Of a stretch of 64,000 nucleotides of DNA, positions 1 to 64,000 are shown piece by piece. The translations under genes and the position numbers were made by a program. The notes below the pieces were generated by a model that had not been told where the DNA came from, did no database searches, and worked only from the letters and a program-made list of their open reading frames with translations. Where the stretch lies: assembly GCA_045586185.1 (NCBI GenBank), contig JAZMZV010000246.1, positions 10,945 through 74,944 of the forward strand, written 5' to 3'. Source of the stretch: Thermoguttaceae bacterium (GTDB lineage Bacteria; Planctomycetota; Planctomycetia; Pirellulales; Thermoguttaceae). How positions within the stretch are numbered: position 1 is the stretch's first letter; each line of letters opens with the position of its first letter.

Positions 1-2
1 GC

Positions 3-50
3 AGGTCTGATTCCAATCGATCCCAAATCGTAATTCCCATTGCTGAGTAA
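3..50 (+). CDS. possible 3' terminal fragment of a CDS starting upstream of the window (product unknown)
   Basis: Frame 3 is open from the window edge to TAA 48-50. It is followed by the 58-99 hairpin that separates it from convergent rng. Only 15 codons are visible. Confidence 0.2.
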   Translation, partial: RSDSNRSQIVIPIAE

Positions 51-57
51 CAAAAAC

Positions 58-99
58 AGGGAGCGGCTTTTTACCCTTTTAGATGAAAAGCCGCTCCCT
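58..99. terminator. bidirectional intrinsic-terminator-like hairpin
   Basis: 14-bp perfect stem AGGGAGCGGCTTTT/AAAAGCCGCTCCCT with a 14-nt loop. T-rich runs flank it on both strands (plus TTATTGTTTGTT, minus GTTTTTGTT). It lies just downstream of the rng stop at 126. Confidence 0.6.
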
Positions 100-125
100 T
101 ATTGTTTGTTAATCCGATTGTCGCT

Positions 126-1676
126 TTAGTTGTTCTTGATAAACACTTCCTGACCGGCGTCGTTGAAGTAACGGATGTCGGCGTATTCCGGCGAGACGCC
201 GAATCGGGAGCGAATCTGAACCTGAATGTCTCCGGTCTTTTCCAGCTCGATAATCTTGTCGCGCATCTTGTTGTTGAGGCAGTCCGCGACGGCGGTTTCC
301 ACTTCAACTTCGACGCTGCGAATGGCGTCCGCTTCGCTTGCCAGAATGAGCGTGCGGAGAACGTCCAGAGCCATGTTGTCTACCGACTTGACAGACCCGG
401 TGCCGTGACAGTACGGACATTCCTGGAACGTGGATCGACCGACGCTGGGGCGAATGCGCTGGCGCGTCATTTCAATCAAGCCGAAGGGGCTGGTGCGAAG
501 AATCTTCGTTTTCGCTCTGTCGCGTTTGACGGCGTCGCGCAAGGCGCGTTCGACGTCCCGGCGGTGCTTGTCTTTTCGCATGTCGATAAAGTCGTTGACA
601 ATGACGCCGCCCAAGTCGCGCAGACGAAGCTGTCGGGCGATTTCCTTCGCCGCCTGCAGGTTCATGCGGTACGCGGTTTCCTCAGCGTTGTCGTCCGCCC
701 GGAAGTTGCCGCTGTTGACGTCGATGGCAACCAACGCTTCCGCCTGATCGATTACAATCGACCCGCCTTGCGGCAGCGGAACGATGCGCTTTTGAATCTT
801 CTCGATCTCTTTATCGAGATTGAACTTGTGGAAAATCGGCTCTTTGCCTTCGTAAAGCTGAATTCGGTCGGCGCATTTCGGCATGACCTGCTGAACGAAA
901 TCGCGCGCCCGTTCGAACGCAGCGGGATCGTCAATAAGAACCGTGTCGAATTCCGTTGAGAAGATGTCGCGAATGGTGCGGATAATCATGTCCGACTCTT
1001 CGTAGATGGCGACGGGGCCGGGAATGCGTTTGACGCGTTTGGCGATGTTCTTCCACAGACGCATTAAATACGTCATGTCGCGCGCCAGCTCTTTTTTCAT
1101 GCGGTCTGCGCCAGCGGTGCGGACGATAAATCCAAGCCCCTTGGGCGGGTTGAGTTCCAGCATGACGTCGCGCAGTTTGCGGCGAACTTCTTCGTCTTCG
1201 ATTTTTCGGGAAACGCCGACGCGTTCCATGGCGGGCATGAGAACCAGGTATCGACCCGGGATGCTGATGTACGTTGACAGCGTCGGGCCTTTGGAGCCGA
1301 GACCTTCTTTGATAACCTGAACGAGAATCTCGTCGCCGCGGTGTAACACGTCCTGAATCGGCGGTTTAACGCGCGGTCTGGCGCCGGGGCGCTGATGTCT
1401 GCCGGGGCGTTCTTCTTCGTACGGCGTCGATCCCTGTTTGAAATACGACGGTTCCAGGTCGCTGATGTGCAAAAAGCCGTTGCGTCCGACGCCGAAGTCG
1501 ATAAATGCCGCCTGAATGCTCGGTTCGAGATTGACGACGACGCCTTTGTAGATGTTTCCGACGTAGTTGTCTGCGCCGGTGTGTTCGATGTAAAGCTCTT
1601 CCAGAGTCCCGTCCTCGACAATCGCGATACGGCTTTCTTCCGGCTGAGAAACGTTGATAAGCATTTCCTGCTTCAT
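126..1676 (-). CDS. rng: ribonuclease E/G family endoribonuclease (RNase G-like, 516 aa)
   Basis: N-terminal S1 domain (INVSQPEESRIAIVEDGTLEELYIE, GNIYKGVVVNLEPSIQAAFIDFG), catalytic core (GGSIVIDQAEALVAIDVNSG) and zinc-link CPYCHGTG. Confidence 0.9.
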   Translation of the reverse strand: MKQEMLINVSQPEESRIAIVEDGTLEELYIEHTGADNYVGNIYKGVVVNLEPSIQAAFIDFGVGRNGFLHISDLEPSYFKQGSTPYEEERPGRHQRPGARPRVKPPIQDVLHRGDEILVQVIKEGLGSKGPTLSTYISIPGRYLVLMPAMERVGVSRKIEDEEVRRKLRDVMLELNPPKGLGFIVRTAGADRMKKELARDMTYLMRLWKNIAKRVKRIPGPVAIYEESDMIIRTIRDIFSTEFDTVLIDDPAAFERARDFVQQVMPKCADRIQLYEGKEPIFHKFNLDKEIEKIQKRIVPLPQGGSIVIDQAEALVAIDVNSGNFRADDNAEETAYRMNLQAAKEIARQLRLRDLGGVIVNDFIDMRKDKHRRDVERALRDAVKRDRAKTKILRTSPFGLIEMTRQRIRPSVGRSTFQECPYCHGTGSVKSVDNMALDVLRTLILASEADAIRSVEVEVETAVADCLNNKMRDKIIELEKTGDIQVQIRSRFGVSPEYADIRYFNDAGQEVFIKNN

Positions 1677-1776
1677 GATAATATAACCCCTTTCATTGGG
1701 AATAGTCGGCGAAAAGATCGACCCGAAAGAAACAATGCTTCAAAAGACCTGACGCCTTACCGTCAGTGAGATGAAC

Positions 1777-1875
1777 GAGGCAGTAGGCAAGAGGCAGTAG
1801 GCAGTAGTTTTCGCTTCGCGACTTCTCGCAACTCGCAACTCGCAACTCGCAACTCGCTACTCGCAACTCTCAACT
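1777..1875. repeat. heptamer-array element (GGCAGTA arm / CTCGCAA arm)
   Basis: GGCAGTA/GGCAAGA x4 (1777-1807), centre TTTTCGCTTCGCGACTT, CTCGCAA x7 (1825-1875). The last 7 codons and the TAG stop of the 1857-2717 CDS lie inside the array. Confidence 0.9.
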
Positions 1876-2717
1876 TCCAACGTAATCTCTTCCCTTGTTC
1901 CGCGAAGCAGAGGAGTCAGACCGGCGGCGGGACCGCTCGTTTCCGGAACTGGCGTCAAACCGGTTAAATTCAGGATGTCTTTGTACGTAACCGCGCCCTG
2001 AGTTTCGTCCGCCTTGAGTGTAAAGCGAAGGAAATCCTCTTTGAGCAGCGGGGCGTCTTCGGAATCGTCGTCTTGCTCTGATTCTGAAACGCTGAACTGC
2101 GTTACAACGCTCATGTCCAAAACTGCGGCCTGAACGTTTTTGTTTTCGCAGGTCAACTGACCCGACAAGGTCGGTTCCTGATTGGACGTGGGTAGCGCCG
2201 AAACTGGCTTTTTCGGAGGCATAACCTTGTCCTCCTGCCCGTGCGGCACGCACCCAGTCTGAATTTGAGTTACTTTTCCCTGAACGTCCGACCGCATGCC
2301 AGCCGGTATAGGGAATCGCCAGGTATAGGAAACGGGGCGGGCTTTTTTCCGTCCTGTTTCGGGAATCGTCTGAGCGGAGTGGAACCGCAACCCACTTGCG
2401 GAACAGGCATTTAAGGCATCCTGCAATTCGACCGGATTGTACTCAATCGCGGTTTCCAATTCCATGATTTCGTTCAGACCTTCCACGCCCAGCGGCAGCG
2501 CGCTGGGAAAACTGACTTTCGGCTTCGGATGAAATCCCTGACTCATGGCGACTTGAACTTTGGCGACTTTAAGCAGACGCAGCATATAGTTCATCAAATC
2601 GCGATGACCCAGAAATCGCAAATCTCCGTCTTTTTGAAATCTCAATCGAATTCGATGACGAGTCTCGGGCGCTGAGGAATCGTTGTTCTGCCAGCTTTTC
2701 TTCTTTTTGTTTCCCAT
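1857..2717 (-). CDS. TIGR03936/DUF2344-family protein (radical-SAM-associated family)
   Basis: N-terminal RIRLRFQKDGDLRFLGHRDLMNYMLRLLKVAKVQVAMSQGFHPKPKVSFPSALPLGVEG matches my recollection of DUF2344. The family is commonly found next to Rne/Rng genes. The C-terminal half is low complexity. Confidence 0.7.
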   Translation of the reverse strand: MGNKKKKSWQNNDSSAPETRHRIRLRFQKDGDLRFLGHRDLMNYMLRLLKVAKVQVAMSQGFHPKPKVSFPSALPLGVEGLNEIMELETAIEYNPVELQDALNACSASGLRFHSAQTIPETGRKKARPVSYTWRFPIPAGMRSDVQGKVTQIQTGCVPHGQEDKVMPPKKPVSALPTSNQEPTLSGQLTCENKNVQAAVLDMSVVTQFSVSESEQDDDSEDAPLLKEDFLRFTLKADETQGAVTYKDILNLTGLTPVPETSGPAAGLTPLLRGTREEITLEVESCE

Positions 2718-3240
2718 AGACTTCGTCCTGACGCCTGCGCCGTGCAGACGTCAGCTTGAAAAATGTGATTTATGTCAAGTTCAAGACGATAAAAGGCTAT
2801 CGGCTTTTCCCCGTCCTGAACGGATACGTCTTTTTATTACAGTATATTATATATAAAGTTGCAATTTTGTAAATAGGGATATTAAAAGAAGTTTATGCGG
2901 GGGGCTCCCAATTTGAGTTGAAAAAAACATACAAGACGGTATTTTAATTATTACCAGAAAAACCGTTATCATTCTTACATTCGGTTTATTTTAATCGCTA
3001 AATTACGCTCTTTTCTCATTCCGAAAAAAATTTTTTGAACGGGCGCTTGTATTTTTTTTGAAATCTATTAAAATTTAGCCAATTAATATTGACAGAAGCA
3101 GAAAATGAAGCAAACAGCAAATCAATTCGTAAATGTTAATTGAGAAAAATAATATTTCCTAATTAATATAATCGATACTTTCCTGTTGTTTGATTTTTCC
3201 CACCTCGAGTTCCCCGCCTTTAATCCTACCTGCCTTTGAG

Positions 3241-3627
3241 ATGAACAGATTCCAACGTAAAACGCCAGCAATGGCTCGATTGATTGTAATCCGCGGATCC
3301 GCTACAACGGACAGCGTTACCATTCCTTTGCCCTGTCTTATCGGTCGCGGTCGAGAAGTGGATTTATGCGTCGACAGCTTAATCGTAAGCCGAAATCATT
3401 GTCGTCTGGATTTACAGGATGGAAAAATCTTTCTTACCGATTTGGGATCTCGAAATGGCACTATTGTCAATGGTCAGTTCATTCCAGAAAACGTTCCTGT
3501 AGAGTTAAGCAATCAGAGCGCGTTTTCTATCGGACCGTTAACGTTTCAGCTTGAATTTCAGCCGACGGAAATCATTCATCGCGACAATCAAAGCGCCGCC
3601 AGCCACGAATTGCACGTTGCCAGTTAG
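3241..3627 (+). CDS. small FHA-domain protein
   Basis: Start moved to ATG 3241. FHA signature CLIGRGREVDLCVDSLIVSRNHCRLDLQDGKIFLTDLGSRNGTIVNG. Confidence 0.8.
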   Translation: MNRFQRKTPAMARLIVIRGSATTDSVTIPLPCLIGRGREVDLCVDSLIVSRNHCRLDLQDGKIFLTDLGSRNGTIVNGQFIPENVPVELSNQSAFSIGPLTFQLEFQPTEIIHRDNQSAASHELHVAS

Positions 3628-3634
3628 AAGGCGC

Positions 3635-3660
3635 TAGGCAGTAGGCAATAGACCGTAGGG
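3635..3660. repeat. short heptamer array (GGCAGTA type)
   Basis: TAGGCAG TAGGCAA TAGACCG TAGGG, 8 nt after the FHA gene stop. Confidence 0.7.
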
Positions 3661-3759
3661 ATGTTTAACTACAGCCTCTTTTCTTTGACGTTTTCTGTAT
3701 TTTTCGAAGTTCTTATAAATTCCTCTAGCATAAAATTGTAAAATTGGATATAATATATA

Positions 3760-3798
3760 GAGTTGCGAGTTGAGAAAAGTTCGGACGGCTCTCAACTC
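3760..3798. repeat. GCGAGTT-type repeat plus hairpin in the glgP leader
   Basis: GAGTTGCGAGTTGAG followed by a 9-bp hairpin GAGTTGAGA/TCTCAACTC (3767-3798, 14-nt loop). The track ORF start at 3770 (TTG) is inside it. Confidence 0.75.
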
Positions 3799-3838
3799 AA
3801 TGGCTATTTATCCACTATTACTTTCATTTTCCATTATC

Positions 3839-6049
3839 ATGAGTCAGACAGACCCTAACATCAGTAAACAGCTTAAAGATAAACTTGATAGCCTTGGTTT
3901 GAATGCAGAAACGCTTTACGACAAGTGCAAAGCCATGGCGAATAACCTTTGGTGGTCGTGGCATCCGGAAATCATCAACGTCTTTCGCGATCTCGACCCG
4001 GATTTGTGGCGCAAACTGGATCACAATCCAATTGCTCTGCTTCGCACTTACGAAAACGATCAGGAAAAGTTTTACGATCGAGTGTTTGAGTTGACAATGG
4101 AAGGGCGAATCAATTACGCGTTCCGCAAGCTCAAGCAGTACATGACCGACCGTCCGATTTGGGCAAAGACAAACATCGGCGTTTTGGGCGCTCGTCCGGT
4201 AGCGTACTTTTCTTTGGAGTTCGGCATTCACGAATCCGTTCCGATTTATTCCGGCGGTTTGGGCGTCCTGGCTGGCGACCACGTCAAGTCCGCCAGCGGC
4301 ATGGGCGTTCCGCTGATTGCTGTCGGTCTGTTCTACGACGAAGGATACTTCAAACAGCATCTGGATTCCAACGGGAATCAGCAGGAAGAGTACATCAACA
4401 CCAAGATTGAAGATCTGCCCATGCAGCAGGTTCTCGACAAGGACGGCAAACCGTTACGCATTCGTATTGAAACGCGAGACGGGGCAATTTTCGCCCGCGT
4501 CTGGAAGATTCAGGTCGGGCGCGTTGAGCTTTATCTGCTCGATACCGACGTCGAAGAAAACGAACAGTGCAATCGCAAGCTGACTTCTCGACTCTACGGC
4601 GGCACAAACGAAGACCGCATTCGCCAGGAGCTAATCGTTGGCGTCGGCGGCGTTCGCGCGCTGCGAGCTGTTGGAATCAATCCCGGCGTATTCCATCTGA
4701 ATGAAGGACACTGCGCTTTTGCGACGCTGGAAGTCATGCGCGACTACATTCACGAAGACGGCATGTCGTTCGACGAAGCCCAGCACACCGTCAATCGTCA
4801 AACCTGCTTTACAACGCATACGCCTGTTCCCGCCGGGCATGACCGATTCAATCAGCAGCTGATGGAAAAGTATCTCGAACCGATGAGCCGTTCGCTGGGA
4901 ATCAGCATTGATCAGCTCATGGCGTTGGGACGCGTTCATCCGGAAGACCACAACGAAACGTTCTGCATGACCGTTTTGGGCATGAAAATGGCGCGATACG
5001 TCAACGGCGTAAGCAACCTTCACGGCGTTGTTTCCCGCCGCATGTGGAAAGACCTCTGGCCGGATCGCGACGAAAACAGCGCGCCGATTGGTCACATTAC
5101 CAACGGCGTCCATCTTCCCAGCTGGCTGGCGGGTCCGCTTTGGAACCTGTACAACAGAACGTTCGTTCCGGACTGGTACGATCAGATGTACCTGTACGAG
5201 GTTTGGAGCGACATCTACAAGATCGAACCGGGCGAACTGTGGGAAACGCACCAGCTTCTCAAAAATCAGCTCATTGAATTCGTTCGCCGACGCGTTACCC
5301 GTCAGTGCGTTCGCAGAAACGAAAGCGAGTTCAGCGTCAAAGCCGCTCAAAACGTGCTCGATCCCAACGCGCTGTTGATTGGTTTTGCCAGACGTTTCGC
5401 TACGTACAAGCGCGCAACGCTGTTCATGGACGACCTCGACTGGATGCGGCGCATTTGCTCCAATCCGGAAAAGCCGGTTCAGTTTGTCTTTGCCGGCAAA
5501 GCGCACCCGGCGGACGAACCCGGTAAAGCTCTGATCAAGAAAATTGCCGAGCTTCGCAAAGACCCGGTTTTGGGAAAGAACATCGTCTTCGTTGAAGATT
5601 ACGACATCAACGTCGCCCGACATCTGGTTCAGGGCGTTGACGTCTGGATGAACAACCCGCGCCGACCTCTGGAAGCGTCGGGCACGTCCGGACAAAAAGC
5701 CGTACTTAACGGCGTTCTCAACTTCTCCGTTTTAGACGGCTGGTGGGCGGAAGCCTACAACGGCGTCAACGGATTCGCTATCGGCAACGGTCGAGCGCAC
5801 CGAACGGACGACAGCATTACAGACGCCCGCGACGCGGCTTCCCTTCGCAAGACGCTGGAAGAGGAGATTATTCCTCTGTTCTACGACCGCGACGAAGACG
5901 GCGTTCCGCTGGCGTGGGTGGAACGCATGAAGAACTCCATCGCCTCGTTGGCATGGCGATTCAGCGCTCACCGCATGGTTGTCGACTACGTTACAAAATG
6001 CTATCTTCCCGCCGCCGGAAACGTTACCTGCGACATGAACAGAAGATAA
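3839..6049 (+). CDS. glgP: alpha-glucan (glycogen/maltodextrin) phosphorylase, GT35
   Basis: Start moved to ATG 3839 (MSQTDPN). Motifs GGLGVLAGDHVKSASGMGVP, HLNEGHCAF, FVFAGKAHPADEPGK and EASGTSGQKAVLNG (PLP lysine region). Confidence 0.9.
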   Translation: MSQTDPNISKQLKDKLDSLGLNAETLYDKCKAMANNLWWSWHPEIINVFRDLDPDLWRKLDHNPIALLRTYENDQEKFYDRVFELTMEGRINYAFRKLKQYMTDRPIWAKTNIGVLGARPVAYFSLEFGIHESVPIYSGGLGVLAGDHVKSASGMGVPLIAVGLFYDEGYFKQHLDSNGNQQEEYINTKIEDLPMQQVLDKDGKPLRIRIETRDGAIFARVWKIQVGRVELYLLDTDVEENEQCNRKLTSRLYGGTNEDRIRQELIVGVGGVRALRAVGINPGVFHLNEGHCAFATLEVMRDYIHEDGMSFDEAQHTVNRQTCFTTHTPVPAGHDRFNQQLMEKYLEPMSRSLGISIDQLMALGRVHPEDHNETFCMTVLGMKMARYVNGVSNLHGVVSRRMWKDLWPDRDENSAPIGHITNGVHLPSWLAGPLWNLYNRTFVPDWYDQMYLYEVWSDIYKIEPGELWETHQLLKNQLIEFVRRRVTRQCVRRNESEFSVKAAQNVLDPNALLIGFARRFATYKRATLFMDDLDWMRRICSNPEKPVQFVFAGKAHPADEPGKALIKKIAELRKDPVLGKNIVFVEDYDINVARHLVQGVDVWMNNPRRPLEASGTSGQKAVLNGVLNFSVLDGWWAEAYNGVNGFAIGNGRAHRTDDSITDARDAASLRKTLEEEIIPLFYDRDEDGVPLAWVERMKNSIASLAWRFSAHRMVVDYVTKCYLPAAGNVTCDMNRR

Positions 6050-6075
6050 AACAAGACAACTCTGAGAACAGAAAA

Positions 6076-6115
6076 AAGGCGCGAAGCATTGATTTGCTTT
6101 GCGCCTTTTGTGTTT
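6076..6115. terminator. bidirectional intrinsic terminator between glgP and the convergent FAD oxidoreductase gene
   Basis: 12-bp stem AAGGCGCGAAGC/GCTTTGCGCCTT (one G-U) with an 8-nt loop. TTTTGTGTTT follows on plus and TTTTTTCTGTT on minus. Confidence 0.6.
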
Positions 6116-6149
6116 CAATTGCTAATTGACAATTGCTAATTGCAAATTA
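6116..6149. repeat. GCTAATT-type heptamer array
   Basis: CAATTGCTAATTGACAATTGCTAATTGCAAATTA. It overlaps the TAA stop (6147-6149, minus) of the FAD oxidoreductase gene. Confidence 0.8.
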
Positions 6150-7517
6150 TCCCAAGTACGCCTTTTGCGTTCGGAGCAGATCGCGGACGGCGGGGATGTC
6201 AACGTTGCGAATGTAGTCGACGTTGGTTTTGACCGCAACGGCGGCGGCGCATCCGGCGGCGTGTCCGCTGACCCAGCAGGTCGGAATGACGCGGATGTCG
6301 TCTGACATGCGGTGTTCGCCGGAAAGGCTTCGTCCAGCAGTGATAATATTCTCGACGTTCTGCGGCAGCATCGCGCCAAAGGGAATCTGCCATCGCTGAT
6401 GGTTGGCGTTCCAGGAACCGGAATAGGCGAGGAAGTCGTCAAAATGTTGATTTGTTTCCATGCCGTGGTAAGTTACGGTTTCGACGCCGTCGATAACGCG
6501 AGTGATTCTCACGCCCATCTGAGGAGCGGTTTGAGCCAAAAAGACGTTGTCCGTTCCCGGCTGTTTTTTGAGGTTGAGGTAATTCTGCCAGATGTGCTTT
6601 CGGTGCGCCAGTTCCAGACGAGTCAGCTCTTTGACGTCAACGCCGTTGGACTGCGGTCCGGACATGTTGACCCAGTTCAGACCGGGAACGGGCGTAACGC
6701 TGCCTAAGCCTCGCAGGGGCGGCTGACCCTGCCGTTTGCTGTTGTCAATTTGATTCAAACCGCCCAGAGTATGAACCAGTCCGGCGGCGAATTTTCTAAC
6801 CTGATGTTTCGCTCCGGCGGCTGCGAAAATGTCGCCGTCTCCGGTCGTGTCGATAACCTGTTTAGCAAGAATCGCCTGCGGTCCGGACTTGCATTCAAAG
6901 ATCGCGCCTTTGCAGACGTTGCCGGACATAATCGCGTCCGTCGCCCAGGAATGAAGCAGAATCTCGACGTTCGCTTCTGTCAGCATTTCCTGTAACAGAT
7001 ACTTGTACGCTTCCGCGTCGATGGTGGGATTGACGCCGTGCCTGCGGTTGACGATTCCCAACGGCATCGCTTCCAGACGCTGCATGTATTCCTCGCCAAT
7101 TCCCTGACAGCAGGAGAACGGCTGCTCTCCTTTGCTTTGCCGCGCCCAATGTCCCAAAATAACCAGAACCAGCCCGCCTGTCGCCAAACCGCCGAAATGG
7201 TTGTAACGTTCTACAAGCGTTACTTTGACGCCCGCTCTTGCCGCGGCAATTGCAGCTGTACAGCCCGCCGGGCCGGCGCCGACGACCAGAACGTCGGTTT
7301 CGCTGATAGTTGGAATCGTTCTCGCCGGTCGGACGACAGCGCCGTTTTCAACGCGGCACGGATTGACCTCGTCTGCGACCTCGACGAAATTCAGTTTCCC
7401 TCCCAAAGAGGACTCGTCCGCCTTGGCGCTTTGAGGGGATAAAAACATGCCAGCTGCCGCGCCTGCGGCTGTCGTCAGCGTGGACTTAAGCAAATCTCTG
7501 CGGGAAATGGAAGTCAT
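6147..7517 (-). CDS. Tat-exported FAD-dependent oxidoreductase
   Basis: Twin-arginine signal MTSISRRDLLKSTLTTAAGAAAG...AKA. Dinucleotide-binding motif DVLVVGAGPAGCTAAIAAARAGVKVTLVER. Confidence 0.8.
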   Translation of the reverse strand: MTSISRRDLLKSTLTTAAGAAAGMFLSPQSAKADESSLGGKLNFVEVADEVNPCRVENGAVVRPARTIPTISETDVLVVGAGPAGCTAAIAAARAGVKVTLVERYNHFGGLATGGLVLVILGHWARQSKGEQPFSCCQGIGEEYMQRLEAMPLGIVNRRHGVNPTIDAEAYKYLLQEMLTEANVEILLHSWATDAIMSGNVCKGAIFECKSGPQAILAKQVIDTTGDGDIFAAAGAKHQVRKFAAGLVHTLGGLNQIDNSKRQGQPPLRGLGSVTPVPGLNWVNMSGPQSNGVDVKELTRLELAHRKHIWQNYLNLKKQPGTDNVFLAQTAPQMGVRITRVIDGVETVTYHGMETNQHFDDFLAYSGSWNANHQRWQIPFGAMLPQNVENIITAGRSLSGEHRMSDDIRVIPTCWVSGHAAGCAAAVAVKTNVDYIRNVDIPAVRDLLRTQKAYLG

Positions 7518-7582
7518 GATAACGGAATATGAGTAAAGGGTTATGAAATAACTAAACCTGCGAATTTCGCAAACGTACTATA

Positions 7583-7611
7583 AATATAATTTCTCTTTGA
7601 GGCGATGTCAA
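7583..7611 (-). promoter_or_regulatory. sigma70-like promoter for the FAD oxidoreductase gene
   Basis: On the minus strand: TTGACA (7606-7611), 17-nt spacer, TATATT (7583-7588). About 60 nt upstream of ATG 7517. Confidence 0.5.
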
Positions 7612-7657
7612 GCGGTTGAGGGGATTATTTGAAAAATTTTCGTAAAAGAGGGAATAT

Positions 7658-7680
7658 GGAGTGCGACGGCTTGACGTCGC
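7658..7680. repeat. GGAGTGCGRCGG hairpin motif, copy 1
   Basis: GGAGTGCGACGGCTTGACGTCGC with stem GCGACG/CGTCGC. Near-identical copies at 16652 and 16783 (inverted). Confidence 0.75.
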
Positions 7681-7794
7681 TTTCGTATAATGCGGACTTC
7701 GTCCGCCTTGAAAAAACTTTCGGTCGCCAGCAAGCTGGCTCCCTTTTAGGGAAGTTTTTTCAAGGATGGGAAAAGAGGGTATTCGAAATAATAT

Positions 7795-7833
7795 GAGGGG
7801 AAAACCTTTTTTGAAAAAAAGGTTCTTCCCCTC
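7795..7833 (-). terminator. hairpin downstream of the 7869-11891 CDS (terminator candidate)
   Basis: GAGGGGAAAACC...GGTTCTTCCCCTC, 12 bp plus one bulge. The inner T6/A7 run also pairs. Only a weak U-run follows on the minus strand. Confidence 0.35.
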
Positions 7834-7868
7834 AAACTCCCCTTTCCAAAAAACTTTAGTAAGGGGCG

Positions 7869-10800
7869 TTAATTCGCAATATTTTTCAATATGACCCGGA
7901 ATCCGACGTCGTAGACCGGCTGGTTTTTCGGGTACGGGATTCGGGAATCGAACGCGCTCTCAGACGGACGGGAGTTAAACGAGCCGCCAGCCGCCAAAGC
8001 CGCGTCGCCGTCGCAGTTGAGCCATTCCGCCGCGTTGCCGTGAACGTCGTAAAGACCCCAGGCGTTGGGCTTGTACGTTGCAACGTTAGCCGTCGCGCGA
8101 ACGGAATCGTTAAACCGCTCGTCTGCCGGACGCCAGGGTTCAACCGCGTCTGACGGCAGACTCCACGGAGCGAACGTCGGCATGACGTAATTCGTTACGT
8201 CCGACAGGTTGGCAAAGGAACTGAAATCGTCGTCAATTTTACCGTAGTAAAATTTCGGATTAGTCGAACCCGCTCTGGCGGCATACGTCCACTGCACGTC
8301 CGTCGGGAGAGAGCAGTCAGTGCCGTCTTTTCCCAGTTGCTGAGAAAGCCACTGACAAAACTGTTCCGCCTCCTGACACGATACGCGAACGACCGGCTGA
8401 TCGGGACCGTCAGTCTGAAAACCGCGGTCAAGCAGGCTGAATACAAGGAAATCTCCAAACTCGTATCGGCTGTCGTGTTTCGGGTCAAAGGCGTGGAATT
8501 GAGCGTTGGTTATTTCCGTTTTGCTAATCCAGAACCCGCCTGTCGGCTGACCGTTGAGAGTCCCTTTAGGTACATAGACGAATTCGATTGTCTCGCCGTT
8601 GGGCAGCGTTACCGTTTTGATTTTCTGACTGTCAAACGGTTCCTGAATCGCAATCGTCGGCGCGGAGTTTCGATTGGAATTGCGCGCTTTGAGTCCAGCG
8701 TCGATTTTGTCTTTTGGAGGAAGAACAGGCTTAACGGCTCCAGGAACGTACGGATTGAAAATTCCCTCCTGATCTTGAACCAGGTCGCTGTACATTTCCC
8801 GAAGTTCTTCTCTCAACTGCGCCTGACGGTCAGTTCGCTGATGACCGCTGACTTCAATCCACGTCCCGTGGAAAGGCGTATTCATATCGACCCAGGTCGT
8901 CAAAACGTCCCAATCTTGAGGGGAAAGCATATCTGTTACGCCGTAATGCCCGGCGGAGTCGTTTCTCAACGTCTGGAACAGACGCGTTGTTGAAACGTGA
9001 AACTCCCGGGGCGAAAGCAGATGAGCGTCCGACTCTATCGTATGCCCGCGGACGAATCGACGTAAATTCATATACGACTTTGAAAATCGCCCGCCGTTGT
9101 TGTACATGGCGTTTCCTGCTACGAGAGGGATGTCGTCCGTATTCTCCAGAGAGAACGTTTCCGGAACCACCGCTAAAACGGGGTTGGTTTTATCGCGGTT
9201 GTCCGTGTGACATCCAACGCAGTATTTATCCAGAACGGGCTGGACTTCCCGCCGGAACGAGAAGCCGCGATCCGGTCCATAAAACGACGTGATTTTAGAT
9301 GCTGGACGGTTCCCGGCAATCGTCCTTTGTCGAACGGGAGCGAGGTTGTTGTTTTGATGGCACCCGACGCACGACACGACTTCGCCCGGCATGGCGGTGA
9401 ACCACGACCGCATGAGTTGTAACGCCGCCCCGTTTTCGTCCAGCGGCTGAAGCGCTATGGGCGTGTTGGCGGGAACGGTAAAATGCGCTGATCCGTCCTC
9501 TTCCACCGGAACGGTTCCCAAAACCGAGCGAACGTCCCACGGACCGTCCAGCCCAACGCGGTCGTACTGCCCTCCCATGCCGTGATACGAATAATTATAG
9601 GTGAATACTCTCAGCTGCTTGACTTCCCCGCGGCGAATTCCTTTCAGCCCCGGACCCGTATAGATGTCAGCCAGAAACACGGTCGCCGTCTTGCTTTCCG
9701 GATTGGTTCTGTCGACAATAGCCGGCGGAATCGGGGTCTTTTGCAGCGGAATGGGTTCTAAAATCGCGTAGCCGGGCTGTTCGTAGAGCAAAACGAAGTT
9801 GTCGAAAACGTCAACCAGATAGACGCCCCATTTTGACAACGGCGACGGCTTGCACGATACAATAACGTATTTATCCGACAACGGCGATGGGTGCAGAAAC
9901 TTCGGCCAGGACGCGCCGGTCAAACCGTCTTTGATAATCGGTTCCACCTTTTTCCCTCGCTGACCGATTTTCTGAACTGCGCCGTCCGCCTCAAAATCGC
10001 TTATCGACGTATCGAACAGAACCAGCTCCCCGGAGCGGTTGACGTCGTGATGTCCAACGACAATCGCGTAGAATCGGTTAGCGTTTCCCGGCGTCGGCTT
10101 GGCGTTAAACATGCTGTTGGGCCAGTACGAGTTGCTCCCGTAATAGCTGACCTGGTTTGTCCCGTCCGGATTCATGGTAAACATAAGCCGATAAAACGCG
10201 TGCGGGGTGTCGGTGTATTCCCAGCGCAGATACATAATCCGCCCGTTGGGCATGACAGTCGGGTTCCAGTTGTGTTCCTGATCAAAGGTCAGCTGACGAA
10301 CCCGCCCGTCTTGATAGCGAACGTACGTATTTGTAACATGAGACGACCCACGAACGCACGGAACGCCAATCATCGGCGCGGTTGACGTAAAGATGATTCT
10401 CCCGTCGGGAAGATAGCAGGCGTCGTAATTGTCAACGTCTGAATGGTCAATCGTCTGGATTTTTCGAGCTTCCACGGTTCCCTGTCCGGAAAGCGCATCG
10501 TCTGTCAACGGGATTTCAAACAGCTGCCAGCGATCGTTCCCTCCGTCTTTGAGCAAGTGCGGTTTGGAGAACATCAAGCGGTCAGCGTTGAAATGCAAGT
10601 CGAGTTCGCCCACGTATTCATTGCTCTGTGGGCGATAAACCGTTTTAACGTCTTCCGGCTTGGGGACGGCTTGCGGGGAAAGCGGAATGGAGACGATGTC
10701 GTTATCGTATCCAGTGTGACGGAGGCTGGAATTGCTCGCCCAGTTGGATGGCAGCCCCAAATTCCCGGCAGTGCGTCGAATCGCCAGAATGGACTTGACG

Positions 10801-11891
10801 TTTTTCAATAGCGGGTTTTCCAGCAGAGCCTGACGTTTCAGCGCGTCCAGACGCTCAAACAGCACGTCCGGCGCGACCGTTGCAGCGTCCTTTTCCAATG
10901 CCGCCAGTTGGTCAAGATACTTCTGACCGTTGACGTAATCCTGCGGGTGCGAAGCCGCACGGGCAGAAGGACAAGGTTTTGCCTCCGAAAAAGCCGGTTT
11001 TGGCGCTACCCACTTCCAATCAGGAACCGACCTTGTCGGGAACGATTCCATCAAGTCGTTAATCGCCAGTTTGAGCGATTCGACTTCATGTTCAAAGTCG
11101 CGTTCCATAGCCGCAATTTGACGTTCGTTTAACGTCGCGTTGGGATTGTACGGCGTCAATTCAATCCACGTTGACGGCGTTTGAAGATAGTTCAAAACGT
11201 TTGACGTGAATTTCGTCAAATTGTCGTAAAAGGCGTTGTTTTTATCGGAATAACACGTCAAACGCCAGCCGGATGTAATAATTCTGCCCTTCCCCAGCGA
11301 GTATTCCCAAATCGGCTTTTCGTCGCCAAAGGCGGACGCCGCCAACAGCGTCCCGCCCCGGGGCTGAATCGCGTGGAAGTCTGAAAAAGCAGAATAGCCG
11401 CCGTCGGAAAAATAGATCGCCGCCCGATTCTGACCCTGCTCGTTCCCACGCTTCAGCCCGTTAAAAACAGGCGACTGTGCGCCATTTTTAATTATAAATG
11501 GAATCGCCGCGCCCGGGTTCCGGTCGTGATTTCCCGCCAGCTGACGAGGCGTAACGGTTTCCAAACCAAACTGATTCAATATCCGCCACGACGCCCCGGT
11601 CAGAAAAAGCCCGCCGCCCTGTTCGACAAATGCTTTGATCTTCGCCGCGTCCGCGTCAGAGACAGCGTACTTCTCGCTATCGCCCAGGTGAATCCATAAA
11701 ACGGACGTCTCCGACAGACGATCTGCCGTTACTTCCAGAAAATCCGGGAACAGAGTTTTCCCCAACGCCAAGGCGGACTCGTACTCTGCGCCCGTTACAG
11801 ACGGCTTGAGAATCGCCGGGCTTTTCGCCCAGACGTCAGCCGAAATCAGGACGCTAACAACAACTGTAATCAACAGGAACGTTCTTTTCAT
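7869..11891 (-). CDS. large exported multidomain protein with C-terminal FGE/SUMF1-type (formylglycine-generating enzyme-like) domain and two CXXCH motifs
   Basis: Start moved to ATG 11891 (signal peptide MKRTFLLITVVVSVLISADVWA). C-terminal motifs WISKTEITNAQF, RVSCQEAEQFCQWL, LPTDVQWTYAARAG, NAWGLYDVHGNAAEW and GGSF. CVGCH occurs twice (nt ~9356-9370 and ~9206-9220). The central region looks like a TolB/PD40-type propeller. Confidence 0.85.
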   Translation of the reverse strand: MKRTFLLITVVVSVLISADVWAKSPAILKPSVTGAEYESALALGKTLFPDFLEVTADRLSETSVLWIHLGDSEKYAVSDADAAKIKAFVEQGGGLFLTGASWRILNQFGLETVTPRQLAGNHDRNPGAAIPFIIKNGAQSPVFNGLKRGNEQGQNRAAIYFSDGGYSAFSDFHAIQPRGGTLLAASAFGDEKPIWEYSLGKGRIITSGWRLTCYSDKNNAFYDNLTKFTSNVLNYLQTPSTWIELTPYNPNATLNERQIAAMERDFEHEVESLKLAINDLMESFPTRSVPDWKWVAPKPAFSEAKPCPSARAASHPQDYVNGQKYLDQLAALEKDAATVAPDVLFERLDALKRQALLENPLLKNVKSILAIRRTAGNLGLPSNWASNSSLRHTGYDNDIVSIPLSPQAVPKPEDVKTVYRPQSNEYVGELDLHFNADRLMFSKPHLLKDGGNDRWQLFEIPLTDDALSGQGTVEARKIQTIDHSDVDNYDACYLPDGRIIFTSTAPMIGVPCVRGSSHVTNTYVRYQDGRVRQLTFDQEHNWNPTVMPNGRIMYLRWEYTDTPHAFYRLMFTMNPDGTNQVSYYGSNSYWPNSMFNAKPTPGNANRFYAIVVGHHDVNRSGELVLFDTSISDFEADGAVQKIGQRGKKVEPIIKDGLTGASWPKFLHPSPLSDKYVIVSCKPSPLSKWGVYLVDVFDNFVLLYEQPGYAILEPIPLQKTPIPPAIVDRTNPESKTATVFLADIYTGPGLKGIRRGEVKQLRVFTYNYSYHGMGGQYDRVGLDGPWDVRSVLGTVPVEEDGSAHFTVPANTPIALQPLDENGAALQLMRSWFTAMPGEVVSCVGCHQNNNLAPVRQRTIAGNRPASKITSFYGPDRGFSFRREVQPVLDKYCVGCHTDNRDKTNPVLAVVPETFSLENTDDIPLVAGNAMYNNGGRFSKSYMNLRRFVRGHTIESDAHLLSPREFHVSTTRLFQTLRNDSAGHYGVTDMLSPQDWDVLTTWVDMNTPFHGTWIEVSGHQRTDRQAQLREELREMYSDLVQDQEGIFNPYVPGAVKPVLPPKDKIDAGLKARNSNRNSAPTIAIQEPFDSQKIKTVTLPNGETIEFVYVPKGTLNGQPTGGFWISKTEITNAQFHAFDPKHDSRYEFGDFLVFSLLDRGFQTDGPDQPVVRVSCQEAEQFCQWLSQQLGKDGTDCSLPTDVQWTYAARAGSTNPKFYYGKIDDDFSSFANLSDVTNYVMPTFAPWSLPSDAVEPWRPADERFNDSVRATANVATYKPNAWGLYDVHGNAAEWLNCDGDAALAAGGSFNSRPSESAFDSRIPYPKNQPVYDVGFRVILKNIAN

Positions 11892-12128
11892 TGCGGTATT
11901 GGAAAGCTGAACTTTCAGGGAATATTTATTATTCAAAATATATACGCTATTATAAGATAATAAAAAGAAAAAAACAAGAGGGCGGCGAGGCGCCGCATCC
12001 CTTTTTCCTTTTGGGTGCGTTCAAATCTGGGGGGCGCCAGAAAAAGGAAAGGAATTTGGAACTCTTTCGTAGCCCCCAGATTTATCTGGGGGACTAAATA
12101 AAACGCTCCTCCCCAAAACGCTTCCCTT

Positions 12129-12170
12129 CCCCTCCCTTCCCCGCTCCATTCGGAGCGGAGAAGGGAGGGG
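12129..12170. other. 19-bp GC-rich hairpin in a divergent spacer
   Basis: CCCCTCCCTTCCCCGCTCC ATTC GGAGCGGAGAAGGGAGGGG (one C/A mismatch). Smaller hairpins lie at 11982-11996, 12073-12092 and 12211-12230. Confidence 0.7.
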
Positions 12171-12311
12171 AATTCGTGCGTTATAATATTATTTGGCGTT
12201 GTATTTGCACCCCACACCTAAAGGTGTGGGCTACGTTTTAGATACCCATCTCACCTATTTTCGCAACTCAAAATTTATCGCACCCTCCCTTTTCAAAAAA
12301 TCTCTCATCTC

Positions 12312-12339
12312 TTGACTTTTATCTCACATTCTATACAAT
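12312..12339 (+). promoter_or_regulatory. sigma70-like promoter for ankyrin gene 1
   Basis: TTGACT (12312-12317), 16-nt spacer, TACAAT (12334-12339). 35 nt upstream of ATG 12374. Confidence 0.5.
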
Positions 12340-12373
12340 TAGATTTATACCCTATTTTCAAAGGAACGCCGAA

Positions 12374-13969
12374 ATGCTAAACGGAAAGAGTTTGACTTTT
12401 GTTTTTATACTGACGCTGATTGCATCCATAACCCTCAACGCGGCTGAGAATGCGTCGTCGAAAAAAAGCGTTGATGACGCTCAACAGCGCTTTGGCAAAC
12501 CGGCAGTAAATCGTTTTGAACAGATGATTCAGTCCGGCAATTTCGATTTAACTCCGCAAGGGTATAACGAATTTACCGTTCTGCATTATGCTGTGTTTAT
12601 GGACAATTTGGATCTCGCCAAACAATTGGTCGAAAAGGGCGCAGACGTCAGCGCTAAAAACAGGCACAATATAGAGCCCTTATTCTTTGCTGCTGATAAT
12701 GACAATTTGGAAATGGTAAAACTGCTTGTTGAGAATGGAGTAGACGTCAACAATCGAGACTATAACGGCGGCAATCCAGCGCTGCTCGTTGCAGCGTTAA
12801 AAGGCAATTGGGAAATGTTTCAATATCTTGTTGAAAACGGCGCCGATATATTCATCAAAAATTCGCATGGCTGTTCTACTATACACGCAGCCGCGGAAGG
12901 CGGCAATTTGGAAATTGTTAAATGGCTCATCGAGAACGGATTGGACGTCAACACAAAAGTGGCATGTGAATGTACATGTCTGCATCATGCAGCTAAAAGC
13001 GGCAATATCGAATTGATTAAATGGTTCATTGATAAAGGATTGGACATAAACGCCAAAGATATCGAAGAACGCACCGTTTTACATTATGCCGCTGAAGGAG
13101 GCAGCGTGGAAGCGGTTCAGTGGCTTGTCGAACAGGGATTAGACATTAATGCCGTAATTGCTAATCCGAATCGTCGGACTCGTTACATCGGCGGAAACCT
13201 TCATATAGATCTTGATAACGATGGGGTCGATTTATTATCCATCGCGGCGCTGACTGGCAATTTGAAACTGGTTCAATGGCTGGTTGAGCAAGGAATGGAC
13301 GCCGTCGTCGACAATGATATTTTAAGACCGGCGGTTAAAAGCGGCAATATTGAACTCGTTGAATGGCTTGTCGAACAAGGCGCCAATATAAATCAAAACA
13401 AAAATCTGTTATTCTATGCAGCTCTAAATGGCAATTTGAAGCTGGTTCAGTACCTTGTAAAGCAGGGCGCTGACATTAAAAAATCAAATAATGTTTTACA
13501 AGGGGCGGCATGCAGCGGCAATATGGAACTGATTCAATGGCTTATTGAACAGGGCGCTGATGACAACAGCAATGAGGATTCATCAATTTTGGCATACGCT
13601 ATCGACAGTCACGATGTCAACGTATTGCGTTTTTTTGTTGAAGAGAAAAAAATAAACGTTAATGCGTCTATCTCTTCTGCTCGTTACCGTTCACCTTTAG
13701 AACATGCTGTAAATACTGACGATTTTGAAATGGTGAAATTTCTTGTTGAACATGGAGCTGACGCCAATCCAAACAGATGGTCTCGTATAATTCCATATTG
13801 GTATTACTTACATCAACAGGGTCATAACCCTGAGACCGTCAACTACCTTCGAGAACATGACAATACGCTGATAATTTGGAGCGGCGTTTTATCGCTGATA
13901 GTTATATCAATTACTTCATATATAATTTATAGAAATCTTCGATCTAAAAAACCCGTCGAGACGGAGTAA
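12374..13969 (+). CDS. exported, C-terminally membrane-anchored ankyrin-repeat protein (paralogue 1)
   Basis: Signal peptide MLNGKSLTFVFILTLIASITLNA, at least 10 ANK repeats (TVLHYAV..G..E.V.WL.E.G.D.N) and a C-terminal TM helix IIWSGVLSLIVISITSYIIY followed by RNLRSKKP. Confidence 0.9.
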   Translation: MLNGKSLTFVFILTLIASITLNAAENASSKKSVDDAQQRFGKPAVNRFEQMIQSGNFDLTPQGYNEFTVLHYAVFMDNLDLAKQLVEKGADVSAKNRHNIEPLFFAADNDNLEMVKLLVENGVDVNNRDYNGGNPALLVAALKGNWEMFQYLVENGADIFIKNSHGCSTIHAAAEGGNLEIVKWLIENGLDVNTKVACECTCLHHAAKSGNIELIKWFIDKGLDINAKDIEERTVLHYAAEGGSVEAVQWLVEQGLDINAVIANPNRRTRYIGGNLHIDLDNDGVDLLSIAALTGNLKLVQWLVEQGMDAVVDNDILRPAVKSGNIELVEWLVEQGANINQNKNLLFYAALNGNLKLVQYLVKQGADIKKSNNVLQGAACSGNMELIQWLIEQGADDNSNEDSSILAYAIDSHDVNVLRFFVEEKKINVNASISSARYRSPLEHAVNTDDFEMVKFLVEHGADANPNRWSRIIPYWYYLHQQGHNPETVNYLREHDNTLIIWSGVLSLIVISITSYIIYRNLRSKKPVETE

Positions 13970-14092
13970 TCGTTCTCTACAAGCGTTCAAGAATTAAAAT
14001 GCGCAATTTGGAAGACGCATTTGCCAATTTCTGCGGCAAAATTCCGAAAAACTGCTCTGGTATTGCAGGGCGATTTGATATATAATGCCCAT

Positions 14093-14101
14093 TGGTATAA
14101 T
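14093..14101 (+). promoter_or_regulatory. extended -10 element (TGGTATAAT) upstream of aroC
   Basis: TGGTATAAT, followed by ATATAG. The 12-mer TATAATATATAG is shared with the glgP upstream region (3749-3760). 85 nt upstream of ATG 14186. Confidence 0.4.
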
Positions 14102-14185
14102 ATATAGTGGCGAAGTGTCGAATTGCGTTTTGCGGTTTAACCCGCCCCGGCTCGCCTAACACCCTTTCCCCCCTTATCCATAACC

Positions 14186-15337
14186 ATGGCATTGACATAT
14201 TTAACAGCTGGAGAATCGCATGGAAAAGGCATCCTGGCTTTGCTGGACGGTTTTCCCGCCGGACTGGAAATTGATACAGATAAAATCGACGCGCTGCTTC
14301 GTCTTCGTCAGGGCGGATACGGCCGCGGCGGACGTCAACAAATCGAAACCGATTCCGTCGACGTTCTGACCGGCGTAAAAGTCAACCGGACGCTGGGAAG
14401 CCCCGTCGCCCTTTGGGTGAAAAATCGAGACTATAAACTCCCACAAATGCCGGAACTGGAACGTCCGCGCCCGGGTCACGGCGACCTGTCCGGATCTCGC
14501 AAATATCAAGACGGGATTCGCGCCATTCTGGAACGCTCCAGCGCTCGAGAGACGGCGGCGAAAGTCGCGGCGGGCGCTCTGGCGGAACAGCTTTTGGAGA
14601 CGTGCGCCGGGATTCGCGTTCTGGCTTACGTTGTCCGAATTGGGGAAGCGGAATTGACGCCTGACGCAGCCCTGCTCTGCGATTTTGACGCTGCAATTGA
14701 AAAGCGAAACGCCAGCCCGGTGTATTCGCTGTCTTCTCCCAAAGCTGACAAACTCGCCTGCGATTTAATCGACAAAACCCGCCAGGCGGGCGACACGATC
14801 GGCGGAATCATCGAAATTCGCGCGACCGGTTTGCTGTTTGGGCTGGGAACGCACGCTCAATGGACGGACAAGCTCGACGGTCGTCTGGCGCAAGCCGTCA
14901 TGGCGGTTCAGGCGATCAAGGGCGTCGAAATCGGCTTGGGATTTCAGGCGGGATTCGTACCCGGTTCTCAGGCGCACGACGCTATCGGCTTCGACCCGAA
15001 ACTGGTCGATACAAAATGCCTGGGATTCGTCCGCCCAACCAATCGCGCTGGCGGTTTGGAAGCCGGCATGACAAACTCGCAGGACATTGTCGTCCGCGCT
15101 GCAATGAAGCCGATTCCGACAATGCTCAAACCGATGGCATCTGTCAGTCTGATAACAAAACAGCCCGAGGAGGCGACTTACGAACGTTCCGACGTCTGCG
15201 CCGTTCCCGCCGCCGCGATTGTTTTGGAATCGGTTGTCGCCATGACGCTTGCCACAGCGCTGACGGAAAAGTTCGGCTGTGACAACGTCGAGGAAATTCG
15301 GCAGAGAATTACGTTATTCAACAAATTAGCAAGATAG
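14186..15337 (+). CDS. aroC: chorismate synthase
   Basis: LTAGESHGKG, RPGHGDLSG and SARETAAKVAAGA motifs. Full length, 383 aa. Confidence 0.95.
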   Translation: MALTYLTAGESHGKGILALLDGFPAGLEIDTDKIDALLRLRQGGYGRGGRQQIETDSVDVLTGVKVNRTLGSPVALWVKNRDYKLPQMPELERPRPGHGDLSGSRKYQDGIRAILERSSARETAAKVAAGALAEQLLETCAGIRVLAYVVRIGEAELTPDAALLCDFDAAIEKRNASPVYSLSSPKADKLACDLIDKTRQAGDTIGGIIEIRATGLLFGLGTHAQWTDKLDGRLAQAVMAVQAIKGVEIGLGFQAGFVPGSQAHDAIGFDPKLVDTKCLGFVRPTNRAGGLEAGMTNSQDIVVRAAMKPIPTMLKPMASVSLITKQPEEATYERSDVCAVPAAAIVLESVVAMTLATALTEKFGCDNVEEIRQRITLFNKLAR

Positions 15338-15393
15338 GCAGTAGGCAATAGGCAGTAGGCAGTAGATATTACTCGCAACTCGTTACTCGCAAC
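15335..15393. repeat. heptamer-array element (GGCAGTA arm / CTCGCAA arm)
   Basis: TAGGCAG TAGGCAA TAGGCAG TAGGCAG TAG, then ATATTA, then CTCGCAA CTCGTTA CTCGCAA CC. The aroC TAG stop is the first unit. The array ends 4 nt before ATG 15398. Confidence 0.9.
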
Positions 15394-15397
15394 CAAC

Positions 15398-16648
15398 ATG
15401 AGATTACGCGATAAAATCCGACGACGCATAGCCCGTACCGTTTTGGCGGTTTTCGGCTGGATTCCTCTTGTCGCGTTGATCTTTATAGCGTTTTTTATTC
15501 GCAGTAAAACGTACGTGGAATGGTCGGAATCGTCGATAGCCAACGCGCTGGAAATGCAGGTCAATTTCGAGTCGTTTGAGCGCCCGCGGTGGGACACGTC
15601 CCGGTTTGAACGCGTAACGCTTAGCGACCCGGAAACGGGCGAGCCGGTTTTGAAATGCGCCTTGCTGGAAGTGGAGCATCAGCACACCAAAACGCCTATT
15701 CGGCTGCTGAGAATACGTCTCAGAGACTGCAAGATTTACATGGACAACTCTGTTTCCCTGTGGTCTTTTGTCCATCGATCGTTCGCGCATCGCCGGCTGT
15801 GGAAAAACATGCAGGTGGAGTTCTCGGCGGTCAACGTGTCTTTCGATTCCTGCAAGGAGCAGTCCATTCGATTCATGTCAGGAACGCTCAAAGACGTCAA
15901 AGACGGTTCAGAAGGCGTGTTTGCTCTCTACATAAACGACCTTCGCGAAGATACGAAAAAGGAAGAATCGAACGAACCCGCGCGCCTGAAAATTGCGCGT
16001 TTGACAAACACGTCTCCTGTAACAACGACAATTGCTCTGGACGCGTCCAACTGTCCGATTGTTTCTGGCATGCTCTCGCATTGGCACGCGCCTTTAAAGC
16101 GTCTTGGCTCCAATTCGCTCTTTCAGGGAACCGTTGTCGCCGCCAACGCCGGCGCTGGCTGGGACGGAACTCTTAAAGGGGAATTCAGCAACGTCGATTT
16201 AAGCAAGATGTTTATCAAAGCCGGGCGAGCGCAGATGATCGCCAACGCCAGAATTACAATCGAAAAAGGCGAGTTTATTGACCAACGGCTGGTAAGCGCT
16301 CGCGGGCGGGTGGACGCTCAAAACGGCGTTATTGACCGCGGTCTGCTCGATACGCTTGTATCGCAGCTTCGCCTCAGTGGAGGCGGCGGATTCAATCCCT
16401 ATTCAGACGCCACTCATTTCACACAGCTCGCTTTCGGGTTTGATATACAAAATGAAATGATTTCTCTTACTGGAAAGTGCAGTTCATGCCCGACGGGCAC
16501 GATTCTCAACAGCCAATGGTCGCTGGTTCGAGAACCGCTCAACCCGTCCGATAAATCCCCGCTTGCCGTCGCCATGAAAACCTTTTCCTACGCCGACAGC
16601 CAACAGTATATCCAAATCGCTCAGCCGGACGGGAATTCCACAAGATAA
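15398..16648 (+). CDS. hypothetical membrane-anchored protein (416 aa)
   Basis: N-terminal TM helix TVLAVFGWIPLVALIFIAFFI. No motif I can name. The coding potential is consistent with neighbouring genes. Confidence 0.7.
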   Translation: MRLRDKIRRRIARTVLAVFGWIPLVALIFIAFFIRSKTYVEWSESSIANALEMQVNFESFERPRWDTSRFERVTLSDPETGEPVLKCALLEVEHQHTKTPIRLLRIRLRDCKIYMDNSVSLWSFVHRSFAHRRLWKNMQVEFSAVNVSFDSCKEQSIRFMSGTLKDVKDGSEGVFALYINDLREDTKKEESNEPARLKIARLTNTSPVTTTIALDASNCPIVSGMLSHWHAPLKRLGSNSLFQGTVVAANAGAGWDGTLKGEFSNVDLSKMFIKAGRAQMIANARITIEKGEFIDQRLVSARGRVDAQNGVIDRGLLDTLVSQLRLSGGGGFNPYSDATHFTQLAFGFDIQNEMISLTGKCSSCPTGTILNSQWSLVREPLNPSDKSPLAVAMKTFSYADSQQYIQIAQPDGNSTR

Positions 16649-16651
16649 TAT

Positions 16652-16674
16652 GGAGTGCGGCGGCTTGACGCCGC
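16652..16674. repeat. GGAGTGCGRCGG hairpin motif, copy 2
   Basis: GGAGTGCGGCGGCTTGACGCCGC. The stem GCGGCG/CGCCGC differs from copy 1 by a compensatory A-T to G-C change. Confidence 0.75.
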
Positions 16675-16782
16675 TTTCATTACCATAACCGCCGAGAACA
16701 ACGAAAAACTTAATTCGCGCTAACAACGCAATGATAATATAGATTCATACAAATATTACAAAGCGTTGCGTTCCCTTTAACA

Positions 16783-16805
16783 GCGACGGCAAACCGTCGC
16801 ACTCC
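16783..16805. repeat. GGAGTGCGRCGG hairpin motif, copy 3 (inverted)
   Basis: GCGACGGCAAACCGTCGCACTCC is the reverse complement of GGAGTGCGACGGTTTGCCGTCGC. With copy 2 it forms an inverted pair around a 108-nt AT-rich segment. Confidence 0.75.
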
Positions 16806-16818
16806 AAAGTCCACCCAA

Positions 16819-18006
16819 ATGAAAAGAATCCTGCTCTCCCTGTTTGTCGCCGTTATCGCCTTTAGCGCCAATGCATCTTCAGCGCAATACCCTCAATTTA
16901 ACGCCCCGGACGACAGACCGATCGTCTGGTTTGTTCACGGCATGGTTACCGTTCAGGACAAGTTTGAAAGAGAGCTTGCCGAGCTTCGTGAAATCTATCC
17001 GAACGCGGAGTCGGTCGAACTGAAAAAATGGAACTCGCCCAAGTTGAACCTGGTTCAAATGGGTCCCGCCTGGAGCATTTCGCTGGAAAACGCGAAACAG
17101 TACGCTCCCGTTCTGGCAGACGAGATAATTCGCCTGCCCGCCCACCGACGCAACAGACTGATTTTGGTTGGACATTCGCTCGGCGGAAGAATCGTTATCA
17201 ACGCGGCGGCGCTCTGTCAGCAAAGAAACGTAACCGTAAGAAAAATCATCCTGGCAGGGTCGGCTATCAACAACGACGACCCCAACATTACCGCAACCTT
17301 TGCCGTTTCTCGGGAACCGGTTGTCAATCTGGTTAACGTCAACGACGCGATGCTGGCGGTTTACAAAGTCGGTGGGGAATTTGCGCCGGCGCTGGGAACC
17401 GGGTACTTGTACCCCGTCGACCCGATGCGTTTTATAGAACTGACCATGGACGGCACTGTCAATCACTTTGGATTTGAGTATCTGGAAAACTATAAAAAAC
17501 GACTCAAGACCGGGAACTTTACCAACAAGTACATTGTCGTTCCCCAGGATTTCAGCAACGTCGATTTCCCGACACTGGGCGGGACGGTGGCGTGGGACGC
17601 GTTGGACTCCTGCTCCGGCTGGATTCTGCAGCACAATCAGGTAACAGGGCATTGCCGGATTATCGACCCGGACGGCATCCGAAAAGCCTGGGGACGATTG
17701 GGAAAGATGCAAATCGCTTTTGAGAAAGTTAAGCAACAAATCGCGCTGCGTCAGCCAAACCAATTTAACGCCAAGACTGCAAAAGATATTGTTGTCATAC
17801 AGGATTTTTACAACTGGGACAGGTCAACCGCCGGGGGAGAAGTCTGGTGGAACAATATCGATCAGTTCCGCGGATGGAAACTGCAGCAGCATAAACTCAC
17901 CGGGCATTGTCGAATCCTGGACGAGTCCGACGTTCGCCGCGCCTGGGGAACAGAATCCAACATGCAAAAATCCTTCGACGACGTCAAGCGGCAGCTGGAA
18001 AGATAG
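16819..18006 (+). CDS. exported alpha/beta hydrolase (DUF900-like) with two C-terminal ~70-aa repeats of unknown function
   Basis: Signal peptide and GXSXG nucleophile elbow LILVGHSLGGRIV. Tandem repeats at ~17527-17745 and ~17782-18000 (W..L....GW.LQ.N..TGHCRI.D....R.AWG....MQ..F..VK.Q). Confidence 0.8.
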   Translation: MKRILLSLFVAVIAFSANASSAQYPQFNAPDDRPIVWFVHGMVTVQDKFERELAELREIYPNAESVELKKWNSPKLNLVQMGPAWSISLENAKQYAPVLADEIIRLPAHRRNRLILVGHSLGGRIVINAAALCQQRNVTVRKIILAGSAINNDDPNITATFAVSREPVVNLVNVNDAMLAVYKVGGEFAPALGTGYLYPVDPMRFIELTMDGTVNHFGFEYLENYKKRLKTGNFTNKYIVVPQDFSNVDFPTLGGTVAWDALDSCSGWILQHNQVTGHCRIIDPDGIRKAWGRLGKMQIAFEKVKQQIALRQPNQFNAKTAKDIVVIQDFYNWDRSTAGGEVWWNNIDQFRGWKLQQHKLTGHCRILDESDVRRAWGTESNMQKSFDDVKRQLER

Positions 18007-18084
18007 TTGGCAGGCGTCCAGCATACATTTTTCATTGCCATTTGAATTTACCGTCAATCATTTTCCCAAAAATAGCGCGGCATT

Positions 18085-19761
18085 ATGAAACTCGAAAAAG
18101 TTCTGTGCATTGTATTATTATTGACCCTGAGCGTTTCGGGAACGCTCAACGCGGAAGAAAATTCTACGACTAAAAGAAGCATTGAAGATGCCAAGTCCGC
18201 TTTGGGCAAATCGACCGTAGACCGTTTTGAACAGATGTTTCAATCTGGCGATTTTGATTTCAAGACGTATGGAAATCACGGCGTTACAGTTTTACACTAC
18301 GCTGTCTTTATGAACGATCAAGAACGCGTTAAACTGCTAATCGAAAAAGGAGCCGACGTCAATGCCAAGGATATTGACAGTACAACGCTGTTAATGGCTG
18401 CTACTGATAACAACAATCTGGAAATAACAAAATATCTTGTCGAGAACGGCGCTGACGTCAACGTCCCAGACGACGACGGCGATACAGCTGTATTCTTTGC
18501 AGCTCTAAACGGCAATTGGGAAATGGTTCAATATCTTGTCGAGAAAGGCGCAGATATTACAACTAAAAATAAAAATGATAACACAATTTTAAACTTTGCA
18601 GCTCAAAGCGGCAATTTGAAATTGGTACAATGGCTGGTCGATAAAGGAATAAACGTCAACGCTAAAAACGACAGAGAGTATACATGTCTTCACCATGCAG
18701 CTCAAAGCGGCGATCTGGAGCTGGTTCAATGGCTGGTTGAGAAAGGGCTGGACGTCAACGCTAAAACGGATGAAGACTACACATGCCTGTACCTTGCAGC
18801 TCAAAGCGGGAGTCTGGAGTTGGTCAAATGGCTAGTCGAGAAAGGACTGGACGTCAACGCTGTAAGCGAAGACGATTCAACGCCTCTGCACGCGGCAGCT
18901 CAAAGCGGCAAATTGGAACTGGTCAAATGGCTGGTCGAACAGGGCGCTGACATTCATGCCAAAACGTACAGTAGTCAGACTGTATTATGCTATGCAGCTC
19001 AAAGCGGCAATCTGGAACTGGTTCAATGGCTGGTCGAACAAGGGGCTGAAGGCGTCAAAGATTATGACGTTTTGTATGAAGCGGTTCACAGCAGAAATAT
19101 GGAGCTGATTCAATGGCTCATTGATCAGGGCGCAGACGTATCCACCAATTATTCGGTATTGACCAGCGCGGTTTATTATAACGATATGAAGCTGGCGCAA
19201 TATCTTGTTAAACATGGGGCTAACGTGCGAAAGTCTGTTAACGCATTAGATCAAGCGGTATGGTCCGGCAATATGGAAATGCTTGAATGGCTTATCGCTC
19301 ATGGAGCGGACGTCGACAGTAGAGACAGCGAGGGAAGGTCAGTTTTGTGGTACGCTGTCAACAGTAATAATAAGGACATACTGCATTATCTTATCGAGCA
19401 TGAAGGCGTTGACGTCAATTCATACATATATAAATCATCCATATATAATAATAGTTATTTCTCAGCCTTGGAGGAAGCGGTAAACAGAAACGATTTGGAA
19501 ACGGTCAAATACCTGGTGGAACACGGCGCATATATCAATCCGCATCACGGATTTAAATATTATCGCATTCCCGGCTGGTATAATATGGATCATGTTGATC
19601 AGGAAATTGTACAATATCTTAGAGAACGCGATACTGTTCTTAAAGGACTATCAATCGCGGTATGGCTGATAGTTCTGGCGGTTTTCCTGGCAATTGTCTA
19701 TTTTATCTACAGAATGACTCGACCTAAAAAGCCCGCGAAGACAGAATTATCGAGTTCGTGA
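18085..19761 (+). CDS. exported, C-terminally membrane-anchored ankyrin-repeat protein (paralogue 2)
   Basis: Same architecture as 12374-13969: signal peptide MKLEKVLCIVLLLTLSVSGTLNA, a conserved N-terminal segment (VDRFEQMFQSGDFD...TVLHYAVFMND), ANK repeats, and a C-terminal TM helix LSIAVWLIVLAVFLAIVYFIY followed by RMTRPKKP. Confidence 0.9.
   Translation: MKLEKVLCIVLLLTLSVSGTLNAEENSTTKRSIEDAKSALGKSTVDRFEQMFQSGDFDFKTYGNHGVTVLHYAVFMNDQERVKLLIEKGADVNAKDIDSTTLLMAATDNNNLEITKYLVENGADVNVPDDDGDTAVFFAALNGNWEMVQYLVEKGADITTKNKNDNTILNFAAQSGNLKLVQWLVDKGINVNAKNDREYTCLHHAAQSGDLELVQWLVEKGLDVNAKTDEDYTCLYLAAQSGSLELVKWLVEKGLDVNAVSEDDSTPLHAAAQSGKLELVKWLVEQGADIHAKTYSSQTVLCYAAQSGNLELVQWLVEQGAEGVKDYDVLYEAVHSRNMELIQWLIDQGADVSTNYSVLTSAVYYNDMKLAQYLVKHGANVRKSVNALDQAVWSGNMEMLEWLIAHGADVDSRDSEGRSVLWYAVNSNNKDILHYLIEHEGVDVNSYIYKSSIYNNSYFSALEEAVNRNDLETVKYLVEHGAYINPHHGFKYYRIPGWYNMDHVDQEIVQYLRERDTVLKGLSIAVWLIVLAVFLAIVYFIYRMTRPKKPAKTELSSS
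18598..19092 (+). repeat. five tandem 99-bp units (ANK repeats with high nucleotide identity) inside ankyrin gene 2
   Basis: GCAGCTCAAAGCGG...CTGGTTCAATGGCTGGTCGA recurs at 18598, 18697, 18796, 18895 and 18994, an exact 99-nt period. Confidence 0.85.
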
Positions 19762-19823
19762 GAACGGATGCCTGCCCGTCGCGAAGAATAGCAGTTTGGT
19801 CAGAAAAACAAAACCAGAAAACA

Positions 19824-19857
19824 AAAATCGCCGTCGGATTACTCTGACGGCGATTTT
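19824..19857. terminator. hairpin between convergent ankyrin gene 2 and rplU
   Basis: 12-bp stem AAAATCGCCGTC/GACGGCGATTTT with a 10-nt loop. The A/T runs are part of the stem on both strands. Confidence 0.5.
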
Positions 19858-19883
19858 GATGTATCTGTAAAACAGAGGGCGAA

Positions 19884-20198
19884 TTAGCCGAGAATCTGTT
19901 CGACAACGACCTTGGTATACTTCTGACGATGTCCGTTGCGGCGTTTGGAGTCCTTGCGGCGACGGAATTTCTGGACGACCAGTTTGGGTCCTTTTTCAAC
20001 GTTGAGAACCTTAACGACGACTTTCGCGCCTTCCAGAGCCGGTTTGCCGATCTTCAGTCCTTCGTCTGTGCGGATAGCCAAAACGTTGGTCAGATCGATT
20101 TTGTCGTCGGGATTGACGTTATCACGGTAATCAATGCAAAAGCGCAAACCTTCTTCAACTTTAAATTGACGTCCGCCGTCTTCAATAATTGCGTACAT
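19884..20198 (-). CDS. rplU: 50S ribosomal protein L21
   Basis: MYAIIEDGGRQFKVEEG...VLAIR...KFRRRKDSKRRNGHRQKYTKV is typical of L21. Confidence 0.95.
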   Translation of the reverse strand: MYAIIEDGGRQFKVEEGLRFCIDYRDNVNPDDKIDLTNVLAIRTDEGLKIGKPALEGAKVVVKVLNVEKGPKLVVQKFRRRKDSKRRNGHRQKYTKVVVEQILG

Positions 20199-20332
20199 TG
20201 CGTTTTCCTCAAAAAACTTTATGGCGTTAAGCTTCGGCGCCCGATATTACTTGGGAGAAAATAACGTCCGACGCCCCAAATTATTAAAATTACATTGGCT
20301 GAAAACGGAGGGAATCGCTTTCAGTTCTGCAT

Positions 20333-20360
20333 AATATAGCAGTTTTATCATAAATTACAA
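20333..20360 (-). promoter_or_regulatory. sigma70-like promoter for rplU
   Basis: On the minus strand: TTGTAA (20355-20360), 16-nt spacer, TATATT (20333-20338). Leader about 125 nt. Confidence 0.45.
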
Positions 20361-20403
20361 GGGAGTACAGGGGCGATTTCCCCAAAAATAATTCATTTTG
20401 ACG

Positions 20404-20431
20404 TTGACTTTTCTCAAATAGATACTAAAAT
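20404..20431 (+). promoter_or_regulatory. sigma70-like promoter placing the transcription start a few nt before ATG 20442
   Basis: TTGACT (20404-20409), 16-nt spacer, TAAAAT (20426-20431). Only 10 nt separate it from ATG 20442, giving a near-leaderless mRNA. Confidence 0.45.
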
Positions 20432-20441
20432 TACTGTCGAA

Positions 20442-22139
<1,698 letters not shown>

Positions 22140-22207
22140 GTTGCGAGTTGCGAGTTGCGAGTTGCGAGAATCGCCGCTTGCGTACTACTGCCTACTGCCT
22201 ACTGCCT
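22140..22207. repeat. heptamer-array element (GCGAGTT arm / CTACTGC arm)
   Basis: GTTGCGA x4, centre AATCGCCGCTTGCGTA, CTACTGC x3. It fills the spacer between convergent genes (stops at 22139 and 22211). Confidence 0.9.
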
Positions 22208-22210
22208 CCG

Positions 22211-23434
22211 TTACTCTTTCAATTCTTCCCCTTCTGAGCGCGCAATATAGACGGCGCAGCAGGTGTCGCCGTAGATGTTGACGGTGGTTCTGGTCATGTC
22301 GAGAATGCGGTCAATGGCGAGGATGACGCCCAAGCCTTCCAACGGCAGCCCAACGGCGCGTAAGGCAATAGCAGTCATGACAAAACTTGCCATCGGGATT
22401 CCCGCTGTGCCGGCGGCTGCAAGCATGACAAGCGTGACCATAATTATCTGGTCTGAAAGTGAAAGCGGAAGTCCGTACGCCTGAGACAGGAATATAACAA
22501 TAACGCATTCATACAGAGCCGTGCCGTTCATGTTGAGCGTTGCACCCAAAGGAATAACAAATCCCGACGTCTGACGAGAAACGCCGCTGTTCTTTTCCAG
22601 ACATTCCATCGAAAGAGGAATGGTCGCGTTGGACGTGGCTGTCGAAAACGCCGTCAGCAGGCTTGGAAGCATGTTCACCATGTGACGAATCGGATTGACT
22701 TTGGCGAAGACAATCAAAACAATCGACAGCGTTATAAAGAAGTGGAATCCCATCCCTAAAAAGCTGGTCAGCATAAACATGCCCAGAGAACTGGCGGCTT
22801 GCACCAGTTTGTCGGAATCGCCGGCGTATTTGGCGCACTGAACGGCTATAAGCCCAAAGACGCCAATGGGCGCCAGTCGAACGACCAGCAGCGTCATCTG
22901 CATCATCAGTTCAAAGCACGAGCGGAAAAAATTCTTGAGCGTTTGCGCGTTCGACGACGGTATTGAGTGAATGAGCGTCCCCGCCAGAAAAGCGAAAAAG
23001 ATTACAGGAAGCATGTTTCCCTTGGACATATCCTCAACGACGTTGTTGGGAATCATGTTCATCAACAGTTCGACAAAAGACTTTTGCTGCGCCTGAATCG
23101 CCTGAATATCTTCGAGGTTTGTCGGCATTTCCAGCCCAACGCCCGGACGAAGAATTGTAACAAAAACCATGCCGGTCAGAATCGCCAGCAGCGTCGTGCA
23201 GGCGTAAAAGCCGATGGTTTTGAATCCCATTCGTTTAAGCGCTTCTCCGTCTGGAAGGTTGCCGATTGCGGAAATAATCGAACAAAATATCAACGGCAAA
23301 ACCAGCATGTTAAGCAGCCGCAGGAACAGCGTCCCCATCCAGCCAACGTATCCGATATACGGATAAAACCAGATGCCGAAAACAATTCCGAGGACGATTG
23401 CAATCAAAATCTGCCAATGCAGAGCAAGTTTCAT
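22211..23434 (-). CDS. dicarboxylate/amino acid:cation symporter (DAACS family)
   Basis: 407 aa, polytopic. Family-typical segments SSLGMFMLTSFLG, ATSNATIPLSMEC, VIPLGATLNMNGTALYE and DRILDMTRTTVNIYGD. Confidence 0.9.
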   Translation of the reverse strand: MKLALHWQILIAIVLGIVFGIWFYPYIGYVGWMGTLFLRLLNMLVLPLIFCSIISAIGNLPDGEALKRMGFKTIGFYACTTLLAILTGMVFVTILRPGVGLEMPTNLEDIQAIQAQQKSFVELLMNMIPNNVVEDMSKGNMLPVIFFAFLAGTLIHSIPSSNAQTLKNFFRSCFELMMQMTLLVVRLAPIGVFGLIAVQCAKYAGDSDKLVQAASSLGMFMLTSFLGMGFHFFITLSIVLIVFAKVNPIRHMVNMLPSLLTAFSTATSNATIPLSMECLEKNSGVSRQTSGFVIPLGATLNMNGTALYECVIVIFLSQAYGLPLSLSDQIIMVTLVMLAAAGTAGIPMASFVMTAIALRAVGLPLEGLGVILAIDRILDMTRTTVNIYGDTCCAVYIARSEGEELKE

Positions 23435-23609
23435 AATAGTTTAGGGGGTAGGGAATGGAAGGTTGTCAATCAGCAAACCGCCGACAATAAACATTAGTTC
23501 TATTGTATCCAAATTTCAATAAAAGTAAAGACGGAGAAAATCGATTAAACGGATAAAATTTTCTTTTCGATTATCGACGTTTTTTTGACGATTTCTGACG
23601 TTTAAGCCC

Positions 23610-23638
23610 TTGTAAGAACGCCCTGAAAGCCATATAAT
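23610..23638 (+). promoter_or_regulatory. sigma70-like promoter for the 23793 gene
   Basis: TTGTAA (23610-23615), 17-nt spacer, TATAAT (23633-23638). The ~150-nt leader is almost entirely a heptamer-array element. Confidence 0.5.
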
Positions 23639-23640
23639 AA

Positions 23641-23777
23641 GTGGTAATTAGTAATGAGTAATTGACGCGAAGCGTTCCGCTAGAACCGCGCTAGCGGTTC
23701 AATATTAGGAGTAAGTAATTAGTTCGCAAGCGCTACTCATACCTACTACTTACTACTAACCACTAACCACTAATCAC
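23641..23777. repeat. heptamer-array element (GTAATKA/GGAGTAA arms, ACCACTA arm) with inner hairpin
   Basis: GTGGTAATTAGTAATGAGTAATTGA, hairpin GAACCGC GCTA GCGGTTC (23683-23700), GGAGTAAGTAATTAGTT, CGCAAGCG, CTACTCATACCTACTACTTACTACTAACCACTAACCACTAATCAC. Confidence 0.85.
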
Positions 23778-23792
23778 TTAAAATACGCTCAA

Positions 23793-25706
23793 ATGCGAAT
23801 TACAATATCAATATTCCTGGCGACGTTTTTTATTTACGGCTTTGCTTTGGCGCAAGAGGAGCAAACTCCTTTCCCGATTCTGCCGGAAGAATTGGAAGCG
23901 GCAGAGCCTTTAGACGATACTGCCGTAGCGGAGACGCCCAATCTGGCGGAAGACGTTCAACCGTTAACAAATGACGCCGAAGAAGCCGTTCCGGAAGAAA
24001 CGCCGTCGGATCCGCCGGAACAGGAAACGGATCAACCGGAACAAACAATGCTGCCTGAAGGCATTTCCGAAGAAGAAGCCCGCTGGGCGAACTGGTCGGA
24101 CTGGGATAACGTGGGCGCGAAAAACGACAATTCCAACGTCGCGCCTCAACAGCAGGAACTGATCGCTCCGCAAACGGAAGAAGACGCTCTTGTTGACCAG
24201 TCGCACGCCATGGACAAGTCGGCAGTTCCAGAAATTAACGAGAATCTCGACGCGACGCGTCAGATAAGCGCGGAACCGGAAATGACAGACCCGTTTGAAC
24301 AGGCGCTTGATCAAAACAAAGAAGACATTCAAAAGCCAGACAATAACCAGGAAGAAAACGTTACAGAAAACAACGATTTCCAGACAACGGAAAACGCTCA
24401 AAGCGACAATCCGTCTTCGTCCAATAACTCGCAAAAGTCTGTTACAGATTTAATAGATAACGCAACCGCTGAACCCAAATCCGCTTTGCCGCAGGAAACT
24501 CGCTATATGGAGTCGTTTTCATTGCGTCAGGACAAGCCGGCGAAGATAAACAACCGCATTTCCAGCGTCATTGATAAGATCAAAGTCGTTCGACGCCAGT
24601 ATTTTGACAAGCAGCTCAACACGCAAGACAATTCTCCCTTTGAAGCCATGATGTCCGTTTGCGCTTTTGGCTGTTACACGTCGATTCTCTATACCCCTCA
24701 AAACGAGAAATTCAATACGGCTGGGGCGCTGTGCTGGAACTACCCCATGTGCGAGACTTCCATTTTAGCAATCAACCAAAATTCCAAATCGGTAAACAGC
24801 GAGGAGTTTTCCAAAAATCGAACGGGAAAACCTCTCTTTATGACGCGCTATCCTCACGGACGTCTGACCTCCGTTCCGATGAACGAGTCAGGAACAGTTT
24901 TCCCATACATCGGCTACTGCCAGCAGGAGCGAAGCGGCGAGTTCCTGTCCATGCTGGCAATTGCCCGAGTTGCGGTTGATTACGAGTTTACGCCCCGCAT
25001 GCCGATGGATATAGACGTTCTTATCGCCAGCGCGGATGATTCTCCAGACGCGTTACCGCCAGCCGTTCGATCTTCCGGACTGACGTTTACCGTTGCCGAT
25101 CTGGCGTCAGACGCCATGCTCAACTGCCGCGGCGGAGACATGTCCGCACTGTTGACCTGCTTGTCCTATTACGCTCCGCGGGAGAGTTGGAAAAACGCCT
25201 GGGGAGAAGAATGGTCGGTATTGAAGATTCTGGATCATGAACTCAAACGAACTGTCAACCTGTCCGACTCGGACTCAACAGATCGTCTTTACGGTTTAAC
25301 GTATGCGCTTAGGCGCCGGTTGGCGTTTGACGACAAGCGTCTGGAAATTCAGTACGCCATCGTAGACGAATATCTGGAACGGATGAAAGACTTTGCTCTT
25401 TCGATTCAAAATGAAGACGGTTCTTTTAACGGCGCTTTCTTTACCAGAAAAGGCAAAAGCCGGAACCCGGACGACGATTTCGCCGCTACGGCGCATTTCG
25501 CCCGATGGCTGACAATTCTCTATCACAGCAGCGCATTGGACGACCCTCAACTGACGAAAATGATTGAGTTTCTCGTTTCTGAACTCGAACAGCGGCTGGA
25601 AAGCTGGAACCCGTCGGAGATGTCACAAAAAGACGTCCGCGCCGTTGCCTACGCTCTGCAGGCGATTGCGATTTATCAGCAGCGCTGGGCGGCGAAGAGC
25701 AATTAA
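23793..25706 (+). CDS. exported hypothetical protein with long acidic linker (637 aa)
   Basis: Signal peptide MRITISIFLATFFIYGFALAQE, ~200 aa rich in E/P/D/Q/N, then a ~380-aa globular C-terminal region without motifs I can name. Confidence 0.75.
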   Translation: MRITISIFLATFFIYGFALAQEEQTPFPILPEELEAAEPLDDTAVAETPNLAEDVQPLTNDAEEAVPEETPSDPPEQETDQPEQTMLPEGISEEEARWANWSDWDNVGAKNDNSNVAPQQQELIAPQTEEDALVDQSHAMDKSAVPEINENLDATRQISAEPEMTDPFEQALDQNKEDIQKPDNNQEENVTENNDFQTTENAQSDNPSSSNNSQKSVTDLIDNATAEPKSALPQETRYMESFSLRQDKPAKINNRISSVIDKIKVVRRQYFDKQLNTQDNSPFEAMMSVCAFGCYTSILYTPQNEKFNTAGALCWNYPMCETSILAINQNSKSVNSEEFSKNRTGKPLFMTRYPHGRLTSVPMNESGTVFPYIGYCQQERSGEFLSMLAIARVAVDYEFTPRMPMDIDVLIASADDSPDALPPAVRSSGLTFTVADLASDAMLNCRGGDMSALLTCLSYYAPRESWKNAWGEEWSVLKILDHELKRTVNLSDSDSTDRLYGLTYALRRRLAFDDKRLEIQYAIVDEYLERMKDFALSIQNEDGSFNGAFFTRKGKSRNPDDDFAATAHFARWLTILYHSSALDDPQLTKMIEFLVSELEQRLESWNPSEMSQKDVRAVAYALQAIAIYQQRWAAKSN

Positions 25707-25838
25707 GCTACTAGCCGCTAGCTACTAGCTTCTAGCTTGGTTATTTTAGTTTCTGGCTTTAAAAATTAACGCCGAGAACTAAAAATGAACAAGCTAATGG
25801 CTAGTAGCTAATAGCTAACAGCTATCTACTGTCTAACC
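25707..25838. repeat. ~130-nt GCTAG-family long-hairpin element, copy 1
   Basis: 33-nt arms at 25707-25739 and 25790-25822 (25/33 Watson-Crick; 7 of 8 mismatches are transitions). An inner pair TTAGTTTCTGGC/GCCGAGAACTAA is also present. Homologous to 56909-57030. It fills the spacer between convergent stops at 25706 and 25839. Confidence 0.85.
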
Positions 25839-28518
<2,680 letters not shown>

Positions 28519-28636
28519 GGGCAGACCCGCCCTTTTTTCCCGGATTTTCAACGGATTTTTCAAGGTTTTTTTGAGGTTTTCAGCCCCCAATCTTCAGATG
28601 GTAAAATCGATAAAATAGCCTGTCGATTCTCTCCCG

Positions 28637-28664
28637 TTGACAAATCGTTTCAAATGGGTATGAT
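28637..28664 (+). promoter_or_regulatory. sigma70-like promoter for pyrE
   Basis: TTGACA (28637-28642), 16-nt spacer, TATGAT (28659-28664). The leader then runs through the 28677-28735 array. Confidence 0.5.
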
Positions 28665-28676
28665 ATAGATTATTAA

Positions 28677-28735
28677 GTTGCGAGTTGCGAGTAGCGAGTT
28701 GCGAGAATTATCAGTTTATTTAACCACTAACCAAC
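28677..28735. repeat. heptamer-array element (GCGAGTT arm / ACCACTA arm)
   Basis: GTTGCGAGTTGCGAGTAGCGAGTTGCGAG, then AATTATCAGTTTATT, then TAACCACTAACCAAC. The 31-nt left arm is identical to 47013-47043. The track ORF start at 28678 is an artefact. Confidence 0.9.
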
Positions 28736-28746
28736 ATATATTGGTC

Positions 28747-29310
28747 ATGAACTACGACCCGATTGCATTAAAGCAGTTAATTAAAGACAACGCGTTGAAG
28801 TTTGGCGACTTCGTTCTCGCCAGCGGCAAGAAAGCCAAGTACTATTGCGACAGCAAACAGGTAACTCTCGATTCCGAGGGTCTGCGGCTGGTCGGAGAGG
28901 GCATGCTGGAAATTGTCAACTCTCTGCCGTTCCCGATTCAGGCGGTTGGCGGCATGGCAATCGGAGCTGATCCGATTACTGCGTCCGTCTTGTGCGCCGC
29001 CGCCGGGCAGAAAAAACCGCTTAAAGGGTTTATGGTTAGAAAAGAAGCCAAAGACCACGGCACCCAGAAATTTCTCGAAGGCCCCGTCAAGCCGGGCGAC
29101 GAAGTCGTGATTGTAGAAGACGTCGTTACGACGGGCGGTTCGTCCCTCAAAGCGATTGAACGCTGCAACGAGTTCGGGCTCAAAGTCAAGGCGGTTATCG
29201 CTATTCTCGACCGCATGGAAGGCGGACGCGAAAACTTTGAAGCCGCCGGATACCCGCTTTACAGCCTGTTTACGATTCTCGACTTCGGTCTGACGCCGCC
29301 CAAAGAGTAA
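28747..29310 (+). CDS. pyrE: orotate phosphoribosyltransferase
   Basis: Start moved to ATG 28747 (MNYDPIALKQLI). FGDFVLASGKKAKYYCD and the PRPP motif VVIVEDVVTTGGS. Confidence 0.9.
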   Translation: MNYDPIALKQLIKDNALKFGDFVLASGKKAKYYCDSKQVTLDSEGLRLVGEGMLEIVNSLPFPIQAVGGMAIGADPITASVLCAAAGQKKPLKGFMVRKEAKDHGTQKFLEGPVKPGDEVVIVEDVVTTGGSSLKAIERCNEFGLKVKAVIAILDRMEGGRENFEAAGYPLYSLFTILDFGLTPPKE

Positions 29311-29315
29311 TTTGG

Positions 29316-29396
29316 AAATAGGGAATAGGGAATAGTAATTCGGCCTTCGGCGAATTTAAAAACTACTCCCTACTCCCTACTCCCCATTCCCTACTC
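29316..29396. repeat. heptamer-array element (GGGAATA arm / AATTCGGCC hairpin / CTACTCC arm)
   Basis: GAAATAGGGAATAGGGAATAGT, AATTCGGCCTTCGGCGAATT (29337-29356), CTACTCCCTACTCCCTACTCCCCATTCCCTACTC. The TAG stop of the minus-strand hydrolase gene (29391-29393) lies in the right arm. Confidence 0.9.
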
Positions 29397-30287
29397 AGCA
29401 GCAAAGACAGTTAAGACGCCTGTTGATCCGAGATAGTCCGCCAAAGCGTGCGTTGCGCCCACCTGATTGACTACGTTGTAAATCGTAACTTTTTCTTTTT
29501 GAGAAGCGGGAACGCCAGCAACGCCGTCTCGTCCCATGGCTTCCGTCTGTCTGTCCGGCGTAACGAACCGATACCATTTCAAACCGGTGTCTGCACAATT
29601 AACCGTTAAATAACATCGAGTCTGACATTCCAGAGCTTTCTCTCTGCCGCAAACAAACGCGTAAGTCGGAACCGCCGGCGCGATAAGCAGAGATTGAATC
29701 TTTCCCGACGTTCCCGGTTGAGTTCTGCCGTAGACTTTTCCTCCTGAGAGGAGCTGACAAGCTCCCAAAACCGTATTGGCGCCAAAGCTGTAGCCAATCA
29801 GACGAATCTCGGCGCTTTCCGGCGCGGATTCCAGGAATCTCGTCAGATAAAAGCTCTCCCACTGACTTCGCCGTTCGGCATTGGTCGCGTCTTGACGTAT
29901 CGGCGCGCCAGTTCGAGCGGAATTCCAGAACCAGACAACGAGCTTATAATTCTTATCGGCAATAACCCTGTTGAGATACTGACGAATCAGATAACCGTCG
30001 CTGATTGCAGAACATCTGTCCGCCTGATTTCCATGAATGTAAATAAACGTCTTGCATCCTTCGGAATCCTTCCAGATCGCGTCCTTGTCCGCCGCTGTCC
30101 AACCAGTCGAGGTCTCAACAACGGCTTTAAAGCCTGCGTCCATCTGTTCCGGATCGAGACTGCCGCCGTGTCCACAAGAATCTACGACATAAAATTCTTC
30201 CGCCTGCGCTGCACAGAACGCAAAAAGAACTGTCATCAACGCGGCAGCGCAAAACAGACGCTTGGCAAAGGCAATATAATATTGCAT
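29391..30287 (-). CDS. exported alpha/beta hydrolase, DUF900-like
   Basis: Start moved to ATG 30287 (signal peptide MQYYIAFAKRLFCAAALMTVLFAFCAAQA). FIYIHGNQ and the nucleophile-elbow-like IRLIGYSFGANTV. Confidence 0.75.
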   Translation of the reverse strand: MQYYIAFAKRLFCAAALMTVLFAFCAAQAEEFYVVDSCGHGGSLDPEQMDAGFKAVVETSTGWTAADKDAIWKDSEGCKTFIYIHGNQADRCSAISDGYLIRQYLNRVIADKNYKLVVWFWNSARTGAPIRQDATNAERRSQWESFYLTRFLESAPESAEIRLIGYSFGANTVLGACQLLSGGKVYGRTQPGTSGKIQSLLIAPAVPTYAFVCGREKALECQTRCYLTVNCADTGLKWYRFVTPDRQTEAMGRDGVAGVPASQKEKVTIYNVVNQVGATHALADYLGSTGVLTVFAAE

Positions 30288-30646
30288 GATTATTCCTTTC
30301 GATTGGTTTAAATTTGTTGTATGAATTATTGAACTACAGAGTATTATACTCATTTCGACAATCAAATCAACGCCGATTCATTATAAATTTAACGAATTTA
30401 GCGATTGTAACGGCGAATTTTATCAACTGATTTTGATTAATTTAGCCTCATGAGAATCATGGGGTAAAAAAATTTGTTTTTTTTCGAAAAATCGGACGTT
30501 TTTTTCCACCGTTTCAAATTTGTAAGCTATAGATTAGTTGTAACGCTTGAGCGGGTAAAAGCCCCCAGGCATAAATAAAAATACTTTTGGTTCTGGCGCA
30601 GTTCGTTTACCGACTGACGCTGTACGTGAATAAGGAGTGTACCCCA

Positions 30647-30973
30647 ATGAAAAAAGCCTTTTTACTTTCGTTTGTCGTTTTGACAGTCGCCTTGTCGGTT
30701 GGCTGCTCTAACGGTCTGCCGCGCAATTGCCTGCTGAGAAAATGGTTCTGCGGCAAAGAATGCTATCAGGAGTCTTGCTATACTCCTGATACCTGTACAA
30801 CGTGCCCAACGTGCCCAACATGTTCAACATGTCCGTCCTATTCGACAGGCGTAGTTGTTGGCGATCCTGTTATTTCAGACAGCGGCTGCAGCACATGCAA
30901 TGCGCCGTCCCTTCCGGCTGCTGCGCCCACAATTACGACGCCCTCTCCGGCTCCGTATACCTACAACAACTAG
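30647..30973 (+). CDS. small Cys/Thr/Pro-rich lipoprotein (108 aa)
   Basis: AAGGAG lies 9 nt upstream of ATG 30647. Lipobox LSVGC after MKKAFLLSFVVLTVA. The mature part contains CTTCPTCPTCSTCPS and 14 Cys residues. Confidence 0.6.
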   Translation: MKKAFLLSFVVLTVALSVGCSNGLPRNCLLRKWFCGKECYQESCYTPDTCTTCPTCPTCSTCPSYSTGVVVGDPVISDSGCSTCNAPSLPAAAPTITTPSPAPYTYNN

Positions 30974-31009
30974 ATCCATCAGATTTCCAACATCAGGGTA
31001 GATGTTGTC

Positions 31010-31087
31010 GACGTCAGTTTTCAGACGACCACCGTCAGCAACGCGAATGTTGCATATGTCTGATATAATTCTGACGTCTTTTTTTTA
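31010..31087 (+). terminator. possible intrinsic terminator after the lipoprotein gene
   Basis: 8-bp closing stem GACGTCAG/CTGACGTC around a 53-nt interior that contains the sub-hairpin GCAAC GCGAAT GTTGC, followed by T8 (31079-31086). Confidence 0.35.
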
Positions 31088-31104
31088 TTTCATGACGCCC
31101 GTTA

Positions 31105-31968
31105 TTATCCTAACAGGGCTTTTAATAGCAGTCTGAATTTACTCCATCGAGAAATCGTCGGGCGGTTCGACCAGACGTTATAGTCAACGCGTCGAATCGC
31201 CTCGACGATTTTTTGTCCGCCCATAATAAAGAGCTTTATATCCGTTTGGAAACTGCGGGGAACGCGATTGACCAACGGACTCCCTTCTGTAAAAAACGAG
31301 TCCGCCCAGTCGCAAAGCCGTGACATCGTTTCGACAAAAGCCGGGTTGTAAACTTCGTTCTGGAAATCTTCCAAAGAGTACTCGCAAGAGAGCATATCGC
31401 TAAGAGGAACGTATCGTCTGGAATCGGATTGACCGCTTGACGTTGTCCGGCGCTTGTCTCTGGCGACGTCTTGCCAATGGTTTGCCAGCTGCAATCCCGT
31501 ACATATTTTATCAGACAGAACCAGGCTTTCTTCGTCTGTCGTTTTAGCCAAATGAAGAACGATTCTTCCCACCGGATTGGCAGAGAGCTTACAGTATTCC
31601 AGCAACTCTTCTCTGGAATCGTAATCTTTTTTGGTTTGATCCAGACGAAAGGCGGAAATCAAGTCAGCAAAGAGGGATTTCGGAATGGAATACTCGTCTA
31701 CAATCGGTTTCAGGGCAATAAAAATCGGGTGTTCCGCCCTGCCCTGATAACAGGCGTCGAGCTGAGAATTCCAGTCGTCCAGCGCCGCCAAAGCCGTTTG
31801 ATTGTCAGGCGATTCGTCTCCTAAATCGTCCGCCCAACGGCAGAAAGAATAAACGGGATAGAACGCCTGTCTGATCTGTCGAGGAAGCAGAAAACTGGCG
31901 ACAGTAAAATTCTCGTAATGCTGACGAGTGTATTGTCGGCAGAATTCCTGAGCGTCAGACAGGTTCAT
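31105..31968 (-). CDS. hpnC: squalene/phytoene synthase family protein, HpnC-like
   Basis: Start moved to ATG 31968 (MNLSDAQEF). YENFTVASFLLPRQIRQAFYPVYSFCRWADDLGDE and LQLANHWQDVARD are typical of the HpnC-type trans-isoprenyl diphosphate synthase fold. Confidence 0.7.
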   Translation of the reverse strand: MNLSDAQEFCRQYTRQHYENFTVASFLLPRQIRQAFYPVYSFCRWADDLGDESPDNQTALAALDDWNSQLDACYQGRAEHPIFIALKPIVDEYSIPKSLFADLISAFRLDQTKKDYDSREELLEYCKLSANPVGRIVLHLAKTTDEESLVLSDKICTGLQLANHWQDVARDKRRTTSSGQSDSRRYVPLSDMLSCEYSLEDFQNEVYNPAFVETMSRLCDWADSFFTEGSPLVNRVPRSFQTDIKLFIMGGQKIVEAIRRVDYNVWSNRPTISRWSKFRLLLKALLG

Positions 31969-31986
31969 GATAATTATTAAAGACAA

Positions 31987-32079
31987 AAGGGAGTAGGGAG
32001 TAGTTTTTAAATTCGCCGTAGGCGAATTACTATTCCCCATTCCCTATTCCCTATTTCCTTCTATTCCCCATTCCCTCAC
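31987..32079. repeat. heptamer-array element (GGGAGTA arm / AATTCGCC hairpin / CCCTATT arm)
   Basis: AAGGGAGTAGGGAGTAG, AATTCGCCGTAGGCGAATT (32010-32028), CTATTCCCCATTCCCTATTCCCTATTTCCTTCTATTCCCCATTCCCTCAC. The track ORF start at 32040 is an artefact. Confidence 0.9.
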
Positions 32080-32105
32080 ATTTTCGTGTTGTTTCGAACT
32101 TTATT

Positions 32106-33158
32106 TTACTCGTTCTGATTCTTTTTATCAGCGCTCTCTTTTTCCAACTTTTTGAGCCGATTGTCGGCGTCGCGAATCTGCTTTTTGAATTCCGGCAATT
32201 TGGAAATCAGAGCGAATTTGAGCAGCTGTTCCCGTTCCGGACAGGCGGGCGCGCCGAGCATTTTCGCTCCCGGTTCGATATTGTTCATAACGCCGCACTT
32301 GGCGCCTAAAATCGCGCAATCGCCAATATGGACGTGATCTCTAACGCCGACCTGCCCTGCCATGACGACGTAATCTCCGGTTGTAACGCTGCCGGCAATT
32401 CCCACCTGAGCGCAAAGGAGATTGTGTTTTCCGATCTGGCAGTTGTGACCAACCATCACCTGATTGTCGATCTTCGTACCGTCGCCAATTCGCGTCGAGC
32501 CATATGCGCCGCGGTCAATGGTACTGTTGGCGCCAACGTCAACGTCGTCTCCCAAAATGACGTTGCCCAGCTGAGCCGCCAACGCATGTTTGCCGTCAAC
32601 GAGTTTGTATCCAAAGCCGTTTGCTCCAATCGACGCCCCCGCGCTGAGAATGCAGCGTTTTCCGACAACGCAGTCTTCATGAACCACGACGCCGGGATAG
32701 AGGACAGAATTCTCGCCGATTTTCGCTCCCGCCATGACGCAGGAATGAGGATGAAGGACGACGTTGTCGCCGATTTCCGCCTCCGGACCGACGTAAACAA
32801 ACGGATAAATTGTTACATTCACACCGATTTTTGCCGATGGATCTATACTCGCCTGCAGGCTGACAAACGGCTCAGGCGCAACTCGCTGAGGACGAAACAG
32901 TTTCACGATTTTCGTAAAGGCGTCGTGAACGTCGTCGACCATCAACGCCGGGATTCCAACGGACAAATCTGATTTCGGCATGACAACCGCAGACGCCTGC
33001 GTATTAAACAGCGTATCGAGTCTGCCTACGTTGTCGATGAGCGTAATGTCGCCCGGCCCGGCCTCCGAAAGGATAGCGGCGTTTTCGATTACCGTAGAAC
33101 CGTCTCCTACGATGGTCGCGTTAACCAGTTTTGCCAGTTGGGAAAGTGTTTGTGCCAT
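32106..33158 (-). CDS. lpxD: UDP-3-O-(3-hydroxyacyl)glucosamine N-acyltransferase
   Basis: N-terminal LpxD domain (LSQLAKLVNATIVGDGSTVIENAAILSEAGPGDITLIDN), a long left-handed beta-helix of hexapeptide repeats, and a C-terminal helix. Confidence 0.9.
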   Translation of the reverse strand: MAQTLSQLAKLVNATIVGDGSTVIENAAILSEAGPGDITLIDNVGRLDTLFNTQASAVVMPKSDLSVGIPALMVDDVHDAFTKIVKLFRPQRVAPEPFVSLQASIDPSAKIGVNVTIYPFVYVGPEAEIGDNVVLHPHSCVMAGAKIGENSVLYPGVVVHEDCVVGKRCILSAGASIGANGFGYKLVDGKHALAAQLGNVILGDDVDVGANSTIDRGAYGSTRIGDGTKIDNQVMVGHNCQIGKHNLLCAQVGIAGSVTTGDYVVMAGQVGVRDHVHIGDCAILGAKCGVMNNIEPGAKMLGAPACPEREQLLKFALISKLPEFKKQIRDADNRLKKLEKESADKKNQNE

Positions 33159-33165
33159 ATTGAGT

Positions 33166-33267
33166 GAGGGAATAGGGAGTAGGGAATAGGGAGTAGAGGC
33201 AATAGGCAGTAGGCAGTAGGCAGTAGGAAAATTTTACTACTGCCTCTTGCCTACTCCCTACTGCCTA
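33166..33267. repeat. heptamer-array hairpin (GGGAATA/GGCAGTA arm, CTACTGC arm) between aspS and lpxD
   Basis: GGGAATA/GGGAGTA x4 and GGCAATA/GGCAGTA x4, loop AAAATTTTA, CTACTGCCTCTTGCCTACTCCCTACTGCCTAA. The arms are largely complementary. The aspS TAG stop (33265-33267) lies in the right arm. Confidence 0.9.
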
Positions 33268-35040
33268 ATTCTCCTCTTTTCTCGTATTCTGAATGGACAG
33301 TTCGTCAAGCTGTTTGTCGTCGACAACGCCGGGGGCGCCGGTCATGAGGTCTGTTGCTCGGGCGGTCTTCGGGAACGCAATGACGTCGCGAATGTTGTCG
33401 TACCCGCCAAAGAGCATGACAAGACGGTCAACGCCCAACGCAATGCCAGCGTGCGGCGGAGCGCCGAACTTCAACGCGTCGAGAAGGAACCCGAACCGTT
33501 CGTGAGCCGTTTGGTCATCGATGTTGAGCAGCTTGAAAATCTTCGCCTGAAGGTTGGTGTCGTGAATACGAACCGTGCCGCCGCCCGCTTCAAAGCCGTT
33601 GATTACCAGGTCGTACGCAACCGCGTGAACCTTTTCCGGGGCGGTGTCCAGCAAATCCAGTTCCGCCGGCTGAGGCATGGTGAACGGGTGATGCTTGGCG
33701 TCCCATTTGTTGTCCTCTTCGTTCCATTCGAACATCGGGAAGGAGACGATCCAGGAAAAGCTCATCGACTTCGGGTCGTAAAGCTTGAGTTCCTTCGCCA
33801 ACCGTCGGCGCAAACCGTCCAACGCGGCGCAGGTGATGTCGAACGTGTCCGCGACAACCAGAATCATATCGCCGTCTTTCGCGCCGGTGATTTCCAGAAT
33901 CTTTTTGTGTTCCTCGTCCGTGAACTTTTTCGCCGTCGGAGACGCGATGTCGCCGTTTTCCACCTTGAACCAGACAAGTCCTTTCGCCTTGAAATCTTCC
34001 TTGACGTAAGTCGTCAGCTCGTCAATCGCCTTGCGTGAATACTTGTCGGCGCACTGCGGAACGACGATCGCCCGAACCCGATTGCCCGCTTCCGCAGGAC
34101 CGCGAAAGACCTGGAAATCAACGGTTTTGGCGAACTCGGTCAGGTCGATAATTTCCATGCCGAAACGAAGATCCGGCTTGTCAGAGCCATAGCGTTCCAT
34201 GGCTTCGTCATAGTCCATTCGTGACAGCGGCAGCTGGAGGTCAAGACCAAGTATCTTCTTCGCCAGGTCAGCGATCATGCCGTCCATGAACGTGAGTACG
34301 TCTTCCATCTCGACAAACGACATTTCAATATCGAGTTGAGTGAATTCAGGTTGACGATCTGCCCGTAGGTCTTCGTCACGGAAGCAGCGCGCCAGCTGAA
34401 CGTAACGGTCGTACCCGGCAATCATCAGCAGCTGCTTGTACAGCTGCGGGGACTGCGGCAGGGCGTAGTATTTGCCTGGATGAACGCGGCTGGGGACCAG
34501 GTAGTCTCTCGCGCCTTCGGGAGTGGATCGACCCAGCATCGGGGTTTCGACTTCGATAAATCCGTGAGCATCGGTATAATCGCGCAGCGTCTTAATCATG
34601 CGATGGCGAAGAATCAACGCTTCCTGCATAGCGGTTCGGCGCAAGTCCAAATATCGATATTGCAGACGAACGTCTTCGCTGGGCAATTCCGGAATGCTCG
34701 GATAAACCGGCGGCTGATTGCATTTGTTCAGAAGCGTCATTTGAGTAGGACGGACCTCGATTTCCCCTGTCGCCATGTCGGGATTCGCCTGACCAACCGG
34801 TCGAGCGCAGACCTTGCCCGTTACCTGAACGACGTACTCCATTTTCAGCCCTCGAGCCTGTTCGAGAAGCTCTTCGCCCGCCTCGGGAGCAAACGCCGTT
34901 TGAGTAATTCCGTATCTGTCTCGCAGGTTAACAAAAACCAATCCGCCCTGATTGCGAATTCGGTCGACCCAACCGCAAATCGTTACTTCCTGTCCAATAT
35001 GTTCCGCCCTCAGGGCGCCGCACGTGTGTGTTCTGTACAT
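33265..35040 (-). CDS. aspS: aspartate--tRNA ligase
   Basis: MYRTHTCGALRAEHIGQEVTICGWVDRIRNQGGLVFVNLRDRYG. Class II motifs FRDEDLRADRQPEFTQLD, GGTVRIH and GIALGVDRLVM. Confidence 0.95.
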   Translation of the reverse strand: MYRTHTCGALRAEHIGQEVTICGWVDRIRNQGGLVFVNLRDRYGITQTAFAPEAGEELLEQARGLKMEYVVQVTGKVCARPVGQANPDMATGEIEVRPTQMTLLNKCNQPPVYPSIPELPSEDVRLQYRYLDLRRTAMQEALILRHRMIKTLRDYTDAHGFIEVETPMLGRSTPEGARDYLVPSRVHPGKYYALPQSPQLYKQLLMIAGYDRYVQLARCFRDEDLRADRQPEFTQLDIEMSFVEMEDVLTFMDGMIADLAKKILGLDLQLPLSRMDYDEAMERYGSDKPDLRFGMEIIDLTEFAKTVDFQVFRGPAEAGNRVRAIVVPQCADKYSRKAIDELTTYVKEDFKAKGLVWFKVENGDIASPTAKKFTDEEHKKILEITGAKDGDMILVVADTFDITCAALDGLRRRLAKELKLYDPKSMSFSWIVSFPMFEWNEEDNKWDAKHHPFTMPQPAELDLLDTAPEKVHAVAYDLVINGFEAGGGTVRIHDTNLQAKIFKLLNIDDQTAHERFGFLLDALKFGAPPHAGIALGVDRLVMLFGGYDNIRDVIAFPKTARATDLMTGAPGVVDDKQLDELSIQNTRKEEN

Positions 35041-35188
35041 GATAGCTTATATAATCCTGTAATTCTTAACCCAAAGCCGACGCATAGATGACGCCGCTTC
35101 TTCCTTTATATTATATGATACTATAAACGCCGATTATAGCAAGGGGGAAGGGGGAGAAGATAATTAGAAGCGAGGAACAAGGAGCGAT

Positions 35189-35308
35189 ATGTTGGCAGAA
35201 GCGATCAACATTGTTTACAGATTGACCATCCCGCCGCTGAAGCGTGTGCGACAAAAGTCAGAAAAAACAATTACTCCCGCTGCAAACAAATATGTTTTCA
35301 CTCAATAA
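35189..35308 (+). CDS. candidate small ORF (39 aa), unverified
   Basis: ATG 35189 is preceded by AAGGAG at 5-nt spacing. Product MLAEAINIVYRLTIPPLKRVRQKSEKTITPAANKYVFTQ. It lies upstream of the top6A promoter. No homology evidence is available. Confidence 0.2.
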   Translation: MLAEAINIVYRLTIPPLKRVRQKSEKTITPAANKYVFTQ

Positions 35309-35329
35309 AAATGGCGTCTCGCCTCTCCC

Positions 35330-35357
35330 TTGAACTAAACAATAATTCCGGTATAAT
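35330..35357 (+). promoter_or_regulatory. sigma70-like promoter for the top6A-like gene
   Basis: TTGAAC (35330-35335), 16-nt spacer, TATAAT (35352-35357). About 90-nt leader containing the hairpin CGAGGA...TCCTCG. Confidence 0.5.
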
Positions 35358-35453
35358 CAAATAAAAAATAGCGAGCGAGGAATTGGAGTCCTCCTCGTCT
35401 CTGATTTCAAAGTCAGAATCAAGAGCATATAATTAATACTGTCAGATAATTCC

Positions 35454-36623
35454 ATGGCAAAGAAGAAAACCAATCCGTCAGAATCGGTCGAACCAACCCC
35501 CAAAACCCGCAAGCGCGCCGTCAAGCTCAACGAAAAGGATACGCGAACGCTCGAGGCGCTTAATCGTTTGGCTCAGAGCGTTATTAACGCCGCTAACGGC
35601 GCTGGCGAGCCGGAAATGTATATCCCGTCCAGAAGTTTGTCAAACGTTTGGTTTGACGAGAAAAAGCGAATCATCCAGATGGGCGACCGCACGACAACGC
35701 GGCAGCTGTTCAATCTGTCGCAAGCCAAGGCGTTTATGCAAACCATGCTCGTCGCGTCGGGAACGTCTGAACTGATTCGTCAAGGCAAAACGACTTCTAT
35801 TCGAGGTCTGTACTATTTGATGAAGCATACCATCGAACACGCCAAGGAAGAGACGTTCAACGATCAGGGCGAGTCCGACCCGATTATCGAAGACTGCGAG
35901 GTCTTGCTGGAATGTTTGCGCGAAGAGATGCACCTGTACGCTCAAACCCGCGGCGCCATGGTCGGCATGATTCAGATTGTCGATAAAGGCGACACGATCG
36001 ACTGCGCTCGAATGGGGTCAGGCGGATACGCAGTGCCGTCGATTGTCGAGCCGGACGTGATTCAGTTCAAAAACTGCAAGGCTGACTTTATTCTCCATGT
36101 TGAAAAAGACACCGTCTGGCAGCGATTCAACGAAGACAAGTTCTGGAAGAAGCACAACTGCATTTTGACTCACGGTTCCGGTCAGCCGCCGCGAGGCATG
36201 AGACGGCTGCTCTACCGCATGAACAAGGAACTCAAACTGCCGGTTATTTGTCTGTTAGATAACGACCCGTGGGGATACTATATTTATTCTGTTATCAAAC
36301 AGGGATCAATCAATCTGGCTTTTGAGTCCAAACGAATGGCAATTCCCAGCGCCAAGTTTTTGGGCTTGCGCTCCAAAGACTTTGAAGCGTGCGGACTGTC
36401 GAAAAGCGCCAGAATCAACCTCAACGATTCGGACCGCAAACGCGCCAAACAGATTGCTGAATATCCATGGTTCAAAAACAACAAACCGTGGCAGCAGGAA
36501 ATAAAACTGATGCTCGAAAACGGATTCAAGCTGGAAGTCGAATCGCTCATCAGCAAAGACATCAGCTACGTTACGGAGATTTACACGCCGCAGCGACTGG
36601 CGGCTAAAGACTGGCTGGACTGA
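35454..36623 (+). CDS. top6A: DNA topoisomerase VI subunit A / Spo11 family protein
   Basis: 389 aa. Catalytic-Tyr region TSIRGLYYLMKH (5Y-CAP), Toprim Glu ILHVEKDTVWQRF and Toprim DxD CLLDNDPWGYYIY. Confidence 0.85.
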   Translation: MAKKKTNPSESVEPTPKTRKRAVKLNEKDTRTLEALNRLAQSVINAANGAGEPEMYIPSRSLSNVWFDEKKRIIQMGDRTTTRQLFNLSQAKAFMQTMLVASGTSELIRQGKTTSIRGLYYLMKHTIEHAKEETFNDQGESDPIIEDCEVLLECLREEMHLYAQTRGAMVGMIQIVDKGDTIDCARMGSGGYAVPSIVEPDVIQFKNCKADFILHVEKDTVWQRFNEDKFWKKHNCILTHGSGQPPRGMRRLLYRMNKELKLPVICLLDNDPWGYYIYSVIKQGSINLAFESKRMAIPSAKFLGLRSKDFEACGLSKSARINLNDSDRKRAKQIAEYPWFKNNKPWQQEIKLMLENGFKLEVESLISKDISYVTEIYTPQRLAAKDWLD

Positions 36624-36692
36624 CGGCGAGGCGCCGCTCCCAATCCGCGCTACCGCGCGAAACGTGTTATAATCACTCCCGTTGGTCGCTTG
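36624..36692 (-). repeat. ~67-nt GC-rich dispersed element, copy 1 (inverted relative to 48519-48585)
   Basis: The reverse complement reads CAAGCGACCAACGGGAGTG..(15 nt variable)..GCGCGGTAGCGCGGATTGGGAGCGGCGCCTCGCCG. 19 + 36 nt match copy 2 with one mismatch. Confidence 0.85.
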
Positions 36693-36697
36693 CGTCT

Positions 36698-36728
36698 CTC
36701 TCGCCACTCGCCACTCGCAACTCGCAAC
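36698..36728. repeat. CTCGCCA/CTCGCAA heptamer arm in the leader of the 1389-aa gene
   Basis: CTCTCTCGCCACTCGCCACTCGCAACTCGCAAC ends 12 nt before ATG 36741. The track ORF start at 36690 is an artefact. Confidence 0.9.
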
Positions 36729-36740
36729 TATTCATTTGAC

Positions 36741-39700
36741 ATGAAATTCACATCATTATCGCCGGAAAACCGTAAACAAGCTGAAAGAGTTCTTGGCTAT
36801 CTTAACTTTTCGACAGGAAGTTTTGATCCGAAGTTTTTCCGTGATTTGGACGATTTATTTTACGATTTGGACATTCTCAATCGGGCGCAGCAGGATCGTG
36901 AAGCCACGTTTATCAAGCAGGATTCTTCTTTATCCGGGGAGAGCAAACAGGCGGTCGCCGATTTGTCAGAGTCATCACAAACCGTTCCGACCTATCAGCT
37001 TCTTTACAATGTTCTCAAAGACGGTCTGAACTATCTTCAACAGGAAACGACAACGTTCAAAAACAACGCTCAGGCTCTCGGCGCTCTCTGCTTTACCTTC
37101 GACCACGTCTTACCGGCATACAAGGAATTTCATAAAGATTTACTGTACCATCAAACGGAAGACTCTCTGTTTACATCGTTTTTTATAGCGCGAACGCTGC
37201 AGTACGTTCTTCAGACGGAAGCGCCGTGGGACGACTTCAAACAGGCGGACATTATTCATCGTCTTAACGACTACGTCGGCTACCGTCCTACGGCGGTTTT
37301 ACACAACCGCCAAAAGATGCAGCCGTACTCTCACGAATTCTTTCAGCCCATTCCTTTATATATAGAAGGCGTTGGCATCTGGAAAGGACCGTATTACGAC
37401 GTCTGCAAAATAGCGTTGGAGATTCTGCACAAAACAGACGACTCCATTTTAACCAGAGCGTACTTCGATCCAGACAAGATGCGTGAATTGGCTATCGACG
37501 TCCGCACGATGGATTTCGATCATCCTGTCAACCGCAGACTCAACTATCCATTTGGTTCCTGGGACGCTTCCAGCGTAGACAACAAAGGCTTTTTCCGTCG
37601 ATATATCATTCATCAAACAACGCTGGACGCCATCTGCAGCCGAACGCTTGGTTCGAATCTGCCTTATGAAGAACTCGTTTATGAAGCAGGCGCCGTTCTG
37701 GCGGGAACCATGCTCATGGGCGCGTCCATTAACGGCTCCAGTCCGGATTCGCATGATAGTTCCGTTACTCTTTCCAAACTGCTGTTGATTGTCGCTCAGT
37801 ATCGAGACGAATTCTACGAATCTCTGATGGAGAAATCCCCGGAGCCAATTCGCTCTCGACTCATTGACGACATCAAAACATACCGACAGCCCTTTGGAGC
37901 GGCGAGACAATATTTTAATCACATCTTGTCCAAACTGCGGGCAGAGCAGCTGCAAAACGTTCAGCTGGCGCGGCTGTACGCCTGGATGGGATATCCGGAA
38001 GCGGCTCAAGACAGAGCCGGTCTGGTTAAAAGCATTTCCGCCCGAATGAGATGTCAGATTGATTGTCTCATTACCAACGCTCATTCTCTTCTCGACGACG
38101 ACTGCGTAGACGAAGTTGTTCCGTTGATTAAACAAGTCGAAACGATTCTGGACGACGGCATTCAGTGCGGAGCCTTTGCCGACCCATGGAATATTCTCGG
38201 TTTTGAAGGACAATTCCCGCTGTTTCATTCCGCAGAAGACACTACGCCAGACCAGCGAATTGACGAACTGATCAATCTCATGGGAGCGATTTTCAATCTC
38301 TATTCCAGAGCGATGCGTCAAGCCGCCGTGTTTAATAAAACGTCGTTAAATGAAAAGTTCTCTGCTAACATGCATCGATTGGCGAACTGGTGGGATCAAT
38401 TCGCCTCAAGCGAGCTCAGTTCCATCGAAAGCATTTCCGGAGAAGAAAGCTGGGAATCCGCCAACCAGGTTGCAGACGCGTTATCCGTTTGGAAAAAAGC
38501 CGGCGCCGCAGCAGGCGACATCAAATTCTGGCGTCCTCAAGTAGAAAACTTCGATTCGACAAAAGCGTACGCGCTGCTAATCGAAGAACTCATGGATCAA
38601 AACGATTACGTTGCCGCGATGGCTCTGCTGATGAACTGGCTTAGCGCGTCAGACGAAATCCTCCTGGACGACGGAGACTATACAATTCATCCGCTAATTC
38701 TTCGATGGATGGAAGAGCAATGGTTTAACTCCACAAAAATTGATCGCATTGAAGGACGGCGCGGCAAAGAGACAAAAGACGGCTGGTCGGCAGCGAAAAA
38801 GTTTATCGATTTCCTCGAAGCCAACGCCGGCGCATACTGGGAAATTCCTCATCTGGAAGTTTCTCAAAACAAGTTCCCGTCTTTTGACGAATTTAAACAG
38901 GGGCTTAAAGACGACTCCGTCGACAGCGACAGCATCGACGATCTGTTTCTCAATTTTATGGGAATGCCCAAGCCCCCTGCCAAGGACGCCAATCCCGACG
39001 ACTTCATTCCTCTTGATGAAAATGAGGAAGATGAAGACTTTGACGAAGACGACGAAGACGAGGACAATCTCTTTCGCAGCGCTTACGAAAACGTAATTTA
39101 TCACGATACAACAGACGACGGAATCGACAGCGACATGATGGACGACAAGTCCGCCGATCCGCTTGGCGATTTCGAACTGACGGATGAAATGGAAAGAATC
39201 AGCGATCGTCTGTTGTTTTGGGTTACGGTCGCTCGACTGTGGAAAATGTCCGCCGTCTTTTCTCTTAACTATGCCGGCGAACATCCTGACAGAGACGAAA
39301 CGCTGCAATCGTGGGCAAAAATCGGGCGAGAAAAACTCTATCAGCTACTTTATCTGGCAAACGAAGTGGAACGGTTCAAGATTTCTGCGCCGTCAGACTC
39401 TCGCCAGTCCATGATCGAATATGAACAGCGCCGTTCAATTAAAGACGCTCTTTTGGAACGGCTCATGTCAACCATTGTCGAAATGGAAGACGTTTGCCGA
39501 ATTCTTGCCGCAACGCAAACAGAACCAATTCCCGCAAAAGACAACTCGTGGGAAACGCTCAATCAACGGATTCTTCAGGCAGTTCTCCATTCAGACGTCG
39601 ATCTGATTCACAAACTATGGCAGCCGTTTTTGGAAGTTCTAAGCGAACAAACGCTGCTGTATCGTCCGATCTCTCGCGGAGGAAGCGTTCAAAAAATTGC

Positions 39701-40910
39701 GAAGTCAAAAGGCGTTCAGACAGTTATCCAACGTCTGCTCAATACGCTCCCCAAACTGGGTCTGATGTTATTGTCCGTAGATCTGATCAAGATCAGTCAA
39801 AAGATTGAACAGATTCATCCAATAGGCATGGGCGCCATTACCCGTTTTGACAAAATATTTGAAGTCGCCTGTTTTGGGATGGTTCGCAACATTATCGAAA
39901 ACAGTTCTCATCGACGTCCAAACTGGTCTGTTAAATCTCTGACTGAAACATTGGAAAAACTTGCAGAAGCCCTCTTATTAACCTGGCTGCCTCACGCTAA
40001 CGGAATTCGCGTTTCCTCAATTGAACCGGTTCTCGGTCAAGATCAGTGGGCTCGCTGTCAAGCGTTTATCAAAAAATATGGGAAAGACCTGTTCTCGCCT
40101 ATTCACATGGGCTATGGAGAACTTCAGGCGATTCTTCATCAGACCGTTCCTGTATGGCTGAAAAACCTTATGGAATCCGAAGAGCCTGAGATGGGTGAAA
40201 AACTGCTGGAAGATTTAGATAACGATAAAATCTCTTTTGAGGAAGCGTGTCACTGGCTTGAGCTTATCTACGACACCATTATGGAGTATTTCGGTCAATA
40301 CATTGATTACAACTCAACCACAACGCAGTCCGATAAAGGAGAAATGCTCTATACGTTACTGGATTTTCTGCGTATTCAAGCTGGTTACGACCGCATCGTC
40401 TGGAAGCTCATGCCTGTTTCAACCATTCATTCCGTCCTGGTTCACGAAGGAAAAATGGAAGCGGCAGATTTCTGGCTTCAAGCGATTGCGCATCGTCTTA
40501 ACGAAGAAGCGGATTCTCAATGGGAACGTTACGTTCAACTTCAAAAACAATACGGCATGCTCATGTCTGCCATCGGCGACAGAATTGAAGAACGCTTTGT
40601 CAGACCGCTGGAAGTTGAACAGCTGTGTTCACTGATTGAACCCGCCATCAACGAAAAGCGGGAAAAGAAGCCTCTTGTTTCGTTTAAAGCGTTTAGCGAC
40701 GGCGTTGATCAATTTGCTCAAACGCCAAAAGGCAACGGATTCGAACTGCCTGCCTGGCTGGAATCCATCGAAAAAGAAGCTCAGAGAATTCGAAACCGTT
40801 CGGAAGAAGAAGACGAAATGCTCGATTTGTCTGCATATATCAAACCTGTTATGCAAACAAAAGAAAGGCTTCTCAAGATAATATCAGAAATGAAAAAGCA
40901 GGTTCCCTGA
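36741..40910 (+). CDS. very large hypothetical protein (1389 aa) co-directional with top6A; no recognisable catalytic motifs
   Basis: Start moved to ATG 36741 (MKFTSLSPENRK). Uninterrupted ORF with a helix-favouring composition and an acidic tract DENEEDEDFDEDDEDEDN (~39013-39069). No GHKL N-box, G1 or G2 motifs seen. An intrinsic terminator follows at 41022. Confidence 0.85.
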   Translation: MKFTSLSPENRKQAERVLGYLNFSTGSFDPKFFRDLDDLFYDLDILNRAQQDREATFIKQDSSLSGESKQAVADLSESSQTVPTYQLLYNVLKDGLNYLQQETTTFKNNAQALGALCFTFDHVLPAYKEFHKDLLYHQTEDSLFTSFFIARTLQYVLQTEAPWDDFKQADIIHRLNDYVGYRPTAVLHNRQKMQPYSHEFFQPIPLYIEGVGIWKGPYYDVCKIALEILHKTDDSILTRAYFDPDKMRELAIDVRTMDFDHPVNRRLNYPFGSWDASSVDNKGFFRRYIIHQTTLDAICSRTLGSNLPYEELVYEAGAVLAGTMLMGASINGSSPDSHDSSVTLSKLLLIVAQYRDEFYESLMEKSPEPIRSRLIDDIKTYRQPFGAARQYFNHILSKLRAEQLQNVQLARLYAWMGYPEAAQDRAGLVKSISARMRCQIDCLITNAHSLLDDDCVDEVVPLIKQVETILDDGIQCGAFADPWNILGFEGQFPLFHSAEDTTPDQRIDELINLMGAIFNLYSRAMRQAAVFNKTSLNEKFSANMHRLANWWDQFASSELSSIESISGEESWESANQVADALSVWKKAGAAAGDIKFWRPQVENFDSTKAYALLIEELMDQNDYVAAMALLMNWLSASDEILLDDGDYTIHPLILRWMEEQWFNSTKIDRIEGRRGKETKDGWSAAKKFIDFLEANAGAYWEIPHLEVSQNKFPSFDEFKQGLKDDSVDSDSIDDLFLNFMGMPKPPAKDANPDDFIPLDENEEDEDFDEDDEDEDNLFRSAYENVIYHDTTDDGIDSDMMDDKSADPLGDFELTDEMERISDRLLFWVTVARLWKMSAVFSLNYAGEHPDRDETLQSWAKIGREKLYQLLYLANEVERFKISAPSDSRQSMIEYEQRRSIKDALLERLMSTIVEMEDVCRILAATQTEPIPAKDNSWETLNQRILQAVLHSDVDLIHKLWQPFLEVLSEQTLLYRPISRGGSVQKIAKSKGVQTVIQRLLNTLPKLGLMLLSVDLIKISQKIEQIHPIGMGAITRFDKIFEVACFGMVRNIIENSSHRRPNWSVKSLTETLEKLAEALLLTWLPHANGIRVSSIEPVLGQDQWARCQAFIKKYGKDLFSPIHMGYGELQAILHQTVPVWLKNLMESEEPEMGEKLLEDLDNDKISFEEACHWLELIYDTIMEYFGQYIDYNSTTTQSDKGEMLYTLLDFLRIQAGYDRIVWKLMPVSTIHSVLVHEGKMEAADFWLQAIAHRLNEEADSQWERYVQLQKQYGMLMSAIGDRIEERFVRPLEVEQLCSLIEPAINEKREKKPLVSFKAFSDGVDQFAQTPKGNGFELPAWLESIEKEAQRIRNRSEEEDEMLDLSAYIKPVMQTKERLLKIISEMKKQVP

Positions 40911-41021
40911 GTTAACCAATAAATAACGACTCAACGCATCATTCGTTAAAATGCGCTAATTATCAGGGTCTGGGCTAAATCATCTCATACAAGAATGACT
41001 CTAACTCTCGAAAGAAAAAGC

Positions 41022-41057
41022 AAGGCGTTAATCGTCATTAGCGTCTTGTTTTTTTTC
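41022..41057 (+). terminator. intrinsic terminator after the 1389-aa gene
   Basis: 11-bp stem AAGGCGTTAAT/ATTAGCGTCTT (two G-U pairs), loop CGTC, then GTTTTTTTTT. Confidence 0.6.
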
Positions 41058-41485
41058 TCAATGAACATTTAACGCTTGCGGTTATTAATTCGTTCAAGTT
41101 CATGATTGACAAATGAACCAAAAGAATTCTTTTTAGCGCTTCGCAGTCTAAAAACATTTGACGATCATTAATTCATCAACATAAAAATGCGTTTGATTCA
41201 ATTGCGTTATACTGTTTCATTCATAACTACAAATCCTCAAATAATGCGTATTTTCAGGGCTTTTCAGCAATTATCATCACTGTTCAATCAAACAACAAAA
41301 ACATCTCAACAGATTTTAAAATTGTTATTAAAAAAGTTCAGATAAAAAATTAATCATCATGTTTGTTTAACAAATACATTGATGTCATTTCTCAAAATTA
41401 TGGTCTGTCGATAGCATTATTAAAACTTTTTCAAAACTTTTTCAAGTATTTTTTATTTTTTTTATGATTTTTTATGAAAGACGTC

Positions 41486-41512
41486 TTGCATAATTCTGAT
41501 TTATGGTATATT
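41486..41512 (+). promoter_or_regulatory. promoter with extended -10 for the H1-like gene
   Basis: TTGCAT (41486-41491), 15-nt spacer ending in TGG, TATATT (41507-41512). About 190-nt leader. Confidence 0.4.
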
Positions 41513-41532
41513 GTTTTATTAATAACACACGC

Positions 41533-41544
41533 GTTCAATTGAAC
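41533..41544. promoter_or_regulatory. perfect 12-nt palindrome GTTCAATTGAAC (operator candidate)
   Basis: It lies ~20 nt downstream of the putative -10. A related imperfect site GTTCAAATTGATCAAC is at 41574-41589, and GTTCA...TGAAC is at ~41093-41125. Confidence 0.35.
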
Positions 41545-41704
41545 AAACTTTTTTCAAATTCAAAACAAGATTCGTTCAAATTGATCAACGTTTTTTAGGT
41601 TCAAGGGAATACGCCTCACCAGTTAAATTCCGACAGACGCGGATCGTCTTCGGTCATCGAATTGAGTCGATGTCACGTTCGTTTACAAGAGGCTTCCCCA
41701 AACT

Positions 41705-41941
41705 ATGGATGGAGGATTTACTGTGGCTACTGAAACCAAGAAGACTGCTGCAAAGAAGACCGTTGCCAAGAAGGCTGCCCCGGCTGCTAAGAAAACTGCT
41801 GCCAAGAAGACCGTTGCCAAGAAGGCTACGACCAAAGCCGCTCCGGCTGCAAAGAAGACCGTTGCCAAGAAAGCTGCTCCGGCTGCCAAGAAGGCTTGCG
41901 GTTGCAAGAAAGGCGCTTGCAAGAAAGCTGAAACCAAATAA
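41705..41941 (+). CDS. histone H1-like lysine/alanine-rich DNA-binding protein (78 aa)
   Basis: AAKKTVAKKAAPAAKKT repeats, flanked by a promoter-like element and a strong terminator. The alternative frames (41670-42062 and antisense 41683-41937) are by-products of the repeat. Confidence 0.6.
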   Translation: MDGGFTVATETKKTAAKKTVAKKAAPAAKKTAAKKTVAKKATTKAAPAAKKTVAKKAAPAAKKACGCKKGACKKAETK

Positions 41942-42017
41942 GCTTTGTGTCTTAATCTGGCAGCGTTACAGACAATCCTCGTTAATGCTGTCAGATTTCA
42001 GAGAAAATCGCATTTTC

Positions 42018-42058
42018 AAAACAGGATTGCAATTAACCAATTGCAATCCTGTTTTTTT
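42018..42058 (+). terminator. intrinsic terminator after the H1-like gene
   Basis: 17-bp perfect stem AAAACAGGATTGCAATT/AATTGCAATCCTGTTTT, loop AACC, then a T-run. Confidence 0.8.
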
Positions 42059-42209
42059 GTAAACCTCTATATGATTAGCTGTGGAATACTTTTATAATCA
42101 AAGGTTACAGTTTCTTCTGTCCGTCCACCTTCCATTTTCTTTGGAATTGAATATAATACATCTATTATTATCATCTAACAAATAATTTGATTATTCAAAC
42201 GATACAAAT

Positions 42210-44210
42210 ATGGGTTTAAATCCTCAACAGCAAGAAGCTGTCGACACGTTATCCGGGCCGCTGCTGGTTTTAGCGGGAGCGGGATCAGGCAAGACGCGAG
42301 TTGTAACAATGCGAATCGCCAATCTGATAAAGCACGGCGTCGCGCCGCAGAGAATCCTGGCGGTTACGTTTACCAACAAGGCGGCAAAGGAAATGAAAGA
42401 CCGCATTATGCAAACGCTCGGTTTAACCGGTTCGCATCAGCGCGGCGTCGCCGTTCCGGAGATTTCAACGTTCCATTCCCTTTGCGTTCGAATCCTGAAA
42501 CGCAACATTCATCATTTGGGATATCCAAACGAGTTCGCCATTCGCGACCGCGGAGATCAGGAAAGCCTCGCCCGTCAGGTTCTCAAGGAGATACATTGTT
42601 CAGAAGCCGCTCTTAAACCGTCGGATTTGGTTAACCAGATTGGCGCGTGGAAAACGCAGGGCATTCGACCCCGCGACGCCGGACGCTATGCGGAAAACGA
42701 CAAACAGCATCTTGCCGCCGTTGCGTATCGACATTATCAGGATGGGCTCAAAGCGGCAGGCGCCGTTGACTTCGACGACCTGCTGTTGCTCACCGACGAT
42801 TTGTTTACTCAGTTCCCGGAAGTCGCGCAGGCGGAATCGGAACGCTTTGATCACATTCTCGTTGACGAGTATCAGGACACAAACCAGTCGCAGTACAAGA
42901 TTGTCAAAACGCTGGCGCAACGACACCGCAATCTGTGCGTCGTTGGCGACGACGACCAGTCCATTTACGCCTGGCGAGGCGCCGAGGTTACGCATATTCT
43001 TCGATTCCAAAACGACTGGCCAGAAGCGAAAGTCATTCAGCTGGTAACCAACTACCGGTCAACCAACGAGATTATCGAATGGTCAAACCGACTCATTGCA
43101 TTCAACCGCGTTCGACATCCCAAAGTTCTGGAAGCGACGCGGTCTGGGGAACGTCCGCGCATTCTCCAAATGGACGACGGGGAAACGGAAGCCCTTCGCG
43201 TTGTGCGAGAAATCAAACTGCAAATCGACAACGGCAGACGTCCGTCGGACTTCGCGATTCTCTTTCGCACCAACGAACAGCCTCGCGCGTTTGAAACCGA
43301 GTTCCGGCGTCAGCGCGTGCCCTACGTTTTAGTAGGCGGGCAATCGTTCTTCGACCGGAAAGAAGTGCGAGACATTCTGGCGTACCTGCGAACTGTCGTT
43401 ACAAATAAAGACGAAATCTCTTTGCTGAGAATTATCAACACGCCTGCCCGCGGCATCGGTCAGACGACGGTAACGCAAATCATGGAACACGCCGTTACCA
43501 ATCACATTCCCATCGGTGAGTTTCTGCCCCGCTGTTCGGAAGCGCTCAACTTCAAGCCGCAAACCGCCAAAGCCGTCGCGGGATTTCACGAACTCATTGC
43601 CGACCTGCGCCGCAAATCGCGCCAAATGCCGCTGGTCGAGTTTATTCAGTATTTGCTGGACAAGATTCAGTATCGGTCGGAAATCGCGCGTCTGTACGAA
43701 AAGCCGGCGGATCAGGACGAACGCTGGAACATGGTTCAGGACCTGGTCAACGCGGCGGGCGAGTTCGTCAAACGTCAGCAGGAATCCGGAGAAAAGCCGA
43801 CGCTCTACAACTTCGTCCAGGAGCTGACGCTTTCAGACTGGTCGTCCTCGCCAGATGATAAAGAGGAAAAACTGGCGGGCAACAACGTTACGCTCATGAC
43901 GCTTCACGCCGCCAAAGGATTGGAGTTCCCGGAAGTGTACATGGTCGGGATGGAAGAAGGGCTTTTGCCGCACAAAAAGTCGATTGAATCGTACGAAGAA
44001 AAAGACATCGACGAAGAGCGCCGCTTGTGTTACGTCGGATTTACCAGAGCGAAACAAAAGCTGACGCTCACGTTCGCTTTGACGAGAATGAAATGGGGCA
44101 AACAGCGCGAAACGATTCCCAGTCGGTTCCTGTACGAAGCGACGGGACAGTCCGAGAACCCCAACTATTACGCAGCGATCAGCGGCCGCCCGCCAAAGAA
44201 AAGCCGTTGA
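42210..44210 (+). CDS. pcrA: UvrD/PcrA/Rep-family ATP-dependent DNA helicase
   Basis: Walker A AGAGSGKTRV, motif II ILVDEYQDTNQSQY, TLMTLHAAKGLEFP and RLCYVGFTRAK. Confidence 0.9.
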   Translation: MGLNPQQQEAVDTLSGPLLVLAGAGSGKTRVVTMRIANLIKHGVAPQRILAVTFTNKAAKEMKDRIMQTLGLTGSHQRGVAVPEISTFHSLCVRILKRNIHHLGYPNEFAIRDRGDQESLARQVLKEIHCSEAALKPSDLVNQIGAWKTQGIRPRDAGRYAENDKQHLAAVAYRHYQDGLKAAGAVDFDDLLLLTDDLFTQFPEVAQAESERFDHILVDEYQDTNQSQYKIVKTLAQRHRNLCVVGDDDQSIYAWRGAEVTHILRFQNDWPEAKVIQLVTNYRSTNEIIEWSNRLIAFNRVRHPKVLEATRSGERPRILQMDDGETEALRVVREIKLQIDNGRRPSDFAILFRTNEQPRAFETEFRRQRVPYVLVGGQSFFDRKEVRDILAYLRTVVTNKDEISLLRIINTPARGIGQTTVTQIMEHAVTNHIPIGEFLPRCSEALNFKPQTAKAVAGFHELIADLRRKSRQMPLVEFIQYLLDKIQYRSEIARLYEKPADQDERWNMVQDLVNAAGEFVKRQQESGEKPTLYNFVQELTLSDWSSSPDDKEEKLAGNNVTLMTLHAAKGLEFPEVYMVGMEEGLLPHKKSIESYEEKDIDEERRLCYVGFTRAKQKLTLTFALTRMKWGKQRETIPSRFLYEATGQSENPNYYAAISGRPPKKSR

Positions 44211-44224
44211 TAAAACCTGCTTCG

Positions 44225-44920
44225 CTATTCAAAGTATTTTTCCCAGAGGCTTTCCGTCCAGAGGCAAATGGCGGACTGTTTGCCGTCGTCTGCAATAACC
44301 GGGTCAACGGCGACAGCGTCATAAAGCGATTTCCAGATGCGGAAAATTTCTGTCATTTGAGCGTGGTTTTCGACCTTCTCAACTGTCAAACCGAGGATGT
44401 TAGACTTTTTCAAGAACTCGTCGGCAATCGCGCTTGAAGAAAACAGAACGACGGCGGAAATCGGTTTGCCGTCTGGCATTTGCGTGTTGATAACAACGTA
44501 TTTCTTTTCAACTCCCTTTTCTGACATGACGTAAGCAGGATACTGCCACGGGGCGGCGCGGTCTTCGCCTTCCTGTTTGGATACGGGCGGAAGCTGCTCC
44601 AGAATGTTGTCGATGGAATCAATCCACTCCGTTTTGACAGCGCCGTCTTCCGTAACTTGCGGATTCCACGCCAGATGAGTATACGGTTTGTTAAACAGCG
44701 TCAGGAAAAAGACGAGGTCTTTGTACGTGAACACCGTTCGCACTTCCGCGCCGAGAATGGCGGCTTTTTCGACGAACTTCTCCGCCGCGCGTTCTTCCTG
44801 AAACAGAGCAATAGCGAATTCCGGATTCTCTTCCGTATGCGCGTCCGTCGACAGGCAGACGAATCCGTTTTCAATCAAAACAACGTGAAGCGGCAATCGA
44901 AGTTGAAAGATTTTTTCCAT
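44225..44920 (-). CDS. hypothetical protein with internal duplication (231 aa)
   Basis: Two similar halves (AIALFQEERAAEKFVEKAAILGAEV... and AVVLFSSSAIADEFLKKSNILGLTV...). No family that I can name with confidence. Confidence 0.7.
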   Translation of the reverse strand: MEKIFQLRLPLHVVLIENGFVCLSTDAHTEENPEFAIALFQEERAAEKFVEKAAILGAEVRTVFTYKDLVFFLTLFNKPYTHLAWNPQVTEDGAVKTEWIDSIDNILEQLPPVSKQEGEDRAAPWQYPAYVMSEKGVEKKYVVINTQMPDGKPISAVVLFSSSAIADEFLKKSNILGLTVEKVENHAQMTEIFRIWKSLYDAVAVDPVIADDGKQSAICLWTESLWEKYFE

Positions 44921-44930
44921 AGCGTGAGCA

Positions 44931-45020
44931 GGGAATAGGGAATAGGGAATGGGGAATAGGGAATGGGGAATAGGGAGTAGGCGAGGCGCTAACGCTCTCT
45001 CGCAACTCGTCGCTACTCAA
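44931..45020. repeat. heptamer-array element (GGGAATA/GGGAATG arm / CTCGCAA arm)
   Basis: GGGAATA/GGGAATG/GGGAGTA x8, GGCGAGGCGCTAACGC, TCTCTCGCAACTCGTCGCTACTCAA. It starts 11 nt from the minus-strand ATG at 44920. Confidence 0.9.
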
Positions 45021-45133
45021 TATCTAACTACTAATTATACCGAGTACATCTCAATCGTCAAGACGGCGCTGTTTTTTTCCTGCGCCCTCTTTTATTCTAA
45101 TTGAAATTCTATTATAATAAGGAATATATTATT

Positions 45134-45182
45134 GAGGCGTTTGCGTTTTCTCGCAACTCGCAACTCGTAACTCGCAACTCAA
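45134..45182. repeat. GAGGCGTTTGCG centre plus CTCGCAA arm in the leader of the GH43-like gene
   Basis: GAGGCGTTTGCGTTTT followed by CTCGCAACTCGCAACTCGTAACTCGCAACTCAA. It ends 15 nt before ATG 45198. Confidence 0.9.
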
Positions 45183-45197
45183 TTTCAAATTGCCATC

Positions 45198-46229
45198 ATG
45201 AAACACACTGTTTTAATCATTTTATCGACGCTGGCGCTTTTGCTGTCAACGTCCAGCTTTGCAGACGAGTATAAACCCGGCGATGCGATTACGCCTGCCG
45301 ACTATCCCAGCTTGAAAAATCCGGAGATGAAATTCGGACTGATCAATAAGCACGGAAAGCCTTTTGCCAAAGACCCGACTGTCGTCCGATTCAAGGGAAA
45401 GTACTGGATGTATTTTTCGCTTTTCTCACTTGACCCTCAAAAAACCGGTTACGATCTCTATATTGGCATAGCAAACAGCGACGACCTGACCAACTGGACT
45501 TATGTCGGGGCTGTTACACCGTTGTGCGAAGGCGACAAAAAGGGATTGGGCGCGCCCTGTGCGAAAGTCTGGGACGGAAAAGTTCATTTGTTTTACCAGT
45601 CCTACGGCAACGGACCCAAAGACGCTATTTATTACGCAGCGTCAGAAGACGGTCTGAATTTCAAGAGCGTTTATCCAACGGCGATTTTCTCGCCCAAAGG
45701 CGACTGGACAAACGGTCGGGCGATTGACGCTGACTTTATCGAGTTCAAGGGAAAATGTTTCCTCTACGCGGCGACTCGAGATCCGGAAGGAAAGATTCAA
45801 AAACAGGTTGTTGCCGTAGCGGAGAATCGGGACAACCTCGCCCCGGATCAGTGGAAGCAATGCGATCATTCCATTCTCGAACCGACTCTGCCGTGGGAAA
45901 CGCGCTGTATAGAAGCGGCGTCCGTTTGCGAACGCGACGGCAAGCTGTTCATGTTCTACGCGGGCGGATACAATAACGACCCGCAGCACATCGGGCTGGC
46001 TCAGTCTGAAGACGGAATCCACTGGACGCGCGTCTGGAACGTTCCGTTTATTACCAACGGACCCAAAGGACAATGGAACTTCAGCGAATCCGGACATCCC
46101 GGAATCTTTATTGACCCGGAAACCGGCAAAACCTGGCTGTTCTTCCAAGGCAACGATGAACACGGGAAATCCTGGTTTCTGTCTCGCGTTGAACTGGAAT
46201 GGGTTGACGGCTTGCCGAAAGTTAAATAA
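45198..46229 (+). CDS. exported glycoside hydrolase of the GH43/32/62/68 five-bladed beta-propeller superfamily
   Basis: Signal peptide. KDPTVVRFKGKYWMYFS, GAPCAKVWDGKVHLFYQS and IEAASVCERDGKLFMFYAG resemble the Asp/Asp/Glu blades of GH43-like enzymes. Confidence 0.7.
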   Translation: MKHTVLIILSTLALLLSTSSFADEYKPGDAITPADYPSLKNPEMKFGLINKHGKPFAKDPTVVRFKGKYWMYFSLFSLDPQKTGYDLYIGIANSDDLTNWTYVGAVTPLCEGDKKGLGAPCAKVWDGKVHLFYQSYGNGPKDAIYYAASEDGLNFKSVYPTAIFSPKGDWTNGRAIDADFIEFKGKCFLYAATRDPEGKIQKQVVAVAENRDNLAPDQWKQCDHSILEPTLPWETRCIEAASVCERDGKLFMFYAGGYNNDPQHIGLAQSEDGIHWTRVWNVPFITNGPKGQWNFSESGHPGIFIDPETGKTWLFFQGNDEHGKSWFLSRVELEWVDGLPKVK

Positions 46230-46242
46230 GGGTTTCTACATT

Positions 46243-46270
46243 GAATAGGGGCGCCGCCGCGTCCCTATTC
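46243..46270. other. small hairpin between convergent stops (GAATAGGG / CCCTATTC)
   Basis: 8-bp stem made of one GGGAATA-type unit per arm, with a 12-nt GC-rich loop GCGCCGCCGCGT. It overlaps the stop at 46265-46267. Confidence 0.5.
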
Positions 46271-46864
46271 TCCCTGCTTCTCCGCTTCTACAATGGCAAT
46301 GCGACCGTCGATAATCTCTTTGATAACTACCGTAACGCCGGACGGCAAAGCAGGACCGGGCGTCATGGCTTCCATTTCGTCGATTCGTCCTTGAATGGTC
46401 AGTTGAATTTTGCCGGTATTGGTTTTATGTTCAGGAATGCGAATGTAGACCGTCGCGGTTTTTCCAACGGCGGATTCAATCTTCACGTTTCCGCTGGACT
46501 GCAGCTTGTTGATTAATCCCATAATAAACGCAACCGCAGCGCCGGCAACCCAGCCGCCAATGAGAGCGCATGCAAAACTGACAATCGGATGAAGCTTGGC
46601 GCTGTCCGCCCATAAACCGATTACGCCGAAAAAGGCGCTTGCAGCAACAATAACCCGAAAGCTCAAAAAGCGCGCCAGGGAAATCACGCTTCCGCTGCCA
46701 ACGTCGGTATCGCCGCTGTCGAGATCTCCGCCGTCCATGTCTACGTCGGGAGCGTCGACGTCGTTGAAGTCGCCAAATCCCAGAATCATCATCAGGAACT
46801 GGATTACCATAATCAACCCGCCGACAACGGCGCAAATCAGAAACAGGGTATGAAGCATTGTCAT
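46265..46864 (-). CDS. NfeD-like membrane protein (YqiJ/DUF1449-like)
   Basis: N-terminal TM helices, an acidic loop DVDAPDVDMDGGDLDSGDTD, further TM helices, and a C-terminal OB-like segment GKTATVYIRIPEHKTNTGKIQLTIQGRIDEMEA. Confidence 0.65.
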   Translation of the reverse strand: MTMLHTLFLICAVVGGLIMVIQFLMMILGFGDFNDVDAPDVDMDGGDLDSGDTDVGSGSVISLARFLSFRVIVAASAFFGVIGLWADSAKLHPIVSFACALIGGWVAGAAVAFIMGLINKLQSSGNVKIESAVGKTATVYIRIPEHKTNTGKIQLTIQGRIDEMEAMTPGPALPSGVTVVIKEIIDGRIAIVEAEKQGE

Positions 46865-47012
46865 GGCATTAAATTGGGGGTTAGAAGTAAACGTTTGGAA
46901 AGAGTCCCTCGCTATTCCTATTTATAATATACGATTTATTTAAGAAAAAGAAACCGGGAGACAGAAAAATACTGGAAAATTCTTGATTTTTATTTTTGGT
47001 TGGTTTATAATT

Positions 47013-47098
47013 AGTTGCGAGTTGCGAGTAGCGAGTTGCGAGAAAAGTTATTGAGGCTCTTGCGTCAATTGCTAATTGCTAATTGACAATTGCTAATT
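47013..47098. repeat. heptamer-array element (GCGAGTT arm / GCTAATT-type arm)
   Basis: AGTTGCGAGTTGCGAGTAGCGAGTTGCGAG, AAAAGTTATTGAGGCTCTTGCGTC, AATTGCTAATTGCTAATTGACAATTGCTAATT. The track ORF start at 47090 is an artefact. Confidence 0.9.
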
Positions 47099-47119
47099 CC
47101 CTTTCCCCTCCCCCCTATC

Positions 47120-48490
47120 ATGAAACATTTATTATTAATTATCGTCGCCGCGCTGATTAGCGCGTTTTGTCAAACCGAAATCGAGGCGGCTGATCCCGCG
47201 CCGTGGAAAATCGTTTCCAGAGAGAACGTTGCGTCGGTCTGGTCGGGAAATCCCGTTCAGTTTGCGTTCGTTCAAAAAGAAGGCCATCTGTTTATCGGAT
47301 TCTATTCCGGCGAGGACAAGAGCATGGTTATCGGTCAGAAGCAGTTGCCGGACGGCTCTTGGAAGTTCAAAAAACTGGATACGAAAATCGGCTGGGATTC
47401 TCACAATTATATTACCATCGCCTTTGACCGGGACAATTGTCTTCACGTCTGCGGGAACATGCATTGCGTTCCAATGATTTATTATCGATCGGAAAAGCCG
47501 CTGGATATAGATTCTCTTGAACCGATAAATCGCATGACGGCGGCGGGAACGACGATGGAAGAGCTTCGTCAGGCGCAGGAAAACAGAGTTACGTATCCAA
47601 CGTTTATGAGTTCTGTCGACGGAGCTTTGATTTTCACGTATCGCGACGGGGCGTCTGGAAACGGAAGCCAGCTGTGGAATGTTTATGACCCGGATTCTAA
47701 AATCTGGAAGCGGTTTTTGGACGTCCCCATGTTTGACGGCTTGGGGAAATGCAACGCTTATTTTAAAGGTCCGGTTAAGGGTCCCGACGGCTGGTATCAT
47801 ATTGCGTGGGTTTGGCGGGACACTCCGGACTGCGCCACGAATCACGATTTGTCATACATGCGAAGCCGGGACTTGATTCATTGGGAAACCAGCCAGGGCG
47901 CGCCGCTGACACTGCCTGTTACACAGCAGACGGGCGAGGTCGTCGCCCCGCTGAAAAACGGCGAGGGGCTTCTCAATTCGCTGGTTCAAATCGGGTTTGA
48001 TACGCAAAATCGCGTTGTGATAACGTACACGCGATACGACGAAAACAAAAACAACCAAATCATGCAGGCGCGTCTGGAAAACGGCGTCTGGAAATACTAT
48101 CAAACGACGGACTGGACGCATAGCTGGGTCTTCTCCGGCGGCGGGTGCATTCCAGGGGAGTTGTCTTTTTCTGCCGTTCGATCCGAAAACGGGAAGCTGT
48201 ATCAGTCGTGGAATCGGAAATATGAGAAGTCCGGGGACTTTGAACTGGACGGCGAAACGCTCAAGCCCATCGGCGCCGCGCCGCCAAAGTCGAAAATCCC
48301 GGCGGAGTGTTACAAAGTCGAGAATACGCAGGAGAATCAAGGTCGGAAAGTCGCCACGGTAACAGACGCGTCCAATCCAAATCGATTGTACTTTTTCGTT
48401 TGGGAAACGCTGCCGATAAACCGGGATCGACCGCATAACGTCGTCCCGCAGCCCAGCCAGCTGAGAATGTTTGTATTGGAAAGAGAGTAG
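47120..48490 (+). CDS. exported BNR_4-like (BNR repeat-containing family member) protein, probable polysaccharide-active enzyme
   Basis: Start moved to ATG 47120 (signal peptide MKHLLLIIVAALISAFCQTEIEA). HNYITIAFDRDNCLHVCGNMH, FTYRDGASGNG and WVWRDTPDCATNHDLSYMRSRD resemble PF15892 from memory. Confidence 0.6.
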   Translation: MKHLLLIIVAALISAFCQTEIEAADPAPWKIVSRENVASVWSGNPVQFAFVQKEGHLFIGFYSGEDKSMVIGQKQLPDGSWKFKKLDTKIGWDSHNYITIAFDRDNCLHVCGNMHCVPMIYYRSEKPLDIDSLEPINRMTAAGTTMEELRQAQENRVTYPTFMSSVDGALIFTYRDGASGNGSQLWNVYDPDSKIWKRFLDVPMFDGLGKCNAYFKGPVKGPDGWYHIAWVWRDTPDCATNHDLSYMRSRDLIHWETSQGAPLTLPVTQQTGEVVAPLKNGEGLLNSLVQIGFDTQNRVVITYTRYDENKNNQIMQARLENGVWKYYQTTDWTHSWVFSGGGCIPGELSFSAVRSENGKLYQSWNRKYEKSGDFELDGETLKPIGAAPPKSKIPAECYKVENTQENQGRKVATVTDASNPNRLYFFVWETLPINRDRPHNVVPQPSQLRMFVLERE

Positions 48491-48511
48491 TTAGGCAGTA
48501 GGCAGTAGTAA
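48488..48511. repeat. GGCAGTA heptamer arm
   Basis: TAGTTAGGCAGTAGGCAGTAGTAAG begins with the TAG stop of the 47120-48490 CDS. Confidence 0.85.
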
Positions 48512-48518
48512 GAATATA

Positions 48519-48585
48519 CAAGCGACCAACGGGAGTGGTTGTTGGCAAACGCGCGGCAGCGCGGATTGGGAGCGGCGCCTCGCCG
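48519..48585 (+). repeat. ~67-nt GC-rich dispersed element, copy 2
   Basis: CAAGCGACCAACGGGAGTGGTTGTTGGCAAACGCGCGGCAGCGCGGATTGGGAGCGGCGCCTCGCCG. See 36624-36692. A 14-nt fragment CGGCGAGGCGCCGC also occurs at ~11983. Confidence 0.85.
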
Positions 48586-48616
48586 TCTCGCAACTCGCCA
48601 CTCGCCACTCGCAACT
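48586..48616. repeat. CTCGCAA/CTCGCCA heptamer arm
   Basis: TCTCGCAACTCGCCACTCGCCACTCGCAACT ends 16 nt before ATG 48633. Confidence 0.9.
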
Positions 48617-48632
48617 AAGAGAGGGTAATACA

Positions 48633-51104
48633 ATGATAAAAAAGTTATTTATTGTCGCGTTCGCGCTTTTGATGAATGTAACAGTCGCTGACGAGGTGCA
48701 AAAACCGTCCGCATCTTTGGAAGAGAACTTTCAGGCAGCGCCGATGATCCTGCCGGGCGACAAGATTTCTCTCAAGCCGCTGCCGTTGTGGCATACAAAC
48801 GGACTCCTGACGGAAGAACTGATTGACGAGTTCTTTGAAAAGGGAACGGAAAACGGGTTCGGCGGGTTTACGTTTTTACCGCTCGGTCGGACGCAGCCCA
48901 AGTACCTGTCGGAAGAGTATTTCAAGCTCTTTGGGAAGGTTCTCGAATCCGCCAAAGCGCGGGGCGAGAAAATCGTTTTCTATGACGACGTCGATTTCCC
49001 GTCCGGTTCTGCCGGCGGGGCGATGCAAGCGCAGTTCCCGGACTACTGCGTCAAACGTCTGGATATGGAATCGTGGACTCAAACCGGACCGAAACTCAAC
49101 GCTGAGTTCGTCTTCTCGCGCAAGCTGAATCAGAACTGGTATAACGGCTACACGCAGGCGGCGGTAGCGATGAACCTCAAAACGTGGGAGCGAATCGACC
49201 TGACGCAAACCAAAGACGCGGCTGTTACAGATGAGAAAATCGTCTGGACGGTTCCGGAAGGCGAATGGAAGGTCATGATTTTCTATTGCCTGACCGATAA
49301 CCGCAAGGTCGACAACATGGATCAGGAAGCGATGAGAAAGTTCCTCACGCTGACGTACGATCAATTCTACAAACGTTTTCCGGAGCATTTTGGAACGACG
49401 ATTCCCATCTGCTTTTTCGACGATGTAACAATAACGCAGACTCAGGGCGGGCGTAACTGGACGCCGGGGTTCAACGCCAAGTACCGGCAGATATACGGTC
49501 GAAGCCCTGCGCTGGATTACCCTGCGGCGTTCATGTCGATTGGTCCGGAAACAGCGGTCGCCCGGGTTCGGCTCTGGACGGTCAGAAACGAACTCTTTTC
49601 CGACGGCTACCCGAAAGTCGTTCACGAATGGTGCGCCGAACACGGCATCATGTCCAGCGGTCATCCGCAAGGTCCGTACGTAATTCAGCCGTGCAACATG
49701 TGCGGAGACGAAATGCTCTTTCATCGATCCAGCGACGCCCCGCTGTTCGACTCGATTCATTACTACGGGCACGGCCGCGACGGATTCAAGGTTCCGACGT
49801 CGTCCGCCAACAATCTGGATAAACCGCTGGTTCTGGTTGAAATCTACGGGAACTATCGTGACGGCGTTCGGAACGGGAAACCGGAGTTTGACGACAAGAT
49901 GCTTTATCGCAGCGCGATGGAAATTTTCTGCCGCGGCGGAAACGTTCTCCTGCCGCACGGCATTTGGTCTGACCCGGCGACGATGTACATTCCCCCGGAT
50001 ATTTCGTGGCGAAACCCGAACCTCAACGGAACGCTGCCGCAGTACGGCGACTGGGTCAGCCGAATCAGCCTCATCATGCGTTACAGCCGTCACGTTGCCG
50101 ACGTCGGAATCGTCTATCCGATTGACAACCTCAAATCGTACTTCTATTTTCATGACAAATACGTTCAGGGCGAACACCCGTACGGGTACTACATTCCGCC
50201 GGAAACGGACTACATGGAAGTCGGAAAAGTTCTGACGTCCGGCATTTATCGGGACTATACGTATCTGCACCCGGATGTGATGTTGTCACGATGTTCGATT
50301 GGGAAAAACGGCGCAGGACAGACGGTCTATAAGCTCAATAACGTTCAAAACTTCGAGCAGTATCAGGTTCTCGTTCTGACGGGTTCAGAGATTATTTCCT
50401 GGAAAACGCTGGAACAGGTTTACGAATTCTGGAAGCAGGGCGGGAAAGTCTTGGCGACAACGCGTCTGCCCAATCGGGCGGCGGAGGGCGCGGAATTCGA
50501 CGCCAAAGTCGTTCAGTGGATTGACGAAATGTTCGGCGTCGACCCGCGCGTTCAGGGCGAAGTCGAAGCGGCGTCCTGCGGTCAAAACGACATCGTTCTG
50601 GCAGAGCATTATCGCGAAATGCGACAGTTGAATCAGAAGGCTCAGTTCCCCATGACGTATCCAGGCATTGAACGCCAGACGCTGACGGAGATTCATCGTC
50701 CGCGCGCCGTTTTTTTGCCGCAGCCGACGCCTGCAGCTCTGCAAAAAGCGTTGGACGAGCTGATTGCCGTTCCCGACGTGAAAATCGTTTCCCATGACGG
50801 CTCAGCGCTGCCGGAAAACAAAATTACTCCGCGGTGGGACTACGATTACGACGGCATGATTCAGTACATTCATAAAGTCAAAGACGGACGCGATTTTTAC
50901 CTCGTTGCCAATTCGTCCAATTCAGACGTCGCGCTGAATGTAACAATTCGCGGAACGTTCAAGACGCTGGAAATCTGGAATCCGCTTACTGGAGAAAGAA
51001 CCCCAATTGATGAATCCCAACTGACGCGAACGCCCAACGCTGTTACAATCAACAACTTGTCGCTACTATCTGTTACCGCCTTGTTTATTATGGGACAAGA
51101 CTAG
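48633..51104 (+). CDS. exported putative glycoside hydrolase (823 aa; family uncertain, possibly GH106-like)
   Basis: Signal peptide. The N-terminal segment GFGGFTFLPLG...KIVFYDDVDFPSGSAGG is reminiscent of uncharacterised glycosyl hydrolases. It sits in a cluster with GH5, GH43-like and beta-helix genes. Confidence 0.6.
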   Translation: MIKKLFIVAFALLMNVTVADEVQKPSASLEENFQAAPMILPGDKISLKPLPLWHTNGLLTEELIDEFFEKGTENGFGGFTFLPLGRTQPKYLSEEYFKLFGKVLESAKARGEKIVFYDDVDFPSGSAGGAMQAQFPDYCVKRLDMESWTQTGPKLNAEFVFSRKLNQNWYNGYTQAAVAMNLKTWERIDLTQTKDAAVTDEKIVWTVPEGEWKVMIFYCLTDNRKVDNMDQEAMRKFLTLTYDQFYKRFPEHFGTTIPICFFDDVTITQTQGGRNWTPGFNAKYRQIYGRSPALDYPAAFMSIGPETAVARVRLWTVRNELFSDGYPKVVHEWCAEHGIMSSGHPQGPYVIQPCNMCGDEMLFHRSSDAPLFDSIHYYGHGRDGFKVPTSSANNLDKPLVLVEIYGNYRDGVRNGKPEFDDKMLYRSAMEIFCRGGNVLLPHGIWSDPATMYIPPDISWRNPNLNGTLPQYGDWVSRISLIMRYSRHVADVGIVYPIDNLKSYFYFHDKYVQGEHPYGYYIPPETDYMEVGKVLTSGIYRDYTYLHPDVMLSRCSIGKNGAGQTVYKLNNVQNFEQYQVLVLTGSEIISWKTLEQVYEFWKQGGKVLATTRLPNRAAEGAEFDAKVVQWIDEMFGVDPRVQGEVEAASCGQNDIVLAEHYREMRQLNQKAQFPMTYPGIERQTLTEIHRPRAVFLPQPTPAALQKALDELIAVPDVKIVSHDGSALPENKITPRWDYDYDGMIQYIHKVKDGRDFYLVANSSNSDVALNVTIRGTFKTLEIWNPLTGERTPIDESQLTRTPNAVTINNLSLLSVTALFIMGQD

Positions 51105-51158
51105 ACGGCGATATTGTATATTTGTTTTTTGATTATTAGAACCTGTGGAGATTATCCC

Positions 51159-52214
51159 ATGAAATGCTTAAACTTTTTATTGATTGTTCTGCTTGCCTCG
51201 ACAGTCTACGGCAAAACGCTTCAAGTTGGACCGGTTCAGGCGTATTCCCGAATTGAAGACGCCGTTGCGGCGGCAAACGCCGGCGATAAGATTATCGTTC
51301 ATCCCTTACCAAACAACGCCGCATACAAAGAAGTCAAACTGATGATAAAAAAGCCGAATCTGACAATTCAGGCGGTCAATCCGAATCAGCCCGTCGTTCT
51401 TGACGGGTCTGGCGTCAACTATACCGGCGCCGGTTCCACGCCCAGAGCGATTGTTCAGTTTTGCGCTGAAGGTTCCGGCGGGACGCTCGACGGTTTTGTT
51501 CTTCGCAACGCTCGCAACGACAGCTATAACGCCGCCGGCGTGAGAATCTCTCAGGCGAACGACGTAACAATTTCCCGCTGCGATATTCACGACAACGACA
51601 TGGGAATTATGAGTGACGGGCGCGCCGGTCAGCAGGGCGTTGAGCCGCTGGGCGCAAACCAGCTTATTACTCATTGCCGAATTACGGACAACGGTTCAGA
51701 CAAACACCCCGGATACAACCACAATCTGTATTTGGGCGGGGATAGCGTTACGATTCAGTATTCTGAAATCGCCCGGGCGACGACGGGACACAACGTCAAA
51801 TGCCGGGTTCATCGGGTTACAATTTACAACTGCTCAATTCACGACGCTGCCAACCGGGAGATTGACCTTGTTGACGGCAAAGACTGTACCGACGTTCCCG
51901 GCAGCGCCGCTCTGATTTCCAACTGCTCGATTAAAAAAGACGCTTTGTGCCAAGGGAACCACGGTTGTATTCATTTTGGAAAAGACGGCGGCGTGGATCA
52001 CGATGGAGCTGTCGTTCTGAAAAACAACGCGATTGAAACGCCGTTTTCAACTCCCGTTATAGAACTGTCAGACGGCAAAGGCGTCGCTTTGTATGACAAC
52101 GTCTTTTCCGATGCCGGAACGGGAACTCGTACCATTCTGATAAAGACCCACGGAAATCAAGTTGTTAAACAGACCGGAAATAGGATACCACAACGGTGGA
52201 AAGTTGGGGATTGA
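51159..52214 (+). CDS. exported right-handed parallel beta-helix repeat protein (pectate-lyase-fold)
   Basis: Start moved to ATG 51159 (GGAG 8 nt upstream; signal peptide MKCLNFLLIVLLASTVYG). Repeats RCDIHDNDMGIMSDG, CRITDNGSDKHPGYNHNLY and IYNCSIHDAANREIDL. Confidence 0.8.
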   Translation: MKCLNFLLIVLLASTVYGKTLQVGPVQAYSRIEDAVAAANAGDKIIVHPLPNNAAYKEVKLMIKKPNLTIQAVNPNQPVVLDGSGVNYTGAGSTPRAIVQFCAEGSGGTLDGFVLRNARNDSYNAAGVRISQANDVTISRCDIHDNDMGIMSDGRAGQQGVEPLGANQLITHCRITDNGSDKHPGYNHNLYLGGDSVTIQYSEIARATTGHNVKCRVHRVTIYNCSIHDAANREIDLVDGKDCTDVPGSAALISNCSIKKDALCQGNHGCIHFGKDGGVDHDGAVVLKNNAIETPFSTPVIELSDGKGVALYDNVFSDAGTGTRTILIKTHGNQVVKQTGNRIPQRWKVGD

Positions 52215-52228
52215 GATTTGCTTTCAAT

Positions 52229-52258
52229 CTATTTCCTATTCCCTACTCCCTATTCCCT
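52229..52258. repeat. CCCTATT/CCCTACT heptamer arm (single arm)
   Basis: CTATTTCCTATTCCCTACTCCCTATTCCCT ends 8 nt before ATG 52267. The track ORF start at 52162 reads through it. Confidence 0.85.
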
Positions 52259-52266
52259 GCAATATC

Positions 52267-53829
52267 ATGTTACAATCTCGATTCTTTCCCATCCTGACGG
52301 TTTTATTATTGACGATTCCCGCTTACGGACAGGTGGAACTGTCCAACGGCGATTTCTCCAAAACGACAGCGGCGCAGCTGGCGTCGGACTGGGGCGTGAA
52401 CGGCGATACGACGTCCGTTCAAACGGTGAATATCGACGGGAAAGACGTCCCGGTTTTGCGTCTGACGGTTAAACAGCCGCGGTCGAACGTAATGGTCTAT
52501 CGACGTATGTATCTGCCGAAGAATCCGCCAAAGGCGCTTAAAGTTCAGCTGAAAGTTCGATACGAGAACGTTCAGTCCGGGGCGCAGAACTGGAACGACG
52601 GGCGGTTTATTATGAACTTCAAGTCGTCCGACGGCAAAACGCTTTCGCCGACGCCGCACGTTCCAACGTTCAAGGGAACGTCCAACGGCTGGAAAGACGT
52701 CGAGTACGTTGTTGCCGTTCCGGAAGGAGCGCAGTTTGTCGAATTGATGCCGTACTTCCTGCAAGCGCAGTCCGGGACAATGGAATTTGCCGCGATTCAG
52801 GTCAGCGCAACCGATCAGGCTCCGCCCGAGAAGAAAGAACGTCCCCGCGTTCAGGCGAAGCCGTCAGCCGTCCAGACGCCGCGAGATGTAACAGGATTGT
52901 CGGAACCGATTCGCGTAGAAGGGAATCGAATTGTCAATCGACAGGGAAAAGAGGTTTGGCTGCAGGGCGTCTGCATTGACTCTTTGGAATGGAGCGCTGG
53001 CGGCGAGCATATTGAGCAAAGCGTTGCGGTTGCTCTCAACGACTGGAAGGCAAACGTCGTTCGGCTTCCGGTCAAAGAAGAATTCTGGTTTGGTCAGAAC
53101 AAATGGCAAAACGACGGCGGGGAAAAGTACCGTCAGCTGGTTGACCGAGTTGTCGCGATGTGCGCTGAAAAGAAGGCGTATCTGGTTCTTGACCTGCACC
53201 GGTTCGGTAAGCCGAAAGACGAACACCGAAAATTCTGGTCAGACGCTGCCGTTCGATACAAGAATCATCCCACCGTTATTTTTGAGCTGTTTAACGAGCC
53301 GCACGACATCAATTGGACAACGTGGCGCGCGTCCATGCAGACGCTTCTCGACGCCGTTCGTCAAACCGGGGCGAACAACCCTGTTATTGTCGGCGGTTTG
53401 GACTGGAGCTACGATTTGTCCGCCGTTGCCAGCGGCGAGTTTGTCCTGACCGATACAAAACCCGGTCGAGGGATTATTTATTCGTCACATATTTATCCGT
53501 GGAAGACGGGGTGGCAGAAAGCGTTTATCGACGCGGCGAAGAAATATCCGATTTTTATCGGCGAGGTCGGAAATCTGCGTTCGTGGGACGATTTCAGCTT
53601 CATTCCCAAAAGCGCGCAGAATGAAGTCGTTGGAGTAGACAGCCCATGGCCGGCGGATATGCTGGGCGTAATTCAGCATTACCGGCTCAACTGGACGGCG
53701 TTTAGTTTTCACCCGAAATGCGGACCCAACGTCATTAAAGATTGGGACTATACGCCCACGGAATTTTGGGGCGTATACGTCAAACAGGCGTTGGCGGGGA
53801 AACAGTTCAAGACTAAAAGATTGCGATGA
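52267..53829 (+). CDS. exported glycoside hydrolase family 5 (cellulase/mannanase-type) with N-terminal CBM-like domain
   Basis: Start moved to ATG 52267. NVVRLPV, LVLDLHRFG, the acid/base motif VIFELFNEPH and the nucleophile motif IFIGEVG. Confidence 0.85.
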   Translation: MLQSRFFPILTVLLLTIPAYGQVELSNGDFSKTTAAQLASDWGVNGDTTSVQTVNIDGKDVPVLRLTVKQPRSNVMVYRRMYLPKNPPKALKVQLKVRYENVQSGAQNWNDGRFIMNFKSSDGKTLSPTPHVPTFKGTSNGWKDVEYVVAVPEGAQFVELMPYFLQAQSGTMEFAAIQVSATDQAPPEKKERPRVQAKPSAVQTPRDVTGLSEPIRVEGNRIVNRQGKEVWLQGVCIDSLEWSAGGEHIEQSVAVALNDWKANVVRLPVKEEFWFGQNKWQNDGGEKYRQLVDRVVAMCAEKKAYLVLDLHRFGKPKDEHRKFWSDAAVRYKNHPTVIFELFNEPHDINWTTWRASMQTLLDAVRQTGANNPVIVGGLDWSYDLSAVASGEFVLTDTKPGRGIIYSSHIYPWKTGWQKAFIDAAKKYPIFIGEVGNLRSWDDFSFIPKSAQNEVVGVDSPWPADMLGVIQHYRLNWTAFSFHPKCGPNVIKDWDYTPTEFWGVYVKQALAGKQFKTKRLR

Positions 53830-53833
53830 AATA

Positions 53834-54010
53834 AGGCAATAGGCAGTAGGCAGTAGGCAGTAGGCAATAGTGATTCGCCTTCGGCGAATTTAAAACACAT
53901 AATATTCCCAATAGTCTAAATTAATGACTTCCGTGGGGTTGATGGTTAAAGAAGACAGTATGCAGTAGTAAAGATTTCCCTACTGCCTACTGCCTCTTGC
54001 CTACTGCCTA
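53834..54010. repeat. heptamer-array element (GGCAGTA arm / ATTCGCC hairpin / 85-nt insert / CTACTGC arm)
   Basis: GGCAATA/GGCAGTA x5 (53834-53870), ATTCGCCTTCGGCGAAT (53873-53889), unrelated AT-rich DNA, then CCCTACTGCCTACTGCCTCTTGCCTACTGCCTA (53978-54010). It lies between convergent stops. Confidence 0.9.
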
Positions 54011-54018
54011 ACTCTTTT

Positions 54019-56745
54019 TTACTCATCTTTATTCGACAGGGTAACCTGAACGGACTTGGTCAGGTATTTCTTCGCGACGGCTTTGACCTGGTCAAGCGTT
54101 ACGGCGTTGATTCGGGCGGCGGAACCCTTTTGGTATTCCGGCCCCAGTCCGAGGATCGTATCGACCGCCGCCTGAGTCGCCTGATCGCTGGCGGTCGTGT
54201 TGTCCTGGGCTTCCATGGCGATAATCATTTCCTTGGCTTTTTCGAATTCTTCTTCGGTAATCGTTCCCGCCTTCGCCTTTTCGATGTTCTTGCGAATTCG
54301 TTCAACGACTTCGTCAACGGCGTCCGGGCGAGTTTGGGCGATAATCGTGAAGTATCCGGGGCTGATTCCCGCCATGCGGATTCCGTGAACGCTGTAAACC
54401 AGCCCAGCGCCGCGCAGTTCCGGGAACAGCCAGCCGCCGGGGTATCCGCAGCCGGTAACAATTCCGTTGAGAACGTACATCGCGTTGTAATCTTCGACGT
54501 TGAGCATGGACGGGCACTCGTACCCGATAAGAATCATGGCAGTCGTCTTTTCCGTCTTGACGCGTTTGACAACCGACTGTTCAATCGTGTTGACGCTGTC
54601 AAAGGAAACGACAGGTCGAGCGGTTTGCTTGAGATTTCCAAAGAGCTTTTTCGCCTGAGCGACGGCGTCTTCGGTGGAGACGTCTCCGAAAATGGCGACG
54701 ACCATGCCGTCCGGCTGAACGTACGTCTGATGGTACTTTCTGACGTCGTCGAGCGTCAAGCTGGAAACGGATTCAATAGTACCGCCGACGATGTGGCTAA
54801 ACACGCTGGTTTTGGGCAGCGCGCCGAAGAACGCGTCTCGAGCCTCGGAACGCGGGTCGGCTTTCTTCTTTTGAAGGAGGCCGATTGTCTGAATTTTCAG
54901 TTTGGCGAATTCCTCTTCCGGGAGCGTCGGACGGAGGAAACATTCCGCCAGAATTTCCGACGCCTTGGGGAAGTCCTCTTTGAGAGTCAGGATGGATCCG
55001 GAAGTGGTGTTGCGAGCGGCTGTAAAGCCAATCGACCCGCCGATAAGGTCGAAGTACTCGGCAATTTGAGCGGCTGTCATGTCTTGGCAGCCCCTTTCAA
55101 ACATGTTGGCTGACAGCAGACTCACCCCGGCGTTTTCCGGCGTTTCGACAACCGCGCCGCCTTTAACGTAGACCTGCATCGAAACCAGCGGCAGGTTGGG
55201 AATCCGCTTTGTCAAAATGGTTACGCCGTTTTCCAGCGTCAGCTGTTGAATTGGGAAATCGGTCGCTTCAGCGGCGCTTTGAGTCGCTTTTTGCGATTTG
55301 CCCAACGGGGTAATAACGACTTTATTGAATCGTTCCGGAACAAGGTATTTTCGGGCAACGCGCTGAACGTCCTGCGCTGTCACCTTTTTAATCTGTTCAA
55401 CGTAGGTGTTGTCAAACAGCGGATCGCCGGTGGCAATGTAGGACTGCGCCAGATTGTCCGCCTGCGCCTGAATCGTCTGAAGACCAAAAATCTGCTCGGC
55501 AACTTTTTGCTTTTTAGCTTTCTCGAGCAGTTCTTCCGGAATGAGGACGTCGCGCATCTTGTAGATGTCGGCAACAACCTGGTCAACTACGGCAGGATAG
55601 TTTTCTTCCGTCAGAGACATCTGAACGGCGAACATGCCCGGCGCATAGTTGGGCGTTGAGCTGGACGCGCCAATCGACAGAGCCAGAGGGTTGTCCATGC
55701 AGTATTTTTTGACCAGAAGGGAACTTGCGCCTTCAGCCAAAACGTAGTCGAGAATATCCAGCGGGTACATGTCGGGGGAATCGATGCTGACCGTCGGCCA
55801 GAAGACGGCAACGTCAAAAGTCGCGCCGTCCATCTCTCTGACCGCAAAGCGAGGCGACGCCTGCAGCGGTTCCTGAGGAACGACAATGTCGTTCATCTTG
55901 CCGCGGGGCGTTCCCTCGTAATTCTTGCGAACGCGTTCGAGAATCTCGTCTGTTTTGACGTCGCCCACAACGACGAAAATCTGGTTGTTGGGAATGTATC
56001 GCTGTTTATAGAAAGAAATAATGTCGTCGTTGGAAGCTCGCTGCAAGACGTCCAAATATCCAATAACGGGCAGTCGGGCAGGATGCTTCAGATAGCGGGT
56101 TTCAGAAATCAGCTTCCACATAACCCGAGCGCGGCTGGCTTCGCCGTCTCGAAGTTCCTGCTGAACGACTTGCAGTTCCCGGTTGAATTCTTTGGGAACA
56201 AAGGCGATATGCTGCATTTCGTCCGCGATGATGTCAACCGCCTTGATGACGTCTTTGGACGGGCAGTCGATAAAGTACGCAGTAACGTTGATAGACGTAA
56301 AGGCATTGGTAACGCCGCCCATGCGGTCAACCATATCTTCCGTTTCCGCCTCGGTTCGAGTTGCTGTAGACCCGCCGGAAACGACGTGTTCCAGAACGTG
56401 GCTCAAGCCGGCGCCCAGATGTCCGGTTTCGTTCATGCTGCCGGTGTTTTTAACAAAGCAGCGAACCGTCGCGTTGGGAGCGGTATGGTTTTCCTGAATA
56501 AGAATCGTCAAACCGTTGGACAGTTTCGCCATCGTCAAACCTGGTTGAAGCGTTTCTCGGCTGAGAACTGTCAATGGTTCGGTTGTCGGCGTGGAAGAGG
56601 AAGATGAATTCATAGCAGAAGTCGCAGCGGGGGAAAGTGGTGAAGTTTGAGCAAACGCGTCGCTGGACGCAAACGCCATCAACGCTCCGAGCGCCAGCAC
56701 GGCAAGCCGGGACGTCCGGACGTTGGAAAGGAATTGAACGGACAT
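54019..56745 (-). CDS. exported M16-family (pitrilysin/insulinase-like) zinc peptidase, double-length
   Basis: Start moved to ATG 56745 (signal peptide MSVQFLSNVRTSRLAVLALGALMAFASSDAFA). Inverted zinc motif GLSHVLEHVV (HxxEH). A second, inactive M16 unit is present. Confidence 0.9.
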   Translation of the reverse strand: MSVQFLSNVRTSRLAVLALGALMAFASSDAFAQTSPLSPAATSAMNSSSSSTPTTEPLTVLSRETLQPGLTMAKLSNGLTILIQENHTAPNATVRCFVKNTGSMNETGHLGAGLSHVLEHVVSGGSTATRTEAETEDMVDRMGGVTNAFTSINVTAYFIDCPSKDVIKAVDIIADEMQHIAFVPKEFNRELQVVQQELRDGEASRARVMWKLISETRYLKHPARLPVIGYLDVLQRASNDDIISFYKQRYIPNNQIFVVVGDVKTDEILERVRKNYEGTPRGKMNDIVVPQEPLQASPRFAVREMDGATFDVAVFWPTVSIDSPDMYPLDILDYVLAEGASSLLVKKYCMDNPLALSIGASSSTPNYAPGMFAVQMSLTEENYPAVVDQVVADIYKMRDVLIPEELLEKAKKQKVAEQIFGLQTIQAQADNLAQSYIATGDPLFDNTYVEQIKKVTAQDVQRVARKYLVPERFNKVVITPLGKSQKATQSAAEATDFPIQQLTLENGVTILTKRIPNLPLVSMQVYVKGGAVVETPENAGVSLLSANMFERGCQDMTAAQIAEYFDLIGGSIGFTAARNTTSGSILTLKEDFPKASEILAECFLRPTLPEEEFAKLKIQTIGLLQKKKADPRSEARDAFFGALPKTSVFSHIVGGTIESVSSLTLDDVRKYHQTYVQPDGMVVAIFGDVSTEDAVAQAKKLFGNLKQTARPVVSFDSVNTIEQSVVKRVKTEKTTAMILIGYECPSMLNVEDYNAMYVLNGIVTGCGYPGGWLFPELRGAGLVYSVHGIRMAGISPGYFTIIAQTRPDAVDEVVERIRKNIEKAKAGTITEEEFEKAKEMIIAMEAQDNTTASDQATQAAVDTILGLGPEYQKGSAARINAVTLDQVKAVAKKYLTKSVQVTLSNKDE

Positions 56746-56908
56746 AAGTTTTTCTCTTAAAGGGGTTAAAATTGAAACAACATTATATTTTAAACTATAT
56801 AATAATATTATACACGAAAACAATATTTAATGATACGTCAAAAGTCCCCTATTTGTTCTTTTTTATCTAAAATAGAGGGGAAAAGTTAGAAAAAGAGACA
56901 GTATTAAA

Positions 56909-57030
56909 TAGCTTTTAGCCTCTAGCTTCTAGTTATTAGCTTTGTGATTTTAGCTTCCTGCTTTAATGAATAAACCTGAGAACCACAAAAAACAAGCTAA
57001 CAGCTAGCGGCTAGCAGCTAATAGCTTATC
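56909..57030. repeat. ~120-nt GCTAG-family long-hairpin element, copy 2
   Basis: ATAGCTTTTAGCCTCTAGCTTCTAGTTATTAGCTTTGTGATTTTAGCTTCCTGCTTTAATGAATAAACCTGAGAACCACAAAAAACAAGCTAACAGCTAGCGGCTAGCAGCTAATAGCTTATC aligns along its length with 25707-25838. Confidence 0.85.
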
Positions 57031-57149
57031 TCCCCCCCTATTCCATTTTAAAATTGGTTTTGATATAATAAAGGATAATTTATAATTCGAGCGTTGTTTA
57101 GATTTTTTCATCGAACGCTTTCCCTTCCTTTAACCCTGTAAAAAAGATC

Positions 57150-58625
57150 ATGACTGTCAAAAGAAAGATTTCCAGACGAGATTTCGTTAAAGCCAGCGTC
57201 GTCGTTACCGGCGCGGCGGTTTGCCCTTTGTTTGTTTCGTCCGAAGCATTTGGAGCGAACGACCGTCTGCGCGGCGCCGTGTTGGGCGTTGGAAGTCGAG
57301 GAAATCATCACGTTCAGGCGTTTTCCGGCATTAACGACGTGGAAATCGTCGGAACGGCTGACGCTGATTTGAATCGCGCCAACAGCGCTGCAAAATGGGT
57401 CAAAGATAAAAAGGGAAACGACTGTGCAGCCGTTCAGGACGCCCGCCAGCTCTTTGACGACAAGGACATCGATTTCGTTTCTATCGCGTCCTGCAACCAT
57501 TGGCATTCGCTTCTGGGAATTTGGGCGGCGCAGGCGGGAAAACACGTCTACGTTGAAAAACCCTGTTCGCAAAACCTCTTTGAGGGCTGTCAGCTGGCGG
57601 CGGCGATGAGAAAGTACAACGTCTGCATTCAGCACGGAACGCAGCGACGCTGCGACTTTGGAACAAAAAAAGGCGCAGTCGCCTGGGCAAAGGGAATGTT
57701 CGGGAAACCGATTGCCGTCAAGGCGTTTGCCAATCGACCGCGCAACCCCATGCCGTTTCTTCCAGACGCGCCTGCCCCGCAAAACATCGATTGGGATTTG
57801 TGGGTCGGTCCGGCGGCGAAGGTTCCCTTTAGCGAACGATACGTCCCGTACAACTGGCACTGGTACTGGAATTTCGGAAACGGGGAAATCGGCAACAACG
57901 GCGTCCATTACTTTGACGTCTGCCGAATCGGTTTGACGCAGTTTTTCCCCGATCTCAAGTTCCCGCAAAACGTCGTTTTTTTCGGAACGCGAACTGTTAT
58001 CGACAAAGAACATAATTATAAGGACGCCGCTGAGACCCCAACCGTCATGCTGGGGATTTGCGACTTTAACGGGATCCCGCTTGTTTTCCAGTCCTGCAAT
58101 TTGAGAAATCGCAACAACGAAAAATGGAATCCGCGCGAAGTCGGCTGGTTTGTAACAGAAGACGGATACATTCAAGGCTCGACGTTCCATTCCAACAGCG
58201 GAAAGACGGAACAAATCAATATTGACTGCGACGCGCTCAATCCCGGCGACATCTTCCAGAACTTTATCAACTGCGTTCGCGACAATACGCCGGACAAGCT
58301 CAACGCGCCGATTACCGAAGGGCATTTCAGCGCCGGCATTTGTCACTTGGGCAACGTCTCCTATCGTTCCGGGTCAACCGCCGCGCTAAGAGGCTGCCGC
58401 GACGCCGTCGGGAACAATCCGATTATGCAGCAGACGATTGACGAAACGCTCGACAACGTCCAGTTCTGTCTGCCGGAACTTGACCTCAACAAAGACGTTT
58501 CCTGGACGCTGGGCAAAAAGATTTCCATCAACAACGACACGTTCCAGATTGACGGCATGCCGGACGCTAACGCTCTGCTAACTCGTCCGCAGCGCGCGCC
58601 GTACATCGTTCCAACAATTGAATAA
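57150..58625 (+). CDS. Tat-exported Gfo/Idh/MocA-family oxidoreductase
   Basis: Tat signal KISRRDFVKASVVVTGAAV, Rossmann motif RGAVLGVGSRGNHHVQAF and VYVEKP. Confidence 0.9.
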   Translation: MTVKRKISRRDFVKASVVVTGAAVCPLFVSSEAFGANDRLRGAVLGVGSRGNHHVQAFSGINDVEIVGTADADLNRANSAAKWVKDKKGNDCAAVQDARQLFDDKDIDFVSIASCNHWHSLLGIWAAQAGKHVYVEKPCSQNLFEGCQLAAAMRKYNVCIQHGTQRRCDFGTKKGAVAWAKGMFGKPIAVKAFANRPRNPMPFLPDAPAPQNIDWDLWVGPAAKVPFSERYVPYNWHWYWNFGNGEIGNNGVHYFDVCRIGLTQFFPDLKFPQNVVFFGTRTVIDKEHNYKDAAETPTVMLGICDFNGIPLVFQSCNLRNRNNEKWNPREVGWFVTEDGYIQGSTFHSNSGKTEQINIDCDALNPGDIFQNFINCVRDNTPDKLNAPITEGHFSAGICHLGNVSYRSGSTAALRGCRDAVGNNPIMQQTIDETLDNVQFCLPELDLNKDVSWTLGKKISINNDTFQIDGMPDANALLTRPQRAPYIVPTIE

Positions 58626-58630
58626 CTTAA

Positions 58631-58762
58631 GACAGTAGGCAATAGTGGAATGTGGTTAGTGGTAAGTGGTTAGTGAGATGAGCGCTTGCGTCCTAACCAC
58701 TAACCACTAATAACTTACTACTATTCCCTACTCCCTACCCCTCACCTACTAACCCCTTCCCT
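58631..58762. repeat. heptamer-array element (GGCAATA/GGTTAGT arm, ACCACTA/CCCTACT arm) containing the 65-nt element 58644-58708
   Basis: GACAGTAGGCAAT AGTGGAATGTGGTTAGTGGTAAGTGGTTAGTGAGATGAGCGCTTGCGTCCTAACCACTAACCACT AATAACTTACTACTATTCCCTACTCCCTACCCCTCACCTACTAACCCC. Confidence 0.9.
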
Positions 58763-58765
58763 ACC

Positions 58766-60163
58766 ATGACTCGTTACATCACAACTATCGTTTTTGCTTT
58801 GTTTATCTCGCTGACGTCGGCGCTGTTGGCCGACGAGATGATTCAAGTCGTTAACTTTACCGACGGGACGGAAATTGATTACCCGGTCGCGCTGCTGCGA
58901 GGGCGTCTTTCCGATGAAACCGCAACGGAAATCGTCTGTACGAATTTGTCGTCGCAGAAAGCGTCTCGACAGATTCACGGCGACGCCTGGAAAGGTCAGT
59001 TTAAAGTTCTTGCTGAACTCGTTCCCGGTGAAAACGAACTCGAACTGACAAGCGGAGACAATAAAACAACGCTGAAGCTGAACTACAAAAAGAACTCCAA
59101 TCCGCTGGTCGTCCGCATGATTTACATGACGGATTCCACCGGCGACACGACGTTCCAAACGCCGTATGAAAACGACCCTCAGAACTTCAAGGGCAAGCTG
59201 GACACGGCTCTTAAATTGATGCAGTGTTTTACCGCTGAAACCATGAATGACGCCGGGCTTGGCAGAAAGACGTTCAATCTGGAACTGGACGAAAACGGCA
59301 ACGTCATTGTTCACGTCTTCAAAGGGGAGAAGACGATGGAAGAATACGCCGCTCTTTCTGATAACGAATGGTATTCAACGGTCTATCGGGAAATTTCAAA
59401 TGACTTCCCGTGGTACAATGGGAAGAACCTCGTCATTCCCGCTTACACGCGTTTTGATCCTGAAACCAAACGGGCGAAATGTCACACAGCCCTGGGCGGC
59501 GGAAGTCTGGCTCTGTTTGGATCGGGCTGCATGTACACGTGGCCGGACTCGCTCGACGGCGTTGTCAAGGCGTTTACAGATTCCACGCCCGTTGATAAAG
59601 AACGTTTCCATGACGACACCGCTTTCCGTTCCGTCTATTGGGCAGCGGCGTCAACGACAATCGGCGCGGCTCTGCACGAGTTGGGACACACCTTCGGTCT
59701 GCCTCACTCCAACCAGCCGCGCGACATCATGACCCGTGGAATCGACCAGTTCAACCGCTTTTTCGTTATGCGTGAAGCCCCCAGCCGATACAACCGAGAT
59801 TGGCGGGAAAATTTGGATGACAGAGCCGCCAACTGGTCGCTCATTTCCGCCGCGGCGCTGAACGTCAGCCCGTTCTTCCAGGACGAAGCGCCGGCTGAGA
59901 ATCAAGGAAGAGTTAGTCTGCAGATTGTCGACGACGGGAAAGCTGTTGAGGTCGAGGCGGAAAACGGCATCGCCTATTTCGGCGTTATGTCTGACGGACA
60001 TCGCCAGTATTTCGTTGCCCCTCAACCAGGTCAGGAGCTGCCTAAGCAGATGCGATTCTCCGTTCAGGAACTCAAAGACAACGTCAAAAATATCAAAGGC
60101 AGTTTGGAAATTCACGCCATTGACCGCTACGGAAAGACGAGAAGCGTTCATGTTAGGCCGTAG
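58766..60163 (+). CDS. exported metzincin-type zinc metalloprotease (paralogue 1)
   Basis: Signal peptide MTRYITTIVFALFISLTSALLA. HELGHTFGLPHS (HExxHxxGxxH). 465 aa. Confidence 0.85.
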   Translation: MTRYITTIVFALFISLTSALLADEMIQVVNFTDGTEIDYPVALLRGRLSDETATEIVCTNLSSQKASRQIHGDAWKGQFKVLAELVPGENELELTSGDNKTTLKLNYKKNSNPLVVRMIYMTDSTGDTTFQTPYENDPQNFKGKLDTALKLMQCFTAETMNDAGLGRKTFNLELDENGNVIVHVFKGEKTMEEYAALSDNEWYSTVYREISNDFPWYNGKNLVIPAYTRFDPETKRAKCHTALGGGSLALFGSGCMYTWPDSLDGVVKAFTDSTPVDKERFHDDTAFRSVYWAAASTTIGAALHELGHTFGLPHSNQPRDIMTRGIDQFNRFFVMREAPSRYNRDWRENLDDRAANWSLISAAALNVSPFFQDEAPAENQGRVSLQIVDDGKAVEVEAENGIAYFGVMSDGHRQYFVAPQPGQELPKQMRFSVQELKDNVKNIKGSLEIHAIDRYGKTRSVHVRP

Positions 60164-60238
60164 GGAATAGACAGTAGGCAGTAGTAGTTCGCCTTCGGCG
60201 AATTTCGCTCCTCACTCCTCACTCCTAATTCCTGACTC
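60161..60238. repeat. heptamer-array element (GGGAATA/GGCAGTA arm / TTCGCC hairpin / CTCCTCA arm)
   Basis: TAGGGAATAGACAGTAGGCAGTAGTAG, TTCGCCTTCGGCGAA (60188-60202), CGCTCCTCACTCCTCACTCCTAATTCCTGACTC. The TAG stop of paralogue 1 is the first unit. Confidence 0.9.
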
Positions 60239-60276
60239 AAAACGTTCTATGTATTTCAATTAATCCCCTTTTTACC

Positions 60277-61680
60277 ATGACTCGTTACATTACAACTTTT
60301 GTTTTTGCTTTATTTATTTCGTTGACGTCGGCGCTGTTTGCCGACGAGGAAATTCAAGTCGTCAATTTTACCGACGGGACGGAAATCGACTACCCGGTCG
60401 CGTTGCTGCGCGGGCGTCTTTATGACGAATCCGCAACGGAAATCGTCTGTACGAATTTGTCGTCGCAAAAAGCCTCTCGACAGATTCACGGCGACGCCTG
60501 GAAAGGTCAGTTCAAAGTCCTTGCTGAACTCGTTCCGGGTGAAAATGAACTTGAACTGACAAGTGGGGATTATAAAACAACGCTGAAACTGAACTACAAA
60601 AAGAACTCTAATCCGCTGGTTATCCGCATGATTTACATGACGGATTCGACTGGCGACACGACTTTTCAAACGCCGTATAAAAATGACCCGCAAAATTTCA
60701 AGGGCAAGCTTGACACGGCTCTTAAATTGATGCAGTGCTTTACAGCAGAAACCATGAACGACGCCGGGCTTGGCAGAAAGACGTTCAATCTGGAACTGGA
60801 CGAAAACGGCGACGTCGTCGTTCACGTTATAAAAGGGAAGAAGACGGCGAAGGAATACGGCTCGGTTTCCGATGAAGACTGGTACGACATGGTTTATGAT
60901 GAAATTACGCCCCAGTTCCCGGAAGATTCCGGACGCAACCTCGTCATTCCGTCTTACACGCGTTTTGATCCCAAAACCAAAGAGGCGAAATGTCACACCG
61001 CGCTGGGCGGCGGCTGTCAGGCGCTGTTCGGCTCTGGCTGCATGTATACGTGGCCGGATTCGCTCGATAGCGTTGTCAAGGCGTTTACGGACTTCACCCC
61101 CGTTGACGGCAAACATTTCCATGACGATTCCGCTTACCGTTCCGTTTACTGGGCGTCGGCGTCAACGACAATCGGCGCGTCACTGCACGAGTTGGGACAC
61201 ACTTTCGATTTGCCCCATTCCACCGAACCGCGCGACATCATGACCCGAGGAATCGACCAGTTCAACCGCTTTTTCGTCATGCGGGAAGCCCCAAGTAAAG
61301 AAAACGACGATTGGCTGGAAAACATCGACAACGAAGCCGCCAACTGGTCGCCCATTTCCGCCGCGGCGCTTAACGTCAACCGGTTCTTCCAGGATGAACC
61401 GCCGAAAGACGACGAAGGGAACGTCGACATTGAGCTTATTGACGACAATCAGACCGTTAAACTCGAAGCGGAAAACGGCATCGCCTTTTTCGGCGTCGCG
61501 TCCGGTGAAGATCGTCAGCTGTACGTTGCGCCTCTACCCGGTCAGCCGCTGCCAAAACAGATGCGATTCTCCGTTGATGAACTCAAAGACGGCTGCGAGG
61601 AATTCAAAGGCGACTTGGAACTTCACGTCATGGACCGGTACGGGAAGACGGAGAGTATTCATATTAAAATAAGGGAATAG
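60277..61680 (+). CDS. exported metzincin-type zinc metalloprotease (paralogue 2)
   Basis: Signal peptide MTRYITTFVFALFISLTSALFA. HELGHTFDLPHS. 467 aa. The first ~185 aa are nearly identical to paralogue 1. Confidence 0.85.
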   Translation: MTRYITTFVFALFISLTSALFADEEIQVVNFTDGTEIDYPVALLRGRLYDESATEIVCTNLSSQKASRQIHGDAWKGQFKVLAELVPGENELELTSGDYKTTLKLNYKKNSNPLVIRMIYMTDSTGDTTFQTPYKNDPQNFKGKLDTALKLMQCFTAETMNDAGLGRKTFNLELDENGDVVVHVIKGKKTAKEYGSVSDEDWYDMVYDEITPQFPEDSGRNLVIPSYTRFDPKTKEAKCHTALGGGCQALFGSGCMYTWPDSLDSVVKAFTDFTPVDGKHFHDDSAYRSVYWASASTTIGASLHELGHTFDLPHSTEPRDIMTRGIDQFNRFFVMREAPSKENDDWLENIDNEAANWSPISAAALNVNRFFQDEPPKDDEGNVDIELIDDNQTVKLEAENGIAFFGVASGEDRQLYVAPLPGQPLPKQMRFSVDELKDGCEEFKGDLELHVMDRYGKTESIHIKIRE

Positions 61681-61800
61681 GGAATGGGGAGTAGGGAGTA
61701 GTGGAAAGTGGTTAGTGGTAAGTGGTTAGTGAGATGAACGCCTGCGTCCTTACCACTTACCACTCAAAACTTACCACTCAAAACATACCACTTAGAACTT
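61673..61800. repeat. heptamer-array element (GGGAATA/GGTTAGT arm, CTTACCA arm) containing the 65-nt element 61700-61764
   Basis: GGGAATAGGGAATGGGGAGTAGGGAGT AGTGGAAAGTGGTTAGTGGTAAGTGGTTAGTGAGATGAACGCCTGCGTCCTTACCACTTACCACT CAAAACTTACCACTCAAAACATACCACTTAGAACTT. It ends 3 nt before the umuC ATG. Confidence 0.9.
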
Positions 61801-61803
61801 ACC

Positions 61804-63063
61804 ATGCTCTTCGCTCTGGCTGACTGTAACAGTTTTTACGCGTCGTGCGAGACGGCGTTCAAGCCGTTTCTGCGCGGACGCCCTGTTATTGTCCTGTCGA
61901 ACAACGACGGCTGCGTTGTCGCCAGAAGCCGGGAAGCGAAACAGCTTGGAATCGCCATGGGCGCGCCGTTTTTCCAGATTCGGGAATTTTGCCGCGCCAA
62001 TCGCGTTGCCGTTTTTTCTTCAAACTACGCTCTTTACGGCGACATGAGCCAGCGGGTCATGCAAACCCTGGCGTCTATGGTTCCGGAAATTGAACAGTAC
62101 TCCATCGACGAGGCGTTTTTGAATCTGACCGGAATGAGAAACGTTACAACGGCGTTTGCCGAGTCTATCGTTGACCGCGTCAAGCTCTGGACGGGAATTC
62201 CGATTTCCATTGGAATCGCCCCGACCCGAACGCTGGCAAAAGTCGCCAACCGTCAGGCGAAAATGGACGGCATCAAAACCTGTCTGCTGCTGGACGAATC
62301 CAAACGAATCGACGTTCTGAAACGCTTTCCGGTGGAAGAAGTCTGGGGCGTTGGACGTCAGCTGTCGGTCAAGCTGGAACGAATGGGAATCAGGTCTGCT
62401 TTCGACCTCGCTCAGCAAGACCCGGTTCAAATCCGTAAACGATTTACCGTCATTCAGGAGGCGATGGTTCGGGAACTCAACGGGGAATCCAGCCTGGGAA
62501 ATCAGCAGTCCCCGCCGACGGCGAAAAGCATTCAGACGTCCCGCTCGTTCGGCAAGCCGCGATACGAGTTTGACGCCCTTTCTTCTGCAATTTCGACGTT
62601 CGTTTCCCGCGCGGCGGAAAAGCTGAGGGAGCAGGGACAAGTCGCTCGCGCTGTTGACGTCTATATTCGCACCAGCCCGTTTAGACCGGTCGCGCAATAC
62701 ACTGCGTCAACCGTCGTTCCGCTTGGACGTCCCACCAGCGACACGCTTCTGCTGACGCAAGCGGCTCTTGACGGGCTTGCCAAAATCTTTCAGCCTAACT
62801 TCGCCTATCAGAAAGCGGGAATTATTCTTATTGACCTGTCCTCCGCCGCAGTCAACAGCGCCCAGCTGACCTTTTTCGACGACCCGGTAGAACTGGAACG
62901 CCGCGCCGGACTGATGAAAACCCTCGACCGGCTCAACGAAAAGTTCGGCCGCAGTTCTGTCATGACGGGAACTCAGCTTTTAGACGACTCTTGGAAATCC
63001 GTCCAACAAAACACGTCCCCCCGATACACAACTGAATGGGACGATCTGCCGGTGGCAAAATAG
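61804..63063 (+). CDS. umuC: Y-family translesion DNA polymerase, UmuC-like (Pol V catalytic subunit)
   Basis: MLFALADCNSFYASCETAFKPFLRGRPVIVLSNNDGCVVARSREAKQLGIAMGAPFF is collinear with E. coli UmuC. 419 aa. Confidence 0.9.
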   Translation: MLFALADCNSFYASCETAFKPFLRGRPVIVLSNNDGCVVARSREAKQLGIAMGAPFFQIREFCRANRVAVFSSNYALYGDMSQRVMQTLASMVPEIEQYSIDEAFLNLTGMRNVTTAFAESIVDRVKLWTGIPISIGIAPTRTLAKVANRQAKMDGIKTCLLLDESKRIDVLKRFPVEEVWGVGRQLSVKLERMGIRSAFDLAQQDPVQIRKRFTVIQEAMVRELNGESSLGNQQSPPTAKSIQTSRSFGKPRYEFDALSSAISTFVSRAAEKLREQGQVARAVDVYIRTSPFRPVAQYTASTVVPLGRPTSDTLLLTQAALDGLAKIFQPNFAYQKAGIILIDLSSAAVNSAQLTFFDDPVELERRAGLMKTLDRLNEKFGRSSVMTGTQLLDDSWKSVQQNTSPRYTTEWDDLPVAK

Positions 63064-63092
63064 GCAGTAGGCAATAGGCAGTAGGCAGTAGT
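63061..63092. repeat. GGCAGTA heptamer arm
   Basis: TAGGCAGTAGGCAATAGGCAGTAGGCAGTAGT begins with the umuC TAG stop. Confidence 0.9.
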
Positions 63093-63140
63093 TATATCGT
63101 ACGCAACTGGAAACGGGGTTCTCAATAGTCAAAATTCCTC

Positions 63141-63169
63141 TTGTCAAATTGAGTGTTTTCTGCTAATAT
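63141..63169 (+). promoter_or_regulatory. sigma70-like promoter for the 63289 gene
   Basis: TTGTCA (63141-63146), 17-nt spacer, TAATAT (63164-63169). The ~110-nt leader contains the next array. Confidence 0.45.
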
Positions 63170-63180
63170 ATAATAAATTA

Positions 63181-63259
63181 GCTATTGAGTAGCGAGAAAC
63201 GATAGAACGCAACGTCTCACACAATTCTTCTCGCAACTCGTTACTCGCAACTCGCAACT
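63181..63259. repeat. short GCGAGTA-type segment plus CTCGCAA arm in a leader
   Basis: GCTATTGAGTAGCGAG, AAACGATAGAACGCAACGTCTCACACAATTCTT, CTCGCAACTCGTTACTCGCAACTCGCAAC. Confidence 0.85.
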
Positions 63260-63288
63260 ATTCACCACACTGCCACAAGGAGAGAAAC

Positions 63289-64000
63289 ATGCGTTGTACA
63301 TTAATGAATATAGCCGCCTTTTTGGCTATGACCCTGTTCATGACGTCCTGCTTTGCTGACGACGCCCCTGCCCTGACCGACGACGCGCCTGCTGTTGAAA
63401 ACACAGAACAGACTGCGGATGCCGAGGCTCCAACACCCGTTGAAGATCCAATGCCCGCTGAAGAAACAGAAGCGGAAGAGAGCGTCGAAGAAGCTGTTGC
63501 AGAGGAAAGCGTCGAATCTGAAACGTATCCCGTCCCGGAAAACGGAACTCCGGCAGAATATCTGGCGTTTATCGGAAAACTCATGCTCATTGAACGTCCG
63601 CACGACCAGTCGCGGGAAGAAATGATCGCTCATTACACCGAACTGTGCAACGCTCAAGTCGCGGCGGCTGATAAAGTCATTGAACATAAAGACGCAACGC
63701 CAGAACAGATTCAGCGCGCTGTCGCCGTCAAAATCAAGAGTCTGCAGATTCTCATCAAGGCGGGAAACAAAGACGCAAAAGTTCAGCTGTACTCCATGCC
63801 CGGTCAGCTCGAAAAAGTCGGACAATCCCAAATTGCAGACGAAATTATCATGGGATTGATTACTTTGACGTTCCAGGACGCCAAAGCGACAAACAATTTT
63901 TCTGAAATCGAAAAGATTATCGAGCAAACAACTCAAACCATTAAAAAGACGCCTGCTGAAAACAAAGAAAAACTGCAGCGTCTGTACCTGATTAAACTTA
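63289..64000 (+). CDS. exported hypothetical protein, 5' partial (runs off the window)
   Basis: AAGGAGAG lies 4 nt upstream of ATG 63289. My translation: MRCTLMNIAAFLAMTLFMTSCFA (signal peptide), then an acidic linker and a helical region. It stays open to position 64000. Not in the ORF track because no stop is reached. Confidence 0.6.
   Translation, partial: MRCTLMNIAAFLAMTLFMTSCFADDAPALTDDAPAVENTEQTADAEAPTPVEDPMPAEETEAEESVEEAVAEESVESETYPVPENGTPAEYLAFIGKLMLIERPHDQSREEMIAHYTELCNAQVAAADKVIEHKDATPEQIQRAVAVKIKSLQILIKAGNKDAKVQLYSMPGQLEKVGQSQIADEIIMGLITLTFQDAKATNNFSEIEKIIEQTTQTIKKTPAENKEKLQRLYLIKL

Follow-up and report, generated by a model that had tools for sequence, protein, structure and literature searches.

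Heptamer repeat arrays supply stop codons and short C-terminal tails in a gut-type planctomycete genome, probably as a passive by-product

The window, a 64,000-nucleotide stretch of a metagenome-assembled genome (277 contigs) of a gut-type planctomycete whose GyrB has its closest matches among Pirellulaceae MAGs (Planctomycetota, Pirellulales), carries two consecutive metallopeptidase genes separated by a spacer element with arms of 7-base repeats (Table 1). The stop codon of the first gene lies inside the purine-rich arm of this element. Between 60161 and 60187, the + strand holds TAGs at 60161, 60168, 60175, 60182, and 60185; the first three are spaced by 7 bases, so all three frames are hit. 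RNA folding of 60150-60250 predicted a structure of -28.9 kcal/mol (z = -2.6) with the central mini-hairpin as its core, and the fold around this hairpin starts just 5' of the metallopeptidase 1 stop codon. An intrinsic terminator was ruled out at this site, as the hairpin lacks a T-run. Work by Liang, Rudd, and Deutscher in Mol Cell in 2015 reportedly found that REP hairpins within about 15 nt of the stop stall terminating ribosomes, and the predicted arrangement here resembles theirs in that a structured spacer repeat begins within a few bases of the stop. Metallopeptidase 1 has a constant length after a conserved GKT motif in six congeners. Both metallopeptidases keep their length across the genus, with a terminal residue (E, Q, or D) that tracks the type of array unit.

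Table 1. Repeat arrays and associated gene features in the window.
Feature	Positions	Strand	Basis
Array (sense TTGCGAG) coding the DUF2344 tail; variant TAGCGAG unit is the stop	1825..1875	-	TRF, sequence, Pfam
TAGGCAG array 3' of aroC; first TAG is the aroC stop	15335..15365	+	TRF, sequence
gyrB stop TAG (25839-25841), then (sense) degenerate units and TAGCTNT array	25792..25841	-	sequence
TAGGGAA/TAGGGAG array (sense) 3' of 29391-30365 gene, with the gene's stop as its first TAG	29363..29396	-	TRF, sequence
TAGGCAG/TAGGGAG array (sense) 3' of aspS, with the aspS stop as its first TAG	33237..33267	-	sequence
BNR_4 gene stop TAG, one T, then TAGGCAG array (4 bases out of register)	48488..48508	+	sequence; Pfam
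Metallopeptidase gene 1; ends …HVRP, then TAG	58766..60163	+	ORF list; Pfam PF12044 match (6.5e-80)
Purine-rich heptamer arm: TAGGGAA, TAGACAG, TAGGCAG, trailing TAG TAG	60154..60187	+	TRF period 7, 4.4 copies
Metallopeptidase 1 stop TAG, first TAG of the repeat ladder	60161..60163	+	read from sequence
Central GC mini-hairpin (GTTCGCC, loop, GGCGAA)	60187..60203	+	RNA fold
Pyrimidine-rich heptamer arm, CTCCTCA units; 39 bases 5' of ATG at 60277	60208..60238	+	TRF, sequence
Metallopeptidase gene 2; final AGG GAA TAG consists of repeat unit	60277..61680	+	ORF list, Pfam, congener comparison
Purine-rich arm 3' of metallopeptidase 2: GGGAATA and GGGAGTA, then TAGTGGT units	61672..61731	+	TRF, sequence
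TAGGCAG array 3' of umuC; first TAG is the umuC stop	63061..63091	+	TRF, sequence

Throughout the genome, intergenic gaps are filled with approximately 2,000 period-7 arrays, mostly of 4.3 to 4.7 units. Copy numbers of 4.x were found in 972 of 2,041 arrays (modes 4.3, 4.4, and 4.6), and 1,129 of 1,788 merged arrays are fully intergenic. Exact arrays of at least three units number 319 genome-wide for period 7 and 0 to 7 for each of periods 5, 6, and 8 to 11. Hairpin-like spacer elements, with these arrays as their arms, have a fixed polarity on either strand, with the purine-rich arm 5' and the pyrimidine-rich arm 3', so that a gene end meeting an element always meets the purine-rich arm in sense. 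Purine-rich units therefore lie 3' of stops (G 32%, C 14%) and their complements 5' of starts (G 14.5%, C 32%). Unit families are common to the whole genome and are not local inventions. In this genus, the purine-rich units mostly contain TAG (TAGGCAG, TAGGGAA, TAGGGAG, TAGCAAT, and others), and arrays of GGGAATA and GGGAGTA have G3 tracts by sequence, which GGCAGTA, TAGCAAT, and TTGCGAG lack. Neither strand of TTGCGAG/CTCGCAA, the family with the most arrays, contains a stop; TTGCGAG is also the commonest after-stop family without TAG (69 to 71 arrays), and two other families are likewise stop-free. A literature search found no publication on planctomycete heptamer repeats.

A first-pass annotation of the window, made from the sequence alone, had claimed that TAG-bearing heptamers close all three frames, and this holds: TAG recurs every 7 bases and 7 is not a multiple of 3, so a reading frame that enters a TAG-bearing arm is closed within 21 bases. 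Arrays of CTCGCAA, CTACTGC, and CCCTATT, as it also stated, contain neither a stop nor an ATG in any frame. Its claim that open reading frames run on upstream through such arms was borne out for pyrimidine-rich arms at 32040, 36690, 47090, and 52162, and at 28678 for a TTGCGAG array, which is likewise stop-free; at 3770, there is no array.

Eight genes in the window had been listed as ending in a TAG that belongs to, or abuts, an array. All eight do end in TAG at those sites, six of them in 7-base register with the array TAGs: aroC (15335), metallopeptidase 1 (60161), metallopeptidase 2 (61678), umuC (63061), and, on the minus strand, the 29391 gene and aspS (33265). The other two are out of register, with an array that merely adjoins the stop codon (48488, 4 bases to the next TAG, and gyrB at 25839, 6 bases). 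GyrB ends in NLDV in 24/24 genomes compared and has a TAA stop in five congeners, so the stop position is conserved and the array simply abuts it. The BNR_4 protein has a constant length across the genus, and its C-terminus (…LERE) is kept in congeners G004 and G006, there with a TAA stop.

Among the in-register genes, the aroC stop is the first array TAG in all array-bearing congeners, with a unit that varies by species and a protein end that shifts by 0 to 2 residues. Seven congeners have the UmuC end (VAK or VVK) at an unchanged position, and the DUF4113 profile extends to residue 418 of 419. AspS ends in …RKEE followed by TAA in G002 and G004 and in …RKEEN followed by TAG in G000 and four others; the junction reads TAA, T, TAGGCAA in G002 versus AAT TAG GCAG in G000, a 1-base difference that adds one residue. 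The length of the 29391 protein is conserved in 7/8 congeners, and in G001 a different array replaces its final residues. An array also codes the C-terminus of the DUF2344 protein, as the first-pass annotation had proposed, although over about 5 codons (…VESCE) and not 7; the stop there is a variant TAGCGAG unit within an otherwise stop-free TTGCGAG array, and congeners end in …KIEISGEE or …DIEISS. In both the G001 homologue of the 29391 protein and DUF2344, 2 to 4 terminal residues have been replaced. The window also contains counter-examples, in which a TAA or TGA stop precedes an array by 3 to 8 bases: 22211 (-), 29308, 53827, 54019 (-), and 58623.

Genome-wide, a stop codon within a period-7 array was found for 176 of 2,893 genes (∼6%) called with our own rough caller, which covered 80% of the genome, misses small genes, and also missed Y1 transposase genes, so that small or atypical genes are under-counted. 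Array starts cluster between -6 and +9 bases relative to the stop, and in ∼500 genes the array begins no more than 15 bases from it. A TAG lies 7 bases past the stop in 96 of 780 TAG-terminated genes and in 35 of 2,111 genes terminated by TAA or TGA (odds ratio, 8.3; p ∼1e-29). TAG makes up 80% of stops in the 176 in-array genes (141 genes) versus 23% in 2,219 array-free genes. Equally high TAG usage in array-free genes had been suggested as evidence against selection for termination backstops. The difference found does not discriminate, however, since any stop that falls within a TAG-bearing array will necessarily be TAG.

The proposal that arrays have repeatedly redefined C-termini is supported, on a small scale only; most of the eight named ends lie at conserved positions. 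When this genome was compared with congener G005 over 334 orthologue pairs, the C-termini were of unequal length in 17/38 in-array pairs (45%) versus 39/209 array-free pairs (19%; odds ratio, 3.5; p = 0.001), with a mean shift of about 1 residue and a largest shift of 9. Across eight congeneric genomes, the stop remains 0 to 3 residues from the conserved C-terminus. Array-coded tails (AVGSRQ, AVGNRQ, ISN, SCE, and VRN) recur in unrelated proteins, and an RQ C-terminus occurs in 30 of the 176 in-array genes versus 10 of the 2,219 array-free genes. No alignment is possible between G000 and G005 spacers, even beside genes that are mostly 82 to 99% identical, whole spacers having been replaced.

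We compared the stop content of units with expectations from base composition. Any stop is found in 67.6% of units versus 52.6% expected, and the C-poor composition accounts for most of this content. TGA is six-fold depleted (3.3% versus 20.6%), TAA is at expectation, and ATG is rare (4.6% versus 20.6%). TAG occurs in 54.7% of units versus 20.7% expected, a 2.6-fold excess in this genus that persists when each unit family of 5 or more arrays is counted once (56% versus 21.5%). Composition as the sole cause was therefore rejected: it accounts for most any-stop content and for pyrimidine arms free of ATG and stops, but not for the TAG excess. In polar heptamer arrays of the sister genus G009, a small sample of 45 after-stop arrays, any stop is found in 53% of units versus 53% expected. 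Within units, mismatch rates are 6.6% at TAG positions and 7.5% at other positions. Both RF1 and RF2 are present and the genome has no suppressor tRNA, so leaky TAG decoding is not indicated, and an altered genetic code or weak TAG termination was ruled out.

Taken together, we conclude that the array stops probably arise passively from the polarity, composition, and turnover of the repeats and did not evolve as a termination device (probability, about 0.68). This conclusion draws on counts, orthologue comparisons, and composition controls, from which we infer the order of events at single junctions and the absence of function. Spacer elements would turn over very fast, through replacement, small insertions and deletions, and unit homogenization, next to genes that keep 95 to 99% identity, while purifying selection on the proteins would fix which junction positions are permitted. 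A junction that captured the stop codon, or a few dispensable codons at the very end of the gene, would be tolerated because the arm gives an immediate stop, and the stop codon, at times with 1 to 6 terminal residues, would be absorbed into the repeat. The TAG excess over composition weighs against the by-product reading; common descent of the units is our proposed explanation for it.

Alternatively, arrays may be seeded or anchored at pre-existing TAG stops, such that it is the stop that determines the array, with the unit arising as a duplicated stop codon plus the next four bases or with the spacer elements inserting or recombining specifically at TAG. The aroC, umuC, and 29391 sites and several G000/G005 pairs share the TAG junction and the C-terminus despite having different unit families. 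Unrelated families can swap at one site with the TAG junction exactly kept (aroC and several G000/G005 pairs), which hints at a TAG-specific joining or insertion step. TAG-ladder stops fall on the first, second, and third TAG at 96:52:18, where random entry predicts equal thirds, a bias that could stem either from short tails being favored by selection or from TAG stops acting as anchors for arrays. GTAG-tagged REPs, which RAYT transposases cut at GTAG, offer a precedent for such elements supplying TAG stops (PMC3733652). However, where a congener lacks the array of a TAG-in-array gene, the array-less orthologue ends in TAA (7), TGA (3), or TAG (5), so that TAG is used in 5/15, near the genome baseline. 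As judged from these gene ends in eight congeneric genomes, this shows that TAG arrives with the array and that arrays are not attracted to TAG genes. The array-less umuC orthologues of G001 and G002 do retain TAG, with one GCAA or ACAA resembling a unit after it, but this state looks like a deletion derivative. General stop seeding also predicts many TAA and TGA units, and a unit composed of any stop codon plus four bases is ruled out by the depletion of TGA and the unexceptional frequency of TAA. The units, moreover, are families shared across the genome, and eight Y1-transposase-like genes are flanked by non-heptamer hairpins. We therefore consider TAG seeding unlikely.

A further possibility, which we regard as rather doubtful, is that the TAG arm is selected at the level of the element: a 5' arm that stops all frames and a trailing arm without stop or ATG would let elements be swapped harmlessly right up to the coding sequence. 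If so, wholesale spacer swapping between congeners would be permitted, the kept TAG junction would reflect TAG-specific joining, and the preference for TAG over TGA would have a mechanistic cause, not a historical one.

The first-pass annotation had also raised the idea that TAG arms are kept by selection, on the host or the element, as frame-independent backstops that would guard against translational read-through, ribosomes that have shifted frame, or a lost stop codon. The overrepresentation of TAG in this genus fits such a role, as do the aspS junction, where an array TAG takes over when the TAA is out of frame, and the preference for at least 4 units, which suffices for closing all frames. 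All three frames are closed within 30 bases past the stop in 36 to 40% of array-adjacent versus 5% of array-free genes, yet this means that only ∼40% of array-adjacent genes carry the proposed safeguard. The any-stop excess is small (68% versus 53%), TGA is depleted, TAG positions are conserved no better than others, and the sister genus has no excess. TTGCGAG and the two other stop-free families could not serve, and the Xanthomonas unit GGGAATC, also stop-free, has the same polarity, stop proximity, and four-unit preference (PMC4692102). With normal termination machinery, the backstop idea is improbable and is not supported. Finally, we give almost no credence to an artifact of chance, assembly, or ORF calling: although the genome is a 277-contig MAG with our own gene calls, and a stop in a TAG-rich repeat is trivially TAG, seven congeners, each assembled independently, contain the arrays with the same types of junction, period-7 arrays outnumber those of any other period >40-fold, the in-register excess is highly significant, and the affected proteins match Pfam families strongly and have conserved orthologues.

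The by-product reading can be set beside known repeat systems. Tandem heptamers termed STRR repeats, said to have been described by Mazel et al. in 1990 in heterocystous cyanobacteria, are reportedly abundant, lineage specific, and intergenic, with no known function; they share the period found here but have different units. We know of no description of STRR repeats supplying stop codons. TAACTGA direct repeats of marine Beggiatoaceae, some cyanobacteria, and Bacteroidetes (MacGregor 2015, Front Microbiol, PMC4679880) resemble the present arrays, in behavior only, as intergenic, stop-carrying tandem 7-base units (there in sets of 2 to 6) that place stops in three frames and overlap upstream stop codons. 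They differ in being a single unit family with TAA and TGA, mostly just 5' of start codons and in forward orientation, and the TAACTGA unit is absent from the array families of this genome. Neither paired arms with a central hairpin nor a quantified C-terminal turnover has been described for them; both are given here.

GTAG-tagged REPs and their RAYT transposases, which have been reported in Planctomycetes too (Di Nocera et al. 2013, BMC Genomics, PMC3733652), are also palindromic spacer repeats that lie mostly 3' of genes and supply the TAG of a flanking ORF, as the arrays do for the 141 genes above; this is a likeness of behavior, not membership. Many units here include GTAG (GGCAGTAG, GGGAGTAG), as the REP tag does. 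However, REPs are single palindromes of 20 to 40 bp with one unpaired GTAG, whereas here the repeats are heptamer arrays with a GTAG in each GGCAGTA or GGGAGTA unit in place of one tag at the end. A RAYT/REP link was rejected, since no heptamer arrays border the eight genomic PF01797 matches, whose flanks instead hold hairpins of other kinds (such as GTAGCCCGG…CCGGGCTAC on contig C208).

Parallels in placement come from the G-rich heptamers GGGAATC of Xanthomonas and GGGGA(C/T)T of Nostoc (Rehm et al. 2015, PLoS One, PMC4692102), which share period 7, overrepresentation in intergenic DNA, a G-rich coding strand after stops and a G-rich noncoding strand before starts, a preference for about four units, and gene locations that are not conserved between species. 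GGGAATC contains no stop codon and is unable to close frames, and many unit families are present here. The quadruplex explanation offered for those repeats requires G3 tracts, which GGCAGTA and TTGCGAG do not have.

Repeats that supply stops have thus already been published for TAACTGA heptamers and GTAG REPs, and the arrays described here do not reveal a new termination mechanism. Because protein ends are repeat-derived and open reading frames run on through the stop-free arms, gene callers and orthology pipelines would misplace starts in such genomes, and false C-terminal differences would be reported between close relatives. In this clade, repeats are the source of ∼6% of stop codons and of as many as six terminal residues. 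These arrays provide a measured case of spacer repeats altering protein ends, with C-terminal length change about 2.4 times higher at in-array than at array-free genes and the size of each change capped by the all-frame stops.

In the source genome (4.72 Mb in 277 contigs, 49% G+C), whose GyrB has as its best relatives beyond the genus Planctomycetota, Pirellulales, and Pirellulaceae MAGs at 57 to 64% identity, we found 319 exact arrays of at least three units with a period of 7 and between 0 and 7 with periods of 5, 6, and 8 to 11. TRF recovered ∼2,000 period-7 arrays, and 972 of 2,041 were 4.3 to 4.7 units (∼30 to 33 bases) long; examples in the window lie at 15335-15365, 20533-20562, and 36700-36729. 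This length preference extends to units without G-tracts, such as CTCGCAA. Read on the sense strand, units 3' of stops are purine rich (GGCAGTA, GGGAATA, GGGAGTA, TAGCAAT, and TTGCGAG), and their complements occur 5' of starts.

Our codon-usage gene caller predicted 2,893 genes, which together span 80% of the genome and stop at TAA (1,482), TAG (782), or TGA (629). A period-7 array lies within 200 bases 3' of the stop in 767 genes, with array starts concentrated from −6 to +9 bases relative to the stop. Where the stop lies inside the array (176 genes), it is TAG in 80% of cases versus 22 to 23% in array-free genes. A TAG 7 bases 3' of the stop follows 96 of 780 TAG stops versus 35 of 2,111 other stops (p ∼1e-29), and the terminating TAG is the first, second, or third of its ladder in 96, 52, and 18 genes, respectively. 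Array-supplied stops are real and highly nonrandom, and we consider them best read as a by-product of element polarity, unit composition and relatedness, and spacer turnover.

All eight window stops that the first-pass annotation had attributed to arrays are TAG. Six of them (aroC, both metallopeptidases, umuC, the 29391 gene, and aspS) also share the 7-base register; the other two, at 48488 and in gyrB, only abut their arrays, at offsets of 4 and 6. Counterexamples in the window include TAA and TGA stops with an array beginning 3 to 8 bases later. The DUF2344 protein, credited with seven array-encoded codons, has about five, and its stop is a TAGCGAG variant unit within an otherwise stop-free TTGCGAG array. 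Downstream of the first metallopeptidase, the TAG ladder continues at 60168, 60175, 60182, and 60185 on the forward strand. The predicted RNA fold of 60150-60250 (−28.9 kcal/mol, z = −2.6) places the stop codon in the stem base, and no T-run terminator was found in this spacer.

Features of the first metallopeptidase gene and its 3' spacer
Feature	Position	Strand	Remarks
Metallopeptidase gene, Pfam PF12044	58766-60163	+	Terminating TAG at 60161
GC mini-hairpin			Directly 3' of the period-7 array, 5' of the CTCCTCA array
CTCCTCA array, pyrimidine rich	60208-60238	+	3' of the mini-hairpin
ATG of next gene	60277	+	

We compared C-termini with those of orthologues from eight congeners and from 16 other genomes of the same family and order. 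GyrB has a C-terminal NLDV in 24 of 24 genomes compared, with a TAA stop in five congeners, and the end of UmuC is constant everywhere (Pfam domain to residue 418/419), with TAG kept in two array-less congeners. In the metallopeptidase paralogues, the distance from the GKT motif to the end is 7 or 9 residues and invariant across species, and the final residue (E, Q, or D) tracks the array unit type. The BNR_4 protein ends in …LERE in 6 of 8 genomes, before TAG or TAA. The length of the 29391 protein is constant in 7 of 8 genomes; in one congener (G001), its final residues are replaced by another array. AspS ends in …RKEE with TAA in two congeners and in …RKEEN with TAG in the source genome and four congeners, a 1-base difference at the junction having put TAA out of frame so that the array's first TAG terminates. 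AroC ends differ by 0 to 2 residues, the stop being the first array TAG in every array-bearing species despite differing unit families, and DUF2344 tails differ by 2 to 4 residues. Among array-less orthologues of genes with an in-array TAG, seven stop at TAA, three at TGA, and five at TAG; this mixed use indicates that TAG mostly comes with the array, and we think it unlikely that arrays were anchored at TAG stops already in place.

Between 760 kb of the congener G005 and the source genome (334 reciprocal-best pairs), C-terminal length was unequal in 17 of 38 in-array-stop pairs versus 39 of 209 array-free pairs (odds ratio, 3.5; p = 0.001), with shifts averaging ∼1 residue and reaching at most 9. 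The proposal that arrays redefine C-termini thus holds, but only on the scale of a few residues. Unrelated proteins share array-encoded tails: AVGSRQ and AVGNRQ (from GGCAGTA/GGCAATA), ISN (TAGCAAT), SCE (TTGCGAG/TAGCGAG), and VRN (GGAGTNA type). Such tails occur genome-wide, for example on contigs C1, C15, C111, C112, and C134. An RQ end was found in 30 of 176 in-array genes versus 10 of 2,219 array-free genes. Whole intergenic spacers have been swapped for unrelated elements between the two genomes, with flanking genes mostly 82 to 99% identical (L217-L254) and breakpoints at or inside final codons and immediately 5' of the next start.

The suggestion that arrays are selected as frame-independent termination backstops is not supported. 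When letters were shuffled within each unit as a composition control, after-stop units did contain a stop more often than expected (67.6% versus 52.6%), with TAG enriched 2.6-fold (54.7% versus 20.7%), but TGA (3.3% versus 20.6%) and ATG (4.6% versus 20.6%) were depleted four- to sixfold. A backstop gains nothing by avoiding TGA, so this depletion counts against it; our guess is that both the excess and the depletions come from common descent of the units. Three after-stop families, including TTGCGAG (∼70 arrays), are stop-less, mismatch rates are similar at TAG positions and the other four positions (6.6% versus 7.5%, p = 0.15), and only 36 to 40% of array-adjacent genes have a stop in each of the three frames within 30 bases. 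G009, from another genus of the family, carries polar period-7 arrays of other units, and in the 400 kb analyzed these contain a stop as often as expected (53% in both cases). Both RF1 and RF2 were found in the source genome, and no suppressor tRNA was found there.

On the by-product reading, spacer elements would have a fixed polarity, running from purine arm to pyrimidine arm whichever strand is read; with the same order on both strands, gene ends from either side meet the purine arm. The C-poor units would be mutually related, with TAG in common, and spacers would turn over fast within bounds set by selection on proteins. The absence of ATG, TAG, and TGA from the pyrimidine arms simply reflects their low G content, and upstream ORF run-on through stop-free arrays was confirmed at five of the six starts named earlier; the sixth, 3770, has no array. 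One apparent exception to this polarity is a purine-type TTGCGAG array at 28676-28705, which lies in the divergent spacer adjoining gyrB, 42 bases 5' of a forward-strand start (ATG, 28747).

The Xanthomonas heptamer repeats (Rehm et al. 2015, PMC4692102) resemble these arrays in polarity, nearness to and overlap with stops, and a preference for about four units, although their unit lacks a stop codon. The quadruplex account of that preference cannot apply to CTCGCAA-type arrays, which have no G-tracts. Repeats that furnish stop codons have been described before, for TAACTGA heptamers (MacGregor 2015, PMC4679880) and for GTAG-tagged REPs (Di Nocera et al. 2013, PMC3733652). We also considered a link to RAYT transposases and rejected it, as hairpins of other kinds flank the Y1-transposase-like genes here. 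The eight IS200/RAYT-like Y1 matches include those on contigs C208 (∼37029-37866), C19, C225, C90, C15, and C136. The C208 copy resembles a REPtron, with GTAGCCCGG…CCGGGCTAC hairpins on both flanks, and long GC-rich palindromes border the C19 copy. A second dispersed, nonheptamer element, starting (A)ATGGAAGGCGGTAACGRAG, lies directly 3' of stops in several genes of the source genome and the congeners G002 and G005, with three tandem copies 3' of the Y1-like gene on C90. In the window, a 99-base unit (3.5 tandem copies, 18590-18938) within the gene at 18085-19761 matches the spacing of a 33-residue protein repeat.

CTCGCAA arrays are present in seven of the eight congeners, and a search of other genera gave only one to four stray matches in three genomes. 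The sole congener without them, G008, has an 18-base tandem repeat (CTTATTAGAC…GTAAAA) instead of heptamers 3' of aroC (L088). In other genera of the family and order, heptamer arrays also lie directly 3' of stops, at aroC and aspS loci (L092, L094, L097, L103, and L116, from G009, G012, G011, G029, and G013) and at L197-L216 in G009, with very dissimilar units (GATGAAG, GCGTGAG, TGACCAA, TGGNCAG, and GGATTAG). The habit of placing heptamers after stops is far broader than the genus of the source genome.
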